A program made the position numbers and the translations under genes. A stretch of DNA of 64,000 bases from Candidatus Heimdallarchaeota archaeon (GTDB lineage Archaea > Asgardarchaeota > Heimdallarchaeia > Hodarchaeales > Hodarchaeaceae): NCBI GenBank assembly GCA_048881705.1, contig JBHLSH010000007.1, positions 1-64,000 on the forward strand, read 5' to 3'. This document shows positions 1 through 64,000 of the stretch, one piece after another (the stretch's first letter is position 1; the number at the start of each line of letters is the position of its first letter). The notes below the pieces were generated by a model, which was not told the DNA's origin, ran no database searches, and saw only the letters and a list, made by a program, of their open reading frames with translations.

Positions 1-282
1 CCGCGTGTAAGAGAAAGGTTATTCGACACATATCATCTTCTCTCAGAATGGTTGACCTTTCCTCCAGAAATTGAGATAGCCGGAGTAAAATATCAATCGA
101 TAATAAATTCATACCCAAGTTACTGGATACTGAACAGCCTCCAAGATATAGGTTCTATCGTGCTACAGCTAAATCAGAAACTAGGCTACTACTTTCTATG
201 TTATTTACGTCAGGATCAAGACCCCATTTTAAAACAACGAGATACTAAGAAGATGGCGGATCTGTTCGGTGTAACGAAATAG
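1..282 (+). CDS. Hypothetical protein, C-terminal part (frame is open from the window edge)
   Basis: Frame 1 has no stop from base 1 (PRVRERLFDTYHLLSEWLTFPPE...) to TAG at 282. It abuts the next gene at 284. Confidence 0.5.
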   Translation, partial: PRVRERLFDTYHLLSEWLTFPPEIEIAGVKYQSIINSYPSYWILNSLQDIGSIVLQLNQKLGYYFLCYLRQDQDPILKQRDTKKMADLFGVTK

Positions 283-283
283 A

Positions 284-1726
284 ATGGTAAGTTACATGAT
301 TCAAAACAAAAACCTTGAGAAATTTAGACATATTTTTCGTGCTTATGACGTCCGTGGCAAGTATTCTACAGAAATCACTCCAGATATTCATTTTCGGATC
401 GGAATTGCGTTTGGTGCCTTTATAAGCAACAAAGGGATCAGAAAGAGGGAGGATTTTGTATATGTCTCATATGATGTCCGACGGACGAGTTCAATGCTTG
501 CCTCTGCTTTTATAGCAGGATTAATGTCGACTGGGATTAATGTTGAATACTCGGGTACTCCCATGCAATTTGGAGCCTGTTTATTCTCTGCTTGGCGACA
601 GGGAGCATACGCAACCGCGTATGTAACAGCGAGTCATTTACCTCCAGAGTGGAACGGGATAAAATTCTACTATGGTAACGGAGTAGGGTTTTCTGAAGAA
701 GATAACATTAAAATTCGCGATATTTTCTTAATGAACAACCTTTCACACAAAATGGTCTCTTGGGAGTCTACGGGCAAAGTGATAATCCGTAATCTGGAGC
801 AAGAATATATCAAATATCTCTCAGGATTTTTTAACAAAATTAAACCACTTAAAATTGTATTAGATTGCGGGAATGGTTCATCCTGCCTTTCAGCACCTGC
901 AATGTTGAGAGAGATAGGCCTAGACGTAATTAATTTGTACTGTGATGTAGATCCAACCTTTCCAAATCGGCCCTCGGAACCGAATGAAAGTTCACTAAAT
1001 TCTTTAGCTGTTAAGGTTAAAGAAACTTCTGCTGATTTTGGTGTAGGATTTGATGGAGATGGGGATCGGGCAGTCGTAGTTGATGATCTTGGCCGTGTTA
1101 TTCAATCCGATCTTACTGGTTTAATATTAGCGCAATACATGCTTAAAAAAACCCCAAATTTGAACCGTGTTATCATTAACGTGGAATGCTCAATTGTTAT
1201 TGAAAAAGAACTCTTAGGAAGAGGTGCCATTGTTGATAGGATCCAGGTTGGCCACACGTTTCTCACAGCAGCAGCACAAAGTCACCCAGATACGCTTATT
1301 GGAATAGAAAGCAGCGGGCATATGGTATTTCCTGGAATCTATTTGTTTGATGATGCCATGATAATACCATTAATGATAGCCGAGGTTCTTACTTTTCAGA
1401 AAGCATCACTATCTAGTATTGTAGATCAACTCCCTAAATTATCCACCAGTAAAATTGCGGTCCCAGCGCCTGATCTTGTAAAATTTGATGTTATTGATGG
1501 TTTATTAGGCAGGTTAAGAAAGGAATACCCTAAGATTAATGACATTGATGGTATTGGCATTTCATTGGATGAAGACTCATGGGTGCTAATTCGAGCTAGC
1601 AATACCAGTCCGAAGATTCGAATTATTGCAGAAGGAACGTCAGAAAGTCAAGTTCAGGAAATTATTCAGTCTTTCAAAGATATTCTTGTGAAAGAAATTC
1701 AAAGAACGTCTAGGAGAGAGCATTAA
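284..1726 (+). CDS. Phosphomannomutase/phosphoglucomutase (alpha-D-phosphohexomutase)
   Basis: N-terminal FRAYDVRG, phosphoserine loop TASHLPPEWNGIKF, metal loop FDGDGDR, GIESSGH, C-terminal LIRASNTSP. Confidence 0.93.
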   Translation: MVSYMIQNKNLEKFRHIFRAYDVRGKYSTEITPDIHFRIGIAFGAFISNKGIRKREDFVYVSYDVRRTSSMLASAFIAGLMSTGINVEYSGTPMQFGACLFSAWRQGAYATAYVTASHLPPEWNGIKFYYGNGVGFSEEDNIKIRDIFLMNNLSHKMVSWESTGKVIIRNLEQEYIKYLSGFFNKIKPLKIVLDCGNGSSCLSAPAMLREIGLDVINLYCDVDPTFPNRPSEPNESSLNSLAVKVKETSADFGVGFDGDGDRAVVVDDLGRVIQSDLTGLILAQYMLKKTPNLNRVIINVECSIVIEKELLGRGAIVDRIQVGHTFLTAAAQSHPDTLIGIESSGHMVFPGIYLFDDAMIIPLMIAEVLTFQKASLSSIVDQLPKLSTSKIAVPAPDLVKFDVIDGLLGRLRKEYPKINDIDGIGISLDEDSWVLIRASNTSPKIRIIAEGTSESQVQEIIQSFKDILVKEIQRTSRREH

Positions 1727-1780
1727 TAAATCTGTATCTTCTGGGACAATATCTAATCCTGTTCCTTTAGTGATGTCAGC

Positions 1781-3106
1781 GTGAAAACGAGGAGAATCTC
1801 TAGTTTTACCCTTCTTCTATTAATTGTTCTTTTCATCACTAGCATGTGGTTTAAAGTCATAGTGCCCGAGGAACTATCTGCCAAGAAAGAAAACTTAACG
1901 AACTCACCAAAAGCATTGTGGAACCAGTCCTATGGAGTTACTGGAGGGGGAGACGCCCCAGATCTCATCCAAACTAATGATGGGGGGTTTGCGCTTGCGG
2001 GTTCCACTGGGGTAGGGAATGCTTATGGGAGCGAAATGTGGTTAGTAAAAACCGATGATGAGGGAGTTGTACAATGGACTCATACTTACGGAGGACTTGC
2101 CGCTGATTGGGCTAGCGCTCTCATCCAGACAACAGACGGAGGGTATGTCCTTGCAGGTAATACACGGTCGTACGGCGGCGGTGCAGGGGATATGTGGTTA
2201 GTAAAAACTAATGCTATTGGAGTTGCTTTATGGAGCCAAACTTATGGAGGATTCGAGACTGATGAGGCTTCTGCCCTCGTTCAAACTGCGGATGGTGGTT
2301 TTGCGATCGCAGGCTTTACGTCCTCGTTTTATTTGGGTGGTTTTGACATGATGTTGGTGAAAACCAACAGTAATGGGACCGAAGAGTGGATCCAGACTTT
2401 TGGGGGAAAACAAAACCAATTTATCAATTCTGATGATTATGCTACCGCCCTGATCCAAACTACGGATGGCGGTTTTGCCCTCGCGGGGTACAATGTTTCA
2501 TTCGATCAGGGGAGTGATATGTGGTTGGTAAAAACCGATAGGAATGGAAATGCCATATGGAACCAGAGTTATGGAGGTAGAGGTGGTGATGAAGCCTACG
2601 CTGTGATCCAAACACTTGATGGTGGCTTTGCCCTTGTTGGAGTAACCGGGTCATTTGGTGCTGGAGGTGGGGACATGTGGTTTGTAAAAACCAATGCGGA
2701 TGGAGTTATGCAATGGAGCCAAACTTATGGTGGAACTGGATCTGAATGGGCTAGGACTCTCATTCAAACAAGTGATGGAGGATTCGCCATCGCAGGTCTT
2801 ACAGGATCCTTCGGCAATGGCGGAGGGGATATGTGGCTAGTAAAAACTAACGTTGATGGAAAAATTTTGTGGAGCGAGACCTATGGAGGCCCTGAATCTG
2901 ATTGGGCTAGCGCCATGCTTCAAACAGCTGATGGGAGCTTTGTTCTCGCAGGTTTAACAGGATCGTTTGGTACTAGTGGTAGAGACATGTGGCTTGTTAA
3001 AACTATCGGAGGTTCAGACTACAACGGGCCCAATACAAGTCCCCTTCTTTTGGTTTTCGTTATAATTTTACTTTTGACAATTTCCTGGTATAGAAATCGG
3101 AAATAG
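1781..3106 (+). CDS. Secreted, membrane-anchored 7-repeat beta-propeller protein
   Basis: N-terminal hydrophobic signal/TM, seven ~50-aa repeats (W-x-x-TYGG...TxDGGFALAG...DMWLVKT), C-terminal TM followed by YRNRK. Confidence 0.8.
   Translation: MKTRRISSFTLLLLIVLFITSMWFKVIVPEELSAKKENLTNSPKALWNQSYGVTGGGDAPDLIQTNDGGFALAGSTGVGNAYGSEMWLVKTDDEGVVQWTHTYGGLAADWASALIQTTDGGYVLAGNTRSYGGGAGDMWLVKTNAIGVALWSQTYGGFETDEASALVQTADGGFAIAGFTSSFYLGGFDMMLVKTNSNGTEEWIQTFGGKQNQFINSDDYATALIQTTDGGFALAGYNVSFDQGSDMWLVKTDRNGNAIWNQSYGGRGGDEAYAVIQTLDGGFALVGVTGSFGAGGGDMWFVKTNADGVMQWSQTYGGTGSEWARTLIQTSDGGFAIAGLTGSFGNGGGDMWLVKTNVDGKILWSETYGGPESDWASAMLQTADGSFVLAGLTGSFGTSGRDMWLVKTIGGSDYNGPNTSPLLLVFVIILLLTISWYRNRK
1915..3005 (+). 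repeat. Seven intragenic ~150-nt coding repeats (propeller blades)
   Basis: Recurring DNA words such as atgtggttagtaaaaac and gatggnggntttgc, matching seven DMWLVKT-type motifs. Confidence 0.8.
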
Positions 3107-3250
3107 AACGCCTCCAACGGTTTCTTTAATGGTGAAGGTTCTAATTTAATGGAAAGTTAGTTCAGGCCCCTAGGACCAGAAAGAGCAAAAAAATCAAATA
3201 AAGAAAAAAAAACACACCTTCCGCTCTTAATGATGACGGATTGAATAAAA

Positions 3251-3949
3251 ATGGATTTAAAAATCGGGTTAATTGGTGGAACAGGCCCTCAGGGGCAGGG
3301 TTTGAGTCTCCGTTGGGGATTGGCAGGGGAACCCATCATAATGGGATCGAGAAGACAGGAGAAGGCTGATAGGATTTCTTCCGACGTGAATACCAAGCTG
3401 GGGAAAAATCTTGTCACTCCTATGATCAATGAAGCATGTGTACGAGAGTCAGATATAGTTCTTCTGTCCGTACCTTTTGAATTTGCCCTAAGTACTCTTC
3501 GGCCTCTAGAGAAATACTTGACATCTGATAAAATCTTAGTCGATGTAACTGTCCCTCTGAAACCTTTTGAAAAAGGAAAGATGGTAGATCTCCTTCCAGA
3601 ACTTGAAGGTGGAGCTTTAAGTGCGACCGAGTTGATAAGAAGAGAAATTAAACCAGAAGTTCCAGTAGTAGGAGCAATAAAAACGCTATCAAACACCACT
3701 TTGTTGGATATAGATAGATTACCCCTATTGAATCAAGATGTTTATGTTTTTGGCAAAAGTAAACATGCAAAACATCTAGTAAAGGAAAAGGTTGAATTAA
3801 TCCGAAATCTCCGTGCCGTGGATTCAGGGGGTACAAAATCGGCCCGGCATATTGAGCACTTTACTGCCTTCTTAATTGGATTAAATCGCCGTTATAAAAC
3901 GCATGATGCTGGTTTCTCCGTGACAGGCCTTCCACAACGCGATTGGTGA
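3251..3949 (+). CDS. npdG: F420H2:NADP+ oxidoreductase (NADPH-dependent F420 reductase)
   Basis: Rossmann motif IGLIGGTGPQGQGL, IIMGSR, ILVDVTVPL, and a C-terminal segment resembling the family's LNxxY motif (LIGLNRRYK). Confidence 0.9.
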   Translation: MDLKIGLIGGTGPQGQGLSLRWGLAGEPIIMGSRRQEKADRISSDVNTKLGKNLVTPMINEACVRESDIVLLSVPFEFALSTLRPLEKYLTSDKILVDVTVPLKPFEKGKMVDLLPELEGGALSATELIRREIKPEVPVVGAIKTLSNTTLLDIDRLPLLNQDVYVFGKSKHAKHLVKEKVELIRNLRAVDSGGTKSARHIEHFTAFLIGLNRRYKTHDAGFSVTGLPQRDW

Positions 3950-3976
3950 CATTTCCTTTTCGTTTTATCACTTATA

Positions 3977-5698
3977 TCAGAATTTTTTCCTTAATAAGGC
4001 GGATTCTTCACTTGTCAAATGATATAAACGAAATGTAAGCTCATTGATGCATCTTTGGATTGAGTTTTGGTTCCCTAATAGAGGCCGTATCCTTTTATAC
4101 ATATCAGACGTATCGCTGTGACCTCTTGTTATCCTTCGATAGATGTTATGAAATTCCTGGAAATATGTGTTGCTTTTCTTCTGAACAGGACGCGTTCTTA
4201 AGTTTTCCTGGATGATTGATTTGATCTTAGATCCGCAAATAATGAAATGTTCATAAAGTTCTCCAAGTAGAGATATTTCAGAATATTGCCCTTCCTGATT
4301 GGCAAATTCTAGTAAAGATTCGTAATCCAGTGAATCTAGGCTTAGCTCCCGCGAACTCGGATGAAACGGATACCCCTCGTTTGGAACTAGCGGGACTCGG
4401 ATTTTTTCAATATAAGCTCTGTCCAAATCCTTACTTGTGACAAACTGTTTGGTAAATACAACATGACGTAACCACCATTCAATTAATGATGACTGAAGGA
4501 TTGCAGCAAGAACATTCAGAGGAAAAATCGGTCGAGGATTCTTTATAATAACAGTTGTTTCGTGTGGTATGATATTTCCATCAACGTCAACCCAGGGATA
4601 GATGATAAAACTATATGGGTCAGTTCTATAGGGAAGGATACGTTGCAGGATTATTTTCGGGTGTAAATATCTGATTAATACCTTTGGAGGGGTTTCGCTT
4701 GAAACGTAGCTGCTTGAAGGAAAAAGAAATCCCCTTCCCATAGTTTTTTTTTCAATAAGTGGCAATCCTGACGATTGTACGCGATACCCACTGCTGATAC
4801 CTCTGTACGCTTCAACATCCAGAGATCGATATTTGGAGCTAAACAACTTACGAATTAAGGTTCTTTCGTTCTTCAATACCCCAACAAGAAAATTATCAGT
4901 AAGTAAAGCGTCTTGAACCAGTATATTCGATAAGGTTTGAACTGAATGCGTTATCTTATCATATAAGCATGCAATATACCTTGAATCAGGTTTTCTTTTG
5001 CTCATTATTAGGCCTATGTGTTCTTGATTTTGTAGGGCAAATTGATTCCCAAAATCAATCACATAATTGACTTTGTATTCTGTTAATATTAGTTTCCTTA
5101 ATCTATACCATCTTTGTGAGTATAAGAGAGGTTTGGGCAAAACAAAGCCAAGTAACCCACCATCATTTAATGAATCCAAGGCTAAAACGGTGAAAAATAT
5201 TGCCGATTCCTTTGGAAAGCGTTTGTTCATGCTACTAGGGATAAGAGATCTAATATATTCCCATTGAGAGGGAGAATAGCGGGCTGCATGTGGGGGGTTC
5301 CCCAGAATAATATCAAAACCCCATTCATTTTTTTTGCGGTCGTAAAGCTGAAAGAAATCTCCCACGAGATATTCGATCTCAAGGTTTCGAACCGATTTTT
5401 GTACATTCTTCAGCTCCAAGGCTTTAAGGATTGATTTTCGATCTATATCAATACCTAGGAGCCGATGAGTGCTCTTTTTGGTCGCAAGAAACCTTGAGTT
5501 TAATTCTTCTAAGAGGATTTCTAAAAATATGCCTTCCCCGACCGCGGGATCTAAAATATTCAATCCTTGTACTTTTTCCCTAGGAATAAGATCTAGAATA
5601 ATGTTTACGAGGCATTTGGCAATTGGCACAGGTGTGAAGTATTGCCCCATGGCCTTCTTGTTGTTTGGATTTGAAATACTAACTACATTTACCTCCAA
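3977..5698 (-). CDS. N6-adenine DNA methyltransferase, gamma class (TaqI/Eco57I-like), with NPPH motif IV
   Basis: GQYFTP, motif I ILDPAVGEGIF, GIDID, motif IV GNPPH, TRD-like region, C-terminal NELTFRLYHLTSEE helix typical of Eco57I-like MTases. TTG start. Confidence 0.8.
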   Translation of the reverse strand: MEVNVVSISNPNNKKAMGQYFTPVPIAKCLVNIILDLIPREKVQGLNILDPAVGEGIFLEILLEELNSRFLATKKSTHRLLGIDIDRKSILKALELKNVQKSVRNLEIEYLVGDFFQLYDRKKNEWGFDIILGNPPHAARYSPSQWEYIRSLIPSSMNKRFPKESAIFFTVLALDSLNDGGLLGFVLPKPLLYSQRWYRLRKLILTEYKVNYVIDFGNQFALQNQEHIGLIMSKRKPDSRYIACLYDKITHSVQTLSNILVQDALLTDNFLVGVLKNERTLIRKLFSSKYRSLDVEAYRGISSGYRVQSSGLPLIEKKTMGRGFLFPSSSYVSSETPPKVLIRYLHPKIILQRILPYRTDPYSFIIYPWVDVDGNIIPHETTVIIKNPRPIFPLNVLAAILQSSLIEWWLRHVVFTKQFVTSKDLDRAYIEKIRVPLVPNEGYPFHPSSRELSLDSLDYESLLEFANQEGQYSEISLLGELYEHFIICGSKIKSIIQENLRTRPVQKKSNTYFQEFHNIYRRITRGHSDTSDMYKRIRPLLGNQNSIQRCINELTFRLYHLTSEESALLRKKF

Positions 5699-5720
5699 AA
5701 GGAATAGGCATCATCCGGAA

Positions 5721-7697
5721 CTACTTATCAGACTCAAGCATTTTTTTGATTGTAAGAGCAGTATAGCTTTTTCCTGTTAAAACGTTTCCACCCAGAATTA
5801 TAATCCTGTTTTTTCCGTTTTGAATAATAGCTACTACGGATTCTAACTCATTTTGAAATCCAGGATCACTAGTATTAAGAGTGATCCCATTACATTGGTC
5901 CGGAATTGCTAAACAGGATGGATTCATCTCCATACGCTCCTTAAATCGATCGAAAACCTCCATATCAGCGTCACTACCAAGAATTGCGCCTTCGTCTCCC
6001 TCTCTAATCATTGAATTCCTCTGAGCTTGTTCCTTTGTCGCTGTCAGATTGATGAAGAAGGGGCCATATCTTATAAACCGTTTTGCCAGGAATTTCCTAT
6101 GATTGGGATGAGGAGGCAGATCCAGGTTTGTTCCGTCGAATATTACTATTGTTCGTCGATTTTTTCTTAGTAAACACATGCACAACCAGCGTGATAACAG
6201 GTAAGTGTGACGACTTTCCCATGGATGATATGTAGGGTTGTTATTGGTGTATATTTTCCGAATATGGTCCGTAGCCACAATCCGTACCAGTTGAGGATTC
6301 TTTCTTTGACACCTGAGAACGATCGGACGTACATTTGACAAGATTTCGTTAAGTTTCTCTAAGGTATTGCACTTGGGCTGTAGTTCGACCCTTTCTCTCA
6401 TTATATTCAGAGCTCGTCCTATCAGTTCTCGTTCTGAAGCGTTGTTTTTATTGAGAAACAACTGGTCAGTAACATTTTCACCATTTAATATCAAATCGCT
6501 GAGTTCTATTGGCGGATTATTGGCCGCTAACCGTTCGATTTCTAAAAAAATCTCTTTTGTGATGTTGGATTTCCCTCTAAAACCAATATCTTTGGCTATT
6601 TTAAACCACAAATAATCCTTGAGGTATTCTGGGCGAATTGTATAGAGAAATTTCCTCATCTGATATTCTTTGATTGATTTATCTCTCGAAAGTTCAACAG
6701 GAAAAGATTTTGCGTGTACGTTGAGGAGGTGCACGATCTGAGAGGCGGCCCTTTTAGGAAAACGTAAGTCTCTTAAAAGTCGTGTAACATAATCGTTGTC
6801 ACATTTTGGGAATATTCTGGAGGTATTATGGGGAATTGATGAAAGCTGATGTAGCAATGCAGCATATCTTAACCGAATCGAAGCATCAGAGGGTATTGCT
6901 TGTAATACATCAAAAGTAAGGGAAATTCGATCTTGTGATGAAGGTTTTAATTTCGTCTTCATCGCTTTGTGCGCGAAGTCGGGGTATATTTCATATAGGA
7001 GCCCACTTTTTTCCAAAGCAATTAAAGCTTGTTTCCAGTGGGGCGCTGACATCAACCGATCAAGTTCACCTTGAATACGTTCTATTGCAACTTTTACAAA
7101 GGTAGTGAAGTGGTGTGGTATGGCCCTCAATGTGATGGCCTCTATCTCAAATCCCAGCTGAGATACAAAGCGAAAAATCCTAAGGGCTCGTAATCCGTCC
7201 TCTTCTAATCTCTTATGTGGATCTCCAACCATTCGAAGGATTTGGGCCCTAATATCATCGATCCCTCCATAAGGGTCTAAGATCTCCTTCTTGAAAGGAT
7301 CGTATGCAATGGCATTACAGGTAAGATCCCTTCGAGCTAAATCCTGTTTGATATCATTTACAAATTCTACATTAGAAGGACGCCTTCCGTCATTATATCC
7401 CTCTTCAACGCGGAATGTTGTAACTTCAACGGGGTGATTGTTAACAAGAACAGTCACCGTTCCGTGTGGAAGACCAGTCGGAATAACACGGAATCCCAGT
7501 TTTTCTCGAAAGATTTGAATAGTTTCTGAAGGTTTGGAATCCGTAGCGACATCCCAGTCATCTGGCACGATGTTTCCTATTATTAAATCCCTAATTGAGC
7601 CTCCTACAAGATATACTTGCTTCTGGTGGGAGTTCAGATGTCCGCAGATTTCCCATATTTCCTGAGGAATCATATCGTCATTAATTGAGGCAACCAA
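5721..7697 (-). CDS. cca: Class II (bacterial-type) CCA tRNA nucleotidyltransferase with degenerate HD domain and C-terminal permuted P-loop kinase domain
   Basis: VYLVGGSIRD, DWD (DxD), flexible loop FRVEEGYNDGRRPS, DLARRDLTCNA, EDGLR (EDxxR), ERIQGEL. HD region reads AALLHQL. C-terminal ATDHIRK, DGTN, SDADMEVF and GGNVLTGKS. Confidence 0.87.
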   Translation of the reverse strand: MVASINDDMIPQEIWEICGHLNSHQKQVYLVGGSIRDLIIGNIVPDDWDVATDSKPSETIQIFREKLGFRVIPTGLPHGTVTVLVNNHPVEVTTFRVEEGYNDGRRPSNVEFVNDIKQDLARRDLTCNAIAYDPFKKEILDPYGGIDDIRAQILRMVGDPHKRLEEDGLRALRIFRFVSQLGFEIEAITLRAIPHHFTTFVKVAIERIQGELDRLMSAPHWKQALIALEKSGLLYEIYPDFAHKAMKTKLKPSSQDRISLTFDVLQAIPSDASIRLRYAALLHQLSSIPHNTSRIFPKCDNDYVTRLLRDLRFPKRAASQIVHLLNVHAKSFPVELSRDKSIKEYQMRKFLYTIRPEYLKDYLWFKIAKDIGFRGKSNITKEIFLEIERLAANNPPIELSDLILNGENVTDQLFLNKNNASERELIGRALNIMRERVELQPKCNTLEKLNEILSNVRPIVLRCQRKNPQLVRIVATDHIRKIYTNNNPTYHPWESRHTYLLSRWLCMCLLRKNRRTIVIFDGTNLDLPPHPNHRKFLAKRFIRYGPFFINLTATKEQAQRNSMIREGDEGAILGSDADMEVFDRFKERMEMNPSCLAIPDQCNGITLNTSDPGFQNELESVVAIIQNGKNRIIILGGNVLTGKSYTALTIKKMLESDK

Positions 7698-7780
7698 TGG
7701 TAATCAGCAGCCAGTACTATACCCTAATCAATGTACCTTCCGAGGGCGGCACAGTTTTAAGTCAAAATGATGGGATTCAG

Positions 7781-7788
7781 TTTATAAA
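7781..7788 (+). promoter_or_regulatory. Candidate archaeal TATA box (palindromic TTTATAAA) in the divergent cca/MTase spacer
   Basis: TTTATAAA ends 27 nt before the ATG at 7816, consistent with a leaderless or short-leader archaeal transcript. Confidence 0.4.
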
Positions 7789-7815
7789 ACCGTTTATTAC
7801 CCGTTATTTTTAAGT

Positions 7816-10389
7816 ATGAAGGATTTATTTGATGATTTAAAGCCATTTTATAAACAATTTCTCCAGCGAGGGGTTTCCTATGGGTTATCATCGCAGGAAA
7901 TCCATGAAGCAGCGTTGAATTTACTGATTCGAATATTTGGATTGTTTTTCCTCAGAAAATGGGTCTTTAAGTTTGAAAATGGACTATTTGACAACCAGAC
8001 TGTCCGGAATGGACGCAGTTTTCTTTTAAAGTTATTGTTTCAACCTCAGTTCCGTGAGGAGATAGATCTACCGTTTATTATTCGCAATTTATTATCTAGT
8101 TCGCATTATGAAAAACAACTAAAAGATGCATTATCTCAAGAAGAATGGGACGATCTTATTTCTATCCTTTACTCTTATCGGTGGACTCTAGAGGAGAATT
8201 TTCAGCAGAAGATTACTTCCAAGCGAATAATCACACCCGAATTTCTTTCTTTTTTTTATGAGCAGATTCTCTTCGAATATGATAAATTCCTCTCATTAAA
8301 GAGCTCTATTTCTCCAAATAGAAAAAAGAAGGGCATATACTTTACTCCGTGGTTTGTAATTAGGGAAATCACCGATGAGTGCCTTGATCGGTACCGAAAC
8401 GACCAGCGCTCAAGAGATATCGGAGTTACGAGATCAGATGACGGTAAAATAACTATATTAGACCCTAGTTGCGGAACTGGATCCTTTTTGGCCTATGCCG
8501 CAGAGTCACTGTACAGGCGCTTGAAGGATAAAAAAAACATGGTCTTGGCGACATGGATCCTGCAGAATTGTATTTTTGGAGTAGAACTATCCCCAAGTAG
8601 TCTTTTGGTTGCAAAATTCCGTTTAATATGCTGGGCCCTCTCAAAAAACGAGATATCTCTAAATGACCTTCCCTCGAACATATTGATGAATTTAAAAAAC
8701 GGAAATAGTCTTTTTGGAACCTGCAAGGAATCTCTAAGGTATCCATTAGATTATGGAAATACAATTTTCTCTTTGAGCCGCGAACTAGGTAGTATAGGCG
8801 TTCTGGGATTTGATGATAGCGAAAATGACCACATCGATTGGATAAGGATAAGTTCAGCTTTGGAAAAAGCCAGATGGAGCGATAACCATCGTACCAATGA
8901 AACTGTAGCCAAAGTGGAAGCCGATTTATTATCTTTGATTCAAGTCATGTATTGGGAATTTCTGAAGAGAAAATCACCCAAGGTTCGTATAGAAGATCTA
9001 ACAGATCTTAAGCTTTTTCATTGGGAGCATGAATTTCCCCATATAATGTTGGACAAAGGATTTGATATTTGCATTGGGAATCCCCCGTATGGGAGATCCA
9101 TCCTTTCCTCTTTCCAAAAACAGCTTTGCAAATTGCTCTTCCAATCTTGCATTGGACCTTCCAAGAAGTACAGCCTGAATGCTGCTGCTGCCTTTATCGA
9201 AAGAGCAATATCGCTATTAAAACCAAGGGGATTACTAGGATTCATAGTTCCGTTTTCAATATTACGAGTTGAGGAATTTGAAGCGCTTAGAGGGTTCCTG
9301 TTAGAAACCACTCAGGTTTGGAAGATAAGAGACGAAGCTCAAGCTTTCGAAGATGTAACATTAGAAATGTGTTCATTATTTCTCCGAAATACCACCGAAG
9401 CCAATTCCAAGGTCCAGATTTATCCACGTGATCATATCAAGGCGAATTCAAAGATCCCTATTGAACCATTTAGAAAATACGCTCGCTTTATGATTTATCA
9501 CGACGAACTCTGGCAAAAAACTGTAAGAAGGGGTGAAACAAATATTGTTTCAGGAGATTATGGAATAGACCATCGTGTATTCAAAAAAGACCATGTCATT
9601 ACCCCCTCCAGAGATAATTATACGATTTCCTACCTGCATTCTGGTAGATGTGTTGCCCCATTTGGATTAAAACCCCAGTACTTTCAGTATATAAAAGCTC
9701 ATCCCCATAACCAGCGGTTTTTGACTTATTTTAATGAGCCACGCTTGATTAGTACTGCAATCGGTAACAAACTCAGGGTTGCATATAAACCTGAAAAATT
9801 TATTCCTGGAACTAACGTTTCGGTATTAGAAGTTCCCCGTTCATATCAATTCTTACCTATGCTAATTTTATTAAACTCTGATCTCCTTAATTATGTCTTA
9901 AAACGTTATATATTGAATTTTTCACGACTAACGGTATATCTTCACAAATACTATACAAAACTTCTACCCATCGTCTACCCAAAGAAATGGGAAATCGAAT
10001 TTACCAGTTTAGCCACCTGGCTTATTTTTCTATCTCAAGAGACCATTTTCGAGCGAAAAAAGGTAAAAGGGCTTCGATTTTTGCGTAGTCTGGCGAACCT
10101 ATTAGTATATGAACTTTATTTTCCCGAATCAGTAGAGGTTCATGAGCTAACGCTTGATTACGTCGGAAAATATCTGAAACCTTTGGATATCCATACATAC
10201 CTAGACCTGGTACTATCAGGACGACCACTTCACGATTCGGAGAGGGAAACCTTGGATCACCTGATACAACAAAACAGTTCAGCCGTTTATAGGGGTATAA
10301 ATTTACTCCGGCATGACGAAGTCATTAGAGAGGCCAAAAGAAATTTGCAACAAACTTCAATCGTAAAACGCATTCGTATAGAGCTGTAA
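7816..10389 (+). CDS. Large Eco57I/TaqI-like N6-adenine DNA methyltransferase (no nuclease motif recognised)
   Basis: GIYFTP, ILDPSCGTGSF, FGVEL, FHWEHEFP, FDICIGNPPY, TaqI_C-like TRD, C-terminal LVYELYF. Confidence 0.85.
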   Translation: MKDLFDDLKPFYKQFLQRGVSYGLSSQEIHEAALNLLIRIFGLFFLRKWVFKFENGLFDNQTVRNGRSFLLKLLFQPQFREEIDLPFIIRNLLSSSHYEKQLKDALSQEEWDDLISILYSYRWTLEENFQQKITSKRIITPEFLSFFYEQILFEYDKFLSLKSSISPNRKKKGIYFTPWFVIREITDECLDRYRNDQRSRDIGVTRSDDGKITILDPSCGTGSFLAYAAESLYRRLKDKKNMVLATWILQNCIFGVELSPSSLLVAKFRLICWALSKNEISLNDLPSNILMNLKNGNSLFGTCKESLRYPLDYGNTIFSLSRELGSIGVLGFDDSENDHIDWIRISSALEKARWSDNHRTNETVAKVEADLLSLIQVMYWEFLKRKSPKVRIEDLTDLKLFHWEHEFPHIMLDKGFDICIGNPPYGRSILSSFQKQLCKLLFQSCIGPSKKYSLNAAAAFIERAISLLKPRGLLGFIVPFSILRVEEFEALRGFLLETTQVWKIRDEAQAFEDVTLEMCSLFLRNTTEANSKVQIYPRDHIKANSKIPIEPFRKYARFMIYHDELWQKTVRRGETNIVSGDYGIDHRVFKKDHVITPSRDNYTISYLHSGRCVAPFGLKPQYFQYIKAHPHNQRFLTYFNEPRLISTAIGNKLRVAYKPEKFIPGTNVSVLEVPRSYQFLPMLILLNSDLLNYVLKRYILNFSRLTVYLHKYYTKLLPIVYPKKWEIEFTSLATWLIFLSQETIFERKKVKGLRFLRSLANLLVYELYFPESVEVHELTLDYVGKYLKPLDIHTYLDLVLSGRPLHDSERETLDHLIQQNSSAVYRGINLLRHDEVIREAKRNLQQTSIVKRIRIEL

Positions 10390-10513
10390 ATGGCGAAATT
10401 ACTGTTCCAGAATTGTGGAAAGCCAGAACCATTCTTAACTTTAGGGCAGTGGTCGTGATTTGGAATGAAATAGGGGGGCCGTAAATTCTTTAATTTTTTG
10501 ATATATGACATAA

Positions 10514-11497
10514 TTGATTCAAATGTTATCTGAAATTGGTGCTGCATATTCCAGAATCAAGAGCCACATTAATAAAACTCCAGTTTTAACTTCTCGTACC
10601 TTAAATAGAAAATTAGATATGAATGTATTCTTTAAATGTGAAAATTTCCAGAGAGTCGGAGCGTTTAAATTCAGAGGTGCCCTGAATGCCCTAAGCCAGC
10701 TTTCCTTATCGGAAAAACAGGCCGGGGTCATTACTCACTCGTCAGGGAACCATGCACAAGCAGTAGCCCTCGCATCGCGAGAACTTCAGATAAATGCTAC
10801 CATTGTTATGCCCGAAAATGCTCCCAAGGTCAAGAAAGCGGCTACCGAAGGATATGGGGCCAATATAGTCCTTTGTGGAAATAACCCAAATGACCGGAAG
10901 GATAAGGTTGAAGAATTAATACAGGAATTCAACTATGAGCTTATTCATCCATATAATGATTTTCGGATTATTCATGGTGCAGGAACAGCCGCATACGAGC
11001 TTTTAAAGGAGGTGGGGGATCTCGACCTAATTGTCGCACCAGTGGGGGGAGGGGGCCTGCTTAGCGGAACTTCGATTGCTGCCAAAGGATTAAATAAGGA
11101 CATTGCCGTACTAGGCGTAGAACCATTAAACGCTGACGACGCATTTCGCTCGTTTCAGGATGGAACTAGAATTTTTCCTTCTATTAATCCTAACACCATC
11201 GCGGATGGCTTAAGAACATCTTTAGGGGATATTACCTTTGATATAATTAAGCAAAACGTTGATGGAATTGTGCGGGTGACAGAAGAAGGCATCATCAACG
11301 CCATGCGCTACCTATGGGAGCGAATGAAGATAATCATTGAACCTTCTGGAGCAGTTCCGTTGGCGGGACTATTTCAACTGAAAGAAAATCCAGAAGAGTT
11401 TGATTTCGATGATAAGAGAGTGGGTGTAATCTTATCCGGTGGTAATATCGATTTAACGGATTTCTTTAATCTTTTAAGAAAAAAATTGGTTTTGTGA
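10514..11497 (+). CDS. PLP-dependent serine/threonine dehydratase (serine racemase-like, catalytic domain only)
   Basis: FKCENFQRVGAFKFRGA (PLP lysine), HSSGNHAQA, PVGGGGL, TIADGL, IEPSGA, ILSGGNID. No ACT domain. Confidence 0.92.
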   Translation: MIQMLSEIGAAYSRIKSHINKTPVLTSRTLNRKLDMNVFFKCENFQRVGAFKFRGALNALSQLSLSEKQAGVITHSSGNHAQAVALASRELQINATIVMPENAPKVKKAATEGYGANIVLCGNNPNDRKDKVEELIQEFNYELIHPYNDFRIIHGAGTAAYELLKEVGDLDLIVAPVGGGGLLSGTSIAAKGLNKDIAVLGVEPLNADDAFRSFQDGTRIFPSINPNTIADGLRTSLGDITFDIIKQNVDGIVRVTEEGIINAMRYLWERMKIIIEPSGAVPLAGLFQLKENPEEFDFDDKRVGVILSGGNIDLTDFFNLLRKKLVL

Positions 11498-12081
11498 TTG
11501 CAATGCCTGGCAAAATTTATACACGGCGTGGAGATAAAGGGTTTACGTCCCTCCTAACTGGGGAACGAGTTTCAAAAACGGATCCAAGAATAATTACACT
11601 TGGAGTCCTAGATGAACTTTCAGCAATCATCGGGGTCACCAAGAGCTTTTCATCGGATTTAATCGTTTTGGGATTGCGAGAGATACAAGAGGATATATTC
11701 CGTATGGCAGCAGAGATAGGATCCCTTAATTTAAAAGGCGTCGCAAATCTAAGAACATCAACCCAACCAAGAACAAAGTTCTCCCGGCTGGAACAGCACT
11801 CTGTGGAACATTTAGAGAATAAAATCGATGAGCTTTCCGAAAAACTTCCTACCCTTAGAAATTTTTTATTGCCGGGTGGAGCTGAGGCATCAGCTTTTCT
11901 ACACTTGGCTCGTACTGTATGTCGGCGAGCGGAAAGCGAATTAGTTAGGTTGTCTTTGATCACTGATTTAAATTTGGTTTTGATACAGTATGTCAATCGG
12001 CTTTCCGATTTTCTCTTCATATGTGCGCGGTACGTTAACTTCATTCAGAATGTTCCAGACGAGATTGTTAAAGGAAGATAG
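11494..12081 (+). CDS. pduO: ATP:cob(I)alamin adenosyltransferase, PduO type
   Basis: [47 protein letters not shown]. 4-nt overlap with the upstream gene. Confidence 0.92.
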
Positions 12082-12158
12082 CATATATCCCGTCTGAAGA
12101 TCTTTCTCCCAAATTGAAAGGCCACCCCATTACAAGATTATTAAAGAGGTGTTTTAAT

Positions 12159-13049
12159 TTGAATTCTCAAAAAAAATCGCCAGGTAAAAGACTTAAGGAT
12201 GCTCTAGAGGTGGAAAAACCTCTTCAGGTCATCGGTACAATTAATGCGTTAATGGCTATGATGGCCCAAAGATACAATTATCGTGCGATCTATTTATCAG
12301 GCGCGGGCGTAGCAAATGCTTCCTATGGCCTTCCAGATCTCGGAATAACAACTCTAGACAACGTAGCTGAGGATGCACGAAGGATAACGGACGTTGTGGA
12401 TCTTCCGCTACTAGTAGATATCGATACTGGGTTTGGAGCCACAGCATTTTCTATTTCACGTACTATTAAAACTTTAGAGAAAGTCGGAGTGGCAGGTGTT
12501 CATATGGAAGACCAGGAGGCCCAAAAACGCTGCGGTCATAGGCCACGCAAGAGAATTGTAACCACTGAAGAAATGTGCAATAGAATTATCGCCGCTGTTG
12601 AAGCAAAAACTGATAAAGATTTCATGGTAATGGCCCGTACAGATGCCTTGGCCAATGAAGGATTAGATGGAGCTATAAAAAGGATCGGGAGATATATCGA
12701 AGCAGGTGCCGATGCAATCTTTCCCGAAGCATTTACGACTCTGGAAGAATATAGGGCAGTCACTGAGGTATTTTCAATTCCCATACTTGCAAATATTACA
12801 GAATTCGGGAAAACTCCCCTCTTTTCCGTTAAGGAACTTGGTTCAGCTGGGGTTTCTTTTGTGCTTTACCCATTAACCGCCTTCCGCGCAATGAACAAAG
12901 CTGCTGAAAATGTATATATTACTGTTAGACGGGAAGGGACTCAAATGACACTTATCGATAAAATGCAAACTAGAAATGAATTATACGAGCTCTTAGACTA
13001 TTATCGCTGGGAAGGAATCTTGGATAAACTTCAAGGAGGGGATCGGTGA
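12159..13049 (+). CDS. prpB: 2-methylisocitrate lyase
   Basis: [53 protein letters not shown] start chosen at 12159 behind GAGGTG. Confidence 0.93.
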
Positions 13050-14186
13050 ATGCCCGAAAGGAAATTAGAAGTAGTCGGAAATTATGAAGGATTGCGGGGA
13101 ATAAATGTAGGCTATACCAAAATCTGCCCAGTTGGAGAGGAAGGTATCGGATTATCCTACCGAGGATACCCGATCGAGATTCTTGCGCGGAACAGTAATT
13201 TCGAAGAAGTCTCTTATTTACTCGTACACGGGGAGTTACCAACACAAAAGCAGCTGAGAGATTGGAAATCGCAAATAGTCAATGCTCGGGTGATACCAAA
13301 GCAAATAATGGATCTCCTTGATAATCTTCCTCCGACAACTCACCCTATGTCTGTTTTAAGAACTGGAATTTCAACCTTGGGAACACTTGAACCAGAGAAG
13401 GATCACGAAGGAATCCCTCAAGCAATCAGAATCTTGGGTATATTACCCAGCTTAATTGGCTACTGGGAGACAAGACGGGGGATACGAGATAAACGGAACC
13501 TCTTTCATACTAATGAGGATACTATCGCTGGGTACCTGCTTCAGATGCTGACCGGAACTTCTCCAGATCATCTGGATCGAGAGATGCTAGATAAGTCTCT
13601 GATTCTGTATGCTGAACATGAATTTGCCGCTTCGACATTTGCGTTACGAGTATGTGCTTCAACGCTTGCCGATTATTACTCGTGTGTAGCTACTGCAATA
13701 GGAACTCTTTCAGGACCATTAAATGGCGGCGCTAACGAAGCTGCGATTAAATTTATGTTGCAATTCACGGATGCAGACGATGCAGAGCGCGGTGTAAGGG
13801 AAAAGCTTGCGAATAGGGAATTAATATTTGGATTCGGACATGCGGTATATGCAGGTCATGATCCGCGTTCGAAAATCATCAAGGAAATTGCTGAAAACCT
13901 CTCAAATGCACGACCGAAACTAAGAAACCTCTTTGAGATTGCGACTCGAATTGAGAATGTTATGGAAGAAAAAGGGATGTATCCGAACCTGGATTTTTAT
14001 ACCTCGACAGCTTATTATATGGCCAATATCGATATCCCCCTTTTTACTCCTATCTTTGTAGTAAGTCGTTTTAGTGGTTGGGCTGCGCATATACTTGAAC
14101 AAAGGGCCCACAATAAGCTTATCAGGCCCACAGCTGAATATATTGGGCCTATTGATAGGAATTATATTCCGATAGAGCAAAGATGA
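13050..14186 (+). CDS. prpC: 2-methylcitrate synthase-like citrate-synthase family protein (catalytic His substituted)
   Basis: [60 protein letters not shown] replaces GPxHGG. Coupled to prpB (TGA-ATG). Confidence 0.82.
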
Positions 14187-14202
14187 CATTGGAGGTTATT
14201 TT

Positions 14203-15615
14203 TTGATAGATCCTGAACTCCTGGATATTGCAGATTATATTTTGGATTATGAACCTACTTCAAAAGAAGCGTATAATACCGCCCGGTTGTGTTTAATGGA
14301 CTCCATAGGGTGTGCTGTACTTGCTCTTCGTTTTCCTGAATGTACCAAGATGTTGGGACCTATAGTTCCTGGAACCATTGTTCCTGACGGAGTACGTGTT
14401 CCTGGAACTCCGTATGTCTTGGATCCATTGACAGCAGCATTTAATATTGGTGTTCTAATTCGATGGCTGGACTATAACGATACATGGCTAGCTGCGGAAT
14501 GGGGGCACCCCTCTGATAATTTGGGAGCTATTCTTGCGGTAGGAGATTATCTTTCAAGAAAAAAGACTAGCCAAGGGGAGGAACCAATGAGAATGCATGA
14601 CATCTTTACCTGGATGATCAAAGCATACGAAGTTCAAGGGGTAATGGCCTTAGAAAACAGCTTCAATCAGAAAGGTATCGATCACGTCATTTTGGTTAAA
14701 CTCGCGAGCGCCGCAGTCGCAGCTGGTATGTTAGGCTGCACCAAAGAACAGATAGTAAATGCGATATCCCAAGTTTGGGTTGATGGTGGAGCAATTCGGA
14801 CATATAGACATGCTCCCAATACTGGAACGCGAAAAAGTTGGGCCGCTGGAGATGCTACGAGCCGAGGGGTGTTCTTGGCCCTTCAATCGCTCCGTGGGGA
14901 AATGGGATATAAATCGTGTCTTTCTGCTCCAACTTGGGGATATTACGATAGGATTTGGAATGGAGAACAATTCAAATTCCAAATGCCCTATGGATCTTAT
15001 GTCATGGAGAATGTACTCTTCAAGGTTGGCTACCCCGCTGAATTTCATGGCCAATCCGCTGTCGAAGCGGCAATAAGGCTTCATCCATTGGTCAAGAATC
15101 GGTTGGATAACATTGATCGCATAGAGATCGCGACTCATGAAGCGGCCATCAGGATAATTGACAAAAAAGGCCCACTCCAAAATCCTGCGGCTCGTGATCA
15201 CTGCCTCCAATATATGGTCGCAATCGCTCTTATGAAGGGTAACATCGTATACGAAGACTATGAGGACGAAACAGCAAACAATCCACTGATTGATGAACTG
15301 AGAGAGAAGATGAAGGTATACGAGGATCCAACCTTCACTAGGGATTACCATGCGCCGGATAAACGTGCCATAGCCAACTCAATTCAAATTATCTTTGAGG
15401 ACGGATCCCAAACCGAAAACATCCTAGTTGAGTATCCTTTGGGCCATCAGAGACGACGACCTGAGGCGACTCCGATGTTGGAAACGAAGTGTAAAAACAA
15501 CCTCCTTACTAGATACGTTACTGGCAAGGTTCAAAAAATCATGTCTTTGTTTCAAACCCAACAAATGTTGGAATCGATGCCTGTTACGACATTCATGGAA
15601 CTCCTAGCGGTGTAA
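14203..15615 (+). CDS. prpD: 2-methylcitrate dehydratase (MmgE/PrpD family)
   Basis: [65 protein letters not shown]. Confidence 0.94.
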
Positions 15616-15703
15616 GCCATAATATTCCAGAATCGAAATACATTTCCAATAAACTCTGCTAGGATAAAAGGACCATAAAGCTAGACTTTGAAAAACAAAT
15701 TTT

Positions 15704-16303
15704 CTAGCTGAAAAAGATATCTAGTGACTTGAGTATTTTCTCCTTTGGCACAGTGTTCTTCCATTTTTTTGCTAAACTCTTTATACGTTTTGACTGCTTA
15801 CGTCCTCTGATGATCTGGGATTGTGCGAAGTTTTCCCACAATGTCTGATAATTCTCCTCACTCAAGTCATTCAGAATCGAAATCTCAGGAAGTGAACTTT
15901 CTAGATCCCCAAGAACTTCACCTAATGATTGGTCAGTTGATAGAACCCGTGATGCTGTGGGTGTCCAAAATGTACCTCTCTGTGACTCCAATATGATAAT
16001 AAACTCTGGAAATCTCTTTTTGAAAAAGAATAAAAGTTCTTCTTCGTTCCGATGCTTCATTTTCTTCGTTTTTGCGTATAAAATTCCATGCTTTGATATA
16101 GATGGCCGTAGGAAAGCTTTATGAGAATGTAAATCCGCATCCACTTCTCGACTCATCGCTACCGCCTCTTTGGCAATTTCATTACCAACATTTTCCAAAA
16201 TTACCTCGGGAACAGACTTCACTCGATTAAAAAACTCTTCTGTTATATCCTTGTGTCTGGATAAAGAATCCAACACTTTTTTTCTTTTAATTTTTCCGTA
16301 CAT
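15704..16303 (-). CDS. DUF4130-like putative DNA metabolism protein (partner of the radical SAM protein)
   Basis: Lies directly downstream of the radical SAM gene. DLHSHKAFLR, FFKKRFPEFII and EENYQTLWENF resemble the DUF4130 pattern. Confidence 0.6.
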   Translation of the reverse strand: MYGKIKRKKVLDSLSRHKDITEEFFNRVKSVPEVILENVGNEIAKEAVAMSREVDADLHSHKAFLRPSISKHGILYAKTKKMKHRNEEELLFFFKKRFPEFIIILESQRGTFWTPTASRVLSTDQSLGEVLGDLESSLPEISILNDLSEENYQTLWENFAQSQIIRGRKQSKRIKSLAKKWKNTVPKEKILKSLDIFFS

Positions 16304-16324
16304 AACTCTTACCCTTCGAATGTT

Positions 16325-17497
16325 CTAAAGAAATTCAGTAATTCTTGAGTATCTTCTCCCTTTAACTATTAGAAATGGTTTTGCTCTTTTTACTATGACT
16401 CCCAATTTTTTCAAATCTCCTATATAATGTATCTCTCTCTTAACTCTTCTAAGGTTAATGATTCTTCTTGCGGATATTTCTCCAATTCCAGGAACACGAA
16501 GGAGTTCGTTATATGAAGCTTCATTCACATCTAATGGAAAAAGATCATCTCTAGCGGCCAGTGACATCTTTGGATCGATGTTCAATGGGATCATTTCTGA
16601 GTCATCCAAGATCGTATAGATATCTCCCACTTGATAGTTATATTTTCGAAGTAGCCAATCGATTCTATAGAGAAAGTGTTCTCTTCTTCTGGGATTGGCG
16701 GATATTTCCCTATTACCTAATGGTGTTCCCTTAATTGGCGTAAAGTGCGAGAAATATCCACGTTTTAAATTGAGGTATTTGTATTCCCAATAAAGTCTCT
16801 CAATAATCTCACGATCGGTTTCGCCTGTTGTACCAACTATAAATTGCGTGGTTTGACCCGCAGGAACTAGTCCCCTGCGAATGAATTGAGAGATTTGCTT
16901 CTGACACCTGATTATATCGTTATGATAATCTTTCATACTGGAGACTTCAGACAAACGGGATGAGCTTGGGAGCTCGATATTAAGACTAACCCGATCAGCC
17001 AATTCCATTATCCGCTTGATGTATTCCTTATCTGTTCCCGGAAGCACTTTGATGTGTAAATATCCATGGAAAAGATACTTTTTACGAATTAGGTTCAGAG
17101 CTTCGATCATCTTTTCAGTGGTATACGTAGTATTACGGCAAACTCCAGAGGATAAGAAAAGACCTTCAACGTAATTTCGGATGTATAATCCCATAAAAGC
17201 TCGTGCTAATTCAGTAGGTTTGAACATAACCTTGGTTTTGGCCTTGACGGAGTTATTCACACAATATGCACAATCATAAATGCATTCATTAGTCATCAAT
17301 ACCTTGAAGAGACTGATACATCTGCCGTCAGGGGCAAAGGCATGACAAATGCCCATTTTATCCGTGTTTCCTATTCGATTATTTCTAGAAACATTTCTAG
17401 GTGAAGCCATTGATGCACAGACATCAAACTTGCTTGCCTCTCCAAGGATTTCGATTTTTCTTTCCAGGGCACCCATAAAAGGCATTTCTCCCTGCAA
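16325..17497 (-). CDS. Putative DNA modification/repair radical SAM protein with helix-hairpin-helix
   Basis: GICHAFAPDGRCISLFKVLMTNECIYDCAYC (CxxxCxxC), YVEGLFLSSG, AGQTTQFIVG, REHFLYRIDWL, HhH LLRVPGIG. Likely start ATG at 17485. Confidence 0.9.
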   Translation of the reverse strand: MQGEMPFMGALERKIEILGEASKFDVCASMASPRNVSRNNRIGNTDKMGICHAFAPDGRCISLFKVLMTNECIYDCAYCVNNSVKAKTKVMFKPTELARAFMGLYIRNYVEGLFLSSGVCRNTTYTTEKMIEALNLIRKKYLFHGYLHIKVLPGTDKEYIKRIMELADRVSLNIELPSSSRLSEVSSMKDYHNDIIRCQKQISQFIRRGLVPAGQTTQFIVGTTGETDREIIERLYWEYKYLNLKRGYFSHFTPIKGTPLGNREISANPRRREHFLYRIDWLLRKYNYQVGDIYTILDDSEMIPLNIDPKMSLAARDDLFPLDVNEASYNELLRVPGIGEISARRIINLRRVKREIHYIGDLKKLGVIVKRAKPFLIVKGRRYSRITEFL

Positions 17498-18288
17498 TAT
17501 CTTTCAAGAAAGTACGATTAAGCTAGAAACTATATTTCAAAAGGTTTTATAGGGCTTTAGTAAAAGCTATATCGAGTTTATGGGAAATTTAAAGGAAGAA
17601 AATAGTTACATTCATCATTTCTTGAATGTAGTTAATGTGAGAAATCAATTAATGCTCCCATGATTCCGAACTCAAGCATAGTATTCGCCTCAAAATCTGA
17701 ACAAAAGTATACGTCTACTTAAATGCCATTTTACCATTTACTCCTGATTAAAGTACTGTTTAGCCCAATTCTTATTAACTAGGAAAAGAAGGGGTAAAAA
17801 TCTAATTCATAAATGTCCTTTTCAATAATCATTGGGCTAAGGAGACTTTATTTCGGCCAAGATCGCCCAGATTAAGGCAATTGGAATAATATTTCCAAAT
17901 GACCAGATCAACAATTTATTTGAATCCTTGGACTTATATTCTCTCGAAAATTGATCACGCATAATCCCAAAAGTTGTATCAATCATTGATGCTAAGTATT
18001 GGAATTTGCAGCCCAGTGGTGCATATGATGAGACTAATTTATGTCATCTGATTAGAGTTCAGAGATATAATCGTCGAAAGTCAATTTTTTTCGTTTTAAT
18101 CTATCATTTGACTAATTCCTATCAATAGTTATTGAGAATACGGTCTGTTTACAATGTAAGAAGGAGATTGGACGTAAAGCGATTGCAAAGTAATCAATGT
18201 TCTCCCGTTAAATTTAAAACAAACCGTTTTCTCTCGCTCCATGATTTTCGATCAAAGCTAAAATGGTTCAGAATTTCCTTCGCATGAA

Positions 18289-29192: not shown

Positions 29193-29408
29193 ATGAATCC
29201 AAAAGAACATGAGCTGCTCAGAGCCATGGGAGACTGTTATAAGGTGTGCCAAGGCAGTTTTGAAGAAACATTGAGTATGATTTCGGGTTGGAGAGGGTAT
29301 ACAACTGAAGAAGTAAGGCTAATCCTACTTGCTGTTCGTGAAAAACATGGAGTTGAGCCCGAATATATCGAATTGAGAAGCCGATTTCCAGAGGATTTCC
29401 CCGTTTAA
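29193..29408 (+). CDS. Small hypothetical protein (71 aa)
   Basis: Clean ATG ORF with protein-like composition, first gene of a co-directional cluster. Confidence 0.6.
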   Translation: MNPKEHELLRAMGDCYKVCQGSFEETLSMISGWRGYTTEEVRLILLAVREKHGVEPEYIELRSRFPEDFPV

Positions 29409-29441
29409 TATTTGAAGATCTCTTTGTAAGGTAAGATAGCA

Positions 29442-30341
29442 ATGATAAGATGTATGGTCTGTGATGAGCTTTTCGAGGGTGAAGAGTTTTTAAAGCTGGC
29501 TGATCACCTCTATACGTTAACGGAAGTGAGCGATCCTAGTCACATAAGTTGGCTGAATAGGAATCTTACGAGTCAAAAAGTAAAACCTAGGAATCTTGCA
29601 TCACTTCTTCAAGATTATTTCGATATAGGAGAGTTGGGATTAAAAAAATGGGTAAAGTTACGGTTCATCGAGAAATTCTATGGCACTCCAGCTCATCCTT
29701 TTGTCGAAGCTCTCCAGCATCCCTCTCGTGCGACGCTCTTGGGTTATGTTGTTGAACATCAGCATTTTTTGAGGCAGTGGGTGAGATCTTGCGCCTACAT
29801 CATGGCCAAAACCGAGTTTGATGACGTGGTCCTCTATGAATTAGATAATATTAACACTGAATTTGGAGGCTACCAAGGATCGGAGGCACATTACCAGTTG
29901 TTGCTCAAGATGGGAGAGAGTTTGGGTTTTACGAAGGAAAAAATAATCAGTATGAAACCCCTTGCAGAGACAGAAAAATCGATCAAGCTCTGGAGCCATA
30001 TTGCGGCTACCTATCATTGGTTAGAGACGATGTTGGCAATGCATGGTCTGGAATTGATTGCTCACAAGGGATTACGAGGAGATGGAGCAGTCAAACATTA
30101 TTTTGATCCAGAGATTTTGGAAACCAACGAAGTAACTGAGGCAACAAAAGCGTTTCTAAGGGAGGGATATGAAGCTGATGTCCAGCACGTTGAAGAGGCC
30201 TTGGATTTGATAGAAAAGTACACTTCAACCTCAAAATCCCAGTATCTCAGAGCTGCCCAAAGTACATTCCTGAAATCAATAGAGGCATTTGATAAATATC
30301 TGACGAGTAGATTAAAAAGGGCCGAGCAATTTGAAGGCTAG
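29442..30341 (+). CDS. Heme-oxygenase-like (TenA/PqqC/CADD-type) protein with N-terminal zinc-finger-like CxxC...H...H
   Basis: CMVC...HL...H N-terminus. Helical core with DNINTEFGG...AHY, HGLE and EADVQH, aligning by eye to the CADD-type metal ligands. Confidence 0.75.
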   Translation: MIRCMVCDELFEGEEFLKLADHLYTLTEVSDPSHISWLNRNLTSQKVKPRNLASLLQDYFDIGELGLKKWVKLRFIEKFYGTPAHPFVEALQHPSRATLLGYVVEHQHFLRQWVRSCAYIMAKTEFDDVVLYELDNINTEFGGYQGSEAHYQLLLKMGESLGFTKEKIISMKPLAETEKSIKLWSHIAATYHWLETMLAMHGLELIAHKGLRGDGAVKHYFDPEILETNEVTEATKAFLREGYEADVQHVEEALDLIEKYTSTSKSQYLRAAQSTFLKSIEAFDKYLTSRLKRAEQFEG

Positions 30342-30627
30342 AAAAGACGGATGTGCCTTATGTGGTTCAACTTGGGGGAACTTTTGGTTCGAGATAGAGG
30401 GGATTAATAGGTTTTTTTGTTGTAAGGTTTGTGCCCAATCATTTAAAAGCCTCCTGAGATCGATCAAGGAGAGTACAGGATGGCCTCATATAACCAGGCT
30501 TGAGATTTCGGGAGATGTTTATCAGAGAGCCGTGCTAGCAGGGTTTGATGAAGAGGAAGCGCTTTTCACCGTATCTTTCACTTCTTCAGGCGAAATAAGC
30601 GGCTTTTCAAAAGCCAAAAACCTTTGA
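30331..30627 (+). CDS. TA0938-family small Cys-rich protein
   Basis: GCALCGSTWGN...FFCCKVCA...TGW.HI signature. Overlaps the upstream gene by 11 nt. Confidence 0.8.
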   Translation: MKARKDGCALCGSTWGNFWFEIEGINRFFCCKVCAQSFKSLLRSIKESTGWPHITRLEISGDVYQRAVLAGFDEEEALFTVSFTSSGEISGFSKAKNL

Positions 30628-30709
30628 AATCCCTCCATATGAACCTGGTTTATATCTCTGCCTGCGTAGGGGACGAGCGCCAATCATGATTTGAATCGGT
30701 GAAGGAAAA

Positions 30710-31618
30710 TTGGTAACATTTCGGTATATCGCAAACAAGTTTTTTGCATCTTGGGCAACTAGAGGTGGCATTATTACAAATTTAGTGGCTACGGCGCTAT
30801 TATCTCTAATATTGATAACCTTAAATGCTTTCTTCTGGGTAGGTCGTGTTATATTGCCTGAATCTGGATATAATCTTGATAATTTCGTAAATCTCCTCGG
30901 TATTCCCATTCTGGTTGTTTTGAGTCACTTTCTTTTTCTAGTGGGGATTATATATGATGCTGGAGAATGTGAAATACTTAAAACCGATACCATGGAGATG
31001 AGAATTAAAATCGATTTTCAAAGTATAAGGAATAGGTTAGAAAAGCCTCTTTCTAACGGAAAGTTGGTTTTAATCAGCGCTCTTTATTTCCTGGGTTTTA
31101 TTCTGTTTAATTTGGGGCAGGGCATCCACTCGGCTGCAGATTTTCTTAACTCTCGAGCTATGGATCTTGATATCAAGGCTCTTATGCCTGAATATTATCG
31201 ACAAGTATGGTTCCTCGATGAAGTGGTGGGGCATTGGTTTGCGTACACAGGCTTTTGGATAATGATCTTCGTATTGGGCTTCATGAATCTTCATATTCCC
31301 TCGAAGCGCAAAATGAATAAAACTATGTGGATCACGCTGGCTTTGACCACCCTTTCATTGGGCGGTATTTTATGGGTGTTTTTTGCTGTGGAGGGAGAAT
31401 ATGGATTTTGGGGTTTAGGGTTGGCCATAGTTTATATTAGCTTTTTTGGATTCGAACTAAGCCGCCTCCGCAGGAATTCTTCATATTCCGCTCAACAATT
31501 TCCCGTTGTTTGGTTTTTAATCTTATTCTTTTTGCTTTCTATTGTTGCGCTATTAAGTCTGTTTATAATCAGTGGAGGAAAATTTATTCAACCATCAGAT
31601 TTATTTAAGAGAGTTTGA
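30710..31618 (+). CDS. Multi-pass membrane protein, unknown function
   Basis: About eight hydrophobic segments. Polar residues in or near TMs (GQGIHS.AD, DEVVGHW) hint at an intramembrane metal site. Confidence 0.7.
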   Translation: MVTFRYIANKFFASWATRGGIITNLVATALLSLILITLNAFFWVGRVILPESGYNLDNFVNLLGIPILVVLSHFLFLVGIIYDAGECEILKTDTMEMRIKIDFQSIRNRLEKPLSNGKLVLISALYFLGFILFNLGQGIHSAADFLNSRAMDLDIKALMPEYYRQVWFLDEVVGHWFAYTGFWIMIFVLGFMNLHIPSKRKMNKTMWITLALTTLSLGGILWVFFAVEGEYGFWGLGLAIVYISFFGFELSRLRRNSSYSAQQFPVVWFLILFFLLSIVALLSLFIISGGKFIQPSDLFKRV

Positions 31619-31647
31619 TTACTAGCGGATAAAATGAGGCAGATAAA

Positions 31648-32136
31648 ATGACCTCGCGATCTCCCCAAATTGTTCTCTTAGGTCAAATTAGGAGCTCTTT
31701 AAACCTAATTACCCAAGTCATTGAAAAATGTCCACAACGGTATTGGTTTCACTCAAGGAACGAATGGTCGTTGTCTTGGGCCTTATACCATGTAATCGAG
31801 ACATTGGATTTCTATTTGAGAGAAGATCCAAGAGGAATGGAGTGGGGAGACAGGATTGGAATAAAATGGGATTCGCAAACGCAAGATGAAATTCAGAACG
31901 GAAAATCACAGATTACCAAGGATTTCCTAGCCGATTTTTTATTAGAAATTGAAGAAAAGGCCAGTCAAACGCTAAAATCCGTGACTGACATTGAACTACT
32001 GTCTCAGGACGGGTTTAAATGGTTTGAAACTAGGCTTGAGAAATACATATATGCCATACGTCATACTGTGTTTCACATCGGGGAGTGTAATAAGGCCTTA
32101 CGTGATAAGAATTCCCCACGCATTGAATGGCAATAA
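31648..32136 (+). CDS. DinB/YfiT-like four-helix metalloprotein
   Basis: His triad pattern LYHVIET ... RHTVFHIGE. Confidence 0.75.
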   Translation: MTSRSPQIVLLGQIRSSLNLITQVIEKCPQRYWFHSRNEWSLSWALYHVIETLDFYLREDPRGMEWGDRIGIKWDSQTQDEIQNGKSQITKDFLADFLLEIEEKASQTLKSVTDIELLSQDGFKWFETRLEKYIYAIRHTVFHIGECNKALRDKNSPRIEWQ

Positions 32137-32191
32137 TTATCGATTCCTAGACCTATAACGAGATCTTTTATTTTTTTCCTGGATTGGATTC

Positions 32192-34537
32192 CTAGACTTG
32201 GGAGGGATCTTTTTGATGTATGCGCCAACCGTACTCGAGTTGTAAAGCATCAGATAGAATGCGTACATCTTCATCCGATAAACCCAAGTATTTTTTAAGT
32301 ATTAGATCATCAATGACAGTTCTTATCCTGCTAGATGAGCCTACCGCGTCAATCGATGGAATTTCAACATTTCTAAAGCGCTGAACAGCAGAGACCAAAT
32401 CCATGAAAATCGAGGACTGCAGGATAGGACGCGGATCCAGCACCAACATGTTACGCCATTCCCCCAAGGATATCTTTAGGGCTCCAAGGCCCAACGTTTT
32501 GGTGCCCAAAGTCTCTCTTAATAACATACCAAGAGTTGAATTAAGGAAAGCCAGTAAAATCAAGTTCCAATCTTGTTTTGAAGACCAAAAACCTATCCAT
32601 TGCTTGTCTATGTGATATTTTCGATCGTTAAATCCTACGAAAGATCGCCTGTAAATCATATTTGGAAGAACTAGATCAGGTTGAAGTAGAGGAACACGAT
32701 ACCAAGTAGAATGGGACTTATTACGAAAATATGGACGCAAAAGAACCTTTTCCTTAATTTCCGCAAGATATTGTGTTATAGGATGCCCAGGTGGAACCTT
32801 TTCAAGGTCGAAGGATTCTACGGGCAAATAAAGCAGGTATTTGAGTTTTTTGGGAAGCGGTCCAAAGATATCATTCCATTCTCGCGGGGATTTGGTCATG
32901 ATCTTGAGAAACTTCTCAGGAATATCAAGATCCTTTACGTTTTTCCTAGAAAGATAAAAAAATTTGTTAACACCAGTTGTACTGCCCATTTTGACCTCAC
33001 CAAGCTCCTCGAGTACACAAAATCTATCTTGATTCCTAAGTAATACCTTAATCAAGAGTATAGGATTCATTTCAAGATAATCTAACCGAGAAATAGGAAA
33101 AGCCTTCCGGCGGATTATTCTGCCCGCATCCGAGATATACGTCGATCTAAACGCGGATGTTTCGTGTCCTAGAATCGTTAAACTGCCATCTTCCCACGTG
33201 AACTCGCCTGCTACCTGTTTTGTTAGGAAGAGAGAACTATCCAGGATGGGAATGTCAATAAACGTATCTTCAGCGTTTTTTTTCAAGATAATGGTTTGTA
33301 AAGGACGATCCTGAATGTTTGATTCGAGTTTTCTACCAATTACGATGTGAGTTTTGACCTGGGCGTGTTGCCATGATTCATAAGGCGTTTCGAGTATCAT
33401 AGACAATTGAAAGTCATCTAAAAATCTGCTTATCAGAGGCTGGGAAAATTGTGAGGAGAGCCATGATCGTGAAACGACCAAACCAAGTGTTCCGTTGTCA
33501 ACCAACGAAGAGATAATTTTCAGCCAAAAATATACATATAAATCAGCTTTCTTGTCCCAAGAACGCACCTCTTTTGATAACTTGGCGATATTCTTTGTCA
33601 AATCAATTTTTGATTTTAGTCCATGATGGCGAACATATGGAGGATTTGTAACACAAATATCAAATTGTTCTGAGATGTCCTCCCTGATGAAATTCCTTAC
33701 TTGTAATCGATCTGAGAACATATTCCATGATGAAAGGGTTTCTGAGTTATATTCCTTCTTAATAATTTCCAAATAGATCTTAAGCAGAGCAATCCTAGAT
33801 AAAAATATACTTACTGGATCTATGTCGCATCCGTAAGTGTTCATCAAAACCCTCTTGATGAGGGAGATGCCTTCATTAGAAGATTTATCGTTTATGGGGT
33901 TTTTTTGGAGTAGTTCGATAATTAAGCTGACCATCTCGATTATAAAAAGCCCTACACCACAGCTGGGATCTAAAACCCTTATAACGCTTAATTTTTCCTT
34001 AATTCGTGTATATACATTTTTGCTTAAATTTGGGGGATATATTCCTTTAAAAACAAGATTGTAGGTCATTTTGCCGTCCAAGGGAAATCCATTAAGGTTA
34101 ACCAGGTAGGTAAATAGCGTGGTACGACAGACCTTCCGTATCAAGCTGTTCGGGGTATGATAACTCCCCAATCCTTTTTTTTGTGAGGATGAACGTATGT
34201 TTTCGTGAACACTGGCCAGATCATGATGATCTAGTTTGTTTTTTAGGCTTAATTCTTGAAAAATGATCCACCAATCTCTTGATTGACCTAAATAGGCCAG
34301 ACAATTAGTGGAAATCTGCGCAGGCATCAGACTTAGCAGATGATCAATCTCTTTCGGTTTTTTATGCTGTTTTAGGACTTTTATAAGCAGATCGCGACTT
34401 TTTAAATAGCTAGAACTTAGAGACGGGAACAAGAAGATTATCCCGATTGAGAAAAACACGAATTCTAATAAGGTTGGGATTTGAGGGAATTTTCGTTGGA
34501 GTCTAAACACGGCCTCTTTCGTTCCCTCAGTAAACAT
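32192..34537 (-). CDS. Eco57I-like N6-adenine DNA methyltransferase
   Basis: GSYHTP, VLDPSCGVGLF, GCDIDP, TNPPYVRH, ADLYVYF, TRD-like region ending IDDLILKKYLGL. Confidence 0.85.
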   Translation of the reverse strand: MFTEGTKEAVFRLQRKFPQIPTLLEFVFFSIGIIFLFPSLSSSYLKSRDLLIKVLKQHKKPKEIDHLLSLMPAQISTNCLAYLGQSRDWWIIFQELSLKNKLDHHDLASVHENIRSSSQKKGLGSYHTPNSLIRKVCRTTLFTYLVNLNGFPLDGKMTYNLVFKGIYPPNLSKNVYTRIKEKLSVIRVLDPSCGVGLFIIEMVSLIIELLQKNPINDKSSNEGISLIKRVLMNTYGCDIDPVSIFLSRIALLKIYLEIIKKEYNSETLSSWNMFSDRLQVRNFIREDISEQFDICVTNPPYVRHHGLKSKIDLTKNIAKLSKEVRSWDKKADLYVYFWLKIISSLVDNGTLGLVVSRSWLSSQFSQPLISRFLDDFQLSMILETPYESWQHAQVKTHIVIGRKLESNIQDRPLQTIILKKNAEDTFIDIPILDSSLFLTKQVAGEFTWEDGSLTILGHETSAFRSTYISDAGRIIRRKAFPISRLDYLEMNPILLIKVLLRNQDRFCVLEELGEVKMGSTTGVNKFFYLSRKNVKDLDIPEKFLKIMTKSPREWNDIFGPLPKKLKYLLYLPVESFDLEKVPPGHPITQYLAEIKEKVLLRPYFRNKSHSTWYRVPLLQPDLVLPNMIYRRSFVGFNDRKYHIDKQWIGFWSSKQDWNLILLAFLNSTLGMLLRETLGTKTLGLGALKISLGEWRNMLVLDPRPILQSSIFMDLVSAVQRFRNVEIPSIDAVGSSSRIRTVIDDLILKKYLGLSDEDVRILSDALQLEYGWRIHQKDPSQV

Positions 34538-34548
34538 TTCCGAGACAC

Positions 34549-35316
34549 CTAGGTATGAGCAACTGCAATCATATCGGTTGATCTTTGGGGATCAAATTCT
34601 TCAGATCTGTAACTTCCATAGAATTCTATTTGTCCAAATCCTGCTTTTTTAAGGATATTAAACATACCCTGCCGCGTAATTCGAGGAATCGTTGTGGGCC
34701 CCATTGAACTAAATGCCCAGCTCTTCTCATTGTTTGGACGGAATAGGGTTAAAATCTGCGGAATAATATACTCCAAAGTGGTTCGGAATTCTCTTAGGAA
34801 TATATATTCTCCCTCCCTGGTTCGTACGGACCTCGGTGTTGACCAGCCATTCCGTTCTTTTTCCATATTTAGGATTTGGAAGATCAATAATCCGTTTGGT
34901 CTTTTCAATAAGGAATGAATCCTATAGATAATTAGTTCATAGACATAAGATGTAGCAATTAATCCAACCGTGTTTCCAAGACTAATTATTGCATCAAATG
35001 ACCTATTTCTGAGTATATTTAGATCCATTAAGTCACCACTAACTAATTCAGCCTTGGAAGCCCTTGTTTTCGCTTCCTCTATCATTGAAGGATTGATATC
35101 AATTCCTGTCACACAATAACGATTTTGGAGTCTTTCTGTGTGTCTACCTGTCCCGCATCCTATTTCCAAAATTGAATGGATCTTTGGAGAATTTCTATTT
35201 GCAATTTCGGATATAAAATTTATTTCAGGAGAAATTCGCTTTTCCCAGTCAATAAGAAGATCGTAATGTTTTCCGTCAGCCAAAAAATCAGAATTCATGT
35301 CTAAAACTCCTTGCAA
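34549..35316 (-). CDS. Class I SAM-dependent methyltransferase (small-molecule type)
   Basis: ILEIGCGTGRH, GIDINPSMI, FDAIISLGNT, YGSY..EEFDP. Likely start ATG near 35298. Confidence 0.88.
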   Translation of the reverse strand: MQGVLDMNSDFLADGKHYDLLIDWEKRISPEINFISEIANRNSPKIHSILEIGCGTGRHTERLQNRYCVTGIDINPSMIEEAKTRASKAELVSGDLMDLNILRNRSFDAIISLGNTVGLIATSYVYELIIYRIHSLLKRPNGLLIFQILNMEKERNGWSTPRSVRTREGEYIFLREFRTTLEYIIPQILTLFRPNNEKSWAFSSMGPTTIPRITRQGMFNILKKAGFGQIEFYGSYRSEEFDPQRSTDMIAVAHT

Positions 35317-35415
35317 GGACCAATCAATATGGATTTTTAATAAATCTCTGTTCTTCCCTAAAATCTCAACGGATCCAAAATCTGCAGAAAAAAAACTTCT
35401 GAAAATGATTATTAT

Positions 35416-36219
35416 TTGTTAACGGGAATTATAGTGTACTCTGAACAATTAGAGACTGCTGTAACGGCAGCTAAGGACGCCGGCAAGCTTATAAGCCATC
35501 TGTTTGGGAAGACCCAAAAATCCTACAAACTCGATGGAAGTATCATAACAGAGGCGGACATAGAATCAGATAGCTTAATCAAAAAGACTCTTACCAACGC
35601 ATTTCCAGATCATTCAGTTTTTAGCGAAGAAGGCGAAAAAATAATAAGAAACCCCGATCATTTGTGGGTAGTTGATCCATTAGATGGAACTACAAATTAC
35701 TCAGTAAAAATCCCTTATTTCGCAGTTTCTATCGCCTATTATTTTAAATCTATATTGAGGATCGGAGTTGTTTTCGCTCCGATCTTGAATGAAATATTTG
35801 TAGCAGAGAATAAGGCGGGAGCAACACTCAATGGTAATCCTATCGGGGTAGATATGGACTCTCCACTTGAAAACGCCTTTATAAGTTTTGAGAATGGACG
35901 TGATCAGACTTCAAGGCGCAAAGTTACTCGAATTTACTCCAAGTTGAAACTAATTAACAATAAAATACGGCAAGTAGGTGCTGTGTCCTTAGACCTGTGT
36001 AACGTCGCCGCTGGGAGATTCGGAGCGTTTATCATGCCTGGTAGCAATACTTGGGACATAGCCGCAGGGATTCTAATTGTGGAAGAAGCAGGAGGGATTG
36101 TTACTGATTTTAAAAACCAGGTTTTAACGGAAAAATCCTCATCGATATTGGCAGCAAGTCCTTCAATTCACGAGAGGCTTTATGAGATCATTAATGTGGA
36201 CAACGGAAAGAATATATAA
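35416..36219 (+). CDS. suhB: Inositol monophosphatase / FBPase family protein
   Basis: ITEADIESD, SEEG, WVVDPLDGTTNY, GAVSLDLCNVAAG, WDIAAG. Confidence 0.9.
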   Translation: MLTGIIVYSEQLETAVTAAKDAGKLISHLFGKTQKSYKLDGSIITEADIESDSLIKKTLTNAFPDHSVFSEEGEKIIRNPDHLWVVDPLDGTTNYSVKIPYFAVSIAYYFKSILRIGVVFAPILNEIFVAENKAGATLNGNPIGVDMDSPLENAFISFENGRDQTSRRKVTRIYSKLKLINNKIRQVGAVSLDLCNVAAGRFGAFIMPGSNTWDIAAGILIVEEAGGIVTDFKNQVLTEKSSSILAASPSIHERLYEIINVDNGKNI

Positions 36220-36468
36220 TTATACCTTAATAACATGAAAAACCTGTATTATGTCGGCAATAAAACCTTATTCCTATATTGTAACAGTCCCTCTCTTTTT
36301 CTTCCTTAGACTACGAGATATTGTCCATCGTATTATCTACGTTTATAAAGGCATAATTATTTGGCAAGAGTTATATAGATTCAGAGGTAGGTATTAAGGG
36401 CCCATACTAGAGAGTCTGATAAAAGAATAGGGTTTCTAGTAGAGACTTAACGGAGATCTGAATTATAA

Positions 36469-36798
36469 ATGTCATTTGAAATGTTTTTTCGCGAGTTAGA
36501 GAGTGTTAAGCCTCCTAAAACTTCTCAACTTCTCTGTAAGTGTCAGGATCAAGGCAAGGGTGAAGTATGGATAAGTCCCAGCGGAAGTGTGGTATTTTCC
36601 GATCCATGTTCTAAAGATAATCCATGCTATATTATTTGTTGTGATTCTAAACGGTTTTCGACCAGTGGAAAACCAGGAAAAACCCCTCCACAGCTATCTA
36701 GGACAACGGAGGAGAAGCAAGAGGAAACAAGGCGATTCTTGGAACGGCTATTCTGTGTGCCTCCGCATACTAGAGACAATCTTAGCGGCGGATATTAA
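36469..36798 (+). CDS. Small Cys-rich hypothetical protein (109 aa)
   Basis: ATG ORF with seven Cys (CKC, PC..PC, CC, FC). No family recognised. Confidence 0.5.
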   Translation: MSFEMFFRELESVKPPKTSQLLCKCQDQGKGEVWISPSGSVVFSDPCSKDNPCYIICCDSKRFSTSGKPGKTPPQLSRTTEEKQEETRRFLERLFCVPPHTRDNLSGGY

Positions 36799-36837
36799 TC
36801 TTGATTTATCTGGATGATTGGATCCAGATAGATGTAG

Positions 36838-38028
36838 TTAATCACGGCCTATCAATACAGCCATCCCCAACCCGCCACCGCCGCATAGAGTCGCAAGGCC
36901 TAGGTTTTTTTGCCTTTTCTGCATTTCATGGATTAATGTAACGATTATCCTGGTGCCTGTTGCACCAACAGGATGCCCTAGTCCGATACCAGAGCCATTG
37001 ACATTGCAAATTTCACGATCCAGACCTAGAGAGCGCTCAGTTGCCAAATAAGTTGCAGCAAATGCTTCGTTTACTTCAATAAGCTCGACGTCATCTAATT
37101 TCTTTTCTTTTTCCTTAGAAAACAGTTTTTCTACCGCGGGTACAGGGCCGATCCCCATGCGATCTGGAGAAACTCCGCCAATCCCATATCCTTCAATTTT
37201 AGCAATGGGTTCTAATCCCCGCTGATCAGCTTCCGTCTGACTCATTAGTATAAGTGCAGCAGCTCCATCATTGATGCCACTTGAGTTTCCAGCCGTTACA
37301 ATACCGTCCTTTTTGAATACTGGCGGCATTGCAGCAAGCTCTTCTAATGAAAGATCCCGAGGATGTTCATCCTTGTTAAAAATGATTTTTTTCCCTTCTT
37401 TTAGGATCTCAATCGCGGTTATCTCCATTTCGAACTTCCCCTTCCGACTGGCGTTGAGCGCATTCTTGTGAGAACGGTGAGCTATTATATCCAGTTCTTC
37501 ACGGGTTAATCTGAATTCCTTAGCCAAGATCTCAGCTGTTAAACCCATGAGCTTATCACCGCCCGCTTGAAGTCCCGCCATCACTCCATCTACAATCTTC
37601 CTATCGAAATATCTAGAACCCCATCTCATATCATACAAGAGGTACGGAATTGTGGACATACTTTCGACGCCCCCAGCTAGGATAATTTCCGTTTGGTCAT
37701 CTGCTTGAATTTGATGCATACCTGATACAACCGCTTCCATGGCAGATGTACATACTCTGTTTATTGTTACTGCAGGAATCTCTTCCGGGATCCCGGCCTT
37801 TAAAGCGGCAACGCGACTTACATTCATATAGCGATTATCTTCAACGCAACACCCAAATCGAACGTCATCAATGAGATTTTCGAACCCAGTTATACCTAAA
37901 TGATCGATAGCCGCTCTCATAGTATGAGCGGCAAGATCTGGAGCGTGTAGGTCTCTTAAGGTACCTCCGTATTTTCCAATAGGGGATCGGGTAGCCGAGA
38001 CTATAACCACATCATCTAGTTGTGTCAT
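36838..38028 (-). CDS. Acetyl-CoA C-acyltransferase (thiolase)
   Basis: INRVCTS (catalytic Cys), AGGVESMS, TAGNSSGINDGAAA, NEAF, GHPVGATG, LCGGGG. Confidence 0.95.
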   Translation of the reverse strand: MTQLDDVVIVSATRSPIGKYGGTLRDLHAPDLAAHTMRAAIDHLGITGFENLIDDVRFGCCVEDNRYMNVSRVAALKAGIPEEIPAVTINRVCTSAMEAVVSGMHQIQADDQTEIILAGGVESMSTIPYLLYDMRWGSRYFDRKIVDGVMAGLQAGGDKLMGLTAEILAKEFRLTREELDIIAHRSHKNALNASRKGKFEMEITAIEILKEGKKIIFNKDEHPRDLSLEELAAMPPVFKKDGIVTAGNSSGINDGAAALILMSQTEADQRGLEPIAKIEGYGIGGVSPDRMGIGPVPAVEKLFSKEKEKKLDDVELIEVNEAFAATYLATERSLGLDREICNVNGSGIGLGHPVGATGTRIIVTLIHEMQKRQKNLGLATLCGGGGLGMAVLIGRD

Positions 38029-38087
38029 TGAAGGTCCTCGAATGGTAGGAAGTTAGAGGTAAAGAAAACTTTACCCGCCATATTTAA

Positions 38088-38546
38088 CTACTTACCTCTA
38101 GCTTTATTACTAACTCCTAAAACTGCCGCTATAGCAGGGGCCAAAGCTTGACCTAATCCGTATATGAACGAAAAAACTAAGATATCTAGGTCGAAAGAGA
38201 CCGTACTACCCCGGATTATTAGATCAACTATGCCTCCAATTAACATCCCTACTCCTGCTATAATCCAGAGAATTAAGAAGAACAAAGATATAAGTCCAAC
38301 CTTTTCTCCTTCTTCCAGCCAGCGAGTACTGCCAAAATAAACAACTACACACAGTATCCACCAAGTGATGGCGTAAACTAGGCTTAACACGCTGTTCAGG
38401 GTAAAAGGAGGAGGAATGGTTGCTGTTGCCAGCAAATTAGTCAATTCCCTGTTCAAAATTTGATAAACAATATATCCAACTATTACAAAAATGAATGTAC
38501 CAAAATATACGATTGCTCGTTCAGATCCTTTCATTTTGATCACCAA
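38088..38546 (-). CDS. Small membrane protein (about 4 TM)
   Basis: Four hydrophobic segments. No family recognised. Confidence 0.7.
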   Translation of the reverse strand: MVIKMKGSERAIVYFGTFIFVIVGYIVYQILNRELTNLLATATIPPPFTLNSVLSLVYAITWWILCVVVYFGSTRWLEEGEKVGLISLFFLILWIIAGVGMLIGGIVDLIIRGSTVSFDLDILVFSFIYGLGQALAPAIAAVLGVSNKARGK

Positions 38547-38815
38547 TATAATAATAACGGTTTAATTCTTGTTTAATATTCCAAAAGCTGTCAATAGATT
38601 AAAATCACGAAGTAAATATTGGGTATAGGGTATTGTTTTTAATATTTCTTGAATTCCATTTCCCGTCTTTAGAGTATGGGTTCTGAGAATATTTGGGGGA
38701 TTATAGGATATTGTTAAAAAAGTATGGAGGAAGTGTAATTAACATTCCACTTTCTTCCCCCTAGGGAGAAATTTCGGCTGGGTTCGCCTTACGGGGTAGA
38801 TGGGTGGTGATTTAC

Positions 38816-39205
38816 ATGCTCGAAGATGACGCTGAAATAATGGATAGGCTCCAAGAGATTGAACGTATTCTCAGAGATGTTCAGTCCCGTATTCCAGATC
38901 TGGAAGGATTGGCCGTTGTAACACGAGACGGATTACCAATCGCCAGCGCTTTGTATACATCTACAGATGAAGATCGAATCTCAGCCATGACTGCAGCAAG
39001 CTTGTCACTCTCAGAACGAGTAGTTATAGAGTTAGAACGGGGAGCAATGGAACAAGTAATTATAACGGGATCTAATGGTTTGGTTATTATCCGAGATGCA
39101 GGAGAACATGCGGTATTAGTAGGTATAGCCCGAGTGGATGCTAAGTTAGGCTTAGTGTTACTAGACATGAAACGTGCCGCAAATAAGCTATCAGCAATGA
39201 TTTGA
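38816..39205 (+). CDS. Roadblock/LC7 (MglB-like) protein
   Basis: LAVVTRDGLPIAS...ISAMTAA.LSLSER...EL.RG.MEQVII.G.NG.V...AG..AVL. ATG at 38816 follows GGTGA at 38806-38810. Confidence 0.93.
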   Translation: MLEDDAEIMDRLQEIERILRDVQSRIPDLEGLAVVTRDGLPIASALYTSTDEDRISAMTAASLSLSERVVIELERGAMEQVIITGSNGLVIIRDAGEHAVLVGIARVDAKLGLVLLDMKRAANKLSAMI

Positions 39206-39512
39206 TGAGCTACCGTCTCTCTTTATCCAAAAGCCTGCTTTTCCTGATTTAGAACTTACCCACATGCTAATCTGGTTATACGGCTTATATGAGATTATAC
39301 CTATCTCTTCTTTACCGAGGCTGAGGATTTTCTAATATAGCGTTTTTTAAAAGAGATTCAGATTCCCTAGCTTTCGAATGAATATTTCCGTAACAATTTA
39401 GACCAGACGGAAAAGATAATTTGAACTAGCAGTTGAGTGAATTCCTAATATCCATCCCAAGGTCGACACAGATTCGATTGAGAAATTCTGTTCTTCTATC
39501 AGGATGAAAATC

Positions 39513-40772
39513 CTAACCAACACGTTCCAGTAGAACACTCTCAATTGTGACCGGTCTCATCTTTGCAATCATTCCCTGAACTTCATCAAGAGATTTGCTA
39601 GAACTACCATACACGCGAAACACTTCTTCTCCTTTTTTTACTGACTCTTTTTTAACGCAAATTTCGATGCCAGCCAATGGATCCGCAGGAGCCCCAGCAG
39701 TTCGGGCAATTTCTTTAAGAGCATAGTTGGACCATGCTACGGGCCATCCATCTGACGGCGCTTTAAACTTGAGAACTGGTTTATCTATTAATCGCTCCCT
39801 GAGCATTTCAGGAGTAATATTTGGATTTCCTCCTTGGTTTTCAATAATTTCTCGCATTTTATTTAATGCCTTGCCCGATCTGAGCAGATCAGATGCATGG
39901 TTCTTTCCTAGTCCACGTGGAGTTAAACCTGCCAACTCGAAGACAATTCCTGCTAGTTCACAGCTTTTTTCAACCAATGAAGTGGGGCCTCTTCCCTCCA
40001 AGGCAGAAAGAGCTTCTGCTGCTTCAAGTAATGGACCGATAGTATGGCCCACAGGAACGCGTGCGTACGTGAGGCCCGCTTCAGCCTTGATATTTAGCCG
40101 ACTAGCAATATCTACAAACTTTCTTCCTAAGGCGCGTCCACTGTCTTCCGAGGCTACCTTGTCGGTGCCTATTGGAATATCCAAAACCATAAATTGGACA
40201 CCCATTGCGATCTTTTTTGCCAAGATTCCGGCCATAAACAGGCTTTCAGGATCAATCCCCAATTGGAATGCAGAACTCTTGATGATTTTATCGACGGCAG
40301 GAGCAATTCCCATTCGGTCGCCTGAGACGATACACCCTTTAGTTCGCTTGACTAGGTCAATTACCTCATCTGGATTAAATTCAATTGGAGCAAGAACGTG
40401 CATGGTATCAGCAGTACCGCTTGCCGATGTAATGGCGTGGGTAGACGCCTTTGGGGTGAGTAAGCCTGCCGCTGCAAGTATAGGAACAATTAACAAGGTT
40501 ATTTTGTTGCCTGGTACACCACCCACGCTGTGTTTTGAATAACAAGGAAGTTCAAAATCCAGAATTTGACCACTTTCTGCGAAAGAGCGCGCCATGGCCT
40601 CAATCTCGTCCAGTTTCCATTTTGTGTAATGTTGACTAAGGATGAAGGCGGAACTATGTTGAGGCGATATTACTTCATTCATAAACCCCGCTGTAATCTT
40701 GTCAAGGTCATCTTTGGAAAATTCTCGACCAACTTTTACTTTCTCGCTTATTAGGCGCTCTATAGCATTCAG
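39513..40772 (-). CDS. AMP/thymidine phosphorylase paralogue lacking the N-terminal extension (proposed CTG start)
   Basis: KHSVGGVPGNK, AITSASGTAD, ILAKK, DIPIG, GPLLEA.EAL, AGAP.D..AG. Family similarity extends about 30 codons upstream of the first ATG (40682). Confidence 0.82.
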   Translation of the reverse strand: MNAIERLISEKVKVGREFSKDDLDKITAGFMNEVISPQHSSAFILSQHYTKWKLDEIEAMARSFAESGQILDFELPCYSKHSVGGVPGNKITLLIVPILAAAGLLTPKASTHAITSASGTADTMHVLAPIEFNPDEVIDLVKRTKGCIVSGDRMGIAPAVDKIIKSSAFQLGIDPESLFMAGILAKKIAMGVQFMVLDIPIGTDKVASEDSGRALGRKFVDIASRLNIKAEAGLTYARVPVGHTIGPLLEAAEALSALEGRGPTSLVEKSCELAGIVFELAGLTPRGLGKNHASDLLRSGKALNKMREIIENQGGNPNITPEMLRERLIDKPVLKFKAPSDGWPVAWSNYALKEIARTAGAPADPLAGIEICVKKESVKKGEEVFRVYGSSSKSLDEVQGMIAKMRPVTIESVLLERVG

Positions 40773-41063
40773 GCGAATCCTTCTCCTATCAACGGATTGT
40801 ACAACTTCATTTTTGGTCCTTGATAAATGCTTGTTTCATCGGTTCTTTCGAAAACACAAAATCCCTAAAGGGAGGGGAAAAATACAGAGAAAGCCAATCT
40901 AGTTTGTATTGTCTCCACTCTAGTGATTCAATTTATCATGCCAAGCTGGTCTCTTGCAAGTAGAGAGTGTAGATTAAACCAAGAAATCAGATTAATTCCC
41001 TTTCATTATTTTTCAACATTAATATAACTAGGTAGGTTTTTACCCTCCATCAGCCAAAGGTAC

Positions 41064-41828
41064 GTGAAAAGCTTGCATCTGTCAGCGGAGATTATCAAAA
41101 AGCTCGTTTTCTATAACGGAAGGAACCACTATATTGATAAGGACAGAGTATTTAAGTTTGAAATGGCAGCCGTAATCAATCGTTATTATTCGGGGCGTCA
41201 AATCGATAGTACGACCTTAATTGAAGATTTAGGTCCCATTCAGTTGGATTTTACGGACGTTCACCCTTGGGCACCCCAAATCCCAGATATAAATGAGAAG
41301 AGTGCCAGATTGTTTACACTATGGGCCGAAGATGGCGAAACAAAAGATGTTGTCCTAATCCTTAGAGGAATCTACGTTCTTCTTCCGTTTAAATGGGGCG
41401 AAAACACATTGCTTGATTACTATGAATTTGTCGAGGATATCCCATATTATCCAATAGCTGTCATTTCTTCATTTCGGACTACTTTTCGTGATGAAATTAT
41501 GATCCTCAGACTGGTAGATCGTGTTAAGGAAGAAATAGAACTAGTTTGGAGGGATTTACGTCAATCTGTCATTGATCGATTAGAAAAGGGTTCCGAACTG
41601 TGGAAACGATATGTTTTATGTTTTGAAAAAATCATACATTTTTCGTTTCTCTGTCCTTCAATTGATCGTGAATTAATAGACGCATTACGAATGAAGAATT
41701 ACCGAACGACAGGGGTTATGCAACTCTTGGCCTCTCCGGAACTGTCCTATGATCAAGCTATGATTAACTCGCATCTTACTGAAGCAAAGGCTCTTATATC
41801 ACAGACCGAGGATAATAAGAATTCTTAA
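41064..41828 (+). CDS. Hypothetical protein (254 aa), between the two phosphorylase paralogues on the opposite strand
   Basis: Long GTG-start ORF with normal protein composition. No family recognised. Confidence 0.7.
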   Translation: MKSLHLSAEIIKKLVFYNGRNHYIDKDRVFKFEMAAVINRYYSGRQIDSTTLIEDLGPIQLDFTDVHPWAPQIPDINEKSARLFTLWAEDGETKDVVLILRGIYVLLPFKWGENTLLDYYEFVEDIPYYPIAVISSFRTTFRDEIMILRLVDRVKEEIELVWRDLRQSVIDRLEKGSELWKRYVLCFEKIIHFSFLCPSIDRELIDALRMKNYRTTGVMQLLASPELSYDQAMINSHLTEAKALISQTEDNKNS

Positions 41829-41878
41829 CAGGATAGGAAAAACCGTCTTTAAATTCATAAAGAATGATACTAGCCTTG

Positions 41879-43456
41879 CTAAACACGTCCTAGAAGCATG
41901 CCTTCTATTGTAAGTGGATTTAGCTTGGCAAACTTGCCTTCAGCCGCCGTCAATCGTTTTTCGGAGTTACTCCAGATCCTTAGCATGGGTTCCCCCTGTT
42001 TTACCGCATCTTTCTTTTTTATAAACTCCAAACCTGCTCCATGGTCACGAGGACATCCCGCGGTCTTGGCAATCTCGGAAATCTTTGCGTTATCTATATG
42101 AACTATCCAACCTGAGCTAGGCGCAAATATTTCACACGAGTATGCTCCTATAGGGATATCACTAGGTTTAAGGTTTTTATTCCCTCCTTGAGCTTCCATG
42201 ATTGCTTGAAATTTTGCATAAGCTTGACCATTGGCTAGGATTTCTTTTGCCAGTTCGCGTCCCTGTCCTCGGAGGGCCTTTCCTGCCATTTCCAATAATA
42301 TACCCGCGATTTCGCTGGACTTTTCAATCAAGCTTGAAGGAGATCGCGCAGGGTCTTTCAAGGCCAAAAGAGCCTCTCTCGCTTCGAGTGCTGGTCCAAC
42401 TGCATGACCAACAGGGTTCCCTCCAAACGTAATCCCGCTTTCAACCCTTATACCAAGGCGCCTGCCTAGCTCCGCGAATTCTCGGCCCAGTGCTTGAGCG
42501 GTACCCATGTCTCCTATCTTGGCTCCAAATCCAGTTGGAATATCCATTGCGAGAAAATGGATTCCAGTTGCGAGTTTTTTAGACATGATACTCGCTAGCA
42601 TCATCGGAGTCGGATTAACTCCGAGTGGAAACTCTACATCTTTAATCAATATATCGTCAACTGGGGCCAGTTTAAATCCTCCACCCCAAACAATCATTCC
42701 ACGGACCTTGCGTGAAATCTCAACAAGCTCTTCTGATGTGAATGTCACATTGCAACCCAAGGCCTCCATGGTGTCTGCGGTGCCACTCGGGCTGGTAATC
42801 GCCCGGCTGCTGGTTTTGGGAATTAATAGCCCTGCAGCAGCCACAATGGGTACAATAAGAAGAGACACCTTATTTCCTGGAATACCTCCCGTAGAGTGTT
42901 TATCAAACACCGTTTCTTGCCCAAAATCAATGATTTCTCCTGTTTGCGCCATTGCACGCGTTAGTTCTTCGATTTCATCCATGTTAAATGGATCAAAAAG
43001 CTGGGATAAGACGAATGAGGTTTTCTCCAGATCGGAGAACCGATGATTTGCGATATCGTTAACCAATTGTGTGATTTCACCCGGTTTAAACTGGCGCTTT
43101 GTTACCATTCGTTTTCGTAAAATCATATACGAATCGGGCGATGTCCGGCTCATCGGGAAAGCAAAGATGGCGGTGCCTTCAGAAATACCCAAATCCTGCA
43201 TCAATTCGGACGATAGCCATATCTGGTCAACTGGAACAATCGAAGATAGTACTATTCGATCAGAAAACACATTAGCTGCTTGAACTTCAGTACTCGTTGC
43301 TAATTGTAATGTAGGATTCTTGAACTTTCCGGTAAAGATTCCTGAGAGAGGATTTAAAATAACCGTTTGCTTGGGCCATACCGATGTTTTGATAGCTTGA
43401 AAAGAGAACTTATTTCCAGGTGTAATTTCATCAGATGGACGTATCATTAGATTCAC
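41879..43456 (-). CDS. AMP phosphorylase (archaeal thymidine phosphorylase family), full length
   Basis: N-terminal extension, DKHSTGGIPGNK, PKTSSRAITSPSGTAD, MLASIMSKK, DIPTG.GAK, GPALEAREAL, EGMLLGRV C-terminus. Confidence 0.92.
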   Translation of the reverse strand: MNLMIRPSDEITPGNKFSFQAIKTSVWPKQTVILNPLSGIFTGKFKNPTLQLATSTEVQAANVFSDRIVLSSIVPVDQIWLSSELMQDLGISEGTAIFAFPMSRTSPDSYMILRKRMVTKRQFKPGEITQLVNDIANHRFSDLEKTSFVLSQLFDPFNMDEIEELTRAMAQTGEIIDFGQETVFDKHSTGGIPGNKVSLLIVPIVAAAGLLIPKTSSRAITSPSGTADTMEALGCNVTFTSEELVEISRKVRGMIVWGGGFKLAPVDDILIKDVEFPLGVNPTPMMLASIMSKKLATGIHFLAMDIPTGFGAKIGDMGTAQALGREFAELGRRLGIRVESGITFGGNPVGHAVGPALEAREALLALKDPARSPSSLIEKSSEIAGILLEMAGKALRGQGRELAKEILANGQAYAKFQAIMEAQGGNKNLKPSDIPIGAYSCEIFAPSSGWIVHIDNAKISEIAKTAGCPRDHGAGLEFIKKKDAVKQGEPMLRIWSNSEKRLTAAEGKFAKLNPLTIEGMLLGRV

Positions 43457-43814
43457 TTATTAATTCTCACTAAAAACTGAATTGCCTTCTATCATCCAAT
43501 TTAAAACGATTCGGTTCGCTGTATTTATGCCAGAATTTTCACCTTAAAGATCTAGATATATGAGACAGAAGTCTGTTTAGCAAAACATCTGTAAGATGGA
43601 TTGCGACAATTGCCGAAATCCACCTGGATTGATCAAAAAGTAAGCTTTTTACTGATTTCTTGGGCAGAGGCCAACAAAAAACACTTGTTCCATAGCTAAA
43701 ATAGGAGGAAATCGGGCTGCATTTGGTATTTCGTTTCAAAACAACCATAAATATTCCAGCTCTTTCGCTGTCTCGTAATTGGTTTTGGCTAATAACTTAA
43801 TGTAAGGAGAAATA

Positions 43815-44378
43815 ATGATGACTCAAACGGATAAACTTGAACAAGCAACATTAGGAGGCGGGTGTTTTTGGTGCATTGAAGCGGTTTTTACGGAAGTGAA
43901 AGGAGTAAAACAGGCCATTTCTGGTTATTCCGGCGGTGACTTTGAAGCAACCTATGAAGAAGTTTGTACCGGAACCACTGGTCATGCAGAGGTGGTTCAA
44001 ATTACGTTTGATCCGAAAATTATCAGTTTCAGGAAGATCTTGGAGATTTTCTTTTCTGTTCATGATCCTACTCAACTTAATCGCCAAGGTGCAGACATTG
44101 GTTCACAATATCGATCGGCGATCTTCTATCATACAGATAGCCAAAAAGATATCACTGAGCAGGTACTTAGAGAATTAGGGGCTTCAAATGCATGGGGAAA
44201 ACCAATTGTGACTGAGGTAACAGCATTTACACGGTTCTATCGCGCAGAAGAATATCACCAACAATACTATCGAAAGAATCCATTTCAAGGTTACTGCCAG
44301 ATGGTGATTTCCCCTAAGGTCATGAAGTTTAGAGAGAAGTTTAATACGTATTTGCTATCGCCAGAGGTATCTCATTAG
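43815..44378 (+). CDS. msrA: Peptide methionine sulfoxide reductase A
   Basis: [48 protein letters not shown]. Confidence 0.96.
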
Positions 44379-44453
44379 CTGAATTTTGTATCAAACTGAG
44401 GTGAGGGAGGAAACCAACGAGATCACGTCTTCTCTATATATTTTTAAAACGTA

Positions 44454-47400
44454 TTATCTTCGAGCCAGAAGAAAACGTCTTCCCAAGATGGCGATCAGAG
44501 TTCCACTTACTGTAATAACAAGGATTATCAGAAGAAGTGCCCCGAGATCCCCAAGAGGAGGTACTTTATCGAAAGTAGATGTTGTAGGAGGAGGAGGTGG
44601 TGGAATGACTTCCTCAAACTGGATCTGCACGGGAGTAACGTAGTTAGCAACCGTGATCCCATCGAATGTGACGATTTTTAGACTCCCTTCCACAAGATAC
44701 TTCAATGGAGCTCGACTACTTGAAAAAATTTCAACTATAGTAAACGGAACAGTGGTTTGAAGCACCCCTTTCCCTGATGGGCTGAAATCAGATCCATTTA
44801 CAAGTGATTTCGATTTATCCTGCCAAAAAAAAGATAATCGCGCCTTCAAGGAGAAAGCTAATGGATCATTCACCAGAATAGTTACATCAGCGTTTACGCT
44901 ATCAACCAAGTTGTCTCCATTCTCATCCTTTTCCACAATTTTGACAGAACCGAACGAGAATGGAGGAACCATGTTGAATCTACTCAAATCATATACGTTA
45001 TTCAAAAACATTGGATGATCCGAGATCAATAAGAGTCCTTTATTATCCACAGCAAATAGAGGTACCACCAAGATCACGATCTCGGGTTTTATGTAGAGAT
45101 CTTCAGCTTTCTTAAATATACTAAGTAAATAGTAGTAAGGAACTGTGATGCTGACATTGCTTAACCCCTGTTGGTATGATCTGTTTGAGAGGGTCACATT
45201 CCCGAGGTATGATTCAAATGAATTAGGTATTTGGGCAAAAAGCCCCACAACCAATCCATATTTCCCGCTTAAGGTGAAGTTAAGATTCAGGTCAATCTGA
45301 ACTCCATCATAATCTCCATCATTACCTAGATTAAACGCCCGATCAGAAGCTATTGATTCGAACAGGACAGGAGTAGTAAAATCGAATTGGCTTTTATTAA
45401 ACGGAAAGTTTGGTATCTTATATTCTATTAAATAACTCGTGTTCGTATTCTTGATTGACATATTACCGTAAACGATTCCATCAAAACCCGCCCTCACCAA
45501 GGTTTCGGCAGTAAAAACAAAAGAAAAATTGTATTTTTCACCTCTGGTCAAAATTCTATAGAATTGATCTGTTACATTTGGGGTGAAATAATCATTCTTT
45601 GAAAATAGATCCAATTCAATTGAATAGTTTTGCGGTCTTTGAATTACGGCAGTCCCATTCACAATCAAGGAATCATAGAGATTGTCAGTGTTGGAATCTT
45701 CAAATATAACCATAGGAGGCTTTTCGAAAAAAATCTGGACAAAATCCTCATAATCTCGGTAATCAGTGCTTGGTAGAAAGCCCACGTGAAATCCGAAGTC
45801 AAGAAGGGACAAGTTATGAGATTGAAAACGCTGCTGAAGCTTATTCCTGAATAGCAAAGAATAAATACTTGCTGAGTAAATTTCAAGTCCCCCTATATAT
45901 CGTGACTGATACAAATCCTCTGCACTTAATCTAAATGAAACAGTGGATGTCCCAGGAAATACATCTCGTATAAAGGTAATAGTTTTCTTAAAATCGCCTT
46001 GGATTTGTTCATATCCCCAGATCTCAATTTCAAATACAACTGAATCAATAGCTAAAGTGTATATATCCCAATCTACCCTGACGCCAGCATCGGATCCCAC
46101 CTCATATCGTGTGGCCTCATACGTGGAGGAAAATCTGACTGGCGTTTTTTCAATCCCTGAAATTTGATAATTTCGGGTAAAGTACGGGGTTTTAAAGACG
46201 CCTTGATCATTTGGAAGAGAAATCCCTAGATTTGGAAAAAAATAAGGAGCATGCAACAATTTGGTCCTCAAAATCCTCATATCAAAATCGATATATACTA
46301 CATTTGATCCCCGGACAAGAGTCCTATTTTCTTCCCCGTTGTTTATCAGAATCATTGTCTCATCTGGTACGCTATAAGGATGTCCAGTAAAGAAGAACGC
46401 TGTGGTCTTAATCTTTGATGTAACGGCAAACGTAAACCTTATTGTATCATTTATTATATTTTCGTTGGTGTTTATTGCATAATCGGTTACACTATACGTT
46501 AGAACCGAATCAAAGGAATTAAGAGCTTGTTTTGATATTCTAGAATATACAGGGATTATGCGCCCGAACCAGGATCCAGTAACACCGAAAACGACGATAT
46601 TACTGTTCTTGGAGAACTGTTGAGCAATAAATTCGATGGTAATATTGGTGATTCCAGGGCGCGAAACAAAAATCGCGCTACCATTAACAGCAAGAATATC
46701 ATTTTGGTTTTCGTTAAAGATTGGGATAACAACGGAATAACCACCTGGTTTAGAGAAATAAACCTCAAGGTTGACTACGATTTTTTCGGGGCCGCCTTCT
46801 CCATCGATATCCTTTTCTGTAATCGAAAAGGATCTGAGATTATTGGTTAAGGGATCATAGGAGCTATGATCTAGAAAGGGAGTTGAAAAAACCTCAGAAT
46901 CATAAAAATATAATAGCGAGAAATCGTCCCTTCCAAACGCCAATTCGTTTATGACGTACGAACCATCAAATCCTGATGATTCCAGCAGTCCGCCAGGTAC
47001 AGATATGGTAAGATTCTGGATTCCTTCGCGAAGAGTCAGATTTAGGTAATCCCACATGAACACGTAGCGACCAAAGTAATAATCTGATCTATTCTGGGCT
47101 ACTGAATACCAAATGTTGTATTTCCCTGTTTGTAAAACATTAATTTCTATATGAAAAAGCAATTCATCGTTGAGACCATTGGAATCACGATCCATTGAGT
47201 GACTCCATATATTTCCCGTCAAATATGCGGGTTGAAAAGAGAGTAGTTCGCTTCCAGTAGCATTTCGCGCAAAGAGCGAATATTTACCTGGCATATTCCC
47301 TTCAATTCGTATGAAATAGTCTCCTGTACTATGGGCTTCAAACATTACTGCATCTGGAATGGTACCTGAGCTCGTACTCAAATTAAAAATGTTTCCTGTC

Positions 47401-49337
47401 TCATCAGCAAGGTAAAGGTTTAGATTTTTGGTCATATTAAATAATTCTACAAAGTAAACTTGACCTTGTATGACAGGAATTGTGTAAAGATCTTTATCCC
47501 ATTGAAATGCCTCTCCATGAACTACTGTCCCCAAATTCAGTGCCAGGGCCCCTGCTAAAGTATCTCCTGCATCCGTTCCACTATTAGCGTCATTACCCGC
47601 AATATCTACATGAAAGGACAATAACGCATTAAAGTAGTTTTGATTGCCGTCGTTTATCAATAAAATCCCATCAGTGTTGATAGGCGGCCCAGTAACATTA
47701 ACTATTGCTCTAATCCATCCATCCTGTCCTGCATCTATTAAGGATACATTTGCATAGGTTTTTATGCTGTTAGAGGGTGTTACGTTTAAGGAACCAAACG
47801 TTTGGTTCAAGAAAACGTCGAGCTGGTATTCATACTTCTCACCAGGGCTAAGAACAAGCGGCTGGGAGCTGGGAAATGAAGGAAAGGCATAGACTTCTTG
47901 GACTCCAGATTGAAGGAGCTCGTATGCTGCTTTCGCATCCGCCATGCCTGCTCCTTGCGCAAAAACATGTCTTCCAACATCAGAAGCAGTACTGAGCAGA
48001 GCACTCCTAATTTCGTCGTTCGTTGCGCCAGGTGCCCCGGATTTTAATAGCGCAATGACGCCAGAGATCGCAGGGGCGGCCATAGAGGTTCCGCTAGAGA
48101 TTAAATAACCTCCTCCTTTTTCCAAGGACAGAATTCCCCGACCTGGTGCAATTATATCTGGATCGACTGTTCCTACTGAGGACGGCCCTCGACTTGAAAA
48201 CAAGCTTACATCATTGTAGATATTAGAGGCTCCTACAGTTACCGTTCTTGACTCAAGACCAGGACTCGAGATAGTGCCTGGCGTAGGCCCGCTGTTTCCT
48301 GCTGCTGCAACTAATATTGTCCCATTTTGCCATGCTGCCTCAGCAGCCACGGAATAGAGTAAAGAAGCATCTCCTCCAAATCCACCTAATGACATGGATA
48401 TTATATCCGCTCCATTAAGAATCGCCCAATCCATTCCCTTAACAATCCAACTGGTAAAGCCCGATCCAAACCTTCCATCGAGTACTTTTGCATTCATTAG
48501 AGTCGCACCAGGTGCAACACCCTTTAAAAGGCCATTACCGGCCGCAATTCCTGCTACATGTGTGCCGTGGTTGTTATCATCCAAGGGGGACGTATCGTTC
48601 GATCCATCATCATCATAATCAATGAAAGAGGCTTCTAGGATTATCTTGGGATCATATGTTGCATCATCATCATCAAGATCATCTAAATCAGGGTGATACC
48701 GATCAATACCCGTATCTAAAATTGCAATGGTAACACCTGATCCGTTTATCCCTAAGTCCTGTAAGTAACGCGCCCCTATAATGCTTTTCGAGGGGTAAGT
48801 AGATACTTTTTCCAGATGAATTGAGTTTGGAGAACGGATATCGGCCTCGGGCATATAGACCAATGTATCCAGAAAAACGCCTGATATTCCTGGAATAGAC
48901 TTAATATGGTCGACAGAGTCGAGCGTGGTCTCCACTATCGCCATCGGTAATCTTTGTAAGTACTGAGGGTTAAACTCGGTAAGTAGACTTTTAGTATTGC
49001 TATTTTTCGATTCTAGGGATAAAATTAGAGTCACTCGGGAAGTTTTCCATAAATCACTCGGGATTTTGGACATCATTTCTCCAAGGGATTTCGGAAGTGG
49101 GTTAATTGCATTTTCAGAACGGAAAAATTTGCTGACAAGAACCTTCTTTTCGTAATCTATATTGCTATAACTCCAATTGTTTGTATCTATGGCTCTTTCT
49201 TTATCTAATGGTATTTTCCTCTCTTTTGATGTATCAGGGAAAATAGAGTCAGGTGAGGTATCGTGAGTAGTAATCAGACTTGTCGAAAAGAAATTCGAAG
49301 AAAAAAACAGCAAGCTTAATATAATGGCGATCCTCAT
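44454..49337 (-). CDS. Large surface-anchored S8 subtilisin-like serine protease (~1630 aa)
   Basis: Signal peptide MRIAIILSLLFF, triad ILDTGID / HGTHVAG / GTSMAAP, oxyanion AAGNSG, repeated D-x-D-x-(N/D)-G modules, Pro/Thr linker, TM and RR. Confidence 0.92.
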   Translation of the reverse strand: MRIAIILSLLFFSSNFFSTSLITTHDTSPDSIFPDTSKERKIPLDKERAIDTNNWSYSNIDYEKKVLVSKFFRSENAINPLPKSLGEMMSKIPSDLWKTSRVTLILSLESKNSNTKSLLTEFNPQYLQRLPMAIVETTLDSVDHIKSIPGISGVFLDTLVYMPEADIRSPNSIHLEKVSTYPSKSIIGARYLQDLGINGSGVTIAILDTGIDRYHPDLDDLDDDDATYDPKIILEASFIDYDDDGSNDTSPLDDNNHGTHVAGIAAGNGLLKGVAPGATLMNAKVLDGRFGSGFTSWIVKGMDWAILNGADIISMSLGGFGGDASLLYSVAAEAAWQNGTILVAAAGNSGPTPGTISSPGLESRTVTVGASNIYNDVSLFSSRGPSSVGTVDPDIIAPGRGILSLEKGGGYLISSGTSMAAPAISGVIALLKSGAPGATNDEIRSALLSTASDVGRHVFAQGAGMADAKAAYELLQSGVQEVYAFPSFPSSQPLVLSPGEKYEYQLDVFLNQTFGSLNVTPSNSIKTYANVSLIDAGQDGWIRAIVNVTGPPINTDGILLINDGNQNYFNALLSFHVDIAGNDANSGTDAGDTLAGALALNLGTVVHGEAFQWDKDLYTIPVIQGQVYFVELFNMTKNLNLYLADETGNIFNLSTSSGTIPDAVMFEAHSTGDYFIRIEGNMPGKYSLFARNATGSELLSFQPAYLTGNIWSHSMDRDSNGLNDELLFHIEINVLQTGKYNIWYSVAQNRSDYYFGRYVFMWDYLNLTLREGIQNLTISVPGGLLESSGFDGSYVINELAFGRDDFSLLYFYDSEVFSTPFLDHSSYDPLTNNLRSFSITEKDIDGEGGPEKIVVNLEVYFSKPGGYSVVIPIFNENQNDILAVNGSAIFVSRPGITNITIEFIAQQFSKNSNIVVFGVTGSWFGRIIPVYSRISKQALNSFDSVLTYSVTDYAINTNENIINDTIRFTFAVTSKIKTTAFFFTGHPYSVPDETMILINNGEENRTLVRGSNVVYIDFDMRILRTKLLHAPYFFPNLGISLPNDQGVFKTPYFTRNYQISGIEKTPVRFSSTYEATRYEVGSDAGVRVDWDIYTLAIDSVVFEIEIWGYEQIQGDFKKTITFIRDVFPGTSTVSFRLSAEDLYQSRYIGGLEIYSASIYSLLFRNKLQQRFQSHNLSLLDFGFHVGFLPSTDYRDYEDFVQIFFEKPPMVIFEDSNTDNLYDSLIVNGTAVIQRPQNYSIELDLFSKNDYFTPNVTDQFYRILTRGEKYNFSFVFTAETLVRAGFDGIVYGNMSIKNTNTSYLIEYKIPNFPFNKSQFDFTTPVLFESIASDRAFNLGNDGDYDGVQIDLNLNFTLSGKYGLVVGLFAQIPNSFESYLGNVTLSNRSYQQGLSNVSITVPYYYLLSIFKKAEDLYIKPEIVILVVPLFAVDNKGLLLISDHPMFLNNVYDLSRFNMVPPFSFGSVKIVEKDENGDNLVDSVNADVTILVNDPLAFSLKARLSFFWQDKSKSLVNGSDFSPSGKGVLQTTVPFTIVEIFSSSRAPLKYLVEGSLKIVTFDGITVANYVTPVQIQFEEVIPPPPPPTTSTFDKVPPLGDLGALLLIILVITVSGTLIAILGRRFLLARR

Positions 49338-49510
49338 CCCTTTGAACGAATAATCCAAAAAGCAGTCCTTCCTGTTTATATTTGGAATATTGAGACCTAG
49401 CCCAAGGGGTTTGTTAAAAAGGTTTAGAATTTTTCTAGAAAATAGAAAGATTGAATAAAACTCATATGTATTCATTGATATTATTTATTAATCTAAAAAA
49501 CGTGATCAAT

Positions 49511-50623
49511 TTGAGAACCAGCAAAAAGTCCAACATACTTCAAGTCTTCTTCGTAATAATTCTTTTAGGAATCGTGTCTGGTACAAAGGTAGCGGCATTT
49601 ACGCTTGAGGATTTTTGGGAAGAGGATGCTAAACTCAATTATGCTGTTAGAACAACGGGAGATTACGAAGATGAGTTCTTTGATAATGAATACAGGCTTG
49701 AAGGCACCTATGTCTATGATGGCAAAAATGAAGAGGGAAAAGTTACGTTCAACATTAGTGAATCTAATGTCTTCGTTGAAGATGCCACCGTACTCGGATT
49801 GGGGTTCTTTGTCCGAATTGGGTATCCTTTACAAGCCGGTGATTCAATAGAATACTTTTTTGAGGTAGCTCCCCTAACTACCGAGGGACCTATATCAATT
49901 GATTTCTTTATCTTTACCAAAGAAGAGTATTCACTATGGGAAAATCCTGCAACCCATCTTCAGGCTCAAGCAGTGTATACATCAAGCTCATCTTTTACTG
50001 ATGAGGATGTGTTCAATGCCACTATTTCGGAAACATATTATCTTGTGTGGCATAATGACCAAGAAACTAATGCAGATTCAGTCTATATTCACTTTGTGTT
50101 GGACGCGGATATATCCAGGCATCCTAACGTGGGAACTATAACGATAGATCCGATTACCCTTGAAACAGAAGAAGGATCCAAGATAGATGAATTTGCCATG
50201 GATACTACGGGATGGAAGATGGGAGATAAAGTCACAATCGAGATCAATGACAGACCCGTTGATTTTACAATTGTTGATGAGGAAGAATTACCTCTACCAA
50301 TTAATAATGTGTCTGAAAATATCCCTACGTGGGTTCTCGAAAAAATCGGTTATGAACGAACGTATTTAGAACAAGAAACCATTACTATTAATGCAGATTA
50401 TAAGATTTGGAAAAGTAAACATTCTGGAACGACGTTGCAAAGTACAGAGGACATAGACCTATATGATAACAACTCGACACTGGTAACGACATCGTTCAGT
50501 AAATTTGCAATAACAAGCATTGAAAATGTAACAATTAAACCTAGAATAACGAATTTTTACCTATTTCCGATTGCTGCGGGTATTATGGTCTTGATAGCGT
50601 ACAGAAAATCAAAGAAGGACTAG
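49511..50623 (+). CDS. Secreted single-pass membrane protein with a GOLD/emp24-like beta-sandwich insert
   Basis: Signal peptide from TTG at 49511, segment GDSIEYFFEV...IDFFIFT...FNA..SETYYLVWHN, C-terminal TM followed by RKSKKD. Confidence 0.6.
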   Translation: MRTSKKSNILQVFFVIILLGIVSGTKVAAFTLEDFWEEDAKLNYAVRTTGDYEDEFFDNEYRLEGTYVYDGKNEEGKVTFNISESNVFVEDATVLGLGFFVRIGYPLQAGDSIEYFFEVAPLTTEGPISIDFFIFTKEEYSLWENPATHLQAQAVYTSSSSFTDEDVFNATISETYYLVWHNDQETNADSVYIHFVLDADISRHPNVGTITIDPITLETEEGSKIDEFAMDTTGWKMGDKVTIEINDRPVDFTIVDEEELPLPINNVSENIPTWVLEKIGYERTYLEQETITINADYKIWKSKHSGTTLQSTEDIDLYDNNSTLVTTSFSKFAITSIENVTIKPRITNFYLFPIAAGIMVLIAYRKSKKD

Positions 50624-51050
50624 ATATTTTAGTTGGCTTCAGGATTACCGCATTTTTTTTTCTACTGCGGTAGATTGTCCTCTTGGTGCCATTCGGATTT
50701 CTTGGCTCGTCGGGTTTTATTGTCTAATAGGACGAGTAGGATTGGGTACAGAACCAGATTTAGGCCAAAAAAGCAACTTACCTTAAAATGGCTCAGTATG
50801 AACCCCACCTTCCAATACTGCCAGACAAAAACCCTAAACCTGCACCAGGAGACCGACCTAAAAATTCAACCCAAAGCGATGCCCAGATCTGGAAAAACAT
50901 TCATAAAATAGTTTAAATCTCGGTATTCATGATCTTATGTTTACAATTCAGCAGCTTGAATGATATAACGCTTTTTGGGACGTATCAAAAAGGAAATTTT
51001 TTATATTTTACCTCTTCACCGGATTTATTGGGTAAACAGGGTGTTAACCA

Positions 51051-51404
51051 ATGTCCAGCCTTATTAGCGAATACATTAACCGATTCAGGGACTTTTACAC
51101 CCGTTCGATAGCAAACCGAGTCGTAAGTGGGATTGTAATAGTTGGAGCGATCACGGGTATCGCGTCAATTACCAGCATTTTCTTCAGGTTCTTAATGCAG
51201 GGAGACGATACCTGGCAGTCTTTCTTGGATGATATTCCATGGATCGGCTTGATCGTGGCTTTGATTATTGCACTAGAGATTTGGGGGCTTTTACCTTCTC
51301 CTACTATGAGTCAAGAGGAGTCAATCGGGCAAGACTCTGATGACAGCACAATGAGTCCCACAAATAGCGTTAGTCGTTTACAAGAGAATCTAGAGAATGA
51401 ATAA
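51051..51404 (+). CDS. Small membrane protein (2 TM, acidic tail)
   Basis: Two hydrophobic segments and a Ser/Asp/Glu-rich C-terminus. Confidence 0.6.
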   Translation: MSSLISEYINRFRDFYTRSIANRVVSGIVIVGAITGIASITSIFFRFLMQGDDTWQSFLDDIPWIGLIVALIIALEIWGLLPSPTMSQEESIGQDSDDSTMSPTNSVSRLQENLENE

Positions 51405-51455
51405 ACATAGGAATATACTATTAAATGTAATTTGCTCCTAAAACGGTGAGAAACG

Positions 51456-51995
51456 GTGTCCGAATACATTAAAAGAATAACAGAATACCGTAATCGTAAG
51501 GATGAATACTTCCAGTCTCATCCTGATAGTCCATTAATGCGGCCCGATAAAGAACGATTCAAAGGACTGGAATATTTCAAAATAGATGAAAACCTGTGTT
51601 TTAAGGATGTTAACCTGACCGAATTTCAAAATCCCAAAGATGTTTATCCAATGCAAAGGACTGGGGGCGATATAGTTTATTATAATATTTTTGGAAGTGT
51701 GAAATTCATCATTGACAATCAGGAGCAAGAATTAATCGTTTATACGAACCCAGAAGTAGGATCAAACTACTTCTTCGTGCCGTTCTGGGATGAAACAGCT
51801 CTTACCGATGAAACCTACGGTTCAGGAAGATATGTTGAACTAGAAAAAAGGCCAAATGGCACTTTTACATTGGATTTCAATCTCGCCTATAACCCAACCT
51901 GTGTTTATGCGCCAGAATATTCGTGTCCCCTCACTCCACGAGAAAATCGACTAAAAGTAAGGATAGAGGCGGGCGAAAAAAACTTTCTTCATTAA
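51456..51995 (+). CDS. DUF1684 family protein
   Basis: R..KDEYF..HPDSPL, GLEYF, FVPFWDET...ETYGSGRY, LDFNLAYNPTCVY, SCPLTP.ENRL.V.IEAGEK. Confidence 0.92.
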   Translation: MSEYIKRITEYRNRKDEYFQSHPDSPLMRPDKERFKGLEYFKIDENLCFKDVNLTEFQNPKDVYPMQRTGGDIVYYNIFGSVKFIIDNQEQELIVYTNPEVGSNYFFVPFWDETALTDETYGSGRYVELEKRPNGTFTLDFNLAYNPTCVYAPEYSCPLTPRENRLKVRIEAGEKNFLH

Positions 51996-52032
51996 ATTAG
52001 AGAGAAAAACAGGGATTTAGGCTCTATTAATC

Positions 52033-53109
52033 TTATGATGTAACCAAGCTTTCAAGGTTAGTTATTTGATCTGTTTTCGATTCCCCAGTGCGCATAAATT
52101 TTGAATATCTATACGAAAGGATGCCGGAAGCTAGAACGAGGACCAGTCCACCAACAATCTGACTAATGAAAAGGGTTTCATTCAGCAAAATAGGTAACAG
52201 AACAAACGCAGAAAGAGGGTAAAATAGTTCACAGATTGTAGAAACCGTGGCGTGAGTATTCTTTAGGCCGTAATAATATAATACCAAGGAAAGAAGGCCG
52301 ACAATCAAAGCAATAAAAAGAAATGCCCATGCTATTCCAAACAGGTTCTGGAGGATAAGATTGGTACTGGGAAAAGTTGTACCAGTTAATATTAGGACAA
52401 TATTTAGAGCTATGAGGAAAATAAATGCAATGAAAAAACGATACGTGGTCATGGCTTGATATTCCAAGCGTTTCTGGGTGTGCTCAAGCAAATAACGTCC
52501 AAAAACGGTACTACCACCCCAAAAAAACGCAGCCACAAGCGCCAAAATTCCCAGTGTATTTGCGGCTAGGAAATCAATATCGGCTATGACGAATAGCTGA
52601 GTCAAATCTTCGGTATAATTCGTTAAAGTTGGGAAGAATATCAGAAAAACACCGAAGATCGCAATGAAAGCAAGAATGAAATATTCCTTTGGTAATCTCT
52701 CGTTTAATACTAGACTAGCCAATCCAATGGCAATAAAAGGTTGCGTCTGTTGCAATAACACCACCATAGTTACAGACAAAGGATGTGCAGGATTGAAAGC
52801 CAAAGAAAAGGCCTCTGTTAATGCTATGGTGGCTAAAGCGGATCCTCCAATTCCAATGAACAATAGAGCAGCCCACTCTTTTTTATTAAACTCCCTTAAT
52901 TGAGCCAAATATCGAAATAACCAGGGAATTAGAACTAATACTATGATTATATGTTCAATCCCTACTATTTGAATTGAGATGAATCCAATAGTGCCCACTA
53001 AGAAGGTTCGAAAGAATGCATCTAGTGTCCACAAAAAGGCCGCCGTCATAATAAACAACGGGCCAATCCTCCGCAGTTGAAGGGCAGTTCTCGATCCGAT
53101 TTCAAACAT
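52033..53109 (-). CDS. DMT/EamA family transporter
   Basis: About ten TMs in two EamA halves (LQQTQP, LNERLP; WGGSTVFGR, YYGLK.T.AT..TI.EL.YP). ATG at 53109 follows GAAGGA. Confidence 0.9.
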   Translation of the reverse strand: MFEIGSRTALQLRRIGPLFIMTAAFLWTLDAFFRTFLVGTIGFISIQIVGIEHIIIVLVLIPWLFRYLAQLREFNKKEWAALLFIGIGGSALATIALTEAFSLAFNPAHPLSVTMVVLLQQTQPFIAIGLASLVLNERLPKEYFILAFIAIFGVFLIFFPTLTNYTEDLTQLFVIADIDFLAANTLGILALVAAFFWGGSTVFGRYLLEHTQKRLEYQAMTTYRFFIAFIFLIALNIVLILTGTTFPSTNLILQNLFGIAWAFLFIALIVGLLSLVLYYYGLKNTHATVSTICELFYPLSAFVLLPILLNETLFISQIVGGLVLVLASGILSYRYSKFMRTGESKTDQITNLESLVTS

Positions 53110-53850
53110 TTTTTTTCCTTCTGTCCATTTAAATTGTCCATAAATTACCATTTTAATATCTAAAGCATTGACTAATAAAAGAGTATAATTCAATAATATT
53201 ATCGTGCATCGGGTGTCGCTTATTCCTCGTTTAGCAAAAGATCGCTTCATTAATTTTTCTTTAGTCTAGGAATAGGGAAATAAGGATCACAAAGTCGGAG
53301 AAAATTGAGATTACTTAAGCATGGTGGAACTACTCACAAGAGAGTAATTTAAACAACCATGAAGGGATTTCCCAAATCTTGTATGATATGCAATTACCGT
53401 GTTTTGACTAGGTTTTAATATAGATAATGTCTCCAACTAGTCAAGTTAGGTAATGAAAATGAAAAATCTCATTACGCCACCCATATTATGATCCATAATT
53501 AATTGACATTACCTATGCAAGAGCTTAAACCTAAAGACAAACAAAAATTAAGTTTCGAGTTGGGAAATGTGATGGTAGGTGGTTTTTAATACAGAGTCCA
53601 GAAAAACCCAAGAATGAATCCTGTTGTTACGTTGCCAGGAGTTCCTGACACATCTGAAATCAATTTAGGACTCGTCTATACCTTATTACTGCCTATAATG
53701 AATTACGTTGGAGAAGGGAGCTCCTCTATGGGTTGTCAAAAACATGAATACGTTTATTGAGCAAATAAGCTTAAAAACTGTCTTACTTGAAAATGAACGT
53801 TATAGTAGACTCGCACAATTCAAAAAAAACAGGATGAAGAGGTGAAACAT

Positions 53851-54021
53851 TTGCGTAAAAAAGTACAATGCAGAGATCTAGGATTTGATTGTGATGGAGT
53901 AGTGGAAGGAAATACTGAGGAAGAAGTATTAATGAAAGTTGCTGCGCATGCAAAGGAAGTACACGGCATGAATGAGGTTTCAGAGGAAGTTCGAAAAAAG
54001 GTACTTTCCGTTATGCAGTGA
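53851..54021 (+). CDS. DUF1059 small metal-binding protein (missed by the ORF track)
   Basis: TTG start after GAGGTGA. Reads MRKKVQCRDLGFDCDGVVEGNTEEEVLMKVAAHAKEVHGM..., with the C...C...H...H DUF1059 pattern. Confidence 0.85.
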   Translation: MRKKVQCRDLGFDCDGVVEGNTEEEVLMKVAAHAKEVHGMNEVSEEVRKKVLSVMQ

Positions 54022-54141
54022 TGCAGGTCCTTCCTCTTCAAACATCCCTTTTTTGAGTTTTTTGTTACGAAAATGGCCTTTTTTTAACTTTGGTTCCTCT
54101 TTTACTTGTATAGGGTTTATTAGGCACATAGAAAGAATCAA

Positions 54142-55068
54142 TCAAACGTATTGGGAAAGAAATCCCGCGTACTCAGCCATAACTGTCCGACCTTGGCCTT
54201 TGTTAATATTCGGACTAATATGCTCAAATCCCTCATATTCGATCAGTTCAACCCTTTCTAGTCGTGTTTTAAGATCTCGGGCATTTATTGGGGGAGTTAC
54301 AATATCCTTTGTTCCGTTAAGTAACAAAAAGGGGGTGTCTTCTATTGATTCTAGGCATGACGTGTAAAAATCTACTTCTGATAAGACGTCCCCTGCCCAG
54401 TAACGCAATAGGAGCTCCAGAGTTTCAAGAGGTGTTCCCTCGAGTAATCTGTACGCCCTCCCCTCCAAAAGCCAGTTCATGATCTTCTGCCTAAAATTCA
54501 ATTGATGGTAGGTTTTTTGAAAGATAGCAGGTGTATACAAAATCCTTACAACTCTTCGAAAATTAGATCGATCAATCCTTTTATCCAATATATCTTCTAA
54601 TGTTAAGAGATCCCTCAATCTGTCCTGAAATATTTTTTCAACAGTACCGTCCTTAGGTGCAAGTAAGTTGACGATTCCGTATCCTCCGACGGTCTGGACT
54701 CGATCAGGGTAAAGAGATGTGAAAATCTGACTAACCAACGTTCCTTTGGATACTCCAAAAAGGTGCACCTTTTCAATTCCTAGAAAATCTAGCAACCCTA
54801 TTAGCTCATCTGCAAGATCCTGTAGGTTGAACGGTTTCGTCCTTGGGGACGATTTTCCAATCCCTTGATAATCGTATAGGAGATGGGAATGCGAATCCTT
54901 GGAAAAGGAACGGAAAGCTGGTAAATAGGAATGGTACCATTGGCGATGATTGAAGATAGATCCATTTACAAAGACTACGGGCATGTCGTCATTTTCAAGC
55001 CTCTCGAACCTGTAGTATATCCTAACTTTATCCTCGAGTTTAGCGTAAGGCATTTTTAGATCACCCAA
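54142..55068 (-). CDS. Alpha/beta hydrolase
   Basis: YDYQGIGKS, nucleophile elbow GVSKG, acid NGTKD, His FEHI. Likely start ATG at 55053. Confidence 0.88.
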   Translation of the reverse strand: MGDLKMPYAKLEDKVRIYYRFERLENDDMPVVFVNGSIFNHRQWYHSYLPAFRSFSKDSHSHLLYDYQGIGKSSPRTKPFNLQDLADELIGLLDFLGIEKVHLFGVSKGTLVSQIFTSLYPDRVQTVGGYGIVNLLAPKDGTVEKIFQDRLRDLLTLEDILDKRIDRSNFRRVVRILYTPAIFQKTYHQLNFRQKIMNWLLEGRAYRLLEGTPLETLELLLRYWAGDVLSEVDFYTSCLESIEDTPFLLLNGTKDIVTPPINARDLKTRLERVELIEYEGFEHISPNINKGQGRTVMAEYAGFLSQYV

Positions 55069-55107
55069 TTCTGGTGAAAGAAATTAGGGATAATGCTTCC
55101 TTCGTAA

Positions 55108-57156
55108 CTAGGTATACTTCTTAATCCAATCGAGAATCCTATTAATTCGATCGATAACGTGGCGGGGTTCACCACTTCTGGAAAGTTCATGGCCATCTCG
55201 GGGGTAGCGAATAAACTCTATATTCTTTTTATATCGTCTCCCAAGCCAAAACAACTGTTCTGCGTTCACAACTGGTACACGAAAATCATTATCAGAATGA
55301 ATAATTAACAGGGGAGTATTTAAATTCTTTATATGAGCTGCAGGTGAATCGTTCCAAATCTCGGCGAATCGTTCTATAACTTCACCCTCGTATTGTTTTT
55401 CAAACCAAATTGGAATATCTGTGGTGGTACCAAATGCTACAAATTCGTAGACTCCCCTCTGGCTGACCGCAGCTTTGAACCGATCGGTATGAGTTACTAG
55501 CCAAGCAGTCATATAGCCTCCGTAACTCCCACCAGTTACAGCAACCCGATTTGAATCCAGAAACGGATAACGCTCTAGGGCTGTATCTAAACCTTTGAGA
55601 ATGTCATTTCCAGGTGTTTCGCCCCAATCTTTGTATACAGCCGCCCTGAAGTCAATCCCATATCCATTTGAACCTCGAGGATTGCAAAACACTACCGCAT
55701 AACCATTCGATACTAGAGTATTCCACTCGTGCCATAAGGTTATTTCGTGCGGCGTCCACATTGCATTAGGCCCCCCATGAATCTCCAACACAACCGGCAA
55801 TTTATCATTACGGTTATAATCCCTTGGATATAAGAGCCATCCCTGGAAGGTAGTTCCCTCTCGTTCATACTGAAACTCTTCATATTGAGCAGTAGTCCGA
55901 TTATTTAGGAACTCCTCGTTTGACCTAGTTATTCGTTCTTCATCGGATCCATCACTCTTACACCAAAAAATGTCATTTAGGAAGCTTGCGTGAGAAACTG
56001 AGTAAGCGATTCGAGCCTTGTTTTTTGAAACAGCAAAAGATAGGATATTTCGGTCCCCACCAACGATACTGGTTGTATTTCTATCTTCGATTTTAATTTC
56101 ATGAATATTGATCTTTCCGTTACTCGGAGAGAGAAATAGAAGCGAATCATTTCTGAACCATCGTGACTGAATGACAGAACGATGGTAATCCGAAGTGAGA
56201 CATGTAATCTTGGGAGTACTGGGGTTTTTCAAGTCCACCAGGAAGATTTGATCATCATCATATACGATTTTTTCCTCTCTAATCGCTTCAAACGAGACAT
56301 AATCTCCTCCTGGTGAAAGCTGGAAGTTCTCTATCCATCCAAAAGCTTCTCCAATTAGCTCTGCATCCGAAGGGTTTTCGCAACTAATCTTAAGGATTTC
56401 TTGAATTAAGGAGATCGATGGGTCCTCCTTGGTCCTTGAAATATATACGCTGTTATCTCCTGGACCAAAAGTTCCTAAACTATAATGGTGCCCAAATTTA
56501 CCAATATGTTTTACGTTGCTTGAGCTCTTGGATTTACTTAGAATATCGAAGCTCGGAAGTTTTACCAAAAACGGTTGGAGAAATCTTCCCTCAAGATAAG
56601 ATGTACCTTCTCTATTGTACCCCTCGGTTATCACTCGAGGGTCCGTTTTTAGCGCTTTAAGCTCTTCCTCCTTTGCTTTGTATGCCTGATATTCGGCTGG
56701 CTTTAATACAAATGAAGGCGCCTTATCTGCTGGATCAAGAATAGTGTTGAGTTCTTCCTCATTCACCCGCGCCGAAACGAGAAAAGTTAGGCTATCATTA
56801 CTCCAGGTAAAACCGACAACGCCCTTCGGGAAGTTTGTGACGCTTTTAGCCTCTCCACCTTCAACAGGCATACAATAGAGCTGCATTCCGTTCTCAGCCC
56901 TGGATGAAAGGAAAGCCAGGTATTTGCCATCAGGTGAGAATTGCGGGCTACTATCAACTGAAGTTCCCGCAGTAAACCGAATTACTGGTTCTTGACCTTC
57001 TGTTTTAAGAAAAATGCCTGATTTGTACCGATTCTTGGTTTCATCGATGCTTTTCACAGCAAATGCCAATTTCTTTCCATCTGGTGACAAAGCTGGAAAG
57101 TTTGGAAACTTCAGTTTGACAAAATCCTCGCTCTTAACTGCCAAGCTTAATACCAT
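55108..57156 (-). CDS. S9 family peptidase (acylaminoacyl/dipeptidyl peptidase-like)
   Basis: PD40/WD40-like SPDGK propeller blades, EIHGGP, NPRGS.GYG, TGGSYGG, HSDNDFRV, GHELSR. Confidence 0.94.
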   Translation of the reverse strand: MVLSLAVKSEDFVKLKFPNFPALSPDGKKLAFAVKSIDETKNRYKSGIFLKTEGQEPVIRFTAGTSVDSSPQFSPDGKYLAFLSSRAENGMQLYCMPVEGGEAKSVTNFPKGVVGFTWSNDSLTFLVSARVNEEELNTILDPADKAPSFVLKPAEYQAYKAKEEELKALKTDPRVITEGYNREGTSYLEGRFLQPFLVKLPSFDILSKSKSSSNVKHIGKFGHHYSLGTFGPGDNSVYISRTKEDPSISLIQEILKISCENPSDAELIGEAFGWIENFQLSPGGDYVSFEAIREEKIVYDDDQIFLVDLKNPSTPKITCLTSDYHRSVIQSRWFRNDSLLFLSPSNGKINIHEIKIEDRNTTSIVGGDRNILSFAVSKNKARIAYSVSHASFLNDIFWCKSDGSDEERITRSNEEFLNNRTTAQYEEFQYEREGTTFQGWLLYPRDYNRNDKLPVVLEIHGGPNAMWTPHEITLWHEWNTLVSNGYAVVFCNPRGSNGYGIDFRAAVYKDWGETPGNDILKGLDTALERYPFLDSNRVAVTGGSYGGYMTAWLVTHTDRFKAAVSQRGVYEFVAFGTTTDIPIWFEKQYEGEVIERFAEIWNDSPAAHIKNLNTPLLIIHSDNDFRVPVVNAEQLFWLGRRYKKNIEFIRYPRDGHELSRSGEPRHVIDRINRILDWIKKYT

Positions 57157-57328
57157 CTTAATTATTGTGTGAATGAGCTTTCAATGATGGATAACGGTGC
57201 TTTAAAGCTGAAATTAAAAACGAATCTTTGATAATCAGGTAAAGAAGTTACAACAGTGTGAAATCCCCAAAAGAATGAGATTTGTTTCATTTCAATTTAA
57301 TTTCGCCTGATACACGGAGATAAGGTGA

Positions 57329-57769
57329 TTGCAAATGGATAAAAACCAACATTATCGAAAACTAGAAAATATGTATCATGGTCATCCGTTAAACACCGTA
57401 TTCAAGGCAAGGCTAACCATCCAAGAGCGTAAGACAGAACTTTTGATCACAGTTAACCCCGAATTGTTTCACGCGGCTAATGCCGTACACGGTGCCGTTT
57501 ACTTCAAAGCTTTGGATGACGCTGCTTTCTTTGCAGCAAATTCCATTGTTTTTGATGTATTTGTTCTTACAACTGCTTTTACAACCTACCTTACTCGCCC
57601 CGTTTCGTCAGGAGAGTTACGGTCGATCGGTCAACTGGTTAGTCAAAACAGATCTCAGTATATCGCTGAAGCTGTATTATACAATAATGGAGTGGAAGTT
57701 GGAAGAGGGACTGGTATGTATGTTAGATCGAAAATGCTACTTAGCGAAGTGGAAGGATATTCTTTCTAG
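57329..57769 (+). CDS. PaaI family hotdog thioesterase
   Basis: FHAANAVHGAVYFKALDDAAFFA motif. Confidence 0.9.
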   Translation: MQMDKNQHYRKLENMYHGHPLNTVFKARLTIQERKTELLITVNPELFHAANAVHGAVYFKALDDAAFFAANSIVFDVFVLTTAFTTYLTRPVSSGELRSIGQLVSQNRSQYIAEAVLYNNGVEVGRGTGMYVRSKMLLSEVEGYSF

Positions 57770-57836
57770 AGAATTCTGGCTGGAATATTTGAAAGAAACA
57801 GGGTATTATTGATACTATCGGATAATTTAGAAAGAA

Positions 57837-59930
57837 TTACTTGCCAAGTTCGTTTGAAAGATAATGATCTACTTCATCTAGACTTTTTAATGGCAGAGAG
57901 CACGTTAAGTCTCTGCATATGAATATAGTTCCGTCGAATAGATCGGATTCCTCCTTAGCTTCTATTCGTGCACCTACAAGTGGTAACTGACGTAGTTTTG
58001 GTAACGTTTTTACGGTAATATTTAAGAAAACCGCGGGAGGAAGATAAATAGATCTTAAATACTGTTCTGGGGAGGTAGAGGGATCTTTTTCTCCGTTATG
58101 AAAAGATGTGATCTCTAAAAGTTTGTGTCGATAGCTATCTAGTGCTACCAAAGCATCTCCGTTAAGGTAGCCATGATCCTCAGCCCATCCAACGAGGAAC
58201 TCAACCTGAGCTTCAGCTTGTTCTAAATAGCTGGAGATTCCTGAAAAGTGGTAAAATTTTAGTAAATTCTCCAGGGCAATGGCATTTGCACTCGGGACGG
58301 CAAATGAAACCACAGGTTTTTCTCTCGGGCCCACTGCATCTGCATCATGAGCACTGAAGAAATATCCAAATGATTCCTTATCCCAAAAATTCGCATTTAG
58401 GATGTCCTGTAATTCATTCGCAATTTTAAAGAAAGAATAGTCTCCTGACACTGAAAAAATCTCAAGAAGCGCCCGAATCAACAGAACATAATCTTCCGCA
58501 AATGCTTCTGTTTTCGTTTGTCCTTCCCTGTATGTTCTGTACAAAAGCCCCGTTTCCTGGTTACGAAGGTTTGATAAAATGAAGTTTGATGCCTCTTTGG
58601 CCTTTTTAAGGTAATCTGGATTGGAGAGAACATATGAAGCTTTTGCAAGAGCATGTATCACAAGTGCATTCCATGCAAGGATTATATTATCATTAAGAAA
58701 GGGTCTTTCGCGCCTATTTCGGTAGGAAAGAAGCTTTTCTTTCATCTCCTGGATCTCTAGCTTGGTATCGTGTTCTTTTTCTGCCTTATGAAGCTCCGAA
58801 GTCGCCTGCAAAACTGATAGACCATGCTCAAAATTACCTCCTTTCTTCACCCCGAAATACTCACAGAACTTATTTCCTGATTCTTTCCCAAGAATAGATC
58901 GAATTTCTTTCCCCGTCCATACATAAAATCGACCTTCCTCTCCTTCGGAATCTGCATCTTCTGACGAGTAATATGCTCCCCCAGGATGGCGCATATCGCG
59001 AAATAAATAATTGATGACCTCGGTGACGATCTCCGCATATTTCCCTTTTCCTGTAGCTTGAAATCCTTCTAAGTATAAGTTTATGAGTTGGCCATTATCA
59101 TACAACATCTTCTCGAAATGTGGGATCAACCATTTCCGGTCGACGCTATACCTATGAAAACCGGCACCAAGATGATCATAGATGCCCCCATCTGCCATCC
59201 TATCAAGGCTAAGCGTAACTGCAGAAAGAATCTCCTGGTTATTTCGTCTCCACTGGGAAGCGGATAGAAGTAAGAATCGAAGATCAGCCACTTGGGGAAA
59301 TTTGGGTTGATTCCCAAAGCCTCCAAAGATATTATCAAAATTCTCCATCAATCGGCTTACGAATCGATCCAAGATTCCATCGATCTTCCCCTGAGTTGAA
59401 TGCTGTGGCGTTACTTCAAATTGTTGTCTCATGGCTTTATGAACTTTCGCTACCAGATCAGTGACTTTATCTCGATTTTCATCATATTCTTTACCAACAT
59501 ATTGAAGGACTTTACGAAAGCTAGGTCTTCCATACAATGATCTCTTTGGAAAGTAAGTACCACCCGTAAATGGTTCTCCGTTGGGAGTAGCGAAGACAGA
59601 GAGCGGCCAACCACCACCAGTTCCTAAAAGGGCTAAGGCCTTCTGATAATACGAATCCAGGTCGGGACGCTCTTCACGATCAATTTTGATATTTATAAAG
59701 TATTCATTCATAATTTTTGCTGTATCAGGGTCACTAAAAGACTCATGGCGCATTACATGACACCAATGACACGCTGCATACCCTATAGAGATAAAAATCG
59801 GCTTCTTTAGCTCTTTAGCTTTAAGAATCCCCTGGTCCCAGGCGTACCATTCTACAGGGTTGGTCTTATGTTGCAGGAGATAAGGACTGGTTTCATTCGC
59901 GAGGCTGTTTTCGTAATTTTCCTCAGACAT
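57837..59930 (-). CDS. Thioredoxin-domain plus (alpha/alpha)6 barrel protein (YyaL/SPATA20 family)
   Basis: N.LA.ETSPYLLQH, SIGYAACHWCHVM.HESF, DREERPD.D, GGWPL, PHFEKMLYDN, DADSEGEEG.FY.W. Confidence 0.94.
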   Translation of the reverse strand: MSEENYENSLANETSPYLLQHKTNPVEWYAWDQGILKAKELKKPIFISIGYAACHWCHVMRHESFSDPDTAKIMNEYFINIKIDREERPDLDSYYQKALALLGTGGGWPLSVFATPNGEPFTGGTYFPKRSLYGRPSFRKVLQYVGKEYDENRDKVTDLVAKVHKAMRQQFEVTPQHSTQGKIDGILDRFVSRLMENFDNIFGGFGNQPKFPQVADLRFLLLSASQWRRNNQEILSAVTLSLDRMADGGIYDHLGAGFHRYSVDRKWLIPHFEKMLYDNGQLINLYLEGFQATGKGKYAEIVTEVINYLFRDMRHPGGAYYSSEDADSEGEEGRFYVWTGKEIRSILGKESGNKFCEYFGVKKGGNFEHGLSVLQATSELHKAEKEHDTKLEIQEMKEKLLSYRNRRERPFLNDNIILAWNALVIHALAKASYVLSNPDYLKKAKEASNFILSNLRNQETGLLYRTYREGQTKTEAFAEDYVLLIRALLEIFSVSGDYSFFKIANELQDILNANFWDKESFGYFFSAHDADAVGPREKPVVSFAVPSANAIALENLLKFYHFSGISSYLEQAEAQVEFLVGWAEDHGYLNGDALVALDSYRHKLLEITSFHNGEKDPSTSPEQYLRSIYLPPAVFLNITVKTLPKLRQLPLVGARIEAKEESDLFDGTIFICRDLTCSLPLKSLDEVDHYLSNELGK

Positions 59931-60038
59931 GTAAGGTATCCTCTGGGCAAGCTCTATCCTAATTAAAGTGATAAAAAAGACTCTTCAGATGTCGAAAAAT
60001 ACGAACTTAGAAGCCCAAAAGAAAAAATCGAGTAATCT

Positions 60039-60878
60039 TTGTATCGAACCGATTCTTTAAAGCTGAATTTTGACCCGCAAATCCTCAATAGCTCGGAAGA
60101 AGAACCAATGACTGAAGAGAATCCTGTGGAAGTCGTCGCGATTGGCCCCCATCCCGATGATACAGAATTAGGGGTCGGGGGAACATTAGCTAAATTGGCT
60201 GATAGCGGAATTAGAACAGGGATAATAGACTTGACAAATGCAGAACCTACCCCTTTAAATGAAAAATACCGAAGCCCTGACGATTTTGATCCAGATTACG
60301 CGGAAAAGCGTTTGGCCGAAGCACAAGAGGCGGCTAGAATTCTTGGGGTGGAACGAATAAGTTTAGATCTTCCAAATCGGAGGCTATTTGACAATTTTGA
60401 AGCTCGCTGTCAATTGGCAACTATTTTTAGACGGTGGCGCCCTAAAGTTGTCATTGTGATGTTTGGAAAAACTTTAATGGCCTCCCCCGATCATTATCAG
60501 GCCCAGCTCATTACTGAAGCTGCGGTATTTTATTCTCGGCTCACAAAATGGGATAAATATTTTGATAGCCTTCCTGTCCACCGAATAAATACCTTATTAT
60601 ACTTTCCTGTACGTTTCATTGATCTAAATCCGAATGGATATACCTCATTTCTAACTGATATCACCGAATACGTGGATAAGAAAAAAGCGGCAATTCTGGC
60701 TTATAAATCCCAATTTGAGGATCAGGGGCATACTCATTTTCCCGAACTCTTGCTACGGTGGAACCAAACTCTAGGTTCCAGAATCGGCGTGAAATATGCT
60801 GAACACCTAGTTTCTCCCACTCCATTCCGCCTTGATAAGTTTGATTTCTTCCTAGGACGTGACACAAGGGCCCGATAA
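60039..60878 (+). CDS. PIG-L family deacetylase (BshB1/MshB-like)
   Basis: AIGPHPDDTELGVGGT, EA.EAARILG, PDH, K..AILAYKSQF, GVKYAE. Likely start ATG at 60108. Confidence 0.9.
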   Translation: MYRTDSLKLNFDPQILNSSEEEPMTEENPVEVVAIGPHPDDTELGVGGTLAKLADSGIRTGIIDLTNAEPTPLNEKYRSPDDFDPDYAEKRLAEAQEAARILGVERISLDLPNRRLFDNFEARCQLATIFRRWRPKVVIVMFGKTLMASPDHYQAQLITEAAVFYSRLTKWDKYFDSLPVHRINTLLYFPVRFIDLNPNGYTSFLTDITEYVDKKKAAILAYKSQFEDQGHTHFPELLLRWNQTLGSRIGVKYAEHLVSPTPFRLDKFDFFLGRDTRAR

Positions 60879-61144
60879 AAGAATAGACATCTTAAATGAA
60901 GGATGAGAATTTTCGCAAGAAAAATGACTCAAAAAAGTATAAGAATAGTCGGGGCAAAATAAATTTAAATATGACCCCTAAAACCGTCGGACAGAACCAA
61001 AATCTACTTTTAAGAAGTAAAAATGACCAATGGAACAGCTTGAGGGATCATTTTTTCAAAGAGTCCTGATACTTGAAATCGTTTGCTTATTTTGCTTTCT
61101 TGTTATGATTAAGGTTCCATTCGTTCAGAAATTGATGTGAAAAA

Positions 61145-61651
61145 ATGTCCAACTACAATTCAGAAGAAACACATGATGTAAAAATCGCCGATGTCAAACC
61201 ACTTGAAAAACGTCTAAATGTTGTCTTTCAGGTGACTAGTAAAAATCAAGAGCGAGAGATCAATAAGCGAACAGGTGAAACGCACAGAGTATGTGATTTC
61301 ACGGTTGCGGATGAAACAGGAATGATTACTCTAACTCTTTGGAATGAAGATATTGATGCTTTAGACGAAGAAAACGTCTATAAACTATCAAATGGGTTTG
61401 CTAATGTCTTTCAAAACTCCCTACGTTTATCCAAAGGGAAATATGGTAGTATAAGTGAAGATTCAACAGTTTTTGAGAACGTCGACACCGAAAACGATCG
61501 ATCAGCCGCCCATGTTGAGGATCCACGAAGGCAATCCTATGGAAGTAGAAGAGCAGATTACGGGTCGCAGCAATCATACGGATCATATGGAAGAAACCGT
61601 TCATCGGGAAACTATGATAATCAGCGTTCCAATCGACGGTCTCGCTGGTAA
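61145..61651 (+). CDS. ssb: Single OB-fold single-stranded DNA-binding protein with a low-complexity tail
   Basis: KIADVKP...LNVVFQV...VADETG.ITLTLWN...L.NGFA..FQ..L.L..GKYG, as in crenarchaeal SSB/hSSB1-type OB folds. Confidence 0.88.
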   Translation: MSNYNSEETHDVKIADVKPLEKRLNVVFQVTSKNQEREINKRTGETHRVCDFTVADETGMITLTLWNEDIDALDEENVYKLSNGFANVFQNSLRLSKGKYGSISEDSTVFENVDTENDRSAAHVEDPRRQSYGSRRADYGSQQSYGSYGRNRSSGNYDNQRSNRRSRW

Positions 61652-61779
61652 AAGAGATAAACAGGATTAAATCTATTTTGAGAATTAATTTCGGTACGAA
61701 TTAAAAACCGAAATTCCCCCCTCTTTATTACTTTTTAATTTTGGATCACAAATCAAATCCAAATACTTTTTTTTATCCT

Positions 61780-62097
61780 CTAGTCGAAATCCCAGATACT
61801 CCTACCCTTGTTAAAGAGTTCTACATGTCCACATCGCTTACAAGTCAGAATTGCAACCTTAAACGATGTAAATCCCCATTTACTATCCAATCGACCACTG
61901 TCCTTGGCAAATTTTTGATGTCCACAAAGACTGCAATGTAAAACCAGGTCATCTCCAGTGGATCGGTGTCCAAACCCAATTGAGGATCGGTCAGGTTTCA
62001 TGGGTTGGGAACTCGGATTATCTTGCAGGCTATTACCACAGCTTTTGCAAAATTTGGCAGTTGCTGTATTTTCTACTCCACATTTTTCGCAAAACAC
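61780..62097 (-). CDS. Double zinc-ribbon protein
   Basis: CEKC..FCKSC followed by CSLC...CKRCGHVELF (DUF2082-like second ribbon). Confidence 0.8.
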   Translation of the reverse strand: MFCEKCGVENTATAKFCKSCGNSLQDNPSSQPMKPDRSSIGFGHRSTGDDLVLHCSLCGHQKFAKDSGRLDSKWGFTSFKVAILTCKRCGHVELFNKGRSIWDFD

Positions 62098-62256
62098 TTT
62101 ATTTCTCGCCTAACTATTGAGTCGTGTGAGGAACGGTTAGGGGGTTTAAAAATTGTATGAAATCGGAATTGAATATTCTTTTAATGCAAAAAACTTGGTG
62201 AATACAGTCGCCTAAAAAGAAAGAAGAAAGGGTTAGGAAGAGAGGAGAAGAGGATT

Positions 62257-63918
62257 CTACTTTCTTCTTTTTCTGGCGTATATGGTGATTATTATCGCAA
62301 GACTGAACGCTAAGGCGATTTCATATCCTGGAGTCGAGGCTACCGTCGTAGTGGTGGTTAAATCACTGTATGAATCTGCACCAAAAATCAGGTAGATCTC
62401 ACCTTTGGCTTCATTTACCCAGGAAGCACTTATCGTAAAATCGTCGAATCCGTCATTGTTGATATCGCCAACACTTGTGACGGTGGTAGCAAACCGTCCA
62501 TTTGTCATTCCATAGTCCCAGCAGTTAGCATAATCTGGTGGGCAGGCATTCGAAATGAGCCCTCCTGCAATGGTGAGATCCGCTTCCGTTAACGATTGAT
62601 CCTCAACCCACTGCGCTGTTGGACGGCCGAAAACAGCGTATGCTTTTCCAATCGAGTCGGGATCTTGCCCGAAATTTGCTCCAATAAGGAGGTCATCGTA
62701 TCCATCGTTATTTATGTCCCCTGCTCCGCTTACAGAGTACCCGGCATACTCATTTCTTGAGGTGCCAATAAACGAAGCGCTAGCATAATCAGAAACACTC
62801 ACAACGGAGGAAGCGGCAGGCCATTGATCAGTGGAACGACCCAATAGTAGAAATGCCTGTCCAGTGTTAGTATTAGTGTGATCATCGTAGTAAGCGCCTA
62901 TTATGAAATCATCGATGTTATCATTGTTAACATCACCTGCTCCTGCCATCCATCTACCCATGAAGAGATTCGGAAGCCAGTGTTCACTTGGGAAACGTAA
63001 GGTAAAGTTCGCTACAGTGCTTATGTTCGCGTTCATTTGCCAGTTTTGGGCAGGACGGCCAAAAATTACTATACTTTCCCTAATGCTCCCTTCTCTCGTA
63101 CCTTCTCTAATAAATGGAAATCGGGCAATGATAAAATCGTTGTATCCATCATCATTAACATCCCCAATTCCGGCTGCGTTTGCGCCCAAAACCTCTCCTT
63201 CGTCCTCCACAGCCCCTATGAATGACGCATTTGCTACTTGATCTATGGGACTCGTTTTCTTCCATTGTCCAGTCGGACGTCCAAAAACAAGGTAGGCTTT
63301 ATCTTGCCATTCACTAGTAATAACGAAATCATCATATCCGTCTTGATTTATATCCCCAACGCCATCCATACCATGTCCTAAAAATCCCCTACCAACGAAC
63401 TCGGCATTAGCCTCAGTAATAGTTTGGGATATTCCCCAATTACTCGTACTTCTTCCCAAAATCAAATGGACAGTATCGTTAGGATCGTCTCCTCCCCAAT
63501 AGGCGGCGGTCAGAAAATCAAGGAAACCATCATTGTTGACATCTCCAACTCCCACGGGATTACTCAGCTGGTTAGTGACAGCTAGATCGATTACAACATC
63601 CGCATCATAAACCGAATGATTCGTCCAAGCTCCCGAATGACCAAAAAAGATGCGAAGTTGATTACCACCAATGACCAAATCGTCTATTCCATCATTATTG
63701 ATGTCATTAACCCGAGTGTTCGCAGAATATGCCCCCAACCATTCGGAATTGTTGGTTGTGAAGGCGATACCTTGCCCGTGGGAGAAGAACGTAGAGATGT
63801 GAAATCCCTGTTCAGGTTCTTGCCAAGGCAAGGCGCTCGTAGATAAAAGGAATAATCCTAAACTTACTGCTAGTAATAGGCTTAAAATTCGAAATTTCGA
63901 TTGGAATCCATTAGACGT
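62257..63918 (-). CDS. FG-GAP (integrin-alpha-like) 7-bladed propeller surface protein (proposed ACG start)
   Basis: Seven GD(I/V)NxDGxxD-type Ca-binding repeats, Thr-rich linker, TPGY-TM-RKRRK. An in-frame signal peptide lies upstream of the tracked TTG (63831). Confidence 0.85.
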   Translation of the reverse strand, partial: TSNGFQSKFRILSLLLAVSLGLFLLSTSALPWQEPEQGFHISTFFSHGQGIAFTTNNSEWLGAYSANTRVNDINNDGIDDLVIGGNQLRIFFGHSGAWTNHSVYDADVVIDLAVTNQLSNPVGVGDVNNDGFLDFLTAAYWGGDDPNDTVHLILGRSTSNWGISQTITEANAEFVGRGFLGHGMDGVGDINQDGYDDFVITSEWQDKAYLVFGRPTGQWKKTSPIDQVANASFIGAVEDEGEVLGANAAGIGDVNDDGYNDFIIARFPFIREGTREGSIRESIVIFGRPAQNWQMNANISTVANFTLRFPSEHWLPNLFMGRWMAGAGDVNNDNIDDFIIGAYYDDHTNTNTGQAFLLLGRSTDQWPAASSVVSVSDYASASFIGTSRNEYAGYSVSGAGDINNDGYDDLLIGANFGQDPDSIGKAYAVFGRPTAQWVEDQSLTEADLTIAGGLISNACPPDYANCWDYGMTNGRFATTVTSVGDINNDGFDDFTISASWVNEAKGEIYLIFGADSYSDLTTTTTVASTPGYEIALAFSLAIIITIYARKRRK

Positions 63919-63924
63919 TTTTTT

Positions 63925-63929
63925 TCACC
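63925..63929 (-). promoter_or_regulatory. Shine-Dalgarno-like GGTGA in front of the FG-GAP gene
   Basis: Same GGTGA plus 5-7 nt spacing seen at other starts in this window (38806, ~51445, ~53841). Confidence 0.55.
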
Positions 63930-64000
63930 TTTTGATTTTCTCAAAGTAGAAGTTCGAGTCCTGAAGCGGTTCAATCCTTGAGATTGCTTTTCATGGTAAT

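Follow-up and report, generated by a model that had tools for sequence, protein, structure and literature searches.

A class II CCA-type nucleotidyltransferase with a predicted, circularly permuted P-loop kinase domain in Asgard archaea

In the 64,000-nucleotide stretch of Candidatus Heimdallarchaeota DNA analysed here (the window), a single open reading frame of 658 aa (5721–7697, minus strand, as for all features of the protein given below; stop codon at 5721–5723) encodes a CCA-type nucleotidyltransferase joined to a C-terminal P-loop kinase domain, which is very probably a real kinase fold in circularly permuted order. The extent of the frame agrees with the initial annotation of this region; its start codon is either TTG (7695–7697) or the ATG at codon 9 (7671–7673), where the database copy of the fusion, P0002, also begins. 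The best explanation that we can offer, with moderate confidence, is a two-enzyme protein in which the CCA scaffold would hold a tRNA while the tethered permuted kinase would phosphorylate one of its hydroxyls.

The nucleotidyltransferase part and its HD position

Residues 1 to ~462 form a class II CCA-type nucleotidyltransferase in which the five catalytic motifs, A (GGxxRD, DxD), B (RRD), C, D (EDxxR) and E, are all invariant among 19 orthologues. The head domain (residues 28–155, 7233–7616) matches PF01743 (PolyA_pol) with an E value of 8e-35 and 120 bits, for a Pfam cut-off of 23, and carries motifs A (GGSIRD...DWD) and B (RRD), with G32, G33, R36, D37, D47, D49, R122, R123 and D124 invariant in the 19 sequences. 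Motif D (EDGLR, 7188–7202), in which E166, D167, G168, L169 and R170 are likewise invariant, lies just upstream of the neck (residues 182–242, 6972–7154), which matches PF12627 (PolyA_pol_RNAbd) at E 5e-11. The closest solved relatives are Bacillus-type class II CCA enzymes (1miv, 6ibp), matched in head and neck only (E 1e-44 to 1e-47). The flexible loop between motifs A and B aligns without gaps to these full CCA enzymes, and the deletion typical of CC-only enzymes is absent. The NCBIfam equivalog NF009814 scores 241 bits, below its cut-off of 290, and its match is confined to residues 17–249.

Unlike those of the Bacillus-type enzymes, the body and tail (residues 243–462, 6312–6971) have diverged past sequence detection, and a profile of this region found no match among PDB sequences. 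The region is all-helical, with an HD-like fold that lacks the HD dyad. Its AF2 model (pLDDT 91.4) had as top Foldseek match 1miv_A (prob 1.00, TMq 0.54, E only 0.075), and HD hydrolases ranked below it with a weak fold resemblance; 1miv is the CCA enzyme of B. stearothermophilus. The complete head, neck, body and tail proposed initially are therefore recovered, by Pfam for the first two and by the 1miv-like model for the others. Judged from its sequence, the segment 1–460 is likely to be a catalytically intact, Bacillus-like class II CCA-type tRNA nucleotidyltransferase, which differs from its bacterial counterparts in bearing a 190-aa kinase domain beyond the tail.

The initial annotation also described a dead HD domain and suggested that the kinase had replaced a phosphatase. 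In the narrow sense the first point holds, since the metal-binding His-Asp dyad and upstream His of HD phosphohydrolases are absent, the place of the dyad is taken by H283-Q284 (6846–6851), invariant in the 19 orthologues, and Pfam HD (PF01966) gave no match in the fusion at E ≤ 10. The replacement itself is unsupported, because the solved relatives are of the Bacillus type, the plain class II paralogue in the same genome likewise lacks the dyad, and no HD profile match was obtained. The E. coli multifunctional CCA protein and Pnkp–Hen1 likewise combine a nucleotidyltransferase that modifies tRNA or RNA ends with a second phosphoryl-group enzyme. In contrast to them, the fusion reads HQ for HD, has no HD profile match and has neither phosphatase nor ligase: we found no phosphatase module in the protein and saw no phosphatase or RNA ligase gene among the neighbouring ORFs at 1781–11497.

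A kinase domain in permuted order

Residues ~468–658 represent a circularly permuted member of the DxTN family of P-loop kinases (PSTK/Kti12/Pnk clade), a family defined in PMC2275090 that includes the tRNA- and RNA-acting PSTK, Kti12 and Pnk. The kinase body, consisting of β2–β5 and the C-helix (residues 468–627, 5817–6296), is matched over residues 471–620 by positions 48–183 of a canonical-kinase profile. It contains an Asp/Arg pair after β2 (D477-H-I-R480, 6258–6269; T476, D477 and R480 invariant), whose equivalents are D35/R38 in T4 Pnk and D41 in PSTK (PMC2275090), followed on β3 by the DxTN motif (D521-G-T523-N524, 6126–6137), with F520, T523 and N524 invariant and D521 nearly so (E in one orthologue). 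In the lid (NSMIR, N561...R565, 6003–6017; compare RNxxR in PSTK), N561 and the distal R565 of the RxxxR pattern are invariant, whereas the proximal position 560 varies (R, K, L, Q or M), which sets the fusion apart from the DxTN kinases. The relocated β1–Walker A–α1 element (RIIILGGNVLTGKS..., residues 631–656, 5730–5807) comes last and has an invariant R631 and invariant P-loop residues. Its Walker A motif, GNVLTGKS (residues 637–644, 5766–5789), follows a hydrophobic strand, and G637, N638, V639, L640, G642 and K643 are unchanged in all 19 orthologues; as these are only 38–85% identical to one another, the C-terminal Walker A is not a chance occurrence. All motifs quoted in the initial annotation were found at the positions given there, with a Walker A element slightly wider than its 5764–5793.

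The fusion thus shares with PSTK, Kti12, T4 and bacterial Pnk and stand-alone AAA_33 kinases the Walker A, Asp-x-x-Arg, DxTN and lid Arg features, in agreement with the kinase type originally proposed; it departs from them in running β2-3-4-5 and only then β1, P-loop and α1. In native order, the C-terminal 219 aa reached only E 0.018 and 15.8 bits against Pfam AAA_33, below the cut-off of 27, with a match that begins at profile position 25 and so leaves out the Walker A part. A kinase profile searched against 1.8 billion representatives retrieved family members and canonical AAA_33 kinases of 174–250 aa, the latter aligning with query positions 32–176 from about their residue 45 onward, past their own N-terminal Walker A. 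The best of these relatives carry CGNVGTGKT, to which LGGNVLTGKS of the fusion is close. We then ran a local HMM built from nine canonical kinases on the 19 fusion proteins, and in 19 of 19 it matched in two out-of-order pieces, first the body (hmm ~47–190) and then the P-loop (hmm ~8–47). After de-permutation the same HMM matched in one piece (hmm 23–188), and in the reverse comparison an HMM of the de-permuted family aligned end to end with canonical kinases. Against PDB sequences, the kinase-domain profile returned chance phage-protein matches alone (E ~0.1).

Structural models placed the C-terminal element within the sheet. The AF2 model of the kinase (pLDDT 78.5, pTM 0.79) contains five strands, the last at 632–636 by DSSP, and its confidence peaks in the C-terminal element. 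With VIA-align, the top match was PSTK (3a4l; Z 9.2, rmsd 3.3, 136 residues aligned, model 28–190 against chain 31–171), followed by Kti12 (8.7), PFK-2 (8.4), CthPnkp (8.0) and T4 Pnk (7.8), Z scores of 8–9 lying in a range where a shared arrangement alone may be meant. All top matches begin at target residue ~25–40, i.e. past the P-loop, and end at about model residue 190. Foldseek of the same model against the PDB gave nothing at E ≤ 0.001, unrelated α/β folds being best, as is to be expected when a permuted chain is given to a sequential aligner. We also modelled the body (460–624) and the C-terminal piece (625–658) as two chains in ESMFold2, with ATP and Mg. The pair reached an ipSAE of 0.78, as against 0.01 for the best of three controls, and so cleared a threshold that had been attained in 58 of 80 solved complexes and in 2 of 110 mismatched pairs. 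Solved P-loop kinases learned by the model may account for this pass, which speaks for likeness to the canonical fold and not for binding of the piece in this protein. The runs had at least 91% of contacts in common, with a partner pLDDT of at least 75, and the contacts of least error joined 632–636 with 518–521 and 544–550. In this model strand 632–636 occupies the canonical β1 slot, between the DxTN strand and β4, for a predicted sheet order of 2-3-1-4-5; DxTN kinases, too, have five strands in the sheet, that of the P-loop lying between β3 and β4. Together with the HMM pieces, the placement of the C-terminal P-loop in the sheet by two independent models substantiates the circular permutation first suspected from the sequence.

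Natural circular permutations of the P-loop NTPase fold are known in the circularly permuted GTPases (YlqF/RbgA, YjeQ/RsgA, Lsg1). Those belong to the TRAFAC class, whereas the fusion belongs to the kinase class and has another cut point, falling exactly between α1 and β2 and leaving the ATP-binding element to come last, which makes it of interest for fold evolution. Our literature search found no natural permuted P-loop kinase, only GTPases, methylases and engineered adenylate kinases. Engineered permutants of adenylate kinase tolerate new termini at many positions without losing activity (PMC3351165; PMC6061844), but they are laboratory constructs and of a different family. In the ESM Atlas, feature- and shape-based searches yielded no second permuted family, all clusters retrieved being canonical ones (AAA_33, zeta toxin, Kti12 and adenylate kinase). 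An origin by duplication and subsequent trimming, as initially proposed, is plausible; a relic of the first P-loop copy, the expected trace of a tandem duplication, was sought ahead of β2 and not found.

Distribution and neighbouring genes

The fusion is present in 17 of the 22 genomes of one genus-level Asgard clade, in open frames of 650–700 aa throughout, which answers the question of whether the architecture recurs in Asgard archaea. An assembly chimera is ruled out by its occurrence in these 17 genomes, two of them single-contig assemblies. The initial annotation had named such a chimera, a C-terminal element that fails to pack into the sheet, and homologues that lack it as grounds for doubt; the element packs in the models and is present in the orthologues.

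A plain class II paralogue of ~385 aa accompanies the fusion in every one of the 17 genomes, most of which lack a class I CCA enzyme. In these archaea the class I enzyme typical of archaea has given way to two paralogues of bacterial type. The view that archaea normally use class I enzymes is dated for the Hodarchaeales: according to a 2026 preprint (10.64898/2026.05.29.728689), they have class II CCA enzymes only, often as two paralogues, and a Hodarchaeum class II enzyme is active in vitro. The preprint covers the CCA2 paralogues, including a 'B paralogue', but does not report the kinase.

The fusion is flanked by two methyltransferase genes. Downstream and co-directional, 22 nt past its stop codon, lies a gene for a 573-aa N6_Mtase/Eco57I-type enzyme (3977–5698, minus strand), which adjoins the fusion in every context where the contig extends far enough. 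Upstream and divergent is one for an 857-aa Eco57I/N6_Mtase/TaqI_C protein (7816–10389, plus strand), adjacent in 15 of 15 contexts. The stop codon of the fusion and the next gene are kept in all contexts, and the locus keeps its synteny with metabolic genes. For both methyltransferases, close orthologues are confined to fusion-bearing genomes. This co-occurrence is not independent evidence, however, because the five members of the genus that lack the cluster are simply more distant relatives. They were also too distant for an empty-site comparison, which failed (PALP neighbour 38–40% identical, F420 gene mostly not found). Both methyltransferases are noted as context, with no more than a possible functional link to the fusion. 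Pnkp/Hen1 also has an adjacent methyltransferase gene, but the enzymes here are of the DNA-type N6A kind and not Hen1.

Proposed function and competing explanations

An active kinase is to be expected because every residue required for phosphoryl transfer is conserved (the Walker A Lys and Ser, the Asp-x-x-Arg pair, DxTN and the distal lid Arg), and on these sequence grounds we consider it probable that the domain is active as a kinase or ATPase. The chain would enter the kinase at β2 straight from the last tail helix and continue through β3 (DxTN), β4, the lid, β5 and the C-helix, while β1, the Walker A loop and α1, made last, would return to the middle of the sheet and fit in between β3 and β4. 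The fusion kinase differs from other DxTN kinases in having no tRNA-binding C-terminal domain of its own, the CCA enzyme standing in that place. We slightly favour tRNA or another RNA as the kinase substrate, with a tRNA hydroxyl as our best guess: the CCA scaffold would grip the tRNA and the kinase would move the γ-phosphate of ATP to a hydroxyl of that tRNA or of a partner tRNA, possibly the 5′-OH end, as in Pnk, or a ribose 2′- or 3′-OH. Attached at the end of the tail, the kinase would lie far from both the 3′ and the 5′ end of a tRNA if acting in cis, which counts against the proposal. The tail of class II CCA enzymes binds the tRNA elbow, so that a kinase mounted on it could modify an internal position close to the elbow, or could act in trans in a dimer. 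A precedent for phosphorylation of an internal tRNA ribose in archaea, near the elbow or variable loop, is ArkI, the archaeal tRNA U47 2′-kinase. The fold of ArkI is protein-kinase-like, however, unlike the P-loop fold of the fusion kinase. An end-healing function, as proposed initially, is conceivable, although Pnkp-type end-healing enzymes combine the kinase with a 3′-phosphatase and act with an RNA ligase, and the fusion has no phosphatase module.

A more far-reaching version, which we regard as tentative, is that this is the first natural P-loop-kinase permutant and a tRNA kinase delivered by a CCA enzyme, so that the same tRNA would receive both its 3′ CCA and a phosphate; the latter, placed at the 5′ end or on a ribose, could serve in repair, quality control or conflict, and the fusion might form one module with the two flanking N6-adenine methyltransferases. 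In Asgard archaea, a CCA enzyme with its own kinase would point to an undescribed step by which tRNA is matured, repaired or controlled. It would give the 'B paralogue' of the preprint a concrete, testable difference and, if true, would place a tRNA kinase in a lineage near the ancestor of eukaryotes. The protein could also offer a ready-made scaffold for bringing a kinase to tRNA.

Instead of phosphorylating RNA, the domain could be a tRNA-dependent ATPase or switch resembling Kti12, in which ATP hydrolysis would control how the CCA module binds, releases or proofreads tRNA. Kti12 ranks second among the structural matches and has no known phosphate acceptor. PSTK, too, has an ATPase activity that is stimulated by tRNA (PMC2275090). 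We nevertheless judge this unlikely, as the Asp-x-x-Arg pair and the DxTN Thr are invariant and would be needless in a pure ATPase. In T4 Pnk these residues hold the acceptor.

The position of the fusion between two Eco57I/PglX/MAD2-like N6A methyltransferases, with close orthologues found only in fusion-bearing genomes, would also suit a defence or conflict module, in which the CCA scaffold would direct the kinase to the acceptor end of tRNA and so prevent aminoacylation, or the protein would repair tRNA damaged in conflicts. PrrC offers a parallel, since it sits within a type I restriction-modification locus, and zeta-type kinases, which phosphorylate a nucleotide 3′-OH, are among the fold matches. 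Against this, PADLOC had no match to the fusion, the three-gene cluster contains no nuclease, antitoxin or mobile-element gene, the locus is syntenic with metabolic genes, and the co-occurrence is, as noted, not independent. In addition, the fusion does not evolve faster than the plain CCA paralogue (41–48% versus 38–45% identity), and a conflict role appears improbable.

To a similar degree we doubt that the domain is a small-molecule kinase acting on a nucleotide, sugar or cofactor, with the CCA fusion as a co-expression device alone. The DxTN family also includes small-molecule kinases (PFK-2, gluconate kinase, chloramphenicol phosphotransferase and zeta toxins); in structural comparison these, as well as adenylate kinases, come about as close as the RNA kinases do, and the closest canonical relatives, P0017 and P0018, adjoin generic HAD hydrolase genes. 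Yet the clade has retained the fusion throughout its history, with the kinase joined to the tail helix by a short, rigid linker, and at the sequence level the best names of canonical relatives are PSTK and Pnkp, as for P0020, whose best NCBIfam scores come from the PSTK and bacterial Pnkp models.

That the permutation is not functional, the C-terminal P-loop being left over from a truncated second domain or having arisen by chance, on a dead kinase body, is very improbable and largely refuted: the sub-threshold Pfam AAA_33 score and the lack of a significant Foldseek match would fit it, but the Walker A and catalytic residues are invariant across 38–85% identity, the strand lies in the sheet in AF2 and in the β1 slot in ESMFold2, and stop codon and next gene are kept in all contexts. 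Finally, a rebuilt O-phosphoseryl-tRNA(Sec) kinase is the least credible reading and was rejected despite PSTK being the top structural match, as SepSecS was not found in this 91%-complete genome and TIGR03574 matched only small canonical kinases, far under its cut-off, and not the fusion locus. When the three small AAA_33 kinases of the genome itself were considered as donors of the domain, the best of them, a 188-aa protein on contig C18, was a weaker match than those from the database.

A CCA-type enzyme fused to a kinase in one archaeal clade

The fusion is taxonomically narrow and structurally clear. It is encoded on the minus strand (5721–7697) as one uninterrupted open frame of 658 aa, and all the motifs quoted in the initial annotation were found in the sequence where it had placed them. 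Its start is uncertain (7671–7697): a TTG opens the longest frame, the public database copy begins at an ATG at codon 9, and orthologues have their starts no more than a few residues from one or the other. Scanning the entire protein against Pfam returned a class II nucleotidyltransferase head (PF01743, residues 28–155, E 8e-35) and neck (PF12627, residues 182–242) and no other match. In NCBIfam, the N-terminal half was nearest to a Bacillus-type CCA enzyme model, below the equivalog cut-off and over residues 17–249 only. When the last 219 residues were scanned alone, AAA_33 gave a weak match (E 0.018; 15.8 bits, cut-off 27) spanning only positions 25–141 of the 143 in the profile; as it starts at position 25, the Walker A part is missing from it.

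A word-indexed search retrieved seven relatives of equal length that share this C-terminal element, labelled Thorarchaeota or Hodarchaeota by their NCBI submitters. Our genome survey detected the kinase domain in 17 of the 22 genomes of the window's genus-level clade, always within an open frame of 650–700 aa, and in none of 378 other sampled genomes of the phylum, where the sole further match was weak and lay in a 170-aa frame. The concern that homologues might lack the terminal element or expose an assembly chimera was thereby settled: the fusion recurs in 17 genomes, and since two carrier genomes are each assembled as a single contig, a chimera is excluded. In an alignment of 19 sequences, 38–85% identical to the protein of the window, the CCA motifs (A to E) were invariant, as were kinase residues in the body (T476, D477, R480, F520, T523, N524, N561, R565, S575, and A577) and in the C-terminal element (R631, G637, N638, V639, L640, G642, and K643); D521 was nearly invariant.

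Circular permutation of the kinase domain

An exhaustive profile search with the kinase domain covered 1.8 billion representatives. Apart from members of the family and fragments, all its matches were canonical stand-alone kinases of 174–250 aa, which score above the Pfam AAA_33 cut-off and, for the most part, also above those of Kti12 and zeta-toxin. Query positions 32–176 align to these from their residue ~45 onward, so that the matched part comes after the strand, Walker A and helix at their N-terminus. The motif CGNVGTGKT of the two best resembles the C-terminal LGGNVLTGKS of the fusion. A local HMM made from nine of these kinases matched all 19 full-length fusions as two pieces in reversed order, the kinase body (HMM positions ~47–190) at residues ~466–625 and the P-loop element (HMM positions ~8–47) at residues ~614–654. 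Moving the C-terminal element ahead of beta2 by script yielded one continuous alignment (positions 23–188) with approximately the summed score, and in the converse comparison an HMM of the de-permuted family aligned to canonical kinases from end to end.

Structure prediction agreed with this arrangement. An AlphaFold2 model of residues 440–658 (7-sequence alignment, pLDDT 78.5, pTM 0.79) contains five strands; strand 632–636 comes last and is followed by a loop and a helix, and the confidence of the model peaks in this C-terminal strand-loop-helix. Because DSSP assigns strand only to residues with a hydrogen-bonded partner, strand 632–636 belongs to the sheet. Foldseek found no significant match to the model. 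With another aligner the top match was archaeal PSTK (3a4l; Z 9.2, rmsd 3.3, 136 aligned residues), followed by Kti12 (Z 8.7), PFK-2 (Z 8.4), a putative kinase (Z 8.3), chloramphenicol phosphotransferase and C. thermocellum polynucleotide kinase (both Z 8.0), and T4 Pnk (Z 7.8), values that are moderate and tied within 1 and so name the clade, not the function. Every ranked match paired model residues ~28–190 with target residues beginning at ~25–40; the sequential alignment therefore omits the first strand-loop-helix of the targets and the last one of the model, which in these models is what a permutation predicts.

We also docked the body (460–624) and the terminal piece (625–658) as two chains with an independent predictor, ESMFold2, including ATP and Mg. 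This docking scored 0.78, and the best of three controls 0.01. Of 80 solved complexes, 58 reach the mark passed here, as do 2 of 110 mismatched pairs; as solved P-loop kinases are abundant, this pass may come from what the predictor has learned of them, and we read it as likeness to the canonical fold, the point at issue, and as no measure of binding. The contacts were at least 91% the same between runs, with a partner pLDDT of at least 75. The contacts with least error joined 632–636 to 518–521 (the DxTN strand) and to 544–550 (beta4), which in the model is the central beta1 slot of a 2-3-1-4-5 kinase sheet. Both parts of the original proposal, a circularly permuted kinase and a C-terminal P-loop packed into its sheet, were thus borne out by the reversed HMM pieces and by the two models, and we consider the permuted fold very probably real. 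Literature searches turned up permuted GTPases and methylases, together with laboratory-made permutants of adenylate kinase, and no others.

The motif set places the domain in the DxTN family, to which PSTK, Kti12, and polynucleotide kinases belong (PMC2275090). Shared with this family are Walker A, Asp-x-x-Arg after beta2, and D-G-T-N on beta3; the lid has N561 and R565, which can be compared with the RNxxR of PSTK. Features from a language model and shapes from the Atlas pointed to AAA_33, zeta-toxin, Kti12, and adenylate-kinase clusters, and one canonical relative scored best with the PSTK and bacterial Pnkp models of NCBIfam, both below cut-off. A PSTK identity is unlikely, since no SepSecS was found in the own genome. 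The two closest canonical relatives, P0017 and P0018 (loci L038:202–1489 and L039:4430–5753), have a GNVGTGKT P-loop and a HAD-family hydrolase gene directly after each; the pairing recalls Pnk-HAD end-healing enzymes, although the HAD is of a generic type. The own genome encodes three canonical AAA_33 kinases of small size (~183–193 aa) (C18:22222–22680, C44:15213–15581, and C143:235–570). The first has TDxxR and SDAD motifs in common with the permuted domain, yet is not its closest relative.

The class II half and its paralogues

Head and neck matched the CCA enzymes of Planococcus (E 1e-47) and B. stearothermophilus (E 1e-44), with the flexible loop aligned free of gaps. Body and tail (235–462) had no sequence match in the PDB; their confident model (pLDDT 91.4) best matched 1miv and other class II body/tails (prob 1.00, TMq 0.54–0.58, E about 0.08), with HD-domain hydrolases ranking after these at lower TM. 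Where an HD dyad had been read, all 19 sequences have H283-Q284, and no Pfam HD match appeared in the fusion even at E ≤ 10. By the offset of the NF008137 match (27–288 onto model 2–260), HQ falls at about model positions 255–256, which we take to be the site of the HD of the E. coli enzyme. An HD-like fold lacking the dyad was therefore correctly recognized. The further idea that the kinase replaced an active phosphatase found no support, as the plain paralogue also lacks the dyad and the nearest solved relatives are Bacillus-type.

This paralogue, a second class II CCA-type gene of the own genome (L002:1396–2553, contig C47), encodes 385 aa with intact motifs and is 32% identical to the fusion over 289 residues. 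Between motifs A and B its loop has the sequence RREHFHAPGKPP, which differs from the ExxYxDGRRP type. The own genome (91% complete) yielded no class I CCA enzyme. A paralogue of ~373–414 aa is likewise present in all 17 fusion carriers, with two copies cut to ~210 aa. Class I occurs in only 2 of 21 genus-mates but is present in most other families of the class. Fusion and plain paralogue diverge at equal rates, so that neither looks dispensable. Two genus-mates, G059 (87% complete) and G075 (93%), yielded neither class; the assemblies may have missed their CCA genes, or these genomes may have a third kind of enzyme.

Class II CCA enzymes of the Hodarchaeales lineage have already been reported. 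A preprint describes Hodarchaeales as having only class II enzymes, some as A and B paralogues, in agreement with our pattern across the genus, and it treats C-termini as variable with no mention of a kinase (10.64898/2026.05.29.728689). We found the kinase fusion or permutation neither in that preprint nor in the literature searched, and the source names of relatives ("CCA tRNA nucleotidyltransferase", "hypothetical protein") do not include a kinase.

Possible activity and gene neighbourhood

Judged from alignments and models, the CCA-type active site is intact, and the kinase catalytic residues are complete, conserved, and in canonical three-dimensional order despite the permuted chain. The domain is likely active as a kinase or ATPase, and RNA is a slightly favoured substrate. 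The CCA scaffold would bind a tRNA, and the kinase would phosphorylate one of its hydroxyls. In class II enzymes the tail holds the tRNA elbow. In the AlphaFold2 model the kinase begins about seven residues after the last tail helix, so a kinase acting in cis would lie closer to the elbow, variable loop, or D-arm than to the acceptor end. An archaeal tRNA study reportedly found internal 2'-phosphorylation at U47, a precedent for an internal target. Action on tRNA ends, for which Pnk-type enzymes phosphorylating a 5'-OH in RNA repair are a precedent (PMC7824862), would require a dimer or a second tRNA.

Two methyltransferase genes flank the fusion: on one side a divergent 857-aa Eco57I/N6_Mtase/TaqI_C gene (7816–10389, plus strand), on the other a co-directional 573-aa N6_Mtase/Eco57I gene (3977–5698, minus strand) starting 22 nt past the fusion stop. 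This arrangement held in 15 of 15 contexts (on the 573-aa side, wherever the contig reaches), and close orthologues of both were confined to fusion carriers. The five non-carriers of the genus are its more distant genomes, so this co-occurrence is no independent evidence of a functional link. From their sequences, both proteins look like DNA methyltransferases, with the Alw26I, PglX, and MAD2 models all below cut-off; the 573-aa protein has NPPH where NPPY is expected, and the 857-aa one carries the TaqI_C specificity domain. No nuclease, ligase, or phosphatase gene lies within the cluster. Nearby, a gene at 1781–3106 (plus strand) encodes a 441-aa protein in which a ~45-aa repeat (GGFALAG.T.SFG.GG.DMWLVKT....G...W..TYGG) recurs about eight times and which has hydrophobic segments at its N- and C-terminal ends; it is only 60% identical in a genome where the other neighbouring genes are 82–94% identical.
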